A stretch of DNA of 64,000 nt from the human T2T-CHM13v2.0 reference genome, Homo sapiens, in NCBI RefSeq assembly GCF_009914755.1, contig NC_060932.1, one strand, 5' to 3'. The notes beneath the pieces are model-generated. The model made no database searches. It was not told the DNA's origin and worked only from the letters and a program-made list of their open reading frames with translations. The stretch's first letter is position 1; each line of letters starts with the position of its first letter. The position numbers were made by a program, and so were the translations under genes. Shown piece after piece: positions 1 through 64,000 of the stretch.

Positions 1-135
1 GGACATCTGAAGGTCAGGGTTTAGTTGTGTGTTACAACCTGTGAAATCATAATAAGCAACGCATATTATGATTATAAGCAAAGTAAGTGCCATGCACTGC
101 TCTGCTCACTTACCTACCTAATCACAATAAACTTA

Positions 136-442
<307 letters not shown>

Positions 443-459
443 CTTAGGAAATAAGTAAT

Positions 460-597
460 ATTATCATAATCCCCATTTTTATAGATGAGGGGACAGAGAC
501 ACAGAGAGGCTAAGCAACCAGTCTAAGGTCACACAGCTTATAAACAGCAGAGCTGGGATTTGAACCCAGACAGTCTGAATTCAGAGCCCCTTAACTA
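460..597 (-). mobile_element. MIR SINE
   Basis: ccccattttatagatgagg...aggtcacacagct...gggatttgaacccag is the MIR core. Confidence 0.8.
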
Positions 598-1102
598 CCC
601 CCCAACCCCAGACCCAGTCTGTCCTCTAAGCAAAGGTGTGAGACTAATGGCTAAGTGGCCTGGGGAACATGCCCACCCCCATTCCCATGGTTGGAGAGCA
701 GCAAGTGAAGGCTGCTTGGAAGAGCAGAGAGAACCACATAGGGAGAGAACAGCAGCTGCACTGGCTCCTTGGACTGGGTCCTGCCAAAAATACAGATCTC
801 ACCGCGCTGACCTAGGCACAGGGTCCATAGCTGCCAGCATGCCTGCCAACCAGCCGATCAGAGAGGCCTGATACATGCCTTAACATGGCATTGGCATGGA
901 TGGGTGCTCACCCTGATGAGAAAGAAGGAAAATGCATAGTGCCCTCAAATGTGGATGAGACTGAGGTGCAAATGCTGGACATAATATGTATATATCCAAC
1001 CAGTGACCCACCAAAGGCATGTAGCTTGAATCTAGTTTGAGGACTAGAAAATTACCAGCCTCATAATCATAACACAGCCAAAAAAAGATCTATTAGATGC
1101 CA

Positions 1103-1470
1103 TATTAGTTAGGTCAGGTTGCTATAACAAAATACCACAGGCTGGGCTGCTTAAACAACAAATGTTTATTTATCATTGTTCTGGAGGCTAAGTTCCAAAT
1201 CAAGGTGCCAACAGATCTGGTGTCTAGTGAGCACGTTCTTCCTGGTTTGTAGACAGCCACCTTTTCATAATGTCACATGCCAAACAGGAGATACAGAGGA
1301 CGCAAGCTCTCTTTTGTCTCTTCTTATAAGGCACTAATTCCATCATGAGGGCACATGACCTAATTCCCTCCCAAAGACCTAAACTTCAAATACCATTATA
1401 TTGGGAATTAGGGGTTTCAACATATACATTTAGGAGTTGGTGGCAGGACAAAAACATTCAGTTCATAGCA
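1103..1470 (-). mobile_element. MaLR solo LTR (MLT1A/MST-like)
   Basis: gctataacaaaataccaca...ttctggaggct...aacattcagttcatagca, typical MaLR ends. Confidence 0.8.
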
Positions 1471-1517
1471 GATATCATTCTTTGAGGCTTCACCAGCACC
1501 CAAAAATTTATGCGTGT

Positions 1518-1593
<76 letters not shown>
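1518..1593. repeat. Compound (CA)n-(GA)n microsatellite
   Basis: Seen directly. Confidence 0.97.
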
Positions 1594-1596
<3 letters not shown>

Positions 1597-3357
1597 CACA
1601 ATCCTGGACCAAGTCCAGAGAGTGCTCATCCTCACTGCTAAGCACCTCTACTCAACCTTCACACAGACAGAATGTCTAATTAATTCTTCTCTCCCACACC
1701 TTGTTCTCAAAAGGCTAATTTATTGTCACTGTGTCACAAGGGTAGACAGTTTATCTACTTTATTCACCACTGTATCCCCAATGTTCCATTGCCTGAAATA
1801 CAGAATTACTCAGCCAGGATTGTTTAATTCAATTACTCAGACAATCCCATTTCTTCATGTATCAGGGTCTGTCTATATCTTCCTCCTGAAATGTCCAGTG
1901 TGTCCAAACTTCACAAAGTGTCTCTGGATTATGATGAGACTGAGCTACCTCTGTCAACTCACAGCAGAGATGGCTCCAATTTGTAATTACTGCTGGCATT
2001 TTCACAGTTGAAAGACAGTAAAGATTCCAGAGTAAAAATAAGTTCAGGTTAGGATTCATGTAAAGATTTTCTAAGCGATCAGAAAGAAATGTAAAAATAC
2101 TATATTTCTGTTTTTGCTTAACTCAGGCACAATGCCTAAACTTCAAAGACAAACTTGTTTGTCAAACGAAAGAATTTCTTCAGATATTTAAACAACTGCC
2201 TTCACCAACCCCTCTACTCTCAAATCCCTATCTTAAATCTCTGAACCAAAGTCCACCGAGCCTTTTCTCCTAGAACAATTGAGCTGTGAAATTGAGATTA
2301 TAAATTCAATCAAGCCCCAAAGCCGAGTTCCAAGTTGAAGTGTTAAGGTCTAATGTTGATATTTTGCTTTTTAAGTCAACCAAGTTATAATTTGAAACAG
2401 TTGTTCATTGGCAAATCAGTTTTTCTTACTTTTTCATGATCTTCAGATAACAATCTCAACAATTAAAGGCTTAAAATATGGGTCAGTCAGCTAAGCAATG
2501 TATTTAGGACTCAATATTCAAGTTAGCTAGCTAACAAAATCTTATATCAAAATTTCAATGTCGGTTGAAAAAAAAGCAATTTAGGGAGAAAAAAGAAAGA
2601 CAAACCAGTGACCAGCCCCAAAGTGACTATTTCTTTTTTTGGACCACCTATTCATGATCACCTTGTGCTGCAAATATTTGAGTAAGAGACATAAGGTGCC
2701 CTCTAACCCCAGAAGCGAGTTGCAGCAAATGGTTCAGCATGTTCTTCGCCTTCTCAACCAATTTTCCACTAGGAAGTTCTCCCACTAATGAAAGATATCT
2801 GATGTGTTGCTTTTATACCAAGTTTTGATCACCAAGTTACTGAGTCAATTTCCTAATTAAAGGCATTAAGATTTGACCCTTGCTCTGGAGGGCAATGTAG
2901 GACTTCTTGCCGTCAACAAACTGCTCCCAGGTCTTCCAAAATGGGACAATAAAAGCCACTTTTCAATAGTTAAGTATTTAAAATCATTTAAATGGTAGCA
3001 AAGCCCGCAATGCTGGCAAACTTATTTGTGAGGGTTCTGACACAGATTCAATCCAAAATGCATATTAAAGAATGAGAGAATTCCAAGATATAAGTTAGGA
3101 TAGTGCTTTCCAGCAAGATGCATGCTATTAAGAAGTAAGAAGGAGGTGGAGAAATGAAAAGCAGAGAAACTGAAGAATCATCAAATATCTTAGTTATGAA
3201 AAACTGAAGAGAAATGGGGCATTCCAGTTGAGGAAGGTTTGGAGTCTGATTTTCAATATAGGAAACATGTACATGTTTGGAGTTATACTATGTTGGTAAT
3301 CCTTGGCCGGGGCATTCAGATGATTCTCACGTTTTTTGTGTTTGCTTGTTTGCATAC

Positions 3358-3698
3358 TGATATGGTTTGGCTGTGTTCCCACCCAAATCTCATCTTGAAT
3401 TCCCACGTATTGTTGGGGGGACCCAGTGGGAGGTAATTGAATCATGGGGTCTTTCCTGTGCTGTTCTCGTGATAGTGAGTAAGTCTCATGAGATCTGATG
3501 GTTTAGAAAATACATGAGTCTCCCTGCACAAGCTCCCTTCTCTTGTCTGCCACCATGTGAGACAAGCCTTTCACTTTCCACCATGGTTGTGAGGTCTCCC
3601 CAGCCACACAGAAATTTAAATCCAATAAATCTCTTTCTTTTGTAAATTTTCCAGTCTCAAGTAAGTCTTTATCAGCAGCGTGAAAACAGACTAATATA
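3358..3698 (+). mobile_element. THE1 solo LTR
   Basis: tgatatggtttggctgtg...aataaa...cagactaata, degenerate 5-bp TSD catac/catgc. Confidence 0.9.
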
Positions 3699-4505
3699 CA
3701 TGCTGAATCAGAATTTCTAGGGTAGGGCCTGGGTGTGTGTCGTACATTAGAACCACTGCAGGTTAAGAATTAAGAACAACATTGTACCACGTATGTATTT
3801 TTTCTCCTTGATTTTCTTCTTATATCACAAATTAATTTTTCCAATACCATTAATTTTAAAAAAGAACACATTCTGATTATAAAAACAAATCACTGAAAAT
3901 TTGGAAAATGTGAAAAAGCATACATAAAAAGCTTACCATCATTTCTAATTTCAGTAATCAGAAATACCCTTTTAGTCTATGGAGTTTCAATCTGGATAGA
4001 TTTCAAAAGATCTGTGGCACAAACCTCTAAAAATTTATGGAAAACTACTGCTTAGTCTTTTTTTTTTCCAAACCCATACGTGGTTTTTTGTAATACTGGT
4101 ATTGTATATTTTGTTTTGAAACTGCTTTTTTATTCAGTTAACAAGAATACATGCACATTTGTCCATATCCTTAAGTACCCTTTGAGAATATCACTTTTAC
4201 AGGGTGAATAACATTCCACCAGCCATCTTCCCACGGTTGAACAGTAACTCTAACTATGCTTGAACAGTAACTTGAACTATAAATAATGCTGTCATAAACA
4301 TCCTTGTACATAAATCTCTGCATTTTTATATACACCTTTTACATTCTGAGATGTGAAATTACTTACTGGGTTAAATGGTATGTCTTTTTAAAGACAGCAT
4401 CTGCTGCCAAATTGCTTTTGAGAAAGATCATCTCAATCTGCACACTGACCCGGAATGTATTAAAGTGTAAAGGAATCTATTTTTTTTTTGTTTGTTTGTA
4501 TGGTC

Positions 4506-4940
<435 letters not shown>

Positions 4941-5524
4941 TAGCTTTGATTTCTTTTCAGATCTCTTGTATTAGCAAAGTTTTTTGGAAAATGACAACCT
5001 GATAAAGGGCCCAAGCGTCCTTAAATGAGTTACCTGAAGAAAGACAAAAGAACTCACCTGAGTTACTCTAAAACCCTTCATCAGTCCCAGCCCAGGCATC
5101 TCCTGCTCCACGAGGACCCCCCAATTATCCATTCCTTCCTGTGGTGTCTAGGTGTTAGATGTGTCCACATCAGAACTCCGCATCTGAACATGCTGCCTCC
5201 TGGGTGGAGGGAAGGAACCCTTCATAGTGTGAGTCCTGGTGGAAGGTAAACCCCTCCATCCTGTTACCAGAGCATCAGAAACTATATGCCTTCTCCTGAT
5301 AGCTGGCCCAGTATTCCTGAACCAGGCTTCACCAACTATATGTTCCAACTCAGGAACTTTGTCTTGCAGGAATCACACAGGCACAAGGATAGCTGAGAAA
5401 TGACTCATGGCAGCAGCAGGGGCTTGCAGCTGCAGTGGCCAATGCAATGCTTCAGGTCCTGGGCAGGACCTCGGCTATGTACTTGAGGCTATCCATACCT
5501 CTCTTGCATTTTTCTTTCTTGCCC

Positions 5525-5975
5525 TCTGTCTGAATAACAACCTCCCCAAAGATATTCCTATCCTCCTCCCTGGAACCTGTATGTTAACCCACATGGCAAA
5601 AGGAACTGTGCAGATGTGATACAGTTAAGGACCTTGAGATGGGGAGATTATCCTAAATTCTCCAAGTGGGCCAGTGTAATTCCAAGAGCTTTTATAAGAG
5701 GGAGGCAGGAGGGTCACAGATAGGCAACGGCCATGTAGCAATGGAAGTAGAGATTGATGTGGACATCAGCCAAGGAATGCTGGAAGCCTCTAGAAACTCA
5801 GAGATTCCAGGAACTGATTCTTCCTCAGAGGAGCCAGCCCTCACAACTCTTTGATTTTATCCCCATAAGGCTCATTTTGGACTTCTGACCTCCAGAACTG
5901 TAAGATAATAAATTTATGTTGCTTTAAGCTACTAAGTCTCTTCATTTGTTACAGCAGCAATAGAAAACTAACACA
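5525..5975 (+). mobile_element. MLT1D-like MaLR solo LTR
   Basis: ccccaaagat...catggcaaaagg...cttgagatggggagattatcct...gacctccagaactgtaagataataaatt...cagcaatagaaaactaacaca. Confidence 0.88.
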
Positions 5976-7644
5976 CCTTCTCACTGATTCCATGATATTC
6001 TCTCAATACAAATTTCTGCTGAATTAAACCACAGTCCATTTCAGTTGCTTATTACCAACTGAATGTTACCTACCTCTAGCCTACACCCCAGCGTTGGTTG
6101 GGTACCCATCTTCTATGCTCCCATGCCACCTCCTGCTTCCTGTGAAGGAGCCTCTCTCTCCCTGAGTTGTGATTGTCTGCTTACTGGGCTATCACCCCTC
6201 CAGACTGTACTCAGTAAGAACAAGGACTGAATGTGATTCATCTTTCCATGCCAACACCTAACACATTGTATGAATAAATATTAGTTGCATGAACAAATTA
6301 AAACTTATTTGTATATAAATGTGCAAAAAAGGTGGAAGTGGCTTAAGAAAAAAACTTTCTGAGTAGATAAACATTCATACTAGGCTCCTTTTCTTTAGAC
6401 AATGGAAATTATTAAAAAATCATATACTTCTCTAAAAGGAAAATTCTGTTCAGATTTATGATAGAACTGTAAAAAGCTGAGTAAACTTACAATATGTTAG
6501 CTAAATCACTTGGACAGAACTGAAAGCAGAGTCAATGTAATCAACATATGATAGTATTAAAACCTAATGAGAAATTAAATGTCCGTTTGAGTAATGCTGG
6601 GTGTGTCTATGTTTCTCACACTTCAATGTTATTGTAGGACACTCCAGTGGCTGGTTGCAAAATCTTGATGGTCTGCTAAACCTGGCTTTATCCAGGCTGA
6701 TGTAGAACACGCATTTGAGACATTTGAACTTAGGAGATCTCTCTCCCTTGCATGACAGGGATTTTCTCCCCTCCCTACCAACCATGTTTCCTGTCTAAAT
6801 TTTTTAAGCCTTTGGATTCTATCCTACCAAAATTCAAAAGCACAAGTGCACAAGGATATTCACTGCAGCTTTGTTTGTAATAACATTCGATTGGAAGCAA
6901 CCCAAATGTCAATCAACAGGCAAGTAGTTGAATAAATTGTGGTACATCCATAATCCGGAGTTGTATGCATTTCTTAAAAAGAATGAGGTAGTTTATACAT
7001 ACTACTTGCCTTATAATCATATTTCACTGTTAAAAACCCTCCAGGGCCTACAGTTGCATTTGAGTAAAATTTAAACTCCTTCTTCTGGTCTAAAATGCCC
7101 TCCATGGGGTGGCTGTGCCTACCTTTCTGACCCGAGGGTTGGCACTCTTCCTTCTCCATTTGGATTCAGCACAGTGGCCTTCTCTGTCAACTCCTTCTCA
7201 GCCACCCCCAGCTCATTCCTACCACAGGCCCTTTGCACTCACTGTCCTCTTTGCCAAGAATGTTCTTTTCTAGATCAATGTTTATCAGCTTCAATTACAC
7301 ATTAGGACCATCTGCATCCCAGGCTGCTTCCCAAACCAATTAATGTGGAAACTCTGGCGGTCAGACCCAGGCATCAGGTTATTTGGGGTTTGTTTGCTTG
7401 TTTGTTTTGAAGCTTCCCAGGTGATTCTCTGCACAGCCCACCTAAAGAACCAGGGCTTCCTGCGGTGGCTCCTCTCCAACGTTCAAATGTCATCTCCTCA
7501 GAGACAGCATGATCACTCTACTTTCACAACTAAAGATTTCATTTAAGAAATAGAGTTTAGAAAGAAAAGTATAAACAAAAGATGAGTACAAAATGGAATT
7601 GAGTTTGTAAAAATAAAGGTAAGTGTGGGACAGCATTGTTGAAA

Positions 7645-8129
7645 AGACAAAATAAAAAATAAAATAACCTGATTAAAGCATGGGCAAAGGACCTGAATAG
7701 ACATCTTCCTAAAGAAGACATGAAAATGGCCAAAAGGTACGTGAAAAGGTGCTCATTATCACTAATCATCAGGGAAATGCAAATTAAAACCACAAAGAAA
7801 TATCCTTTTACACCTATGAGGGTAACTACTATGAAAATGACAGGAGATAACAAGTGTTGGTGAGGGTGTAGAGAAAAGACAGTGCTTGTGCACTGTTGGT
7901 GGGAATGTAGATTCATGCAGCCATTATGGAAAACAGTATGGACATTCTTCAAAAAATTAAAAGTAGAACTACCATGCAATCCAGCAATCCCAGTTCTGGA
8001 TATATACCTCCAAAAAATGAAACCACCATCTCAGAAGGCATCTGTGCCCACATGTTCGATGCAGCATTATTCACAATAGTAAAGACATGGAAACAACCAG
8101 TGTCTGCCAACAGATGAATGAAAAAATTG

Positions 8130-8174
<45 letters not shown>

Positions 8175-8640
8175 GGTATGTTATTAAGCCTTAAAAAATA
8201 ATAAGATACTGCCATTTGTGACAACATGGATGACCTGGAAGACATTATGCTAACTGAAATAAGCCAGACACAGAAAGAGAAATACTGCATGATCTTATTT
8301 ATTTGTGCAATCTAAAACATGTCAAATACATAGAAACAGAGAAGAATGGTGGTTTCCAGAGTGGGAAGGATCAGGAAATGGGGAGAGGTAGGTCAAAGGA
8401 TACACAAACTTGCAATTATACAAGATGAACAGGTCTAGAGATTTCATGTACAGCATGGTGACTATAATTATATTGTACACTAAAAATTTGCTGAAAGTGT
8501 AGATTTTAGGTGCTCACCAGACACACATACACAAAGTACTATCGTGGTAATGGATATTTTAATTTGCTTGCCTGTAGTAATCATTTCACTATGTATATTT
8601 GTATCAAAACATCATGCTGTACACCTTAAATAAAAAAGAA
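7645..8640 (+). mobile_element. L1 (L1MA/MB-type) 3' end with internal (CA)n at about 8130-8172
   Basis: Decayed ORF2 C-terminus (LVHCWWECRFMQPLWKTVW) and L1 3'UTR ending in an A-rich tail. Confidence 0.92.
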
Positions 8641-10129
8641 AAGACAACATAGCAATTTCAAGGAAGACAGAATTTAACTTTCCATTTGCTCACTTGCAAA
8701 GTGTGATCTTGTACCCGTTACCTAACATGTCTGAGCCTCTATGAAAAGAGGATAATTGTGCTCACCTTGGAAAAATTTTCAAGGAATAAATGAAACCTGA
8801 AATGGCCCACAGTGAACACTAGGTAAATAGTATTTATTATTGTTAAATAGTAAATGATTGGTTGAAGTAGTAAGTGCTTTACAAAGTCAAAGAAAATAGA
8901 AATGTCAAGTGCCTGGGGTTGACAAAGAGCTTCTCTCAGTAGGCAGAATTTAATTTTTGTCTTAAAGTAAAGCTAGAATTTAGACAGAGTATGGTGAGGA
9001 TTGCAAGTGCCATTGCAGGGGACTGAGAATAGAAGGAAAAAAGGTTAGAGGTAGAATTTTGCAGAATGTGTTTGGGGAAGAGGGAGTTAAAACAGGAGGA
9101 AAGAGAACACAATGTTTTCAGAATGGACAAACCTTCTGTTTTCTATCATATGGCATCTTTTTAGCACTGGCATTTACCTGCATTAAATTGTGTAGAAGAG
9201 TAAGTCTCTGATTGGAAGCAGATCTATCATGGGTAGAGGCAGACAGGTGGGGGTGGTAGAAGCCAGGCTTTGGAAGGCCACTCCCTTCAACTGGAACTAG
9301 TGTGGTCTCCTGGAGTCTGACTCTGGGGCATGAGTTAGCTTACCTCAAAGAAGCAAGCTTTGGTTTTCCAGGAACTGACCACAAACCAGTTCCAAGTAGC
9401 AGCACTTGGTGCTCTCATGGGGCAACCTAGCCATTCTCAAGGGCAGCCCAGTTCTGTGTGAGTCAGAGTCCTGGCAGGAAAGTGTGGCACACCCAATCAG
9501 GCAAACCAAAGAATGTCCAATGAAGGGACAATTAACAAACGGCAGGCAAGGTCAAGGAGAACCAACTTTGATAGAGATAGCAGAGTGGGGAGGGATGGAA
9601 GGGAGAGCTGTAGGAATCTTGAGAGGGGCTGCCTGACAGGAGCTGTAGCTTTCTTCAGAGGAACGTGGGCTGGGGAATAAATATCTCTGTCTCTCTCATC
9701 TGCCCTCTCTTGCAGGTGGCCACCCTCCCCACACTGGCTGGCCAAGCCCAAGCCAGAAGCCAGAAGGCAAAAGTGTCTATTTGTGCAGTCTTTACATCAA
9801 TTTATCTCTCCTGGGGTACAGAGCTGAATCCAGAAGGGACAAGAGTAGATTTAGAATATGCAGCACAGCCAACGTCTCACAGAATGAGAAGCCACAGAAG
9901 GGGCTGATTACCAGGCTGCATCACCCTCAACAGACCCGTGTTTGTGGAGCCCCTCCGGACCTCTCTCTTTTACCCTTCCTCACATCCACCTCTTACACAT
10001 CTAACTGATATCCAGTCAGGCCAACTGGACTTCTTAGTATCTCTCAAAAATATACTCTGCTCACACCATATCCCTAAACTCCAGAGGGATTGAAGATTTA
10101 TGGTTTTGTTTCTTATACCTAAAAGTACT

Positions 10130-10800
10130 GGATGAAACCTTGCTGGATATTTATGAAAACTTGGAGTAAAGAGAGGACTTCTCAAAGCATGACCTCAGAG
10201 GCAAAACCACAGAGGAGAGGACTGAGAGTTTGTACTACATAAAAATCAGAAACTTCCATTTGACAAAACCCACCATGAACAAAGTTGAAAAGGCATCCAA
10301 AAAACCTCAAATAAAATTCAAACGATGAAATAAAAATATCATTTCAGCAAATGTAAGTAAAAGGGGTACTATCTAAACATATAAAGGTCTCATACAAATA
10401 GATAAGAACTGACCCAGGTTTGGGAAGGGGGAAGAGGGAGCTAAGAGGAAAACTAAACAAATAAGGAAAAGGCTGTGAAAATTAAAAATAGGCCCATAGG
10501 TGAAGGACATGAACAAGATTGATGAAAGAGAAATAACAACTTGATAATAGCATATGGAAAAACGTCTAGCTACTCAATCCAAGAAATGCAAGTTTAAACA
10601 AGAAACTCTCCAACCAAATTCACAAAGATTGCTTTTAATGAGAGCACTCAGTGCAGGCAGGAATGCAATAAAGGGACCCTCGTGATTGCTTAGATGAATA
10701 TAAATTATTATAAACTTTTGAAAAGCAAATTGGAAGTCCAGTATTGAAAAACTTCAAATATTCATCCCCTTTGCCCCAACATTTTCACTTCCCAGAATCT
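10130..10800 (+). mobile_element. Old L1M fragments
   Basis: A-rich decayed ORF2-like sequence (tacataaaaatcagaaacttcca, agaaatgcaagtttaaacaa). Confidence 0.55.
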
Positions 10801-11234
10801 ATCCAAACACTCTGCTGCTCACAGGATGAAGTCCAGGCATCTCAATATGGCGTACACCTTTCAGGTTGCATCTCCCATGTCTCTCCAGCTGATATTTGCC
10901 ACTCCATCAGTGCAAAACTGCCTGTCCTTCCCTAGACATACATCCTGCACTTCCATGCCTTTGAGCATTTCCTGCTCATTTTCTTCTGCTTGGAAAGCCC
11001 TTCACCATCTTCTTGGCTTAGCTAACTTTGCTTACTGTTCTGGAATCAGCCACATTATCAGAGGCCCTGATTCCCATCCAGGTTTAGTTAGTTTACCTTC
11101 TCCATGTTTCCATAGTACCCAGTACATATTTTTTGTGGACAATTCACACAGTATGTACATCTATGTTTACATATTCATGCATCTGATTACATACCTGTCT
11201 CTACCATCTTGGTTTTTCTCTGTATTCCCTACAC

Positions 11235-11450
11235 TGGTGGTTTTTAGCTGGGAGCAATTCTGCTCCCCCAGGGGAACATTTCCAGACAATGTCTCAAAAC
11301 ATTTTTGGTTGTTACAGTTGGAGGCAGGAGGCGCTACTGGTACCTATCGTGTAGAAGCCAGGATGCTGCTAAATATCCTGTAACACACAGAGGAGGCCCC
11401 CACAACAAAGAATTATCTAGCCCCAGATTTCAACAGTGACGAGGCTGCTA
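11235..11450. mobile_element. MER20 (hAT-Charlie) DNA transposon fossil
   Basis: caatgtct...catttttggttgttaca...tgctgctaaatatcctg...cccccacaacaaagaattatctagcccc. Confidence 0.85.
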
Positions 11451-12742
11451 TATTCTTCCTAGCTTCTGCCTAGCCTGGAACATAAACACATACATCAATT
11501 TAAAAAATCCAGAAAATTATGTAATGAACAAGCATAAAATGGACTTTCGAAGCCTAATTTCTTCTTCCATACAATGGGCATTATAATAGCCATGCCAGAA
11601 GGTTGCAGGGAGGATTAAAAGAGACAACATACGAACAGTGCCTAGTACAAAGCTAGTATTCCATCAGTATTAGTTCATCCCAACAATAAAGAGCGTAAGT
11701 TAAATCACAGACCCAGAATGTTTTGGTACTGAAATGAAAAAGACTTTTTAGTCAAAGCCCTTCATTTTCTAGCTGAGGAAGCCAATCTTTAGACTAATGA
11801 CTTGCCTAAATCATTGGCCTCAGATCAGTGTTTCCAGTTTAATGGCAAACCACATTTTAAATGCATGCATAAGAGAAAAATTGTAAGCTGACTCCTTTGT
11901 AAAACAAATAATTATCTTTTTTTGGTTTGGCTTGTGAATACAATTGTCACAGATATGTATACAATTTTCTTAAAATATTTAGAATACTAACAGAACAATT
12001 ATTCAACTGGATAATGTTACCAGAAGTTTTCAGGGGTTTATTTTAAAATTACATTTTTACATTTATGCAAAAATAGGCACATGTATTCAAACAAAAAGTT
12101 CAATAAATAATACACTCTTTCTTTGTAGGAGATATAATCAGAATCCAGAATGACAATTTAAATAGTTTATCATAAGCCTCTGGAATATTAACAGGCTTTC
12201 TGACATCTATGCTAAAAATTAACCACCGTATAATGATTCAGTTCTTCTTTCTTGCTCAATTGCTAATACAATAAAATTTCTTAGCAAAATATAACTTAGA
12301 GGCACTATCCGACCTGAGATCTCAGATTCTAACATGTTATGGCTTTTAATATGAACGCCAGTATAACCAGAATGTAAACAAATTATGGCATATAAATTAA
12401 AACATTTAAAATATTTTAACATCTATAGACTTTATTAGGTGTTCCTTATACAGTCATCTGGTATGTTTAAAGAGTGAGCAATCATATAAAAGGAAATATG
12501 GTCATAACTGATTGAAGTAATAAAATCCTGAAACTAAATAACATCTCATAATTCATTGCACAACATATATTAGATTTCATTACATCAGTATATAGCTTAG
12601 TAGTAAATTCTCCTGATGGCCATAAACCTCTAAGGTGTTGTCATCCTGAAAAATGAAGGAGGGGAGGGAGTTGGTGGGGCGCAGAATGGAGAAATCTTCC
12701 ATAGTGCTCGTGTGATGTACACTAAGTTGTAAAGTTATAGGG

Positions 12743-12761
12743 CATCGCCACCTAGTGGCAG
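12743..12761 (-). promoter_or_regulatory. CTCF-binding motif
   Basis: Minus strand TGCCACTAGGTGGCGATG fits the CTCF core CCASYAGRKGGCR. Confidence 0.75.
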
Positions 12762-15288
12762 AATTTCATGCCTTGTTCTAATAAAGGGATTTTCCTTGTT
12801 TTCCAAAGAGCAACCTGTCTTACTCACTTTCTAACCATCCCTCTCTGATACTGTCCCTCCTAAAATCCATGCTTCCTCCCATACACCATAAACCCATCTG
12901 CTCTTCATCCATCAAGCTGTCAAGGATTTGGTTATGACAATCTTCATGTTCACCTAACTTTTTAATTCCAAGTAGTTTGGTTATTTTCAAAGCTACACAC
13001 AGGATGCCCATATTTTTAAAACTCCATCCTATTTGTGAAGGATTATTACTTTGGGCTTTGGCCCAGTTTTTATTCTTACTGCTGAATCTTTTCATAAGTC
13101 AAAATTAGTGCAGAGTTAATGCTTGAAAAGGGAGTCCTTAAAGTAAATAACTAAATGAAATCACTACCAAAATGTACACTTTGGATTTATTAAGATTCTA
13201 GAATTTAAAAACAGGAAAAGGTGCCATTAGTAAAAACTCCATCACTAACATTTTGGTACCACTCGTAGAGCGTCACATAAATATTCAGACCATGATAACT
13301 CAGTGCAGGAATGTTATCAAATATTTCCATGCAATCTGGAACTAGGACCACAGCTGGCAATTGGGGGTCTGAAGGCCCGACATCCCTTACGCTGCTTCCT
13401 ACATCTTGACAACAGGAAGGCCAAGTGATACTAGGTAGTGCACTACAACAGTGAACATAAGCCAGCCATCTGTTTTTTTGCAAAGTATAGTAAAACAAAC
13501 AAACAGAACATAGACCACTTCAGAGTAAACAAACATAACTTTCTTCAAGATGTAGGAAAACTGTATATTCAAAACCAATCTCAAACTTTAAACAACAAAA
13601 GATATCAAACATTTTAAACTGTACAAAGCAAATTAGCAGGATTTGAATATTGGCAGTTTTAAAATGTCACCCATCCAAAACACAAAACAGGGAGATAGCC
13701 AAGTCTTAGCTCCATCCTAATCAAAGCTGTCATGCAGATCCAGTTCCACTCTTCTCATCTCCAGCAGGTACTTCACTCAAGGAGGTGACACCCAAGGGGA
13801 GTAGATGAACCAGAAACAAGAGTGCCACATAGAAGGAAGAGAGGAGACCTTGGACCTTAGCTACTGGTTAGCTATTCGACATTGATGATATTCAGCGTTT
13901 TCCCAAGTTATTCTTTCTCGCTTCTCAGCACATAATTTACATTATGCATACTATATGCCAGAAACTGTTAGTGCTTGACATGCAGTCAGTTAATTTTCAC
14001 AACTGGGTGAAGTAGGTTTCTATCATTAGCTCTATCTTAGGGACAAACAAACTGAAGCACGGAGAGGTTAAATTGTATTCCTAAAGCACTACACAGTGAG
14101 CAAATAGATTCAGACCTGTGCAGTCTAACCCAGAATTAGCTCTGAATCACTCTACCATTCGGTCTACAGGACAATGTAGACCAGACTACAGGACAATGTA
14201 GATTTGGTCTACAGGACAATGCAGAGTGCCTGTGTTTCAGGCACTCTCATGGTGATTTTCCACACAGGACGGCTTTTGATAATAGAAAGGCCCTCTCTTT
14301 CAAATGAAAGGACTTCACTGATGGATTAACAAATTCTCACCCATTCACCTGTGTGAGCCAAATACTAGATCTACTTTCTTAGTCTTCATAACAAGCAGGA
14401 CGATAACCATAATTTATAATGAACACAAAACATTGATCTAGTGTTCAAAGAACTTTTGCACACTTGTTCTCATTTAGAAGAATGAAGTAATCTGGAAACA
14501 TAGAATAGGCATACACTTTGGCTTTAGGAAGAACTCTTACAAAATCAGAGGTTGCCTTATGTAATACCACACTTTACCTTGAGCAGGTGGATAGCCTGGG
14601 GGTTCCTGTTATACCTCAGTCTTGGTCAGTTCTATTTGTTCCCCTGTCCTTCAGCAGTGCCCTTAGGCTTGCTTTAAACATTAACAGCATTCATAAGCAT
14701 GGTTTCTAGGGTCAGAGCCCAGCCTCCCTCCACCCACCCGGCTCCCTACACACCTTGACAGTGCTCTTTGAGATGCCTCAGTTGTAGTCTCCTTGTAATT
14801 GTGCACAGTAGACGTCTGAACGAATAGACCAGAGTCCTGCAAACGTGATCTTGAAATCACTATTAAAAGAGCCTTTGCAGAGATCTACTCAGGAAAATTT
14901 TCTGAATAGACAAATGCTTTTAAAGGGGGTTCTAGACAGCCCATCTTCTTGGCCTCCTTCTGCAAAGTAGGACTACATTAAAACCTTGTCACAATGTGAC
15001 CTGAGCAAAACCATTATCAAGTGATCTAGTTGTCTTCAACCATACAAAAGAAAATTGACATGATTTCAGGATAGGTTTAGAAAAATAACGACCAGCGAAA
15101 GGAAAAAAAAAAGCGGGGGAGGGGGTTCCTAGAGAATTTAAGAGGCTAATATTTTAGCAAAAATTTAAAGATGCTCTTTATGATACACACATTTCTCATT
15201 GCTTTACAAACTTTAAATGTAACACAAATTCGTTTTTCACACTGTTTTGTTATTTGAGGTAAGGCATTCCTGCCACACACAGCAATGA

Positions 15289-15770
<482 letters not shown>

Positions 15771-16286
15771 TAGTATCCAACCCTTAAACTTCATAACAAT
15801 CATTTCCAAAGTGGAAAAGTCACTGGGATATGGGGACAGTATGATTTGTCTTTATACTTTTATTTTTCTAACATCTTTTTGTTTTCTAGTATACATGTTA
15901 GCACAGGAGTATGTATATTACTTAAGTATGCCTATGTTGGGGTGCAGACATAATTTCTTTTTAAATGATAGGATGCAAAATCAAATCTGTTTGCATACCA
16001 GTGAAGAGGCTATTTCTCAATCTTGGCAAACTAGGGGGTGCATACCCCCTTCTTTTATTCAGTAGCTTCCATAAGGATGTAACTTACGGAAGTTATATCC
16101 TTCCATAAACTGATAGGCTATCCAACCAGTGAGGAAAACTGATAAAGTGGCTTCTGAGCTCCAAGTAGCAGTTAAACACAACTAAATATATCTTGAAAGT
16201 TTGGAAAAAAATTTAACAGTAAAGGGATTCAGTAGTTATTCAGTATAAGGTTTGGAATTCAAAAACTCCAGCCATTACAATAGACA

Positions 16287-16292
16287 TTTATT
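16287..16292 (-). terminator. UQCRB: UQCRB proximal polyadenylation signal AATAAA
   Basis: tttatt on plus strand about 100 nt past the stop codon. Confidence 0.8.
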
Positions 16293-16390
16293 TAAAGTAA
16301 AACATCTTCAGACCAAATAATTCTTAAAATTGTTTGTTTCAAGTTTAACCATCTTCATAACAGCTGCATCCACAGACTTCAACTACATGA

Positions 16391-16468
16391 TTACTTCTTT
16401 GCCCATTCTTCTCTTTCTTTTCTTTCCCGAATAACCTCTTTCAGATACGGTTCAAGGTAGAAATTTTC
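16391..16468 (-). CDS. UQCRB: UQCRB coding exon 4 (ENFYLEPYLKEVIRERKEREEWAKK*)
   Basis: 78 nt after TTTAG acceptor, ending in TAA; total CDS 336 nt = 111 aa. Confidence 0.97.
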   Translation of the reverse strand, partial: ENFYLEPYLKEVIRERKEREEWAKK

Positions 16469-16623
16469 CTAAAGAATGAATGAAATATTATATGTTACCA
16501 TCACGTACTGATATATCCCAAACACTCAACAGGTCTTCAATAACAAGAAAAAAGCAATTACTTTTGAATTTCCAATTTTAGAAAACATATTCTCAACCTA
16601 AGAACTATCTGCTTTTTAAAATG

Positions 16624-16851
16624 TCAAATCTGTGGTGATGGTGTGATAAGTTGCTTTGATAGGTTATGAGGGGGAAGTCTTTTCGGGAAGAAAAAGAAAT
16701 GAATGTCCACAGGCCTTTGCCTAGTTTCAATGCAGTTCAAGGGGTGAGAGTTTGCTTCACAGAAGCTCTTCTTGGGATCTGGAGGGACACTCAATGGGCT
16801 GATCTTTTCATCTAAGTAGGAAGCAGAGTGCAGAGCTGGAACAGCAAAGAC
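16624..16851 (-). CDS. UQCRB: Candidate alternative terminal coding exon of UQCRB (VFAVPALHSASYLDEKISPL...TPSPQI*, 75 aa, giving a 161-aa isoform)
   Basis: TTGCCTCCCAG acceptor at 16852, phase 0 like the exon 3 donor, 75 open codons then TGA; agrees with my recollection of an annotated longer isoform. Confidence 0.65.
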   Translation of the reverse strand, partial: VFAVPALHSASYLDEKISPLSVPPDPKKSFCEANSHPLNCIETRQRPVDIHFFFFPKRLPPHNLSKQLITPSPQI

Positions 16852-16863
16852 CTGGGAGGCAAC

Positions 16864-16980
16864 AGACCTGGATTTTAGTCCTGGCTCTCTATATTAGAGA
16901 CTTGCTTAGTAATTTCAGAAGAATCATTTCACACGTAAGACTCAATGTGGTTTTCTTCTAAAACGGAAATAACATTTGCT
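16864..16980 (+). mobile_element. Degenerate MIR in UQCRB intron 3
   Basis: agacctggattttagtcctggctct...ctaaaacggaaataaca resembles the MIR core. Confidence 0.5.
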
Positions 16981-17109
16981 TTATTAACCTCACATATTTA
17001 TTTGACATGACTCAGAGAACTCTAACACTATGCAAATGAACATGTTTCTCTTGTTTCTAAAACTCCATCCTTAATGAGCAACACTGTCAGGTAGATAAAG
17101 CTGTGCTAC

Positions 17110-17276
17110 CTCTTCATATTTGGTCCACTGCTCTTTAGGCAAGATCTGATGCTTCAAGTTCAGGTCCAGTGCCCTCTTAATGCGAAACATCCTGTCATTA
17201 TAAAGGTTCTCAGGAAGTCTTCTTATGGCTTCTTTTACATCTTCATCCTCGTATATTGTATCATCTCGCATTAACC
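17110..17276 (-). CDS. UQCRB: UQCRB coding exon 3 ([55 protein letters not shown])
   Basis: Core of ORF 17071..17316; 167 nt with AG acceptor and GTAGCA donor; cumulative 258 nt = 86 codons. Confidence 0.98.
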
Positions 17277-17435
17277 CTATGATAGATGACAAAGTTAGAT
17301 TGCACATGCATCTCAAAAATCGCGGTTTTTTTAAATTAGTAAAATACCTTTATGACTTATAACTTACAACTTTTGGTGAACTATCGAATTCAAATCACTA
17401 GGTTCAATGGAAATTCAATGCATTTCATACATTAT

Positions 17436-17480
17436 AGGTTGGTGCAAAAGTAATTGCAGTTTTGCCATTAAAAGTAATGA
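17436..17480. mobile_element. MADE1 (Hsmar1-derived MITE), partial
   Basis: taggttggtgcaaaagtaattgcagttttgccatt is the MADE1 terminal inverted repeat. Confidence 0.88.
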
Positions 17481-17891
17481 GTTATTACTTGATATAATGG
17501 GTTACTTCTTGAACTAGACTATGGAAACAATATATGAGCCTCTTAAAATCCAATGCCACAAAATTCATATTTTATCTAAACCATTTACAAAATATTTTAA
17601 ATGTTTACTTTGTTTTTAAACACACATTAATAAACCACATCTCTTTTTTCTCATAGTTTAAATCTGAGATCAAGGTATTAAAGAATCTTAAAATGATAGT
17701 ATACTAAGGAACAGTGACTTTTGCTTACACTTTCTTCAAGCTTCAATAGTAAAAGATGAAGTTCATGGTAAATTACAAAGTTCTAAAAAAGCTTAGGAAT
17801 CATATGATTGCATGGACGTGATAAAATTTTAATATTCAAAAACTCTCTACTTTCAATGTTTATATAATTTAAATTAAAATTTTAAGTGGAA

Positions 17892-18249
<358 letters not shown>

Positions 18250-18490
18250 TTAAATCATTACCAAGTCGAACATTTTAGAGGCTTTCATCCCTCTTCTCTC
18301 AAAAAAACTTTAAAAAGGAACTGGATTTAACATAATGTGATTTAATTTTAAAATCTTCTGATGTATACAAGAACTGAAATGGTTTTTGGAACCACAGTAA
18401 CACTTGCAAAAGCAATACTCTCAGAAAAACAAAAAAAAAACAAAGAAACAACAACAACAACAAAAAACATTAAACAGCACAGCTGCTTAC

Positions 18491-18562
18491 CCAGTTTATT
18501 GAATCCTGCAGCATTGTAATACCATTTTCGAATACCATCCAGCCACTTGCCTGATGCTGAAA
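18491..18562 (-). CDS. UQCRB: UQCRB coding exon 2 ([25 protein letters not shown])
   Basis: 72 nt, AG acceptor at 18564-18563 and GTAAGC donor; in phase with exons 1 and 3. Confidence 0.97.
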
Positions 18563-20037
18563 CTGATAATTGTCACACTGTTAATTGCTACAATTTAATT
18601 ATACTATATGAACACATTGATAGGCAAGCAACCAGTACTCAGTTATCTTGCTGATGAATGCAAACATAGAAATAAATTTCCTTTTAAAAGTATATAGTAT
18701 ATACAGCAAGAATTTAATCAAAAGAATTAGATTTAAAAGAAAAAAGTTTATACTCTATAAAATGTTGATAAAAAGTGCTTATTTTATTTATGAGCAAAAG
18801 TGGTTGCAGGAAAATGGTGGCAAGTCATGAAAGAAAAGGGTAAACTCAAACACTGAATGTACAAAAGATCCATAGGTACATCGTGTGCCCTTATGCCTGC
18901 CCTGTTACCTTCAGAAATGAAGGGGTGGGAGATAGGAAAAGGACTTGGAAATTTCCATCATTTGTAGTTTCATAAATAGATCACAGGAAATAATTGTAAA
19001 CTTTTCATTTCAAGAGAGCTGGAGTTGTAGGGAAAAGACAGTGAGATTTCAGCATAGACTGGCAGGTCTAAATGACCCTCATCCTCTAAAATTTTTACTC
19101 GATATTACAGTTATTTCATTTGGCCACATTCTTTAAAAATGTATGTATTTTGGGGAGGATTTTGATACCATTAGTCATTTAAACATTAATATGGATTCGT
19201 AAAAGAAGTCCATTTACCTCCTCCTAAGCAACTAAGTTCCCCCCAAGGGAATGGATATTGAAAAAGGATGAGAAATAGGTAATTTTAAAACTGTTTGGGG
19301 AACAGGGCTGAGCCTGATGAAGTAACCCAGCAGGGTCCAAGTACAGCAGGACCGTATCTGACATTTTAGGAGAGACATTTTACAAAAGGAGAGGTAGAAC
19401 AGGTTTGTATTCTCTTTTAAAATTTTGTCTAGGGTTAGCCCTTACCAAGGAAGGAAAGCAAACTCTCCTTTCACTCAACTCTCCTTGCTTGCAAACTCAG
19501 TGCACTACAGATTACGTGGCTTTAGCAAATCTCCTTGGAAATTAAGAGTCATGTATAAAACTGCTGCTAGAAAAACAAGTATCAGTCAACAATCTACAAA
19601 CATACTTGTGGAAGACAGATTATATTCAACCACCTATCAGTGACTATAATAATATTCACTAAGCACTTATTGTGCACCAAACACTTTCCTATTTGCTTTA
19701 CCAACATTAGCTGATTTATTTACATGTCTGTTACTACAGAAGGGGAAGCTGGCTTACAGAAGTGATCCCACCCAAGGTCAGAGTTAGCTAATGGGAGTTG
19801 AGATCTGGTCTATGTAGTTCCCAAACACGCACAGAAGCAGTGTCTTGAATTTAGTAAGACTCCTTCAATATCTGCCAAATTAATAAAATAATTATTTAAA
19901 AAGTCTCCCCCACCCCCAAAAAGCTCAATGTCAATTAGGTTAACGGATGTTTCTGGCAACCTGATGTTTCCTAACAGCTTCACAATTGCTGGGGGCGGGG
20001 AGAAAAGGATCAACATTTTTTAAGCTACTCCAACTTG

Positions 20038-20135
20038 GTTGCATTGCAGTGAGACGAGATTGTGCCATTGCACTCCAGCCTGGGCGACAAAGCAAGACTC
20101 CGTCTCAAAGACAAAACAAACAAACAAACAAAACG
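20038..20135 (+). mobile_element. 5'-truncated Alu (3' end and (CAAA)n tail)
   Basis: Perfect 14-bp TSD gctactccaacttg at 20024-20037 and 20136-20149. Confidence 0.92.
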
Positions 20136-20559
20136 GCTACTCCAACTTGTACCGCCAGAGGGCAGAGATTAGCAAAAAAAAAAAAAAAGAAAGAAAAAAG
20201 AAAAAAAGAACCTACAATAAATTCAAATTTCTCCAAACCTACTGATCAAGCTGACGCTCTAGATAATCCAAGGTCAACCTGAAGCGTCGCTCGTATCCCT
20301 TGCTCAACTGTCTCTGATTCGCAGTTTGAGAAGCGCGAGGGGTGCAATGATATTTCCAATTCTACTTCCTTGGGTCACTTTGCCTCAGTTATCTTATCAG
20401 CGTAAAAGGGAAATTAATATCTCCCTCGTCGCAATGGCAAGAAAATTTATAGGGCCAATGCACACGATAGAGCACTTGGGTCATAGAAAGCACTGAGCTC
20501 ATTCGGGTTGAAAGTCATCCACTAGTTATCCTCTTGTGCCCTTTAACTTTTCTAAGGCC

Positions 20560-21090
20560 AAGGGGAAGGACTTCCAAGCACGGGCAGCTGGAACTCCAGG
20601 GCTGTCAGAGCCACCGCGGGCACCTTCACAAACAGCGGGTTAACATCCCAACCCTATACAGGCAAGCCCGCCCTGGGGACAGCAAACGAGTGGGGAAGCA
20701 CATCCTTTTCACTGGACTGAAGCAGCCAATTTCCCTTCCGCGACAAACTTGGCCACTTACAAAGAAGAGAGAAAACGGAGCAAGCTGCAGCAAAAATAAA
20801 CGGTGAAGCGCGACGATGCCGGCCAAGAAGACCCCCAGTTACTTACCGGCCTGCTTACCAGCCATTTTGACCAGAAAGAGAAGCGTTGCCTTCTGGGTAA
20901 GTCATAGAGGACAAGCTGGGCCCAGTCCGCAGGCGCGTTACGTCACATCGCGAACAGAGAAAGGCCGCTTGCGCAGGCGCAGTTCTGACGACTGCCGTTC
21001 AGCACCTGCGTAAGCACCTCTCGGCCAGGGTGAGGCCAATGGAGTAGGCGGGGCATTTTGCGTGCTACATTCTAAGAAGTATTGGTTGTG
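20560..21090 (-). promoter_or_regulatory. UQCRB: UQCRB CpG-rich promoter with NRF1, CRE-like, YY1, CCAAT and GC-box motifs
   Basis: TGCGCAGGCGCA 20970-20981 (NRF1), TTACGTCA 20938-20945 (ATF/CREB-like), CAAAATGGC over the ATG (YY1), CCAAT 21036-21040, ATTGG 21081-21085, GGCGGGGC 21047-21054; typical set for nuclear respiratory genes. Confidence 0.85.
20847..20865 (-). CDS. UQCRB: UQCRB coding exon 1 (MAGKQA + 1 nt), cytochrome bc1 complex subunit 7
   Basis: Minus strand ATG GCT GGT AAG CAG GCC G followed by GTAAGT donor (plus acttac 20841-20846); matches the UQCRB N-terminus; lies in a CpG-rich promoter. Confidence 0.97.
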
Positions 21091-21250
21091 ATGTGATGGG
21101 AAGAACACAGGTCAGGAATTAGGAGACCAAGGCTTAAAGCTGGGTTCTGTTATTTGCTGTTAATAGCTATGGGAGCGTGGACAGTATTAATTCAGCTCTT
21201 TGTGCCAGGCAGGAAGCTAAATGTTTTAAGGGCATCGTCTTACTTTCTAT

Positions 21251-21812
21251 TGAAGGACTGATGGATGTGCCATCCCAAAAATATATGGAATTGGTACATT
21301 GATTATTTCGAGTTGAAAATATTGGAGAAATTGTAGTTTCAGAAAAGGTTTGATGACCTATCTCTTCCTGCATGCAGCAAGCCATAAAGCTTCCTCCAGG
21401 ATTCCTCTGGAGTACCCGTCCCTTACCAGAGGGAGAAAATAGCACCTATCACCAGAGACGAAACTGGGGGCTGCTTTGGACCTGAATATACTTTCCGAAG
21501 TAACCGTTATCTTCCACTAAGTTTACACCCCAACACACACACTTTTCTCCTAATGACTCCGCGAGAAATTTACTGCCCCTAGCCAGATCCCCTTTCTTCT
21601 GATTTGTAGTTCGTGTAAAAAGTATAAAGGCATCTTACATTGGCCACTTCACTCTTTTGTGCGGATCCCCATGTACATGTAAAACTAGTAAAATTAGTAT
21701 GCTTTTCTCTTGTTAATCTGCCATGTGTCAATTTGGTTCCTAGATTCAACCAAAGAGCCCACATAAGAGCAAAGGGGAGGGAGGGTTGGAGGTGATCTCT
21801 CACTCCCCTAAA
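21251..21812 (+). mobile_element. ERV1 solo LTR (MER34/MER39-like)
   Basis: Starts tgaagga...gccatcccaaaatat, ends ctcccctaaa, 4-bp TSD ctat on both sides, TATAAA at 21623-21628. Confidence 0.8.
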
Positions 21813-22109
21813 CTATCTTTTAATTCTAAAAGTACTGTAATTATCTCATTGTAGAGAGGAGAAAGCTGAGGCTCAGAAAGGTTGAATAACTTGTCCAAGA
21901 GCACATGACTAGAAGAGTCCAGGTTCTTCTTCCAGAATCTGAAAATCCAGATGCAAATTTGGGGCTCCTTAATTCTAGGGTCATATGCTATACTGCTACA
22001 CTACTAATCCAGGAAAGACACCAAGCCTTTCAGGCCTTGGGTTTCTCCAGCTGAAGATCTATATCTAGCTATTTTAGTGGAAGGTTAGGTCAGAAAAGGT
22101 TTTGGGTTT

Positions 22110-22408
22110 TTTTTGTTTGTTTTTTTTCACCCTTTTTTTTGTTGTTCAGCCTCTGTCACCCAGGCTGAATGGCACAATCTCGGCTCACTGCAACCTCTGC
22201 CTCCTGGGTTCAAATGACTCGTGCCTCAGCCTCCTGAGTAGCTGGGACTACAGGTGTACACACTACCATGCCCGCTAATTTTTGTATTTTTAGTAGAGAC
22301 GGGGTTTCACCGTGTTGGCCAGGCTGGTATCAAACTCTTGACCTCAAGTGATCCACCCACGTCAGCCTCCCAAAATGCTGGGTTACCCGCGTGAGCCATC
22401 ATGCCCAG
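22110..22408 (-). mobile_element. Alu, antisense
   Basis: TSD cagaaaaggtttt. Confidence 0.93.
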
Positions 22409-23084
22409 CAGAAAAGGTTTTTAAAGATTAAATCTAAGATGTATTGCAGAATTTGCACACAATTTTAAGACAAAAGAGAAGTATATAGATTTTCTCACTT
22501 TTAAGGTCTCAACCCCAACATGCGAAGTCTTAGGCATAAACATCTAGAGACAGAAAACAATTAGGGGGAGCTAGCATGACTGATAGTTACTGGTGAACTT
22601 CTACCATTACTCAGTGATATCTTTTTTTTCCCCTCAGTTTTAAGCTCAGAGCTGGGACAATATAGAGTAGAACCTTGTCTCATCCTAAGTTCAAAAGGTT
22701 AGATTTAACGATCTTAGTCACATTCCAGTTCTAAAATTATATTGATTTTCCTTTTTCTTCTATCTCCATGCTGTCACAATTTCTTCATTAGTCAGTCCTG
22801 TATACAGCACTAAAGCTGATGAATGATCTATCTTACACTAGCCAAAGTGAAGTCTGAAAGATGTGAAGAAATGCAGTACATTTGTACATTGGCACATTGC
22901 CCTGCAGAGGGTAGGTACTCAATAAACTCTCCTCCCTTCCACCCTTTAAGTTTTAGCTTGCTGGTTACAGGTGAAGGTGGCAAGAAAAGACATATCAAAA
23001 GATCTGAAACCCAAAATTGTCACAAAATCCAGCTCCTAAGGAATTAAGCTAGAGAGACTGAATGTTTGCTGGTAGTGATTGTTG

Positions 23085-24150
23085 ATTCAAAAACTATTTT
23101 TGGTTTTCTTTCCTCCCAGCACAGGATTAGGGATTGCCTCTCTGCCCTATTAAAGTTAGGCATGGCCATGTGATACTTTGGCCAAGAAAAATGTGATAAC
23201 TTTTTAAGAGCAATTCTTCACATTCCTTTCCTTTTCCATAGACTGGCAACACTCCAGAAATGATGGAGACAGGATACATCAACCTGTATCACTGAAGATG
23301 ATGTGGAGCAGAGCCTTTGTGGTCCTAAGAAACATGTATAAGATAAAAACTTTTGTGGTTTTTCAATCATTTGAGGTTTTAGGATTGTTCATTGTATCAA
23401 CACAACTTGCCTATTCTGACTGCTAAGGTTGTTCACTGGGTTATTCATAAAGGCAAAATGAGGTTGTGAGCCACAGAAAGAGAGGACAGGATGGTTCCAT
23501 GGTGTCCCCAGCTTATTTTTTATTGTTTCCTGTTTATTGATCTCATCCATTGGAGAACTCCATGAAAGCACATATCTATGCCACACTCACCACTGTATTA
23601 TAGAACTCAAATGTCGGTTGCATGAATAAAATATGTAACAGGAAGGCCACTATACCTGGCCCTGACCAATTACAAATTTAGTTTTTCATGAGGTTTTTTA
23701 AAGGGCATCCAGCACACCACAGAACCCTGTGCACAACAAACTACCCCCAAAGTTAGCGGCTTAAAACACTTTCTCCCAATTCTGAATTCCGCTGGGTCGT
23801 TCTGCTTAGTGTAGTATCTACTAAGTCTGGGACATCCCAGATAATTTCTTCATGCATGTCTGGTGCTCAGTTGGCATGTCTGAAAAAGCTGGGTTTGGCC
23901 AGACATCTTTCTGTCCACCTAGTTTCTCCAGCAGAGTAACCAGACCTCTCTACACAGTAGCTTAGGGTGCCAAGAGCAAATGTTCCAAGAGGGCAAGCCC
24001 TGATGTGCAAATCCTTAAGCCTCTGCTTGACAAATGTCCTCTGGGCCAAATCACATCGGCCCAGAGTCAGTGTGGGAGAGGACTAACTACACAAGAGTGC
24101 AAATACCAGGTATGGTTCATGGGGGCCCCCAGTGTTAACAGTCTACCCAA
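23085..24150. mobile_element. Old MaLR (MLT1) LTR fragments
   Basis: ggcatggccatgtgatactttggccaa and aacaaactacccccaaagttagcggcttaaaac motifs. Confidence 0.55.
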
Positions 24151-24771
24151 TCTGGTGATCATAAGGCAGACAACTGAAGTCATGATGCTTCGTTTTACAA
24201 ATAAAAAAGCAAAGGCTCAGAAATGAAATCACTTGCCCAGGATAACACATGTTGTAAATGGAAAACAAATATTTGTTTACTGGTAATAAGTCAAAGGCTA
24301 GTTAAGCCTTTCACTATATCTCATTGCCCCTAATCTTTAAACTCCACTTTCCTTTTCCTTATTCTTAGCCAACTGTGAATATCTGTGTTCAAGAAGTTAA
24401 CAATGTAGATAATCCAAAATGAAGTGTGTTTTGTAGCATTATCTGAGCAGTAGATATTAGATGACTAATGTAGTATGCTCTGGAAACTCGTAACAGTTCA
24501 AAGGAAATAAAGCCATTTTATAATGAAACCACTTTAAAAATCCTCCACTGTTTTCATCTTCACGAGAATGACAAAGCACCAACTTAAAGTAAACCAACTC
24601 TTTCCCCTTCTCTGAGCTTGCTGTATTTCCTAAGAAGGAAGGAAAAAGTCAAACAAGAATTAAGTCACTAGGAACTTGATGAAAGTTCTACCACAGTATA
24701 TGTACCCAAATTTACAGTATCAAATGGTTTCCAATATCAGTTGAGACCCGAGGCATTTAAAAATATATTCA

Positions 24772-24777
24772 TTTATT
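24772..24777 (-). terminator. MTERF3: MTERF3 polyadenylation signal AATAAA
   Basis: tttatt on plus strand about 50 nt after the stop codon. Confidence 0.8.
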
Positions 24778-24825
24778 CATATATATATTCACTTTACAAT
24801 ACTGCATTTTAACATACATAAAAAT

Positions 24826-25020
24826 CTAAAGCGTTTTTAAGAATTTTTCAAAGTCCTGTACTGATGCTTTGGCAATCTCTTCACAAAATATTTCATCAGG
24901 AATAGATACTAGTTTGTCCAAAGAGATGTAGTTAGGTTTTGCTGGATCATACTGTGCTCTTCCTAAATAGGTAAGAAACAAGTGTCTTTCTTTGACCTTA
25001 AACAGCCTTGTATTAAATAC
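24826..25020 (-). CDS. MTERF3: MTERF3 exon 8 coding part ([16 protein letters not shown]...FEKFLKTL*)
   Basis: 195 nt after a T-rich CTAG acceptor, ending in TAG; total CDS 1254 nt = 417 aa. Confidence 0.96.
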
Positions 25021-25313
25021 CTAGAAAAGAAAAAAAAGTTTTTAAAAAACACTGCACACGGGAGGATGAAATATTAAAAAGTTTACTTGGCAAAAATTTT
25101 AATAGGTTAACCAATACCAAGTACTGACCATGTGTTCAGTAAGTAGGATAAATGCCAGAGGATTTAAATCCTATATTTTCTGTGAAGAAACTAGAAAAAG
25201 GGATTCAAAATCAACATACAAAACAATAATAAAATAATTCAGGGCTATACTGTGTGCAAAGAAGATTGAGTGCTCCAGAGACAGAGGAGAATGTGTTAAA
25301 AAAGCAAATCTTC

Positions 25314-25632
<319 letters not shown>

Positions 25633-26464
25633 TCAGCAACTTTGAGAGCAGAACCCAGAAATCTGTCTTAACAAGCCCTCTAGATGATTCTGATATCTAC
25701 CAAGTTTGAGAACCAATGTTAGAGATTAAGATGTTATTATATAAAAATGTATAAGATTTCATAATCTGTAACACCTCTCTCTCTCCCTTTTTTAAAATTT
25801 GCACTCCTCCCCTTAACTAGAATCAAAATGAAATGAATCTGACCTCTGGGAGAGCAACTAGGGAAAGTATGTCTTACCTGCCTCAAAGTAAAACTCCTAA
25901 AAACTAGAGTAAGCGGCAGCAACTTTAGAAAGGAGTCAGAAGCAGGCAAGGCTCTACAGCCAGCTACAGAAAGAAGAGACAAATGGGAGATCCGGCCAGA
26001 CTTGAGCTACAGCCCTGAAGCCTGAGAGACCTGTGAGGTTCCCCGATGAGGCTCAGAGGAAGCCCTTTCAATATTATGCCTGCCTCAAGCTCTCCTCTTG
26101 GCTGTTACAGATATAATGTGAACACGGGATGCGTTCACATAACCCCTAGGCCTCTTTCCCTATATTCAAGTGGAAACAGTAACAGATCAGTTGGAAAGGA
26201 CACTATGAAAAGCAATTGTTGAAAACCAAAGTACTATGAGAAGAGTGACTAAAAAAAGCACAGGGTGTACCTCAACATGGGTTTGGCTTGCTTTTGGAAC
26301 AGAACATCTCCCTTCTCAGTCTCTGCTATTCTGCCCTTGTTCTGATAACTAAATTCCCATGATCACAATATTATGGATAACGAAGATGTAAGAGGTTTTA
26401 GATAGATTTTTTTTTAGAAGTATGACTCCTATGCAGTGATTCTTGGCTTAAAAAACTATCACCC

Positions 26465-26779
<315 letters not shown>

Positions 26780-27799
26780 CTATCACCCAACAACAGACAA
26801 AACCACAAATGGTTCTGGTGCTCCTAAACGATTACTAATTTCCTAAATATAATAACACTTCAAAGCATTTATTTAGCTTATGAGCAGATATTATACGTTT
26901 ACTTCTCCAGTGGACCAAAGTTACTCCATCATTAGAGAGTTGTGTACTCTTTCAAGTCCAAAAGCTACTGCTCAGATTGCGGTGTTTCTCCCTTCTTTTT
27001 TTATGGATGTGGTGGTGTGGGGGGAGAGTTGTTGGCCACCAGGGGCTACTTTGCCATTGGCACAAAAATTTCATCCTATTAATGACATATTAAATTCTTC
27101 GGAGTTAAAAAAAGTGCCCCTAGCCTGAGAATTATTGGTTCCCTCTAATCCTAAGGTGGACTTCAACTTTGCCTTCACAGAAAGTCACAGAGGAAGGGGA
27201 GAGTGAAGGTTTCGGGGGATCCTGAATATAACCTCTTTCCTTAGCCTAGTGATTTCTTCACATTCATTACCCTAAAACTGCTTTTGTTATCCTTTACCTT
27301 CCAAGATCTCTTCTTTGAAATGACTAAATTGATCATAGTTATTAAGTTATACTTCTTTCCCCATTTTTAATTAATCGTAAGTCAGATCTGCCAACCAGGA
27401 ATATTATCTACATGAGAAAATTAGTTCCATGCCACTGAGATTTAAACACCAGCCAAAAATGTAAAGTCTATATCAGCCCATTCACAGCCTTACTGTCCGT
27501 TAATGTATTTTTTCATTAATAAGCTTTTTATTTTTCTGTTTTTATTCCCCAATAATTCCACCTAGACTCTAGGAATCTGAGAATCCCAATTTGGAAGCCA
27601 CAATTCTACAACAGAGCTTCTCTGAGGCAAGGGTTTGGGGTGCCTAAAATCTGTGTTTTTAAGTGATTTTGATGCATCTGGTCAGCTTATAATTTCTTCT
27701 ATTTGGAAAGCTCCTCTCCATCTTTTAAACACCACTCCCTCTTCTACAGACAATTCAAATGTACTTCTAGCAGATCCTAGTAAAGGGCTTGGGTTTTTA

Positions 27800-28020
27800 A
27801 ACTGGACTGTTGGAGTTCTAATCGTGGTTCTGCCCCAACCTTGTTACTTGGGTAACCTTGGACAGGTTACTTAAATCTCTTTAAGCTTAAGTTCTTTATG
27901 TGTAAAATAGGGGTAATAATAGCATCTACCTCATATGGTTGTTGTGAGAATTAACTGTGTTAATACAAATAAAGCAATAAAGATAGAGCTGGCACACAGT
28001 AAGTACTCAATTGCTGTTAT
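27800..28020 (+). mobile_element. MIR SINE
   Basis: accttggacaggttacttaaatctct...gtaaaataggggtaataatagcatctacctcat. Confidence 0.8.
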
Positions 28021-29254
28021 TACTTCTATAATTCTCCTACCGCTTCTAAATCACTGTAGGAGCTCTGGTTAGGACTCTACCATCATATAAAGCAATTCTA
28101 TTTTTAAACCTGTCTTCCACACTCGATTATAAGTTCCACAAGAACAGAGATCATGTCTGCTTGACTTTTGTATCCTCAGTGCCCAATGTGTAGCACTGAT
28201 GGATGCTCAGTGATATACTGGAAAAATGAATTACCCACCAACCCAGGGAAAAACAAATTGTCATTTCTTTTTCGTTGAAGATTATTTCACAATTACTCCA
28301 TGAGCCAAATTCACAAAACTGTAGGCTTCTAACACTTCTATAATGGGTATATTTACGTTTGGTAAAATAGGAAAATCCTATATTAGAGGCCCGTTCCTAG
28401 TGAAGTATAATAGGCAAATAAATATAGCTGTATGTGAAGGAACTGGACCTAATGCAGTCTAGTTCTGAGAGTTGTATTAAGGTCATATTTCTTTTACCCA
28501 TCTTTTTTCAAAAACAGGAACATGTGTTCTAGCAAATGGAGTAGAGGGATCACTTAAATAAAAATTCAGTTTGTCATTTATCCAATAAATACTGAGTGGC
28601 TATTTGCATAGGAAATAGGAAAAAAGGATTACTTTGATAAAATCCAATCATTCATTTGTTCAACAAATATTAATTGTGTGCCTACTTAGTGCCAGGTGTA
28701 GTTCTAGGCACTGAGGATTTGGCAGTGTATAAATCAGACAAAGTTTCTGCTTTTAAAGAGTCAATATTCAAGATTAATATTCTTGTGAACAGCAGATAAT
28801 ATCACTCACTAGGTAAAGAATATGGAAGCTTGATTAGCTTAGAAAATATAATTACGGCTTTGGCATGATGGCAAACTGGATCACTTTTATATTGGGATGG
28901 GGATCATTACAATATGGCTTATTGATTCATGAATTTAAATAAACTGTGACTAAAAAGTACACGTAGCAGTGAAAGGACCTTTAAGGGAAGTGATCTATTC
29001 CAAAGTAAAGTAGAGAAAAACATGAGAGAGAAGAGAGACTACATTAGATTTGTTGGCCTGATTCCAACAATCAGAACTAGGACTAGGTAGAAACTCCAGG
29101 GAAAGAGACTAATCACTGATTTCTCCTCAGGAGATGGACATTTGCGCCCTGCAAATTGTAAACTCTTCCCAGCGTACAGAACTATGCAGCTGGAGAGCAG
29201 CTCCAAATGAAGCGCAATGGCAGCGCTTACAGAGAGAGCTGTGAGTGGCATTAC

Positions 29255-29416
29255 CTGTGGGAACTTGACAATGATGTGGTGGGGAATGCTCATCACATTG
29301 TGCACAAAATCAAACGTCTCGGTAAGTTTCATTTTATTTGCAGTTAACATCTTTGGGATTCTGGTGATCATATGTTGAATTTCGTTATGTTTAAAACCAA
29401 GTTCAAGACGATAAAC
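29255..29416 (-). CDS. MTERF3: MTERF3 exon 7 ([24 protein letters not shown]...IIVKFPQ)
   Basis: Overlaps ORF 29039..29371; 162 nt, TTTAG acceptor, GTAATG donor. Confidence 0.96.
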
Positions 29417-29490
29417 CTAAAAGAAAGTAAATTTGCTATGAATCGTTATGTAGAAATAGTTATTTTGGTACCATGGCAAGGCTGCACTGA

Positions 29491-30033
29491 TTTTTTTTTT
29501 TTTTGAGATGGAGCTCGCTATGTTGCCCAGGATGGAGTGCAGTGGCATGATCTCCTGCCTCAGTCTCCCAAGTAACTGGAACTACAGAGGAATGCCACCA
29601 CACCTGGCTAATTCTTGTATTTTTAGTACAGCCAGGGTTTCACCATGTTGGCCAGGCTGATCTTGAACTCCTGACCTCAAGTGATCCACCCACCTTGGCC
29701 TCCCGAAGTGCTTACAGGTGTGAGCCACCGCGCCTGGCCATGATTTTTTTTTTTGAGACGGAGTCTCGCTTTGTCATCCAGGCTGGAGTGCGGTGGCACG
29801 ATCTCAGCTTACTGCAACCTCCGTTTCTTGGATTCAAGTGATTCTCCTGCCTCAGCCTTCTAAGTAGCTGGGATTACAGGTGCCCACCACCATGCCTGGC
29901 TAATTTTTGTATTTTTAGTAGAGATGAGGTTTCACCATGTTGGCCAGGCTGGTCTCAAACTCCTGACCTCAAGTGATCTGCCCACCTCGGCCTCCCATGC
30001 CAGGGTTACAGGCATGAGCCACCACGCCTGACC
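29491..30033 (-). mobile_element. Two tandem antisense Alus (29491-29739 with an internal deletion; 29743-30033)
   Basis: Two T-tails and two Alu bodies, each ending in ccatgatt. Confidence 0.93.
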
Positions 30034-31195
30034 ATGATTCTTTTAAACTTAAAATAACATTTTAAAATTTGGAGACAGCTATGCCAGTGCCTTCAAGGAA
30101 TTACAGCTTCCGGCTCCTGGGGTCACCAGAATTTCAAACCCCTCTGCTGAGAAAGAGCTACACCATGATGGTCATGAAGCTCACCAAAGGGGCAACCATA
30201 ATTACAAGAGGGAATGAGTGACATGGGAGCGCTGCAGGTCAGAGGCATGGGCCCAACACCAAACAGATCCTTCAGCAGCAGGATCTTCAAAATGCTTTTT
30301 GAGCTTTTGCTCCCAAGTACACCCACATATGTGTTGTCTGAAAAACGACATGTCAACATTCCAAGCAGAGATGAGGAACTAAACAACCAAACACAGGCCG
30401 GGTCCTCTACTTGCTTTCATAGTGTCCTGTGTGCCCCCACCAAGTAACTGCCCCCATCACTCTGGATTTGATCCCCCACTAGATTGTAAGCTCCTTGGGA
30501 GGAGAAGCTGTCTCCTCAGCATGGCGCTTGGGCAGGAGCTCAATAAAAAGATTTCTTCAATGACTGAACTGTTCACCTCAGAAAACAGCCCTTATATAAT
30601 ATTTCAAATACTACTACAGCTTTATATACTAACTAGTCAGCTGCTCTTGGCTTTATCTTATTCTCTTGGAGGAAGGACAGTAAAGAGTGTCTGGTACATT
30701 CTGTGACAGAATGAGAGTTGGCAATTGGGACAGGTGCAAAGGAGAACAATGTGCTGGCTGCTACTCTTTTCACAGAAGTCTTTTGGATCCAGCCTCCAAA
30801 ACTCCCTGAGACATACACAGACTGTCATGCTGGCCAACAGGAGTACTTTCGTAGACTGGTAACACTGCCCAGGTAACAAAGACGTCAGACGCCCACACTG
30901 GGCAACAGAAGCAGTTTCAGGGTACCACTTATATCCCTATCTAATGCTTTAGGATTGTGGGTATCAATGTCTGCAAGGTGATTTACTCAGGTTAATACCT
31001 GCTCAACGTGAAAATATTAACTGAAACAAACTGCTTGCTAGACATTTGTTAAAGATAATTTCCTATTTCTCTTTTTAGAAATAACTTATTTTAAAGTCTA
31101 GTTTTCTTTTACATGACAATAGCAAAATCTGTTCTCTTCAGAGGATTTTAACACTTAAAGAAACTGATTTCTCAAAAAGCCTAAAGTTGTCCTAC

Positions 31196-31267
31196 CTTCA
31201 TATTTTCTTTCACGGGTTCCAGACTTCCAGTTAGCAGCCTTGGGAGACGAACTACCAGATCTCTAGT
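31196..31267 (-). CDS. MTERF3: MTERF3 exon 6 ([24 protein letters not shown])
   Basis: 72 nt, CAG acceptor, GTAGGA donor, phase 0-0; read manually. Confidence 0.95.
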
Positions 31268-31642
31268 CTGTGGTTGCAAACAAAACAATCTAGTATTACT
31301 ATACGTGCATCTTTAACTAGTTTGGAAAATTAAGGCATTATTAAGATACAAAGTTAAAACTTAAAATATGACCCAATCAGAAAAATGATAGGAACCCCAG
31401 GAATAGATAAGATTAATACTGTTTGGAAAAAAAGAAAACAAAAACTGAAGGAACCAGTTTGATTAAGTATTATAAAATGATGGAGCTCTATGTTTAAACT
31501 AGCAGGATAATTCATTTTTGTACAAAAAATACCAGGAATTTATATGATTCACATGGGCCAGGCATCTGCTGGGAACATGAGATCTATCAGCTATTAAAAT
31601 GTACCTGACATGGAAATAAACAAATTCTCTCCTTTTCTTTAC

Positions 31643-31790
31643 CTTCTTCACACTAAGTTCAAGTTCTTTCTGAAAAAATCCCAATCTGTTATCCAGTCTT
31701 TCCACTGAAAAGTTCAGCAAAAATGGTGCTTTTCTGACCATCTGTGCAACATCTGCTTTACTGAAATTTTTTGAATGCAGATAAGCCACC
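31643..31790 (-). CDS. MTERF3: MTERF3 exon 5 ([25 protein letters not shown]...ELSVKK)
   Basis: ORF 31499..31816; 148 nt, CTAG acceptor, GTAAAG donor; mTERF repeat motif. Confidence 0.96.
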
Positions 31791-32044
31791 CTAGAGAAAC
31801 ATAAATACATACGCATGTGATAAACACTTACATTCTTTTTTTTTGAGATGGAGTCTCATGCTACTTCCCAAAGTAACAGCTGTTTTTAAAAAGGCTCCCA
31901 CACCCTAAATTACTAACTAAATAAAAGCATTCTGTAACAATGGCAAAAACACGTTTAAAACAAAACAAGCATTCACCCAACTCTAGATGGTTTCCACTTA
32001 TACTTAAAAACAGAAAATAATTCTGAAATCCACTAATAGGTATT

Positions 32045-32104
32045 AGTTGCGGTTTTTGCCATTACTTTCAATAGCAAAAACATGATTACTTTTGCACCAA
32101 CCTT
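32045..32104. mobile_element. MADE1 MITE, near complete
   Basis: ttgcggtttttgccattactttcaatagcaaaaacatgattacttttgcaccaacct. Confidence 0.9.
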
Positions 32105-32255
32105 TAGATTCTCTTTTCAATTAATCTGGTTTATTACTTGGTAAGAAAGAATGAAATAGCTTCTGCTTAAGATTTTTTTTTTTTTGATAAGAACAGAAAA
32201 ACACAAATTAAGAAAATAACACAAATTAAGAAAATTAAGGAAATAATGGTTATAA

Positions 32256-32607
<352 letters not shown>

Positions 32608-33119
32608 GAGCATGTATTTTTATAAATGATTTTTACTACAGTCTTTCAATATGTATTTTGTCAACTGAGAGATTTTCCTGCTAAGTTTCTGAAGATCAAA
32701 CTATGTAAGTTAGTAAAATATAGAAAGTTTGACTATAAAATAACATTTTTAAAAAATCTAAAACATAGTAAAAGATGGTTTTACTAAATGTCTAAAATAT
32801 ATCAGGATATTATTTTGTTTAATTCTAACCAGAAAAACAAAAAAACTTGTGAGCCAAGTGAATTTTCCATGAGGAAACATGGATTCAGGGAAGTTAAATA
32901 ACTTGTCTGAGATCATCACCTAATTACTGACAAAACTAAGATGTGAACTCAGGCATGCCTACATCTAAAGCCTATGGTATTTTTATACTATATACCAAAA
33001 CTTATATTACTTTATAATCACATGACTATTACTCCTTTAAAAATAGTTAAAATATTTATACGTTTAAGTATATAAAAATTTTAAATGCATGGCAAAACAA
33101 AACAAAACAAAAACACCCC

Positions 33120-33900
33120 ACTATAAATGAAGTCAAAAGACAAGTGACAATCTAGGAAAAATATCTGCAACATGTCTCAGAGACAGAACTAATTTTCTTC
33201 ATATATAAAAGAACGTTTACCGAAAAAGAAAAAAGCCTGATTAAAAAATAGCAAAGGATATATTACAGAAAAGGAAATGTAAACAGAAATTCAACATATG
33301 AAAAGATGCTCCAAACAACATTCCATGTTTCAACATCTGATGCTCCAACCAACAAATAAAGTACTCTTTTTATCTATACAATCAACTGAAAGCAAAGTGT
33401 GATAGCACTGTATCTGTAAGGATAACAGGGAAGCTGGCACTTCTGTACACTGTTGGGGAGAGTATAAACTGGAAAACAACCCCTATGAAGGACAATTTGG
33501 CAATATCTATTGAAGTTACAGATGAACACACCCTTTGACCTAGCATTTCCACTTCTAGAAATACGTCCTACAGAGAGACACCAATATGTGTGATTTTTCA
33601 GAAGTATGTACAAGGTAAGTCACTACAGCCTTGTCCTAACAGTGGACTGGAAACATACTCCATGCTTATCAATAGGTACTAGCGAGATCCGCAGCATGGA
33701 CTGTACTAGAGTTAAAAAGAATAGGCAGCACCAAGAAAAAATAATCTCCAAGATACAGTGAAGGTAAGATAGTGGGATACAGAATAGTGTGTATAAATGC
33801 TACCAATTGTTATGTATTTGTATTCATGTGTGTATACACAGATATATGCTTCCTAGAAGGTTGAACAAAAAATCCTGATAACAGTAGCTGTGTCGATAGG
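33120..33900 (+). mobile_element. Old L1MC/ME 3' fragment
   Basis: cactgttggggagagtataaactgg...ccctttgacctagcatttccacttctagaaat. Confidence 0.75.
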
Positions 33901-35763
33901 TGGGTCTTGAAAGGCCAAGGGACAAAGTAGGAGAAAAGGAGGTATTACTTGTTTTTTTGGCAGCAAGGTTCAGCATTTGATTAAAAAATTATCAAAACTA
34001 TTGTCTACATTGTAATGATTTTTCCAATAAAAAATCAAGATATAAGGCCCACCCAACCAAAAAAAGAGTATTTAAATAATTAAAATGCGACTATTCATTT
34101 GAAAATTCTACAAGGATTTTTTAAATATAACTTTTTATTTAAAAAATAAGTACATGAAATCAGTGCTGTTATAGAAATAAGACTGCTGCATATATCAGAA
34201 CCAGAAACAAAGTTCATTTAAATAAAGGTTCTCATACCTGTGCCTATTCAGTATTTTTTACTGTATACTCTTTTGAATACATGTGGCTGCATTACCTATT
34301 AAAAAATTCTAAGTAATTTTTAAAAATGTTCTACAGCTTAATTTGATAGCCAGCCAGGTTTAGGAATCAATGGACTATGCTACCGACGTGAGAATATTCC
34401 TCAATTGTTAGGAGCATATATGGCTTGAGCAAGTAACTTAAGCTATTAAGTTTCCTTCAAAGAATTAAATGTAGAGACAGTGTGTAGTAGTCAGAACCCT
34501 GGAGTTTGATTAACTGGGGTTGAAACCACTTACTCTGCTACTTATACTAACGGTGTGTAATCTTGGGCAAATTATTTAACCTCTCTGCGACTCCTATGTA
34601 CAAAGGTGCTATTAACAATAATGGTGCAGCGTGTGAAATGATCCCTACCCTCCTGGTATTCATGCTTTCTTGGAATAAATCTTGAGCAAAAAGGGCAAGC
34701 TGGTTTTTGACTGCAGAGAGAATTAGTGTTCCTGACAGCCAAGAAGACTAGAGCTGGATATGTCAGATGAGTTTCTTAGAATCATTCTCTCTCCCTTCTG
34801 TATTGTGATAGACTATCACTCTCATGAAGGGAAAGACTGTTTTTGATGTCTAAAGTTTAGGCCAGTGTCTCACATATAGAAGGGCTCAAATGTTCAATTT
34901 AATAAATAAGGTTTTTGTTTAGTTTTTTTTCCTAATTCCGAGAAAAGACATTAGACTGATGGTTTAAGGAATCGCAAAGCTCTCTGAAATGTAGTAAGGA
35001 TCAACATCAGTGTGGAGAACAGTCTGGAGGGTCATGACTAGAGGCAGACCAATTAGGAGACCATTGCAGTAATCTTGGTGTGATATTATGGGGAACTGAG
35101 GCAAAATAGTCAAAGCAAAGATTCAGAGAAATGTCATGACTGATTTGAGCTATAAGAAGAGAAGAACTGATGGGCTTTCATGATTTATTAGATGTAGATG
35201 ATAAAAGAAGAGAAAGCAAGTTAATACCAGTATTTCTGAGTTGGGCAAAAGGGTATTCAGTGAATCTGGGAATACAGACTGGGTTGAATGACAGGTGGGG
35301 GCGACGATGAATTCAACATGTTAACTTAGGGACAGGGGTTTTGCCTTGTTCTCTGTGGTATTCCCAATGCCTAGCAGGATTCTTACCTCACAGATCAATA
35401 TCTCACTGTATTTATTTTCACAAATTCAATAATTCTTTGAATGTTGAATGAAGTACAGAGATGTTTATAAAAGTGCTCCTTAAGAAGAAAACAAGGAACA
35501 ACCAAAATAGCCAACTTACGGAAATGATTAAGCAAATTATACAGTAATTTGCCAAGACAATCTCAAATGTCTAACAACAAAAATTGGCCAGACAAAAACT
35601 ACAAAAACCACAAAAGATCATATCTTTAAGTGCACTCTCAGATAAGTTAGCTATTTGTTGATGGGTTTTTTTTTTTTTTAAGAAAAAAACGTATTCCAGT
35701 TTCTAAAGAGAAAGAGTTAATTACTGACTCAGTAATAAGTTGAAAACATAAAAATAATAATGG

Positions 35764-35950
35764 AGCCAGGCAGGGTGGCTCATGCCTGTAAAATCCCAGC
35801 ACTTTGGAGGCCAAGATGGGCAGATCACTTGAGGTCAGGAGTTCGAGAACAGCCTGGCCAATGTGGCGAAACCCCATCTCTCCTAAAAATACAAAAATTA
35901 GCCAGGCATGGTGGCCACCTGTAGTCACCCAGCTACTTGGGAGGCTGAGG
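35764..35950 (+). mobile_element. Alu left arm, linker and first part of right arm; remainder replaced by the GAA repeat
   Basis: Alu sequence stops at gggaggctgagg and runs directly into (GAA)n. Confidence 0.93.
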
Positions 35951-36393
35951 AAGAAGAAGAAGAAGAAGAAGAAGAAGAAGAAGAAGAAGAAGAAGAAGAA
36001 GAAAGAAGAAGAAGAAGAAGAAGAAGAAGAAGAAGAAGAAGAAGAAGAAGAAGAAGAAGAAGAAGAAGAAGAAGAAGAAGAAGAAGAAGAAGAAGAAGAA
36101 GAAGAAGAAGAAGAAGAAGAAGAAGAAGAAGAAGAAGAAGAAGAAGAAGAAGAAGAAGAAGAAGAAGAAGAAGAAGAAGAAGAAGAAGAAGAAGAAGAAG
36201 AAGAAGAAGAAGAAGAAGAAGAAGAAGAAGAAGAAGAAGAAGAAGAAGAAGAAGAAGAAGAGAAGAAGAAGAAGAAGAAGAAGAAGAAGAAGAAGAAGAA
36301 GAAGAAGAAGAAGAAGAAGAAGAAGAAGAAGAAGAAGAAGAAGAAGAAGAAGAAGAAGAAGAAGAAGAAGAAGAAGAAGAAGAAGAAGAAGAA
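35950..36393 (+). repeat. (GAA)18 A (GAA)85 GA (GAA)44 trinucleotide repeat, followed by (GGA)n and G-runs to 36440
   Basis: Counted directly; no pyrimidine on the plus strand from 35947 to 36440. Confidence 0.97.
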
Positions 36394-36622
36394 GGGAGGA
36401 GGAGGAGGAGGGGGGGGGAGGGGGAGGGGGAGAAGAAGAATGGGTACTTGAATGAAAGAACTGTTGTAAATACTTAATTTAGATCAAAGAAGGTCTATAA
36501 CAAAAAAAATTCATGTTATCTCAGTAGACCCTTGTGCAGCAGAGATTTAAAGAATACCTTCCACATATATTTCCTTCATAACCACTTCTTAGGTTATATG
36601 AGAATCCTTTTAAAAGTCCTAC

Positions 36623-36812
36623 CTGGTCTTCAGATTTTCAAGGTCTTCAGAGAAAATTGCATGATTTTTTGTCAGGAATGCTCCCAGTTGGTTATCCTCT
36701 ATACCCACATCTTTAAGAAACAGAAGCATTTGCTTAATGTCTTTTTCAAAATCCAGTCTCAGAAGGAGGTTTGCTGCTTCTGGATGTTTTTCTATCTTGG
36801 ACAAATCCACGC
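36623..36812 (-). CDS. MTERF3: MTERF3 exon 4 ([17 protein letters not shown]...LENLKTR)
   Basis: ORF 36619..36810; 190 nt, AG acceptor, GTAGGA donor. Confidence 0.96.
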
Positions 36813-37603
36813 CTATAATAAATTATAAATACTGTTTGAAGATGACTTCTTAGTTCACCCATTAAACTCATATACATAAGCACAAGAAATTACTGATGGA
36901 GATCAACACCTATCCAAAGGAGCACTGAGATAGATCAATAGAAACTTCTAAATATTTTTAAACTAAGTTGGTTGCAGAAACAACATAGTATTTATTTTAA
37001 AAATCAAGTACAGAGGAAAATAGAGCATTTAGTGCTACATTTCCCCCCAAAACAAATTCACTAAGTCATATTGGTGTAGGGTCATCATCTTTGTCTAAGG
37101 TTTCTTGAATATTGTTTCAGAATGTTTGTCAGTCCCAGATGAACCCCACAGTAACTGGTAATTCTGCAGGGTAACAAACAATATGAATAAAATGTTACCT
37201 TCTTTGAAGATTTTATTTTTCCTTAGTTATAAGCATTATTTAAAAAATATGTTTATGATTCCCATCATAGGGGGAATAAAAATGACCCTGTGCCTTACTC
37301 ATCGTTGTAATCTCTAGGTCTTTAGCACGGAGACACGTCCCTTGAAGAAACTCAAGAAATGTCTGAGTGAGAACAAGTGAACACATAGCCCTTCAAGTAT
37401 ACAACAAAGCAGAAAGTATACAACCTTAAACCTCCACATTTAAAACTTCTTAATGGCATCACACAGTCAAAAAAAAATCGTCATATTCATTATAACTCCA
37501 AATATTATTAGAACCAAATATAATTATAAATCCAAATTTCTTGATATTAAACAGGTATTAAGATGCCCATGAACAGTAAAATAGATTAAATACACAGACA
37601 CAA

Positions 37604-37946
37604 TGATATGGTTAGGCTGTGTCCCCACCCAAATCTCATCTTGAATCCCCATGTGTCGTGGGAGGGACCAGGTGGGAGGTAACTGAATCATGGGGAGAAG
37701 TCTTTGCTGTGCTGTTGTGTGATACTGAATAAGTCTCACGAGATCTGATGGTTTTAAAAAGGGGGGTTTCCAGGCACAAGCTCCCTTCTCTTGGCTGCTG
37801 CCACGTGAGACGTGCCTTTCACCTTCTGCCATAATTGTGAGGCCTCCCCAGCCATATGGAACTGTAAGTCCATTAAACCTCTTCCTTTTGTAAATTGCCC
37901 AGTCTCGGGTATGTCTTTATCAGCAGTGTGAAAACAGAATAATACG
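37604..37946 (+). mobile_element. THE1B-like solo LTR
   Basis: tgatatggttaggctgtgtccccacccaaatctcatc...cagaataatacg; TSD cacaa/cacac. Confidence 0.92.
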
Positions 37947-39427
37947 CACACTCAATGAAGATGAGAAACAGATCCAGAATAAACTAAAAAATGTTATTAT
38001 ACAAACAATAATGCATTTCAAATCAAATAGATAGACTATTTGTTAAAATATATGGGACCATTAGCTATACTTTTGAAAAAAATTATCTTTATATCTTATA
38101 CGGAAATTAATTCTAGATAAAGAATCTAAACATACATTAACTCTACTAGAAAAACAAAAAAAATTACGTTTAACTACAGAATAGTATAAAACCTAGTGTA
38201 GAAAAAGGTCTGGAAAGCTATTCCACAATTTGGTTAATAGTGGTTACCTTTGAGAAGTGGAACTGGGGACGAAGAGAGGGTAAGAGGTCCTTCTCTTATA
38301 ATATCTGCACTTTTGACAACCGGATGTAATTCTTTTGTAATTTAAAAATAATATTAGTAGAAAAATAAATCCAATTATTAGATGGACAAATAAATAAGAT
38401 GAAAACCAGTTCCAAAAATCTGTGATAAATGGGGGAGCGGATGCTCTAAAAATAACATAAAGGGTTCAGACTTCACATTTAACTAAATATTACAGCTGAC
38501 ATGAACTGAAGTGCTTTGCTCAGCATGAGCTGTCACACCCTGACTGTGCTCGAACAGAAATCCTGAAAAGCTGCTTTTTAACAGCAGTAGGAGAGCAGAA
38601 TCTCATCAGGAATGCACACTGCTCTCAATGCAAATAACTTGGGCTCACTTCATTTCATTAACTTGAAAAAATATTCCCTGAATGCCCACTATGGACCAGG
38701 CACTTTTTTAGGTATTGGGGTTATAAAAAAAGAATAATACACGATTCTAACCTCTAGGTGACCAGTCTAGTTGGGCTTTACCTCATCAGTTCAGTAATTA
38801 CGAATATTACCATTTTATTCAGTTATGGTTACACGTATTTAGTACATCAATCAGGGTCTAGCAGGCTATACAACGTGCCCTGGAAAGTACAAATGACAAG
38901 GACTTTAATGAAGGGACTCTATACAGCGGTGTGAGCAGCCTTAAGAGAACAAACAAGAGCCTTCCCAACAATAAAGAGACAAGGAGGCAAAATGTTACCA
39001 CGGCGCAGAGGGACTAGAGGCTATTAAGGAAGGGCTGCTCAAGAGTGCTGTTGTCATGGAGTGAGGCAGGTACAGGACCCAAAGAAGGGAAGGAACGGGA
39101 AAAATATCCCCACCTGACCCTTCTACCTTCTGTCCTGTAGGTGCCTCCCACTGGCTGAAGCTGCCAAGAAGCCAGCTGGCATAGGAGCCCTGGTGCATAG
39201 GGGTTGGCCTCCTGGGATACAGATCGGGCAGAAAACAGGTCTCAGAAGCAAACAGAGAAAAAACTAGGACTTGGGTACTCAAAAATACTGTCTGACAGAG
39301 CAAATAAGGCTCCCCTAAGTTACTATTATTTAAGTTACTTCTAAGACATGCTGTTGAAGTATCAGCATACAGGTAAAGGAATGGCTGAAACATATTCCAA
39401 ACCTGTAAGTATACTGTAAATTATTTA

Positions 39428-39759
<332 letters not shown>

Positions 39760-39874
39760 TTATCTTGTATCATCCATAGCACCTGCCATAAGACAGGGAA
39801 AGCTGTTTCGAAAGGAAAAGTGACTGTCTCCTCACAGCAGACATCATCTTTTTCCTGCCTCTGAATGTACACTT

Positions 39875-40390
39875 TTTAAATTATATGTTTATGGGATACA
39901 ACATGCTGTTTTGACATTTGTATACATAGTGGAACGATTAAATCAAGCTAATTAACATATTCATTACCTTACATATTCATGACTTTTTTTTGTGGTGAGA
40001 ACACTTAAAATCTACTCTCTTAACAATTTTCAAGTATACATTATTATTAACTACCATCATCATGCTGGACAATAGATCTCCAAAACTTATGCCACCTGTC
40101 TAATTGAAACTTTGTACCCTTTGCCCAACAACTCCCCATTCCTCCCCACCCCACTCCCCAGCTCCCTCTGCTCCTATGAGTTCAACTTTTTTAGCTTTCA
40201 TATATAAGTGAGATCACGTAGCATTAGTCATTCTGTGCTTATTTCACTTAGCATAGCATCCTCCAGGTTCATCCGTGTTGTTGCAAATAACAGGATCTCC
40301 TTTTTCAAGGCTGACTAGTACTCCAGTGTATAAATATACCACATTTTCTTTAGCCATTCATCCACTGATGGACACTTAGGCTGATTCACA
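39875..40390 (-). mobile_element. L1MA 3' end, antisense
   Basis: aatcaagctaattaacatat...atttcacttagcatag...ccattcatccactgatggacacttagg. Confidence 0.88.
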
Positions 40391-41072
40391 GAACACTTTA
40401 TTTGCCTCTCATGTGGGACTTATCACTTTGCTCTTCATCCTTGCATTCCAGTTATTCTTATATATTTAGATGTTTCTGAGGACTTGAAGCTTCTTGAGAA
40501 CAAAGGCCATTCTAAACATATGGGTAACATATGGGTAACTGGGCACAGACAGATGAGTATACAATTATAATAGAGTGTCATTAATGCTAGGATCCAAGTA
40601 AGCAGGGAGTGAAATGAGAGCCTGAAGAGGGTCACTCTGTCTGCAGGGTCAAGAAGACACTTTAGAAGTTACTTGGACTTCAGTGATGTTCTCCAGTTGT
40701 TGGAGTTGGCTAAACAAAGGAGGGAAGTGGCAAGCCATGAAGCTGAACAGGTAAGCAGAAGCCAAATCAGGAAAAGCTTTGATGCCATGGGAAGGTTTTG
40801 AAGGATTTTAAATAGGTCACTGACTTAGATCTGCATTTCAGAAAGAGCACTAACACTGGAAAGATATCAGAGCCAATACTGCTGAGGAGAAGACTATCAA
40901 GATAGGAGGCTCCTGCAGCCACTCAGTGACAAATGAGGACCTAAACAAGGTAGTGACTGTAGGATGAGAGAAGTGGATGGATTTGAAAGAAATAGAGAGG
41001 GTAGAATCCATAGGATAAGCTATTAAATTAGATGTAAAGAGGAAGGGGACAAAAGCAATAAGAATCAAGGAT

Positions 41073-41375
41073 AGGCCGAGTGCGGTGGCTCATGCCTATA
41101 ATCTCAGTACTTTGGGAGGCCGAGGTGGACAGATCCCTTGAGGCCAAGAGTTCAAGATCAGCCTGGCCAACAGGGTGAAACCTCGTCTCTACTAAAAATA
41201 CAAAAAATAGCCAGGCATGGTGGCACGTGCTTGTAATCTCAGCTACCAGGGAGGCTGAGGCAGGAGAATCACTTGAACCTGGGAGGCAGGTTGCAGTGAG
41301 CTGAGATGGTACCACTGTACTCCAGCCTGGGAGACAGAGTGAGACCCAGTCTGAAGAAAAAAAAAAAAAAAAAAA
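41073..41375 (+). mobile_element. AluS inserted in L2-like sequence
   Basis: TSD aagaatcaaggat/aaaaatcaaggat. Confidence 0.93.
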
Positions 41376-42678
41376 TCAAGGATGACCCCCAAAGTTTCTA
41401 ACAGAGCACAGATTTTTCTCTTTTTCCTCTCCTGTTAAAAATCACCTCCCAAAAATATGGGGAATGACAAACAAAAAATGAGATCCTTCTTTGAGGAAAC
41501 GAGATTATATCCCCACATATCTGAAAACATCTGAAAACAGATGAAAGCATGGCAACAGCCTTATCGGAGAGGAGAAAGACGACACTGAAATGCCTGCAAA
41601 TGAGAATCTGGCAAGTGGTAAGTGATCAGTACCACAAAAAACTCAAAAGTCTCCAAAATTGGAGTCCCTAGAAATCTGAGAGATTAGAGGTGAGGTACAG
41701 ACTAAAAACTGGGGTATTGGGTATGGAGAGACCCGACCTCCCCCAAATCCAGTTCCTCTCAATGCACTAGGAGAAAGGAGATTCATTATCTGGGAAAATC
41801 AAGTATGAGAAGTACCAAACCCAGAGAAATGAGGAAAGCAAAAGTTTGTAATAAAATGCCAGACTAAAAATAAGATGACTAAATGAAAGTTTGGACGGAG
41901 ATCCCCTGGCTCCCTTAAGCTATCCAGATCCAAGTGCAACCTAATGGTCAACAAGTGAAGGCAGCTATAGAGTAGGCCTAGAAACCATTCAAATCAGGAG
42001 GACAGTGGCTTCAGGAAGGAGGTCGGGGTAGTGTGACAAGCAGGGAACAATCCACTCTGGAGAAATGAAATACATCATCTGATAGGGTTACCTGGGAAAA
42101 ACTGTCCTGAGAGGCTACTGGAAGGTATGGAAAAGTTTAACCCCAGAAACAAACAAACAAACAAAACAATTCATCAAATGAAGAACAAGGCAACTATTAC
42201 TGCCGGAAAAATGAAAAGTTGTACAGGAAGGTAAATAATGATAGCATACTTCTTGTTAGGGCAGATAGCAATATTTATAGTCATAATTTAACTACTGACT
42301 AATGATTTATCTAAAATTGTAATTTATATTAGGAGAATTGAAAAGAATACAGGAAAAGTACATGTGTACATACAAGAGATCAAATGATGTCTAAAACTGA
42401 TGAACCAAACAACAGCACTACAAACAACTATTTTAAAATGAGGAGGTTGAACACAAACAGAAAGAATGATACAAGTTAAGTAGATGCATCTGGGGAATAG
42501 GATGCAAGATCACCAAGGATGAGGCAGGGAATACGGTTTCTCACTAGAAGCCTTTATGCTATTAGACTTTTGCTTATGTTTGTATACTACTTAGTATAGA
42601 TTAAATTGTTAATTTAAAAAAGTAAAAAAAGTAATGAAGAGTACATGCAAAAAGTACTTGTAGTTTAGTCAAACTTAC

Positions 42679-42831
42679 CTAGAAGAACCAACTTCTGCAG
42701 AGTCTCAGAATGATCCACATAGTCTCGAAGTGTGAATGAAGCTGGTGGCAATGGAGGGTCTGCAATAATCTGAATAGCCTCTTCCTCTGAAATTGGCTGC
42801 ATTGGAGACAATGGAGGCAATTCATCCAGTT
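42679..42831 (-). CDS. MTERF3: MTERF3 exon 3 ([12 protein letters not shown]...LQKLVLLG)
   Basis: ORF 42665..42850; 153 nt, AG acceptor, GTAAGT donor, phase 1-1. Confidence 0.96.
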
Positions 42832-44073
42832 CTTTGAAAGAGAGAAACAAATTAGTGCTCTAATATGCACACTTAAAACTATTTCTGCAAAGACCAGCTC
42901 TTCCCTTGTTTGCTTCTTTCAGTGGTTAAATCTTGGGATCATTTTAGAATTAAACATCCAAGTCCCTAATTTTTCACCTTTTAAGAGGTAAGGTTACAAC
43001 TATTTAGACAGACTAACTACTGTTCCTCTGAGATTAGAAATTTGTTGGTAAATTTCAAAGCACACAATGCCTTTCCTTCACTTAATCAGTAGGTGAGAAT
43101 GCTAAAAATCACCTAACTTTCAAGTGAATTTTGAAACAGAGATTGAGTTTACCATAGCCTGTTAACTTGGCTAAAAGTACACATATGCCAACAGTCTGAA
43201 TTGCATGGATTAAAGTAATCATATCCCGAAAGTCTTTGTTTTGACCCAATGCCCTCCCTTCCAAGTTACCCTCAAATACATCTTTAAAAGGGCTTCTATG
43301 ATTGTTTCTACAACCTGCAGTCCTCTCTACAGGAGATGTGACTCTCTAGTACAGCCCTGATTCTGAAGTTGTTTTTGTTTTTTTAAAATCAAACGCAGCA
43401 TGGAAGACACTTAGAACTACACATTACCTTAAGCTAAGGAATCAGGTCTGTGATCTTTTGTTCTGTTTTGTGCTTCTCATCATTAACTATCCTTTCTCAT
43501 CATTTATAGCCAGCATCTCCTCCCTGCCCTCTCCCCAGCTCTCTTTCCTTCATATTCTACTTAACCTTATATCATTTCATTACCAGCGAAATATTCCTAG
43601 AATAGGACCCATAGGAAGGAGAGGATTGACTAAAAAGCGACCATGAGGGAACTCTGTGGAGTTAATATAATTGTTTTATTTGTTGATTGCAGTAGTTCTT
43701 ACACACTAAATGCATATGTCAAAATTCATAGAACTATATATCCCACAAGATGAATTTTACTTGATATAATTATACCCTAATAAAACTAATTACCACTAGA
43801 AGAATTTTGTTTTAAGAATCTAAACAATAAAATATTTAAAAAGCAAATGTTTTATATGTGTAGCTATAAAATAATCTTACACGTTAGCCCACAAACTTTT
43901 TTTCTTACCAGTAAAATAAAGGCATGATAGAAGTTCATCAATAGAACTGGTATTATTCTTTTTCTTTCTTGGCACAAAATATTACCTGAAATGGGCTAGC
44001 AGAAGGTAAACAGGTAGCTTGTTCAAATGGCCAAAGTAGGGAAAGGGAGACTTTTCTGAAAGTTCAGAATTAC

Positions 44074-44407
44074 CTTCTAGAAACAGCTCAGAATCAAAGC
44101 TGGATATATTTTGTGTCTTCTGTGACTGTTCATTCATGGAAGGAAGCAGACTGCTTTGGGCAGAATTATTCTCCTGACTACTTGAGCTAGTAGACTGGGA
44201 ACTATTCCATAAGGAGGAAGTCCTGTAAGTCTTAAATCCCCACTGGAGAAAGCAATTGTCAGAGGATATCTGAGGCTGAGCAGAAAAGCCATGTAACAGT
44301 GTTCTTGCTGGTCTAGTAAAACGTTTTGTGAGTTGTGCAGCATTAATGAGGCTCCTCAACTTAACTGAGTTAAACCATCTGGGTATCTGTTGGGCTGACA
44401 AAGCCAT
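44074..44407 (-). CDS. MTERF3: MTERF3 exon 2 coding part ([11 protein letters not shown]...DSELFLE), mitochondrial presequence and Ser-rich linker
   Basis: ORF 43982..44443; TGTAG acceptor at 44418, ATG at 44407, GTAATT donor; 334 nt. Confidence 0.96.
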
Positions 44408-45585
44408 TTTTCTTAGTCTACAAAGGAAAGATATAACCGTCAAAAGAAGAGAAATTTAATTTACTTAAATGTTTAAAACGGTATTCAAACAACAAAAAGA
44501 TAAACTGGAAATTATTTTTTTCTAATTGAAAGGTGTTTAAATATATATTTAGTCTAAAATAGTGAGATGTTTCTTATGTACAGGAAAAGCCAACAACAAG
44601 GCAATCTCAGTTACAAACCAACAGACAGGAACTTCTGAGTGGAAAAATAAAGATATACTTTACAATTTAAAAACAAAATGCAATGACACTGGTGTAAGAA
44701 AAATGCTTAAAACAAAAATCTGCAAATGTTCAAGTGACAGCAGACCTCACTAATCTGTTAATTTAATCATTTAAAGAGAATAAGCTGATGCAAATAAGTG
44801 TTCTTGAAATTTGGTGTGAAGGGTGTTTCCGCAGCACATTGCTGATCAAAGTAACACTGAATTATTCAAATGCATTTTATGTATATAAATTTGTCCCAAA
44901 ATGAAAAAACAGAAATCTACTGTGTCCTAAACAAATCATCAAAATATTATCATTGATATACAGAACAGTGAAAGCAGTTTCTTGCTTCATTCTCAGGGCT
45001 GAACACTGTTGATTACTTCACAGATAAAGCTGTTCTTCCAAAGGGAATTGAACAAAACCAGTTTTGTCAAGTTTTGTTTCACTGTAGGAAAGGAGAAAAA
45101 AGCCTTCAAAAAGAAAAGGTCAAAACTAGTAAACAAAACCAAGTGACAGAAATAAATAAGCAACCAGCAATTAATACCTGTATATTTTGACTGAAAAAGT
45201 AGTTTTCAAAAATATTTTTATCAGGAAAGGCTAGTGCTATGTTAAACTCCAGGAATATGAAGGGATTTTATATTTAGCCAGCTAATTAGAAAGGTAAATT
45301 TGATGCATATAATCTTACGTTAAATAACATTATCCATATAAAACACAGGATGGAGTCAGGATATAAGAAATGCTCAATAAATGTTAGCCATTATTATTGG
45401 TTACACAACCAAATACAAAAATTCTGCTGAATTAATTGCTGCCTACAACTTTATACTTTGTTTTTCTGCATACTGGAATTCAGCTTGTTTTATGCTCTAA
45501 ATTAGACCAAATACTTGAGGGTCTAATCTTTTCTTGGAGATCTGTAGTTTTGGGAAGTTTGCTGAAAGAGATTTTACAAAAGTGA

Positions 45586-45919
<334 letters not shown>

Positions 45920-47218
45920 ATTCTGCGATGATTTTAGAAAAGAAGTAAGTATTCACAATACCCTGCTGGGATAGGTGGTTTCTGTTAGATTTTGGTGGGA
46001 AATGGGACTCCAAATGTGCCAAGTTTTCCCTCAAACCTACAACATTCATTCTCTGCACGGTAGTCATAAGGGCACTAAATTGAAAGTCAGAAGACCTCGG
46101 TTGTGCTACCTTGACAAGGCTGTTTCTGGCAGCAGTCTAACAAAAGCAGCAGTCTAGCCCATGATGTGGGGGGTGGGGGTGGGGTCAATAACTATTCTTC
46201 AAATAATGCTTTTTTAAAAGGCTAGGGGTACAATAAGATGATTCTTAAGGCCCCTATCAGCTCTAACATTTTTTGACGTCTAAGCACTTCATCCTACTTC
46301 AAACTCCTGAAATCCCAAATTCATCCTGAAGCCTTTCCACACTCAATACCACTTAAACATCAGGAAGACTCACTTTCAAATTTCACCCCGTCATTAAAAG
46401 ATCTTTGTGCATACAACTAATGTTTATCCTTGCATTTTTATTTACAAGTGCACTATCTTCTCCACATCCTTTCATTGCTGCCTACACATCTTAACAATTG
46501 ATTAACTGTTCATGCACGAGAGCAGAGCTGGGTCTCATCCCTGGATCCATCCTTCCGGGGACTATTCTCCACTTTCCCAGAGCCTTGTACTGCTCTAATG
46601 TTTGCGGAATGGAAATAAATCAATGGCAAGTACAGTTAACTCACTTGCTTACACAGTATGCAAAAGCGGGTAGGGGATGTGCAGATGTGTATAAAAGCCC
46701 TGTAAGGTGGTAACCTGAAGTCTTCTAACAAGGTCCTTTCATCAGGAAAATTACAGAAAACCCTTAAAGAAACTGAAGTCTCTTAACAATTCATATATAC
46801 TGTTCTCAATGAGTGCCTAGTGCTTCGCTAGAAAAAGGCACTGAAATAGAGTTCAAGATTTCTACCTACGAAATGCTATAAATGAAATCAGGAGAGAAAG
46901 GGAGGTTATGGGGGCAGCTTCCTAATAAAGGGTCTCTCAATACTTCCCAGGCCATTTTAGCCCACTTCAGTTCCCCAAACTTGCGCAGGAAGGCAGAGCC
47001 CCCTCCTGAGGCTTCTCACACTGCGCTAATTAGCCAGCATGGTTGAGTTTTCACTACATCAGCCAGGGAAAAACACAAAACAAAACCAATCACCCTCTAC
47101 TGGGCCGCGAAAACCTAAAGGCCCTTGAGGCCCTGGGGCGCGGTCTGGACGCGGGTGCGCCGGAACCTGAACCCTCGCCAGGAGCGCGATCCTCGTGCTG
47201 GGGCAGCTCCTGCTTTAC

Positions 47219-47330
47219 CTGTGGCGAGGCCTGCTTCCCGTAGCGGGTGACCCCGGGACCGACCAACTCGCTGGGCCGCACGTCCCGTCCCGCCGCGCCG
47301 CACGCCGGCTCCTCAGCCCGCCCTACACAG
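47219..47330 (-). other. MTERF3: MTERF3 non-coding exon 1 (5' end approximate)
   Basis: CAG|GTAAAG donor at 47219/47218 within the CpG island; exon 2 has only 10 nt of UTR before the ATG, so an upstream exon is required. Confidence 0.75.
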
Positions 47331-47533
47331 CGCAGCCGCGCTCCCGGGCCCACGTGGGCCGCGCCCGGAGTGGGCGAGACCATGTGCCGGGTTACGCGGG
47401 GAGACAGCGGGCTACGTGCTCTGAAAAGAGCCAGCCAGGGGCCCCGGCTACCCTTCTCCGGCTCGCTATTCCTCTGAAGTCCTGTGGACTTGGAGTCTGA
47501 AAATTCCTCGAGTGGTAGAGATGCCTCAGCTAG

Positions 47534-48031
<498 letters not shown>

Positions 48032-51000
48032 TGAGGAAGTGGGCTGGCTGCTCCACGCACACGCACTGGCAGCCCGCCGCCCACGCGGCCCCTCCGCCCG
48101 CCCGGTGTCTCACAGTACGCTAGCCTGCTCCCCTACCCCTCAGTGCCCCTTCTCCATACAGCGCCTCCGGTTACACGGGGAACGCACGCGAGTCACCTAG
48201 CACGATCGCCCCCTCACCCACCGCACTCAGCATCGCTCCACACAACATCACGACGCGGGCCCCTCCTCTGCACTGCTCCAGCCTTCGTCCCTACCCAGCA
48301 CACCGCATGAATCATGTCGTATGCACCACTTTCAGCACACACCGCTACACATACAAAGCACCCCAATCCACAGCGCCTGCAGGCACCATACACAGGCCCA
48401 GGACACAACCTAGATCCCTTCCTGTGGAACTCCGGTATTCGGCACTATCCGTAACGCACAAAAAATGCACATGTGTGCTGCATACACGGTCTTTCCTGTG
48501 CAGCACTTCCCGTATGCATTGCACACAAGTCATCCAGCATAACACTTCCCCCAGCCTCAAACACTACCATCTGTACCACGGCACAAACTGCCACTCTAAA
48601 CACACACCTCACAGCGGACCTTTCCTTTCCAGCACAGCCCAATACCCATCATCTGTGTACATGGCTGCACAGACACCAGCCCGCCACACATCACGCGGTG
48701 CATACCCTGCTCACTCATTACCTAACATACGTGCTGAAATGTGATCTTGTCCAGCAATTTTAATGGTGCCTGGGGTATAGTAACTGCTGTGTGTTAAATG
48801 AAACACATAAACCTCACACAGCATAACACAACTCTCTTATTCCCTGGAAAACATACACACACATTCTAATATATACCGGTTCATAGGAGCTGCCCAGCCC
48901 AAATCTTGAACACACCTCATGTTAACTCTGGCACTGCGCCTGTGGCTCCTCATTCCTAACCTAGAGAACTAATTCATCCTTGGTTCATAAGGAGGTACAC
49001 ACCGTGGTTCCTACTTAGAATGATTTATACTTTCTGAATGAACCTCTTTAAAGAAAGGGAAGTCACACCTCTCTCACCATTATGGCTTAAAAGGCCAACT
49101 TAGAGTAGAGTAGTTTTTGAGCCACACTTTTGGTTTCAAAACTGGCTGTGTGTCCTTAATTAAGTTGCATAACCTTGCTCTGAGCCTCAGGGGCCACACT
49201 CGTAAAATGGGGATGAAATATCTACTTATATAGGGTTATGAAAATTAAATGAATGTGTGTGAATGCATTTAGCAGAGTCCCTGGAGCACAATGTACAATT
49301 CATGTCAGTTACTTCTCTCCCAGTATTTTTATCCAACAATCAAGGTTCTCTGTCAGGGTCAGCAGAACATGTGTAGGGATATATATATTGGGTAGTCACA
49401 AGGATTGAGAGAACTTCTAGTATTTGGGAGGGGGAGCAGTTAACGGATACTAAATGTATTGTGACATATGTGACAGCGCTGTACAACATAAAGGGAATTG
49501 TCTTCTACACAGTCGTTTGCATACACACACACAAGTGCCGGTGGTGCCTCCCTTAGGAATAACTGCAGTTTTTCAAATCCTCATAAAACTAATATCCTCC
49601 CACATCACACTTGTTCCTTACCTCTGGGATTCATTTGACTCTTGGTTCTTGTTATGTAAGTGTTTATCCATTTGAAAGAATCTACCTAAAGGTATAAAGC
49701 TTAAGTAACAATTGCTTACTCTTTAATGATTGAGGGATCTTGCCACTATTACTATAAAATCTGCTAAAGCTGTGCAGCAGGTGAAGACCAGACCTTTCCA
49801 CAGTACCTGACCAGACATATTTCTAGCTTTGGAGAGAAATGAATCATGTCCCTAACTATGGTTACTTTCAAATACTTCATTATGTTGCCTGATTTTATCA
49901 CTTAATAGCTGTGTGGCCACATAATTTTGCTAGGCCTCAGTTTCCTTATCTGTATGTAAAATGAAAATATCAATACATTAATCTGTCGGGATTATTTGTC
50001 ATGAGGATTAAATTCATCTTTTTAGATAATCTGTTTAGCTCAGTGCATGGCAAGTATTAAGTGCTTAATAAACATTAGTGGTTATTACGATGTGATTTCA
50101 TTGAATGCTACTGTCTTCTAATTTATATTTATTATTGAACGAGGATGTAGTATGCTCTGTAATTGAGAAGGATAAAAGCACTGGAAAAATGGACATTAGA
50201 TAACATACATACCTGTTTGATGTTAACTTCAGTTTAACTTCATCTTAGGTGTGGGCTTGAAATAATGAAATTAGTGAGGGAGTTTCTCTGGAAATTAGAA
50301 AAATAATTATGGTATTTTGTTTTAAATAATGAGAAGCAAGAATGAGCCATTTGTTTCAGCCTTTCATTTTTAATATTATTCTAGGTCCTTTCAAAATAGG
50401 TTTCTCTTCCTCTTTTCTGATATAAAAAGTCACAATCTTCTGAAATTTCCTTTTACATCATATTCTGTCAAGGCAGTCAATAAATTGCAGCAGTGAAAGT
50501 ATAAGAAATGAATACGAATTTTAACAGCTTGTCCAAAATAATAGAAGAACCATAATCTGAACTTCAGACTGTAGTCTCATCCAAAAATGTTAACAATTTT
50601 ATTTCTTCCACTAATTTCATAAAGAGACAGAAATCACATAATGAAGAACTAATTAATAACAAGTTTCACTTTATATAAAATCATAAGCACCATTAATAGA
50701 ATTCGTACTTACTAAATCTTACTCATTTTTTGTAATGATTTGTGACTTAAGTGGGGCATTACAATGATAGCTCTATATTCCTCCATAAAGACGGAAAGTA
50801 ACGACTTCTTAAATGAAAATGTATCCTATGTTCTTTTGTAATGATTAACTCCAGTGCCTTATTATTTATTTTATAAGATTTTAGTTGGACAATTGTTCAG
50901 TGCAATTCTTTCAGTAAAACTTAAAAGATATGTCTTAAAGTTTGTTTTGCAAAGACTAGTTGTCTAAGAGAACGAGGAGATAGGATTCTTTTGGGATGTC

Positions 51001-51265
51001 ATATAACCAGTATGTGAGAAACAGTACTTGGGTACTGTCACATGCTTCAGAGATCCAGCAAGAATTTAAAATTACAGAGGATTAGATACCTTGCACTGAA
51101 GTCTGAGACAAGTTTGGATTTGTCAAGTAGTTCTTTTGTTAGATGGCCCTTAGGTCAATTCCCTGTTAAACCATAGTATTTAAATATCTCCTGTCTTTAT
51201 CACCATCATTAAAAATAAAGTTAGATACTACCTAATCATTTTCCTATTTGAAAAAGCTCATTTCC

Positions 51266-51311
51266 AGCCTGGACAACATGGTGTAACCCTATCTCTACAA
51301 ACAAACAAAAC

Positions 51312-51344
<33 letters not shown>

Positions 51345-51656
51345 GCTGGGCGTGGTGGCATGCACCTGGAGGCTGAAGTAAGACGATCACCTGAGCCTAG
51401 GAGGCAGAGGTTGCAGTGAGCTGAATCACGCCACCATACTCCAGCCTCCACCCTACTCACTCGACAGAATGAGACCCTGTCTCAAAAGAAAACCAAAAAC
51501 TTATTTTCCCACATTTTAGAATAAGTAGGCTGGGTGCAATGGCTTACGCCGGTAATCCTAGCACTTTGGGAAGCCAAGGTGGGAGGATTGCTTGAGGCCA
51601 AGAGTCCAAGACCAACCTGGCTAACATAGCAAGACCCCATCTCTATTAAAAAATAA
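51266..51656 (+). mobile_element. Truncated Alu with (CAAAA)n-expanded linker (51266-51498) followed by a FLAM/left monomer (51528-51656)
   Basis: Alu motifs seen directly. Confidence 0.85.
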
Positions 51657-54600
51657 ATAGTATTTTTATAAATAAATGCTTACGCATATGTCTTAGAAGT
51701 TTGTTAGCAAAGTAGGGCAAGGAAAACTTTTGTCTCAAGCTCAGAGTATAATAATTACCTATAAGATACCCTCATATTTACTCTGCATTCAGGGGTTGGT
51801 AAACTTGGAAATATTGAATGCCTTTAGTTTAAAAAACTCAAGCTTTAGATTTAGAAAACACCAGAATCTATTAATTCACATTCAAAGAAGCCCACCTCTC
51901 CTTAAGAGGCACCTGCCATTAAACAGTAGAATCAGCCTTTGTTAGCACTTGTCCAACAAAAATTGTTACTTACCTAGAAGACGTTGCCTTTCTGCGGATT
52001 TGTGTACTTAAGTGATCATCAATTTGTCTATGCTTCATTTCTCCTCGATTTAGAACTAAGGAGACAGGCAAGGACAGGGAAATGGACAGACTGATTGATT
52101 GACTGATTGATTTGTTAATAATGGTTTTTACTTAATTTCCCTTATTGGCTTTGGAACTCCAGTTCACCGTCATATCATTGGGGCATACTTGTGGCCACCT
52201 GTATTATATTGCTTATGGATACTTGCTAGCATTCCCTGTTCTTTCCCTCTTGACCACATAAATTCCCATTAGAAAATGTCCCCTGATACTGCTGATTCAG
52301 TTGTCTTTATCCTGTTTCCTTTATATACATCATGTTCCTTCTCTCCCAGCAACAAAAGCCCTGCATGCCCTTGTTGGCTGACACTAGCAATGTTAAATGC
52401 TCATCTATAGTGATTATGGGCTAGGATTAAACCAGCCCTGGAGGTGAACATTGTGTTAGGTTGCACCTGAGGTCCAGTTATCAATGATTGTTAACATTTC
52501 TTTTCCCTGGTTACCATTTGAATCAAATTTTTTATTGAACTTAATGTTTTACATTTTTTCTTATACTGATTTCCAGAGTTTTATGTCCATAATACGATTT
52601 CTAATTTGTTAAAGGGGGAAATGTGCCATATATTTCTCTGGGGTCTACTGCAGTGAATGGGCACTTGGGTGACTTAAATATTTATTTGGCTTAGATGATG
52701 CCTCAGCCCACAGAGATTATATACCTAGGAACTGCTGCCTTTCAGACTCCTCTTTAGTAAGCAACCTTAATTCAAGTTCATCTGTTCTGAATAAACTGTG
52801 TTTAGCATTTTAGATGTAGTTCTATTACCAGATGTAACACAATTTATCTTGTGACATAATTCCTATTGCCCCAGATTTCTGTAGAGAAGTTACAGTTTTT
52901 CAGTCTTAACTAATCCCAGAACGAGGACTAGTCCGGTCAGCCTGCACTGCTTCCTCAGCCCTGGCATCCCATTTAATTCAATTAATTCAATTCAACAGTT
53001 CATAGTCCTCATTGCCTCTAGCCCAGGTTTCTCCCAACCTGGAGTTCACCATCTCATTTATCTTCAGCAGGTCTGATTGGGCCTTTATAGCTTTCGGGAC
53101 TGTTCTCTTTCCGTTCCCAAGCCTTTGCTCAGCAAACTCCCAACCCTTTGGGATAGCTGACTCTCAGGCCCTGGCTTCCCCTCCCTCCAGTGCTGCCCCT
53201 GTGATCTTTTTAGACAAAATCATGGTCCCATCTTTCCCTGTTTAAAATTCTCGTTTATCTAATAAATACTTTAAAACATATCACCTTTCTCCTGCTTTAC
53301 TTGATAACTTAGCTGTAATTCTTCACAAGGATTGTGACTTTCCATAAAACGAAATTAGTATGGTATGAAAGATAACACCAAAGCTGGTTGACATCGGTAT
53401 TTCAGTAGATGCCTGTCACCTATAGGAAAGTACTAGCTGGACTCCAGCGTCCTTTGTAATGGAGTAAGTCTACTTTCCCACCTCTATCCCTCCCTCCATA
53501 CACAGCACACCCAACACCCAACACCCAGCAGGCCCCGGCAGCTCACGTGTCCCATACCTAGGCAGGGCTGCCATCTCTCAGACTGGAAGGCACCTCCCGC
53601 CACCTCCTGCCCACACATGACACCACCCTTGGCATCCTTCACAATCCATTTGGATGGTTCCCTTCCAAGATACCTTTCTCAATTGTTCCAAGAAGCACAG
53701 AGGAAGAAATGTTTATATCCTTCCAAATACTTGTTATTATTGTATCTAACATGTCATAATATTAGTTTCTGTATCAGCTTCTTGAGGCCAGTTATCTGAG
53801 TCATCCCAGGATAGACATCCAGTAAATGCTGAATGAATGGAATGCATGAAATCATTTATTCAATAAGAACTTAAAATTTATCACCATTCTTTTCCTTTAG
53901 TTGATGTCTCACCCATAATTCTTAACAAGGATCATAACTTTCTATAAAATAGATGAATGTGGTATTAAAGATAATACCTAAGCTACTTAACATTGGTCTA
54001 CCATGTAACCTGGGATTAAACTTTTTATTGGGAGAGATGATCCTTAAACAGTGACTCATCTAAACATGAACCTATAGGTCTTTATTTAAGGACTCATATT
54101 AAAAGTAATGAGGGAGAAGATGGGAGGGGGAGAGGGACAATTAACCTAGAAGCCTTAGGAATCATAATAAAGGTTAGATATTCCTGGCTGCCTGACCCCA
54201 GGGAGAAAGACTTGTCTAAAAGATTGTAGGCAAGTGAATGGACTTTGCTTTGGTTTCCTGAAGTTACCACCCCTCTGGTCAAATTCCTGTACTCAAATAT
54301 TAAATTGAGACAGAATCGGAGTCAGAGTCCAGAAATTCTTTGGAGTGCAAACTTTTTTTTTTTTTTTTTTTAAACTCAGGGCTTTCCTGATACTTCCTGC
54401 TGTTAAGACTTTGTCTCTTTGGGTAGTTCCCTATCCTAGCTGAAACAATGCTCTGCAGAAGAAGCCAAGGTGTTTGAAAACTTGATTGGGATTTTAGATA
54501 TTTGCTGATGGTCTCAATAGCCCTCTGTAGCCAACACTCTGCAAGGGGAGAGGGAAGTCGCTGCCAGTGGACCCTGTGGGTCAGGCTGAGACTCCCCCCT

Positions 54601-55639
54601 CACGTTACCTGAGTCACTGGCCTACTCTGTCATATCATCTTGCTCATTCTTGCCACCTACTATGGCAGGTGGATGCCTGCTGTGTGTCAGGGCATTGTGC
54701 CAGGCACTAGAGCTACCTTGGGGAAATGAGGTGGGACTTGTGCCCTGGGGAGCTTTCTTATTTTAATCTGTACATTTGGTATTTTCACAATATGTGGTCA
54801 GTGCTATGCTGGAGCACCTCCTAAGTTTAGCAGAGAGCGAGGAAGACTTTGCCTCCCTAAGCTTGTCTGTTTGTGTCCTTATTGGAGAATGCATAATAGC
54901 AATCTTGACCTACAGCCAGCATTCCAGAAGCCCTCATACCTACTTCCACTCTGCCTCTATTTGTGTGTGACTGTGGGCAAGATAAACCAAGAGCTTAATT
55001 TTCCTCATCCTTCAAACAAAGATAATATTGGCTCTGCCTTCCCCCACAGAACTGTGGAACTGTTAAATAAAACACCAGCTGTGAAAGTTCTTTGGAGTGT
55101 TCAGGGCACTGCAGACTGGGGCATTTTGTTGTTAGTAGCTGCAGTAGACCCAGGAAAGAAGTCAAGGCGGTGTCACAGCATCACAATGGAAAGCTTTAAG
55201 TCTTCATATTTGTTGTTGCTGTGAACAAGCAACATGTCTTAGTTGAGCAAGTACCCTTAGGCCAGGAAGAGTCAAGATGAGGATTGGGCAGCCCAGACCA
55301 CAAGTCATGATCTTTCCTGAGAAGCAGGAACCACACTGCAGCCTCACAAAGCCGTAGGAGACAATTACAATCCCACCAAGGGGCCAATCACAGGTGAATA
55401 CCCAGGCTTTTTTGAGGTTTGTCAGAGACAGTTCCTACATATGAAAAACATTTCCTTCAGGGCAAGGCTATACTAAGATAATGTCTCATTGTCCTTTTTT
55501 ATCTTGATCCACTCAAGAATAAGGGCCATGTCTCTTTATCTCAGACCTCAAAGAGTCCCTACCCAATGATAGGCATTAACTAGAAGAAGGAATGAGTGGA
55601 CGTAAATGAAGGGCATTCAAACGTTGTGAACTCATGATA

Positions 55640-55810
55640 GTAACGGACACTTTCTCTGTGCCAGGCACTGTTTTAAGTGCTTTACATGTTTTAAGTTATT
55701 TAATCCTCACACAACCCTATGAGGTAGAACTATTACCATCCTCTGTTTACTGAGGAGGAAACTGGGGCACTGAGAGGTTAAGTAATCTGCCCAAGGTCAC
55801 ACAGGCTGGT
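55640..55810 (-). mobile_element. MIR SINE
   Basis: tgtgccaggcactg...tttaatcctcac...gaggaaactggggcactgagaggttaagtaatctgcccaaggtcacac. Confidence 0.85.
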
Positions 55811-56749
55811 GGTCTGGCCCCAGCCTGTACCAGTCACTGCACTGTATGGTCTCCTGTAGGGGAAATAGCTTGTACTTTGGGGCCAGACCCTATCAGTAAA
55901 ATGCAGATTATGATCATTTCCTGCTATAGAGTGTTACAAAGATTCAGAGAGCTAACATGCAAAGCCACTAGAATATAGTGGCTGTCCATGGATACTAGAT
56001 CTTGTCCCTCATTTGGGGTCCACTCATGTGGACTCTGCAGCCAAGTTCTATTTCATGATTAACTATGGAAACTTCAGCATGTGGTTAAATCTCTGGATTA
56101 TTCGGGGTTCAGAGAGGAGGGACTCACACCAGACCTTATAGAATGGCCCTGTGTGCTCAGGTTGCCCTGTGGCCAGAGGGGAGTTTGGCATCCTCACCTG
56201 TCAGGCATTCTGTTCTTTTTGTGCACCACCACCACAGACTGGTAAGGGGCTGTTCTAAATGAGGTGGGGACACCCTCTCTGCTCTCGAAACTCACAGTAG
56301 AGTGTGACATTGGGGCCTTTAGTCTGATAGGACTCACATGGCTTCGTAAACTCACTCTCCTATCCCCTAATCTTTGATTGCAGAAGTTTGATCTTCCCAT
56401 ACTGCATATTTTCAGTTTATCCAAAGACCTCACTGTCTTTCATTAATACATTTTTTCCTAATTAGACAAATATAAAACTGCCAACTTTTCAGAACCACCT
56501 GCTATTTTATTCCGTTTAATCAACATTTTCCCACCTCTGAAACTAGGCCATCCATTTGATCCTCTTTTTCTAATAAAATTGCTCAAAATTTACAAAACTG
56601 CCATTTCATTGGTTTTACAACCTAATATATTACCCATTTAGTTATAAATTTAGTGCTGATGTACCTTTTCAAGCATTTTGATTGGTAGATAATTTTAAAT
56701 AGAGACTAATTTACTGATTTGCCATGGCCATTTATTTGTGGTTAATAAC

Positions 56750-57900
56750 CCATTAATTAAAATTTTAGTTAATGTTTTTAAAGAGAATGATGTATTCACG
56801 TCGCTTGAAGTCCAAGATACATCAAAGGGTATGTGGTGAATACCTCTCTCCATACTTCTCCCCAGCCCCTCATTTTTCCTCTTTGGAGAAAACCAGTGTC
56901 ACCATTTTTTTGGGTGGATTTCCAGTGACATCCTGTGCAAGCATAAGCATAAATTATAAGCTACATACCCATACACATTCCCCACCTTGTTTTGCACAAA
57001 TAGTTGCTTATTATACCTACTATTCTGCAATTTGCTTTATTTACTTAATGATATCTTTTAAATTATTATGAATCAGTTGATTCTTAAAAAGCTTCCTTGT
57101 TTTTTTAAATGGCTGCCCAGCTTCCCATCACAAGACTGGACCATAATTTCTTTACTCGGTCTCTTTTTGGTGGACATTTAGATTGCTTCCAACTTTTTAA
57201 GAATACATGTAATGCCATGTGAACAATCTGGGATATATGTCATTTTTGCATGAATGAGAGTTTATCTAAAGGATAAATACCCGAAAGTAAAATTGCTGAG
57301 TCACAGAGCATATGCATTTGTAGACTTAAAATAATGCCAAATTGCCCTCCATAAAGGTGATTTATTTATACTGCTACCAGCAATGTATGAGCATGCCTAT
57401 TTTCCTGTTTCTTCATATCCTCCCCAGCTCAGTCATTAAAGTTTTACCTTTATCAATAAGGTAGATTTTAAAAACAGTTTCTATTTTAACTTACCATGAG
57501 TGAGGCTGACCATCTTTTCACTTCTGAGAGCCTTAGATTTTTTACTCTGTGAACAAACCCTTCATATCCTTTGCCCGTTTTTCAATAAGGTAGACTTTTA
57601 AAACGGTCACTATTTTTAACTTACCATGAGTGAGGTTGACCATCTTTTCACTTCTGAGAGCCTTAGATTTTTTACTCTCTGAACAAACTCTTCATATGCT
57701 TTGCCCATTTTTCTATTTAGATTTTTTTACTTTGTGAACAAACTTCATATCTTTTGCCCGTTTTTCTATTTGTTTTTCTGTGTTAATTTGTTCTTCCTGT
57801 TAGTTGATTTTGGGGAAAATGCTTTGCATATTAAGGAAATTAGTCTTCTGTCTTGATATGAGTTATAAATTTTTTTCCCCCAAGTTTACCTCTTTTCCTT
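56750..57900 (-). mobile_element. Old L1ME fragment, antisense, containing a local tandem duplication
   Basis: tggacatttagattgcttccaact...aaattgctgagtcacagag...ccagcaatgtatgag. Confidence 0.75.
57453..57771. repeat. Tandem duplication, period about 129 bp, two copies plus a partial third
   Basis: tcaataaggtaga...cttaccatgagtgagg...ttgccc repeated at 57453 and 57582; 3' part repeated again at 57717. Confidence 0.93.
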
Positions 57901-59016
57901 CGATTTTGTTACTGATTTCTTTGCCATGTGAATTTACCACTTCATGATTGTTGATTGTTTTGTTTTGTTTTGAGGTTCATTTATTTTTTTAATTCTCCAA
58001 TTTCTTCCAGTATTTTTTAAAATTTTTTGAATCTTTAATTTTAATTTTTTGAATCTTCCAGAATATATTTATTATAAAGTATGAGTTACAGAATGAACCT
58101 TCTTTTCCCATGCAACAGTTGTTAATTTCAGCTTTGCTTTTATTTTGTAACCTACATATTGTGTGTCCTGTCAATGTCTTTTATACCAACCCTGTGCCTC
58201 TAACATAAGTCAGGCTGATTTAGGATGACAGATCATTTTTTCATGAGATAGCTTGGCTTGGGGGAACAATCATTGTCTTCAGTGTCTAGCAGACCTGGTT
58301 TTGAATGCCAGCTTAGCAATGTCTTACCTACACAACCTCAGACAAGTTACTTAATCTTTCTGAACTTTTGCAACCTCATTTTGTAAAATGTGGTTGATAA
58401 TACTTCCATTTCGCAAACTTGTGATCATTAGGGATAATGTTTATAAACTGCCTGGTCAGTGCCTGGCACACAGTAGATAGATAAATGGGAGCTATTAATG
58501 TTGTCATCATCATTCCCGATGTCAATTATGTGATGTCAGTCTGAATGAGGACATTGTGTGCCCTCAGTGTGCAGCCATTCTTAAGTAAAAACTGGTGTTC
58601 CTGGAAATTGGATGTTGAGCCTCCCTACCTAAGCCAGAAGGCATCACAGGTACCCTAGTAAAGATCAGGCTGGCATTTTGAGGGCCACATTTATAACCTC
58701 TGGGCAGATATTCAGTTGTTAGGTGTCTATTAAAAGTGCACTTCACTGGAAGGTAAAGTGTGTCTGATTATATAGTCTGGTTTTATAATCAGGTCTGTGA
58801 AATTAACAGTCAGCATTAGTTTGTTAGTGCCGTTTGGACACATAATGATCTAAGAATTATTGTATGATCTGTATAAATCTCTTATTTCAGAACCTATGTT
58901 CAATCCTGTCATACATCTGGCAGTCCCCCAGTTTTTAGAACATGGAAATCTTCCTTCCTCTAGGTTTTCTATTTGGATCTGAAAGTAAATGCTCAATGTT
59001 GTTTTTCTATTTTCAG

Positions 59017-59108
59017 GGATGACTCTGTTCCAGAAGACAACATCTGGAGAGGCATCCTCTCTGTTATTTTCTTCTTTCTTATCATCAGTGTGTTAGCTTT
59101 CCCCAATG
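59017..59108 (+). CDS. PTDSS1: PTDSS1 coding exon 2 ([31 protein letters not shown]); gene continues beyond the window
   Basis: TTTTCAG acceptor, GTAAGT donor, 92 nt, in phase with exon 1, encodes a transmembrane segment. Confidence 0.96.
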
Positions 59109-60162
59109 GTAAGTAATGTCATGCATTACCACATTTCTCCTATATTGTGCCTTTCTGGTTTTTTTGAGATGTGAGTCATCTAGAAGATGAAGTAAAGAAA
59201 TAATCTGAGTTTTGTGTAGTGGTTAGGGGCACAGGCTCTGGAGGCAGACTGCCCATTCTGCCACTTCCTAGCCCCAGAGAAGCCTCCTAAGAGTGCTGAG
59301 AATACTTCAGTTTCCTTCTATAAAATGGAGAGAGCAGACAGGTACGGTTGTGAGGGTTAACTAAATGGGTGCACGTTAAACACTATGAACATGACTGACA
59401 AATTATAAGCTCTCAATAAATGTGGTTGTTTTTGTTGCTGTTTTTGTTATTATCAGTTGAGTCATAAAATACTCCATTACTGCTGAGTTCTTCCTTTTTG
59501 CTAAGGACAGGGTCAATGCTGTAATGAGTATTACTTAAATAAGTTGTCCCAAGTGATCTTTTATCACCATAAACTTTGCTGATTATGCATTTAGGATATG
59601 AATTTTCATCAGCAGGAAAAAAAGACAATGATTTCTGTGAATTTTACCCCCATCATGATTATGGAGTGAGTGAGGCAAAGCTTTTGTTTAAAAAGTAAGT
59701 TTGGTGTTCTGCCATGCTCATAATTCATCCCTTTCCTCCAAATTCTTCCTTAAAAGTTGTTTTCTTTTCTCTTATTCCCTTTCAGTACCTTTCCACTAGA
59801 ATATTCTCTACTTGTTCGCCGTAGCCGTAGCCACTTCTAAACGCTCACTCTTGTCTTCTATTTTTTTTTTTTTTAACACCTATGACATTTGGAAATTGTT
59901 CCAGTCTTTCTTAGGGGTTATTCTCCATGGGCCGGACGTACTCGGGTTTTAAATATCATGCTTTAAGATGCATTTCTTTTGTAACCGCTCATGCTATTCA
60001 GTAGGCTATCATGTGTAATATAAGAAGCTCATTATGAATGTTATCAGATGCTACCTGGAAATGTTCCATGTCAAGGCCTTCAGGCTTCCTAAGATGGTGG
60101 CAGTGGAATTTTGTCCTATTTTTTGAGATACGAGTCATCTAGAAGATAGAGTAGAAAAAACA

Positions 60163-60483
<321 letters not shown>

Positions 60484-60875
60484 TTAGGAGCGTCACTCTG
60501 GAGGCAGACTCATACGTAGCACTGCGTTTACAAGAACGTAGTGGTTTTAGTATGTAGCAGACTAGCATAATAATCATGCTGATAAAACCATGACTCTGAA
60601 TCTCTCAGAGAATGAATTGTTCTACATAGCCAAGTTATTTGGGAGCTGAGTTTAGCTCTCCAACCACTCAAGCTTTTAGGTGAAAAAGAATTTTTTAATG
60701 AAAATCTGCATACCTTATGCAGATATGTCAAATGTAGTTTGGCTTTTCCATAGGGATTGATGGTTCTGGTAGTGCACAATTATCACGGTATGAAGACAAG
60801 TTGTGCATAATATGGGTAAGTCATGGAATAAAGGGGTGTTGACCCTGCTATTGAATTTTTAATTAAAAAAAAAAA

Positions 60876-61155
60876 TTTTAGAGATGGAGTCTTGCTGTGT
60901 TACCCAGGCTGGAGTGCAATAGCTATTCACAAGTGTGGTTATAGGGCACTACATCCTCAAACTCCTGGGCTCAGGCAATCCTTCCGCCTCAGCCTCCTGA
61001 GCAGCTGGGACTGCAGGGATACATCACCACACCCAGCTAATTTTTTATATTTTTTGTAGATAGAGATGGGGTCTCACTATGTTGCCCAGACTGGTCTTAA
61101 ACTCTTGGCATCAGGCAATCCTCCATCCTCAGCTGCCTGAGCAGCTGGGATTCCT
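60876..61155 (-). mobile_element. AluJ, antisense
   Basis: ctcaaactcctgggctcaggcaatcc. Confidence 0.88.
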
Positions 61156-62673
61156 GCTATCAAATTTACTGAAAAAAATCCCTGACGTCAAACAGCTTTT
61201 TGGCTATTTGCCAACTTTCCCTTCCCTCTCATTGAATTTTACGTTAGAGGAGTGCTTGGGTCTTATGTAGACCCTCCTCTCCTTCAAGAGTGCCGTATTG
61301 TATATGATATGGCATAAGTGGCCAGCCAAGGGTGGGTTCCCTGAGCTCTTTCTGTACAAAGGTGGCCTAAGAATACATCTCAAAGCAAGGAAATGGCAAA
61401 CTCTATCTCAGGTTACATACCAACGCAAGGCTGACCACCACCAAAGCAGACATTTGGAGCCTCTAAAACATGACTAGGTGACTATTCAGATGGTAGTGAC
61501 AGTTTATTCCCCATTCCCCTCAGCCATTCTACCTTCTGTATCCCGTGATCTGCTGCCTTCTTCTTTGTCATCACTCAATGCCATGACCATTATTGGTCTG
61601 TGCCCTCTATTCCTACTTTTCTCTTATTTCTCTTATGTCCTCTGTCCTTTTTGTTCCCTTATCAGTCAATCAGAGCATGATACGTGCATATGTCCTCAGG
61701 AAACTGATCAGTGCACAGGTATCAGGTCTGTTCTTTAAGTCTTCAGCTTTCCTTGACCTGTGTTATTTGTTGCTTAGTTCTCAAGGGTTACTTTTTCGTG
61801 GCTTTGAAAGTTTCTTTTTGGCTCCTTATGAAAAATTTGCTGTTTCTGAGCCCAGAGCTGTTTTAGAAGTGTGAGGATTCTAAAAGATTAGTCTCTCAAT
61901 AGTTGTGATTTGTACAGGCGTCCCTTCTCTAAGTCTTTAGCGGGAGCTGAGTATTGGGGCTTCATTAGCTGATGTTTTTCTTGAGGTACCAAAGGCACTG
62001 AAGGTTAGGGGATTAAATCTATTTGATGTAACACTTTGTGTGATTTCTTCTGGCTTTGCCTCTGTTCCCCAATGAAGTCCTCTAATCTTCAAAGTTGACT
62101 TCAGCTGCTCAATCTCTCATTGTGGGACTGTGCTTTTGTTTTGATTCTGGAAAGATAAAACTGAAGCTCGGTTTCCTTATCCTGGCTGCATGGACTTTGT
62201 GATACGCACAAAGGGAGGAGGAGCCACAGAGCTCATCTAGTTCAGCCAGCTCAGTTTACCAGTGAGAAGGCTGAAACGTGCCACCATGTCCCCCAGCCTT
62301 TGATGTCAGCCTGTTCGCAGGGCCACAGCTGTGCATTTCCCTTCCGCGGTGCTGCTCTGGTCATATCTCATATTAGGTCCATTGCAAGGTGCTTTATCTC
62401 TGGCTTTCTCCATAATATGTTTTCTGTCTCCTGCTGTTTCTCTTTTTTTCTGTCAGTCTCTGGCTTGTCTTTTCCCCCATGGTGGGATCTTAGTTGGCCT
62501 GGACCTAGCGTGCTTTGCATCCCACAAAGGAGGTGGGTGGTGACTGAGTTGATGCTCCTCTGTTGCTCATGTGTTGTCTGTGACTGGCAGGAACTGACAC
62601 ATTGATCTGAGCCTTCCTACTGTCTCCTGTTTCCACTCTATTTCTGCCCTACCATCCTTTCTTCTCCTCCCGG

Positions 62674-62688
62674 GCACATACACGCGCG

Positions 62689-62729
<41 letters not shown>
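62674..62729. repeat. Alternating purine-pyrimidine (CG)n/(CA)n microsatellite
   Basis: gcacatacacgcgcgcacgcgcgcgcacaca... Confidence 0.95.
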
Positions 62730-62730
<1 letters not shown>

Positions 62731-63569
62731 ACCATTCACCAAAAGGCAGACCATGCCAAAAATAAGGTTTCAGATAGGTATAGAAGGTATAAACAAGGAG
62801 GATGGCAGTTCAGTGTCCTGTGCAGGAGGGATTGGGACATTAGTCAGCAAAGGGAGGACTTGGATTCTCTTCAAGCCATGTATATATAGCAAACATACTG
62901 TGTTTACGTCGTTTGTTTTCTAAAGATCTGTTTATTCATACCTTACCTAAGAGTAGTAAAACTAACTTTTCCACATGAAAGAATGTTATTGAATATTTTC
63001 AAATTAGGGATGGCTTTGGAAGGTGCTAGTGGAGATGGTGGGGAGTTGGGAGGGCCCTGGGCAGGGTGCCCCTGAGGTGCGTGGCCTCCCCTATTAGAGC
63101 CCTCTCTCAGGCCACAGGCCTCCCCAGGAGCCCATGCTGAACGGCTGTCTCTGTGAGTGGAGTGTACATGCCCCTTCACACTCAGTCTTGTCCTCTTATT
63201 TTCCATTCTCCCCACCCTTGGCACATATTCTCAAGTCAAGTAGTGAAAATGAATAGGAAAAATGGAGCCCAAACTTGCCCTCTCCTTCACAGACAGTTTT
63301 GGGGAAGTGCCTGCAGTGGATAGCATGTCCGGAAAAATTTTCTGGCAACTTGAAATGCATTTATCCTTGACCTGTTAAATGCTGCCCTGCACGGCTGTGT
63401 ATAGGCCAAAAGTGGATTGTGTCCATTTGTCTCATCACGTATGTGTGAGTTCATGTATGTTATCTATGTAGTAGACTTGGTCAACTTCTACAGGAAGGGA
63501 GCCTTGTGATTCTTTTTGTAGAGTCTAAATAACAAAAAAGACCTTTGACTTTCTCCATAGGATTTTATA

Positions 63570-63990
63570 ATAGTCAGGATGCTTTTGACTGCAAGTGATA
63601 GAAAACGCATTTCAAAATGGCTTAAACACTAAGGAAATTCGTTATTTTCTTACGTAACAAGACGTTCTGAGATAGGGTGGTTGGCAGACTGGCTTATTCA
63701 GCGGCTCAGTGACCTGTGAAGACCCAGCTTCTTTACCCCTTTCTGTTCTGCCGTCTTCTAGGCTGCAGTCTGCCCTGCTGGCCTTGAGACAGCTCCTGCA
63801 GTGCCAGCCATGTAGTGGCAGGCAATGGCCAGCAGATGAAGAGATCATCTCTTCTCTTGTGTCTTTACTTGAGTAGAGACCCCTTTTCTAGCAATCCTCC
63901 AGCACACTTACATGTCTTTGACTAGGATTGGGCCACATGTCTCTTCTCAACCAGTTCCAAGGACAGAAATTTATAGTGTTTAGAGGAGTA
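63570..63990 (-). mobile_element. Old MLT1 (MLT1J/K-like) LTR
   Basis: tagtcaggatgcttttgactgcaagtgatagaaaac...ggcttaaacactaagg...ggattgggccacatg. Confidence 0.65.
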
Positions 63991-64000
63991 GGTGTTCAAC

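What the first reader, a model, noticed from the sequence alone, without database searches (positions are those of the whole stretch)
35947..36440. About 147-unit GAA repeat (longest pure run 85) in MTERF3 intron 4
Seen: (GAA)18-A-(GAA)85-GA-(GAA)44, then (GGA)n and G-runs, giving 494 nt with no pyrimidine, starting about 180 nt after the exon 4 donor. Established: long intronic GAA.TTC tracts form H-DNA and R-loops, stall polymerases and silence FXN (Friedreich ataxia) and FGF14 (SCA27B); an 85-unit pure run is within the range regarded as expanded at FXN. Here the orientation is opposite (pre-mRNA reads UUC). Inference: a highly length-polymorphic, unstable locus that may modulate a mitochondrial ribosome-biogenesis gene. 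This haplotype may be much longer than other reference alleles; I could not verify that.
Basis: partly seen in the sequence, partly recalled or inferred. Interest (0 to 1): 0.85.

Follow-up and report, generated by a model that had tools for sequence, protein, structure and literature searches.

The report
Long polymorphic GAA repeat in MTERF3
A real 147-unit GAA microsatellite lies in an intron of the mitochondrial gene MTERF3 and holds the longest uninterrupted GAA run in this complete human genome, but healthy people often carry long forms of this catalogued, highly variable repeat, so it is most likely a benign unstable polymorphism.

Summary
Window 35947-36440 is 494 nt with no pyrimidine: GAG-(GAA)18-A-(GAA)85-GA-(GAA)44, a (GGA)n/G-run block, then (GAA)3. 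It lies 182 nt from the exon 4 donor.

In the window's own assembly only 3 loci have a pure run of 61 or more GAA units. This one (85) is the longest, ahead of the FGF14 disease locus (81) and an X-linked Alu-tail repeat (68). Only 18 runs reach 34 units.

The tract starts inside the right arm of a 3'-truncated Alu. That junction is unique in the genome.

The locus is already catalogued (PMC13020279, Table S1). In 191 healthy children GRCh38 has 22 units, the median is 39, the maximum 121 and H_e 0.96. This closely resembles FGF14 in the same table.

The purine strand is the template strand, as at FGF14 and unlike FXN. No test of MTERF3 expression was possible.

Verdict: a real, hypermutable, Alu-associated GAA.TTC microsatellite, with CHM13 carrying an upper-tail allele. 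It is probably benign at this length. A dosage effect of much larger alleles is not excluded. Interest is modest.

The parts
35762..35949 (+). 3'-truncated Alu: left monomer, A-rich linker and about 50 nt of the right monomer, ending ...GGGAGGCTGAG
   Evidence: It aligns to a full-length Alu (taken from L010) over Alu positions 13-184 of 282, with no gap to the tract. Rfam gives Metazoa_SRP at 35765-35882, E 4.2e-11, below the gathering score, and the Alu-derived mir-1268 family at 35899-35949, E 1.7e-5. The start coordinate is read by eye and is good to about 3 nt.
35947..36440 (+). All-purine tract; on the MTERF3 sense strand it is an all-pyrimidine tract
   Evidence: 494 nt, the only run of this kind of 40 nt or more in the window.
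35950..36003 (+). (GAA)18, followed by a single extra A at 36004
36005..36259 (+). (GAA)85 pure run, the longest pure GAA run in the assembly, followed by GA at 36260-36261
   Evidence: 25 overlapping hits of a 61-unit probe at C8:97376005, which equals 85 units; only two other loci gave any hit.
36262..36393 (+). (GAA)44 pure run
   Evidence: It is one of the 18 runs of 34 or more units in the genome.
36394..36431 (+). G-rich end of the G/A island: G(GGA)5, G9, G5, G5. A G-quadruplex-type motif lies at 36410-36430 on the template strand.
   Evidence: regex for four G-runs.
36432..36440 (+). Terminal (GAA)3, followed by unique intron sequence
   Evidence: The 3' flank has no Alu similarity: scores 17-19 against shuffle means of 17-18.
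36623..36812 (-). MTERF3 exon 4. Its donor, CAG|GTAGGA, lies 182 nt upstream (in gene orientation) of the tract.
   Evidence: Hub annotation for the exon; sequence at the junction read.

Best explanation
This is a genuine, hypermutable GAA.TTC microsatellite that grew out of an Alu insertion in MTERF3 intron 4. T2T-CHM13 carries an upper-tail allele of a common, very variable polymorphism.

Likely history (inferred). A sense-oriented Alu brought an A-rich tail. A-to-G changes turned the tail into a G/A island with GAA and GGA units. Slippage then lengthened the GAA part. A one-off deletion or misalignment removed the distal ~100 nt of the Alu right arm, so the repeat now starts right after ...GGCTGAG.

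Behaviour (established for long pure GAA tracts, inferred here). Once pure runs pass roughly 30-100 units they change length often in the germline. The drivers are replication slippage, triplex (H-DNA)-associated fork stalling and mismatch-repair-dependent expansion.

Effect on the host gene (inferred, not shown). At 85 pure / 147 total units the effect is small. The purine strand is the template strand, which is the weakly blocking orientation. Long alleles are common in healthy people. The nearly homozygous CHM13 line carries this allele and grows.
For: Structure.

Alu origin. Of the 13 long-GAA loci examined, 5 abut the 3' end of a sense Alu. This fits the published rule that over 60% of GAA repeats of 8 or more units lie in Alu poly(A) tails (PMC3812793 citing Clark 2004, passages).

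Hypervariability in healthy people (PMC13020279 Supplementary Table S1): hg38 chr8:96250616, Ref 22, mean 38, median 39, min 1, max 121, 191 of 191 individuals genotyped, instability rating 0.979, SD 25.8, EE50 53, EE100 4, H_e 0.960. It is the only MTERF3 row in that table. The window has no other GAA or TTC run of 4 or more units, so the row must be this tract.

Other GAA loci with still larger medians (54 and 69 units) appear in the one part of 296 of that table that I read. Long GAA alleles are therefore a common class.

Orientation: transcription is hindered mainly when the purine strand is the non-template strand, and purine-RNA hybrids are the stable ones (PMC11667243, passages). Here the purine strand is the template.

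CHM13 is a hydatidiform-mole line with low heterozygosity (passages).
Against: No measurement of MTERF3 expression, chromatin or splicing was possible.

The control distribution at this locus is nearly the same as that of the FGF14 disease locus in the same table (median 22, max 123, EE50 62, EE100 5). So 'common in controls up to about 120 units' does not exclude harm from much larger alleles.

The orientation equals that of FGF14, where expansions of 250 or more units lower expression.

The 85-unit pure run sits at the 75-100-unit threshold where FGF14 alleles become unstable (PMC11969470).

MTERF3 is essential in mouse and fly (PMC3536695).

The deletion history of the Alu is inference. The possible target-site duplication (AATAATAATGG before the Alu, AAGAAGAATGG after the tract; 9 of 11 identical, read by eye) is weak because both are A-rich.

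Short-read length estimates above 150 bp are model-based, as the authors themselves state.
Confidence: 0.7

Rival explanations
1. FGF14/FXN-like dosage locus. Long alleles, especially ones well beyond CHM13's, lower MTERF3 transcription in cis through triplex formation and heterochromatin. The repeat would then be an expression modifier, and very large or biallelic expansions could cause a mitochondrial-translation disorder.
For: The repeat has the same motif, is intronic and has the same strand orientation as FGF14. The reservoir of long normal alleles is at least as large as at FGF14: median 39 against 22, EE100 4 against 5 of 191. The pure run of 85 is above the FXN threshold and at the FGF14 instability threshold. 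The tract lies only 182 nt from an exon of an essential gene. Reverse-orientation repeats also reduced RNA yield in vitro.
Against: No paper in the held library links MTERF3 to a GAA or other DNA repeat. Searches: MTERF3 with 'GAA repeat' gave 0; with 'tandem repeat' 16; with 'repeat expansion' 3; with 'microsatellite' 9; MTERFD1 with GAA 4; none was relevant. Alleles over 50 units are common in healthy children. FGF14 needs 250 or more units. The template-strand purine orientation is the weaker blocker. Heterozygous loss is tolerated in flies.
Confidence: 0.2
2. The length or fine structure is partly a technical or cell-line artefact. The tract may lie in a region of HiFi dropout patched from nanopore data, or it may have changed during CHM13 culture. 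In that case the 147 units and the 1-2-nt interruptions would not reflect a germline allele.
For: T2T-CHM13 had HiFi coverage dropouts at GA-rich sequence that were filled from an ONT-based assembly (PMC9186530). There were 218 low-HiFi-coverage loci, about 78-81% of them GA-rich, and the authors warn of repeat shortening in microsatellites (10.1101/2021.07.02.450803). The total of 147 units exceeds the short-read maximum of 121.
Against: Alleles of 100 or more units are seen independently at this locus in 4 calls among 191 people, so a long allele is expected. The short-read maximum is probably a ceiling, because FGF14 tops out at 123 in the same data. FGF14 alleles were stable over ten fibroblast passages. 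I could not see the list of dropout loci because bioRxiv supplements are closed.
Confidence: 0.08
3. Splicing element. In the pre-mRNA the tract is a 494-nt polypyrimidine run that contains UCUU motifs (recalled PTBP1-type sites) and is followed directly by CAG. It could recruit pyrimidine-tract proteins near exon 4 or act as a cryptic 3' splice site, with a length-dependent effect.
For:: the minus strand reads ...TTCTTCTTCCTCAG|CCTCCC..., and the first purine after the tract is the A of that AG. The tract begins 182 nt after the exon 4 donor.
Against: No exon is annotated here in any of the 4 listed transcripts (hub table). The nearest possible branch-point A lies 494 nt or more upstream of that AG. 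The nearest GT after it (CAG|GTGGCC) would give an exon of only 26 nt (read). The protein-binding preference is recalled, not tested.
Confidence: 0.04

Closest known systems
FGF14 intron 1 GAA.TTC repeat (SCA27B)
   Same: Both are pure GAA repeats on the plus strand inside an intron of a minus-strand gene, so both pre-mRNAs read UUC. The control length distributions are very similar in one data set. CHM13 carries 81 pure units there and 85 here.
   Different: The FGF14 tract has unique flanks, no Alu and no G-rich tail. It is deep in a very large intron, whereas this one is 182 nt from an exon. FGF14 has proven disease alleles of 250 or more units with reduced expression; nothing of the kind is known for MTERF3.
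FXN intron 1 GAA repeat (Friedreich ataxia)
   Same: Both are intronic GAA.TTC tracts associated with an Alu, in a nuclear gene for a mitochondrial protein. The run length here is above FXN's affected threshold of more than 66 units.
   Different: At FXN the purine strand is the non-template strand and the RNA reads GAA (recalled; consistent); here it is the template strand. The FXN repeat sits in the Alu middle A-rich linker, while this one starts in the right arm. Normal FXN alleles are short, with a median of 5 and a maximum of 49 in the same catalogue, whereas here the median is 39.
Alu poly(A)-tail-derived GAA microsatellites, e.g. the chrX:50.89 Mb locus of this assembly
   Same: Both have a sense-strand Alu immediately 5' of a long, slightly interrupted GAA array. 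The chrX locus reads AA(GAA)68 GAG (GAA)20. Of the 13 long loci examined, 5 are of this type.
   Different: In those loci the Alu is complete up to its tail. Here the Alu similarity stops at position 184 of 282, and no other place in the genome has this junction.
RFC1 AAGGG repeat (CANVAS)
   Same: It is an intronic purine-rich, H-DNA-capable repeat derived from an Alu tail (table in PMC11667243).
   Different: It is a pentanucleotide repeat in which a change of motif is pathogenic. Here the motif is a simple GAA with a GGA/G-rich end.

Membership tests
Alu-derived GAA.TTC microsatellite | Tandem array of GAA units within a G/A-only island | tested here: met
   148.3 copies, 99% matches, in a 494-nt purine-only tract.
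Alu-derived GAA.TTC microsatellite | Array directly abuts a sense-oriented Alu | tested here: met
   no gap to the tract; 7SL and mir-1268 matches ending at 35949.
Alu-derived GAA.TTC microsatellite | Array occupies the Alu poly(A) tail or the middle A-rich linker | tested here: not met
   Alu similarity ends at position 184 of 282, inside the right arm. The 3' flank has no Alu similarity. The junction is unique in the genome. A tail origin followed by a deletion is inferred, not shown.
H-DNA-forming motif (homopurine.homopyrimidine mirror repeat) | Homopurine strand with mirror symmetry over tens of bases | tested here: met
   pure (GAA)85 and (GAA)44. (GAA)n is listed as an H-motif in PMC12214015.
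H-DNA-forming motif (homopurine.homopyrimidine mirror repeat) | Triplex actually forms in cells | not testable with these tools
   This needs S1/permanganate footprinting or similar assays.
Disease-causing GAA expansion (FXN / FGF14 type) | Intronic GAA.TTC tract in an expressed gene | tested here: met
   Hub annotation plus (intron 4).
Disease-causing GAA expansion (FXN / FGF14 type) | Allele length above a pathogenic threshold | tested here: inconclusive
   The 85 pure units exceed FXN's threshold of 66 but fall below FGF14's 250. No threshold exists for MTERF3.
Disease-causing GAA expansion (FXN / FGF14 type) | Length-dependent loss of host-gene expression | not testable with these tools
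   No expression or chromatin data were available.
Disease-causing GAA expansion (FXN / FGF14 type) | Segregation with a phenotype | not tested
   No main-text link appears in the held library. Supplements of other papers are not searchable as a whole.
Hypervariable 'large normal' STR | Many alleles and high heterozygosity in unaffected people | tested here: met
   Taken from print, not computed here: PMC13020279 Table S1 gives H_e 0.960, range 1-121 and instability rating 0.979 in 191 individuals.

The most novel reading that the evidence does not exclude
MTERF3 could be a third human GAA-expansion locus. Its pool of long, pure, transcribed alleles is as large as at FGF14. It may occasionally throw off alleles of several hundred units that silence this essential mitoribosome-assembly gene in cis. 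Biallelic cases would then present as a Friedreich-like or mitochondrial-translation disease. Shorter long alleles would act as a common cis modifier of MTERF3 dosage.
Probability: 0.05. Interest if true: 0.8.

Novelty: new member of a known kind. Interest (0 to 1): 0.3.

Why it matters
Only two GAA repeats, FXN and FGF14, are tied to disease, and both were found late. This locus has the longest pure GAA run in the first complete human genome. It has the same strand orientation as FGF14 and a near-identical length spectrum in healthy people. It lies close to an exon of an essential mitochondrial gene. That makes it a reasonable candidate to genotype in long-read cohorts and in unsolved ataxia or mitochondrial-disease cases.

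If, as I expect, long alleles prove harmless, it becomes a useful natural control. It would show that 85-150 GAA units in a transcribed intron, with the purine strand as template, are tolerated. It would also be a reminder that FXN's threshold cannot be carried over to other loci.

The locus is also a likely trouble spot for HiFi coverage and short-read sizing.

Tried and rejected

(2) Alu continuation after the tract: rejected. Local alignment scores of 17-19 equal the shuffle means of 17-18.

(3) The idea that the right-arm site ...GGCTGAGG is a recurrent birthplace of GAA repeats: rejected. The junction with five or more GAA units, with 0-4 spacer bases allowed, occurs once in the genome, and that is here.

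The ranking by composite length therefore covers 13 of 17 loci. It also does not cover tracts built only of runs shorter than 34 units.

(5) Rafehi 2023 (PMC9892775) is not held. FGF14 details come from other papers.

(6) The columns EE50 and EE100 are not defined in the parts of PMC13020279 that I read or searched. I take them to be counts of calls above 50 and 100 units.

(7) PMC12958757 mentions MTERF3 only in a list of coding variants and is irrelevant.

(8) Cryptic Alu exon: no annotation supports it and the geometry is poor.

(9) No collection of other human or ape assemblies is available in these tools. Orthologues and other haplotypes were not compared.

This report is the same with that field added.

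Full report
**1. Observation**

Window 35947-36440 is a 494-nt run without a single pyrimidine. It is the only purine or pyrimidine run of 40 nt or more in the 64-kb window. It reads GAG, (GAA)18 at 35950-36003, one extra A, (GAA)85 at 36005-36259, GA, (GAA)44 at 36262-36393, then G(GGA)5, G9, A, G5, A, G5, A and (GAA)3.

TRF reports 148.3 copies at 99% identity with a score of 874. This is by far the strongest tandem repeat in the window; the next scores 444. With a purine fraction of 0.505, chance is irrelevant: the log10 probability is -146.5.

Using the hub's exon table, the exon 4 donor on the minus strand is CAG|GTAGGA at 36622. The tract starts 182 nt into the 4,832-nt intron 4 and makes up 10% of it.

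**2. How unusual it is within this genome**

The window's own assembly (3.12 Gb, 24 contigs) can be scanned for patterns.

- A 61-unit GAA probe hits only three places. This locus gives 25 overlapping hits, which equals 85 units. C13:101,377,550 gives 21 hits, or 81 units. C23 (X):50,892,793 on the minus strand gives 8 hits, or 68 units.
- A 34-unit probe gives 300 overlapping hits and a 35-unit probe gives 282. The difference means the genome holds 18 pure runs of 34 or more units. Two of them, 85 and 44, are in this tract.
- A 20-unit probe gives 2,500 overlapping hits.

The MTERF3 run is therefore the longest uninterrupted GAA run in the assembly.

I fetched 13 of the 17 loci that hold those 18 runs. 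Among them this tract is also the longest purine-only tract, at 494 nt against 419 for the next. It also has the most GAA units, 150 against 110. Tracts built only of shorter runs were not surveyed.

**3. The chr13 locus is FGF14, and its orientation matters**

A Pfam FGF-domain exon lies at C13:100,942,629-100,942,811 on the minus strand. That is 435 kb from the repeat, which reads GAA on the plus strand. The published hg38 start of the FGF14 repeat is 102,161,575. In CHM13 the tract is a pure (GAA)81 with unique flanks and no Alu.

So at FGF14, as at MTERF3, the gene's sense strand carries TTC and the pre-mRNA reads UUC.

**4. Origin**

Immediately 5' of the tract lies a sense-strand Alu.

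- Rfam finds 7SL similarity at 35765-35882 (E 4.2e-11, below the gathering score). It also finds the Alu-derived mir-1268 family at 35899-35949.
- Aligned to a full Alu from the chrX locus, the similarity covers Alu positions 13-184 of 282 and ends flush with the tract.
- The 3' flank shows no Alu similarity: scores of 17-19 against shuffle means of 17-18.

The distal ~100 nt of the right arm and the poly(A) tail are therefore missing.

The 13 long loci examined sort as follows:

- 5 abut the 3' end of a complete sense Alu, the classic tail origin.
- 5 have no upstream Alu.
- 1 has a weak alignment ending near the Alu middle.
- 1 has an Alu 192 nt away.
- Only this one starts within the right arm.

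The junction (the end of the Alu match followed by five or more GAA units, with 0-4 spacer bases allowed) occurs once in the whole genome, and that is here. It is therefore not a recurrent nucleation site.

Published work places over 60% of GAA repeats of 8 or more units in Alu tails and about 2% in the middle linker, the FXN case (PMC3812793 citing Clark 2004, passages). I infer a tail-born GAA/GGA island followed by a single deletion into the Alu body. A possible target-site duplication (9 of 11 bases, read by eye) is too A-rich to count as evidence.

**5. What is in print**

No paper in the held library links MTERF3 or MTERFD1 to a GAA or other DNA repeat in its main text. The hits were 0, 16, 4, 3 and 9 for the five searches, and none was relevant.

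The locus is, however, in Supplementary Table S1 of Annear, Vandeweyer and Kooy, BMC Genomics 2026 (PMC13020279). I read the Methods, two Results sections and parts of the table. That study ran ExpansionHunter v5 on 150-bp PCR-free genomes of 191 unaffected children.

The row reads: chr8:96250616, Ref_Units 22, mean 38, median 39, min 1, max 121, Hits 191, Instability_Rating 0.979, SD 25.755, EE50 53, EE100 4, POLYMORPHIC, MTERF3, intronic, GAA, H_e 0.960. Decimal points were lost in the stored copy.

It is the only MTERF3 row, and its neighbours are GDF6 and LOC102724804, as in the hub table. The window has no other GAA or TTC run of 4 or more units. The CHM13-to-hg38 offset, from a recalled hg38 gene start, puts window position 35950 within 1 bp of that coordinate.

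For comparison, the FGF14 row reads: Ref 50, mean 26, median 22, min 9, max 123, rating 0.995, EE50 62, EE100 5, H_e 0.885. FXN has Ref 4, median 5 and max 49.

In the single part of 296 that I read, two further GAA loci have medians of 54 and 69 units. The authors warn that lengths beyond the read length are estimates. EE50 and EE100 are not defined in the parts I read.

**6. What this means**

The repeat is real, very polymorphic and often long in healthy people. CHM13's allele, 147 units in the three main blocks, lies above the short-read maximum. That maximum is probably a ceiling. The GRCh38 allele is much shorter as catalogued, although purity trimming may have shortened that entry.

**7. 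Mechanism**

Established knowledge, taken from the passages I read:

- GAA length and purity drive meiotic instability at FGF14 (10.1101/2023.05.11.540430). The thresholds are about 75-100 units in the germline and about 90 in the cerebellum. Transcription through the repeat promotes instability (PMC11969470).
- H-motifs stall polymerases mainly when the purine strand is the non-template strand. Purine-RNA hybrids are the stable ones, although the reverse orientation also lowered RNA yield in vitro (PMC11667243).
- FXN thresholds are up to 33, 34-66 and above 66 units. FGF14 needs 250 or more units, and expression falls in patients.

At MTERF3 the purine strand is the template. So the FXN-type R-loop block is not expected, while an FGF14-type chromatin effect at much greater length cannot be excluded.

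MTERF3 is essential in mouse and fly, and heterozygous flies are normal (PMC3536695). CHM13 is a mole-derived line with low heterozygosity. Both copies therefore presumably carry this allele, which argues against outright silencing. Cultured cells can tolerate poor respiration, however, so this argument is weak.

**8. Technical caveat**

T2T-CHM13 had HiFi dropouts at GA-rich sequence that were patched from a nanopore assembly (PMC9186530). There were 218 low-coverage loci, about 78-81% of them GA-rich. I could not see whether this locus is among them because the supplements are closed. The two small interruptions and the exact unit count need raw reads.

**9. Verdict**

This is a new, unusually long member of a well-known class: Alu-associated hypervariable GAA.TTC microsatellites. 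It is already listed in a published catalogue but has never been discussed.

- Most likely (0.7) it is a benign hypermutable polymorphism.
- A dosage effect of larger alleles has perhaps a 0.2 chance.
- A disease role has about 0.05.

Interest is modest at 0.3. The notable facts are its top rank in a complete genome, its likeness to FGF14 in orientation and allele spectrum, and its odd Alu junction.

Noticed in passing
L009 2051-2296 (G000 C13:101,377,550-101,377,795): The FGF14 (SCA27B) repeat in this assembly is a pure (GAA)81 with unique flanks. That is well above the control median of 22 in PMC13020279 and within the 75-100-unit range where FGF14 alleles become unstable.
   Followed up: partly
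L010, minus strand (G000 C23:50,892,7xx): The third-longest pure GAA run in the genome reads AA(GAA)68 GAG (GAA)20. It sits directly on the poly(A) end of a complete Alu on the X chromosome. The host gene was not identified.
   Followed up: partly
window 35945-35949, minus strand: On the MTERF3 sense strand the 494-nt pyrimidine tract is followed at once by CAG (…TTCCTCAG|CCTCCC), which is the shape of a 3' splice site. No exon is annotated there and the nearest branch-point A is 494 nt or more away.
   Followed up: partly
window 36410-36430, plus strand: G9-A-G5-A-G5 forms a G-quadruplex-type motif on the template strand of MTERF3, right next to the triplex-prone GAA tract.
   Followed up: no
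window 57449-57771: There is a two-copy tandem duplication of a 130-nt unit (91% identical, TRF score 444), with an overlapping 53-nt period, inside PTDSS1 intron 1.
   Followed up: no
window 1519-1593: A compound dinucleotide microsatellite, (CA)19.5 followed by (GA)15, both perfect, lies upstream of UQCRB.
   Followed up: no
L013 (G000 C2:221,031,197) and L014-L016: Other long GAA loci are embedded in much more degenerate GAA/GGA/GAGGAA islands of 255-419 purine-only nt. The MTERF3 tract is unusually pure for its length.
   Followed up: partly
G000 C1:100,375,026 and C1:101,507,112 versus hg38 chr1:100,526,964 and chr1:101,657,855: If these are the same loci (similar offsets of about 151 kb, not verified), GRCh38 has 69 and 60 units where CHM13 has about 22 and 35. 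That would show that which locus holds the longest GAA run differs between genomes.
   Followed up: no
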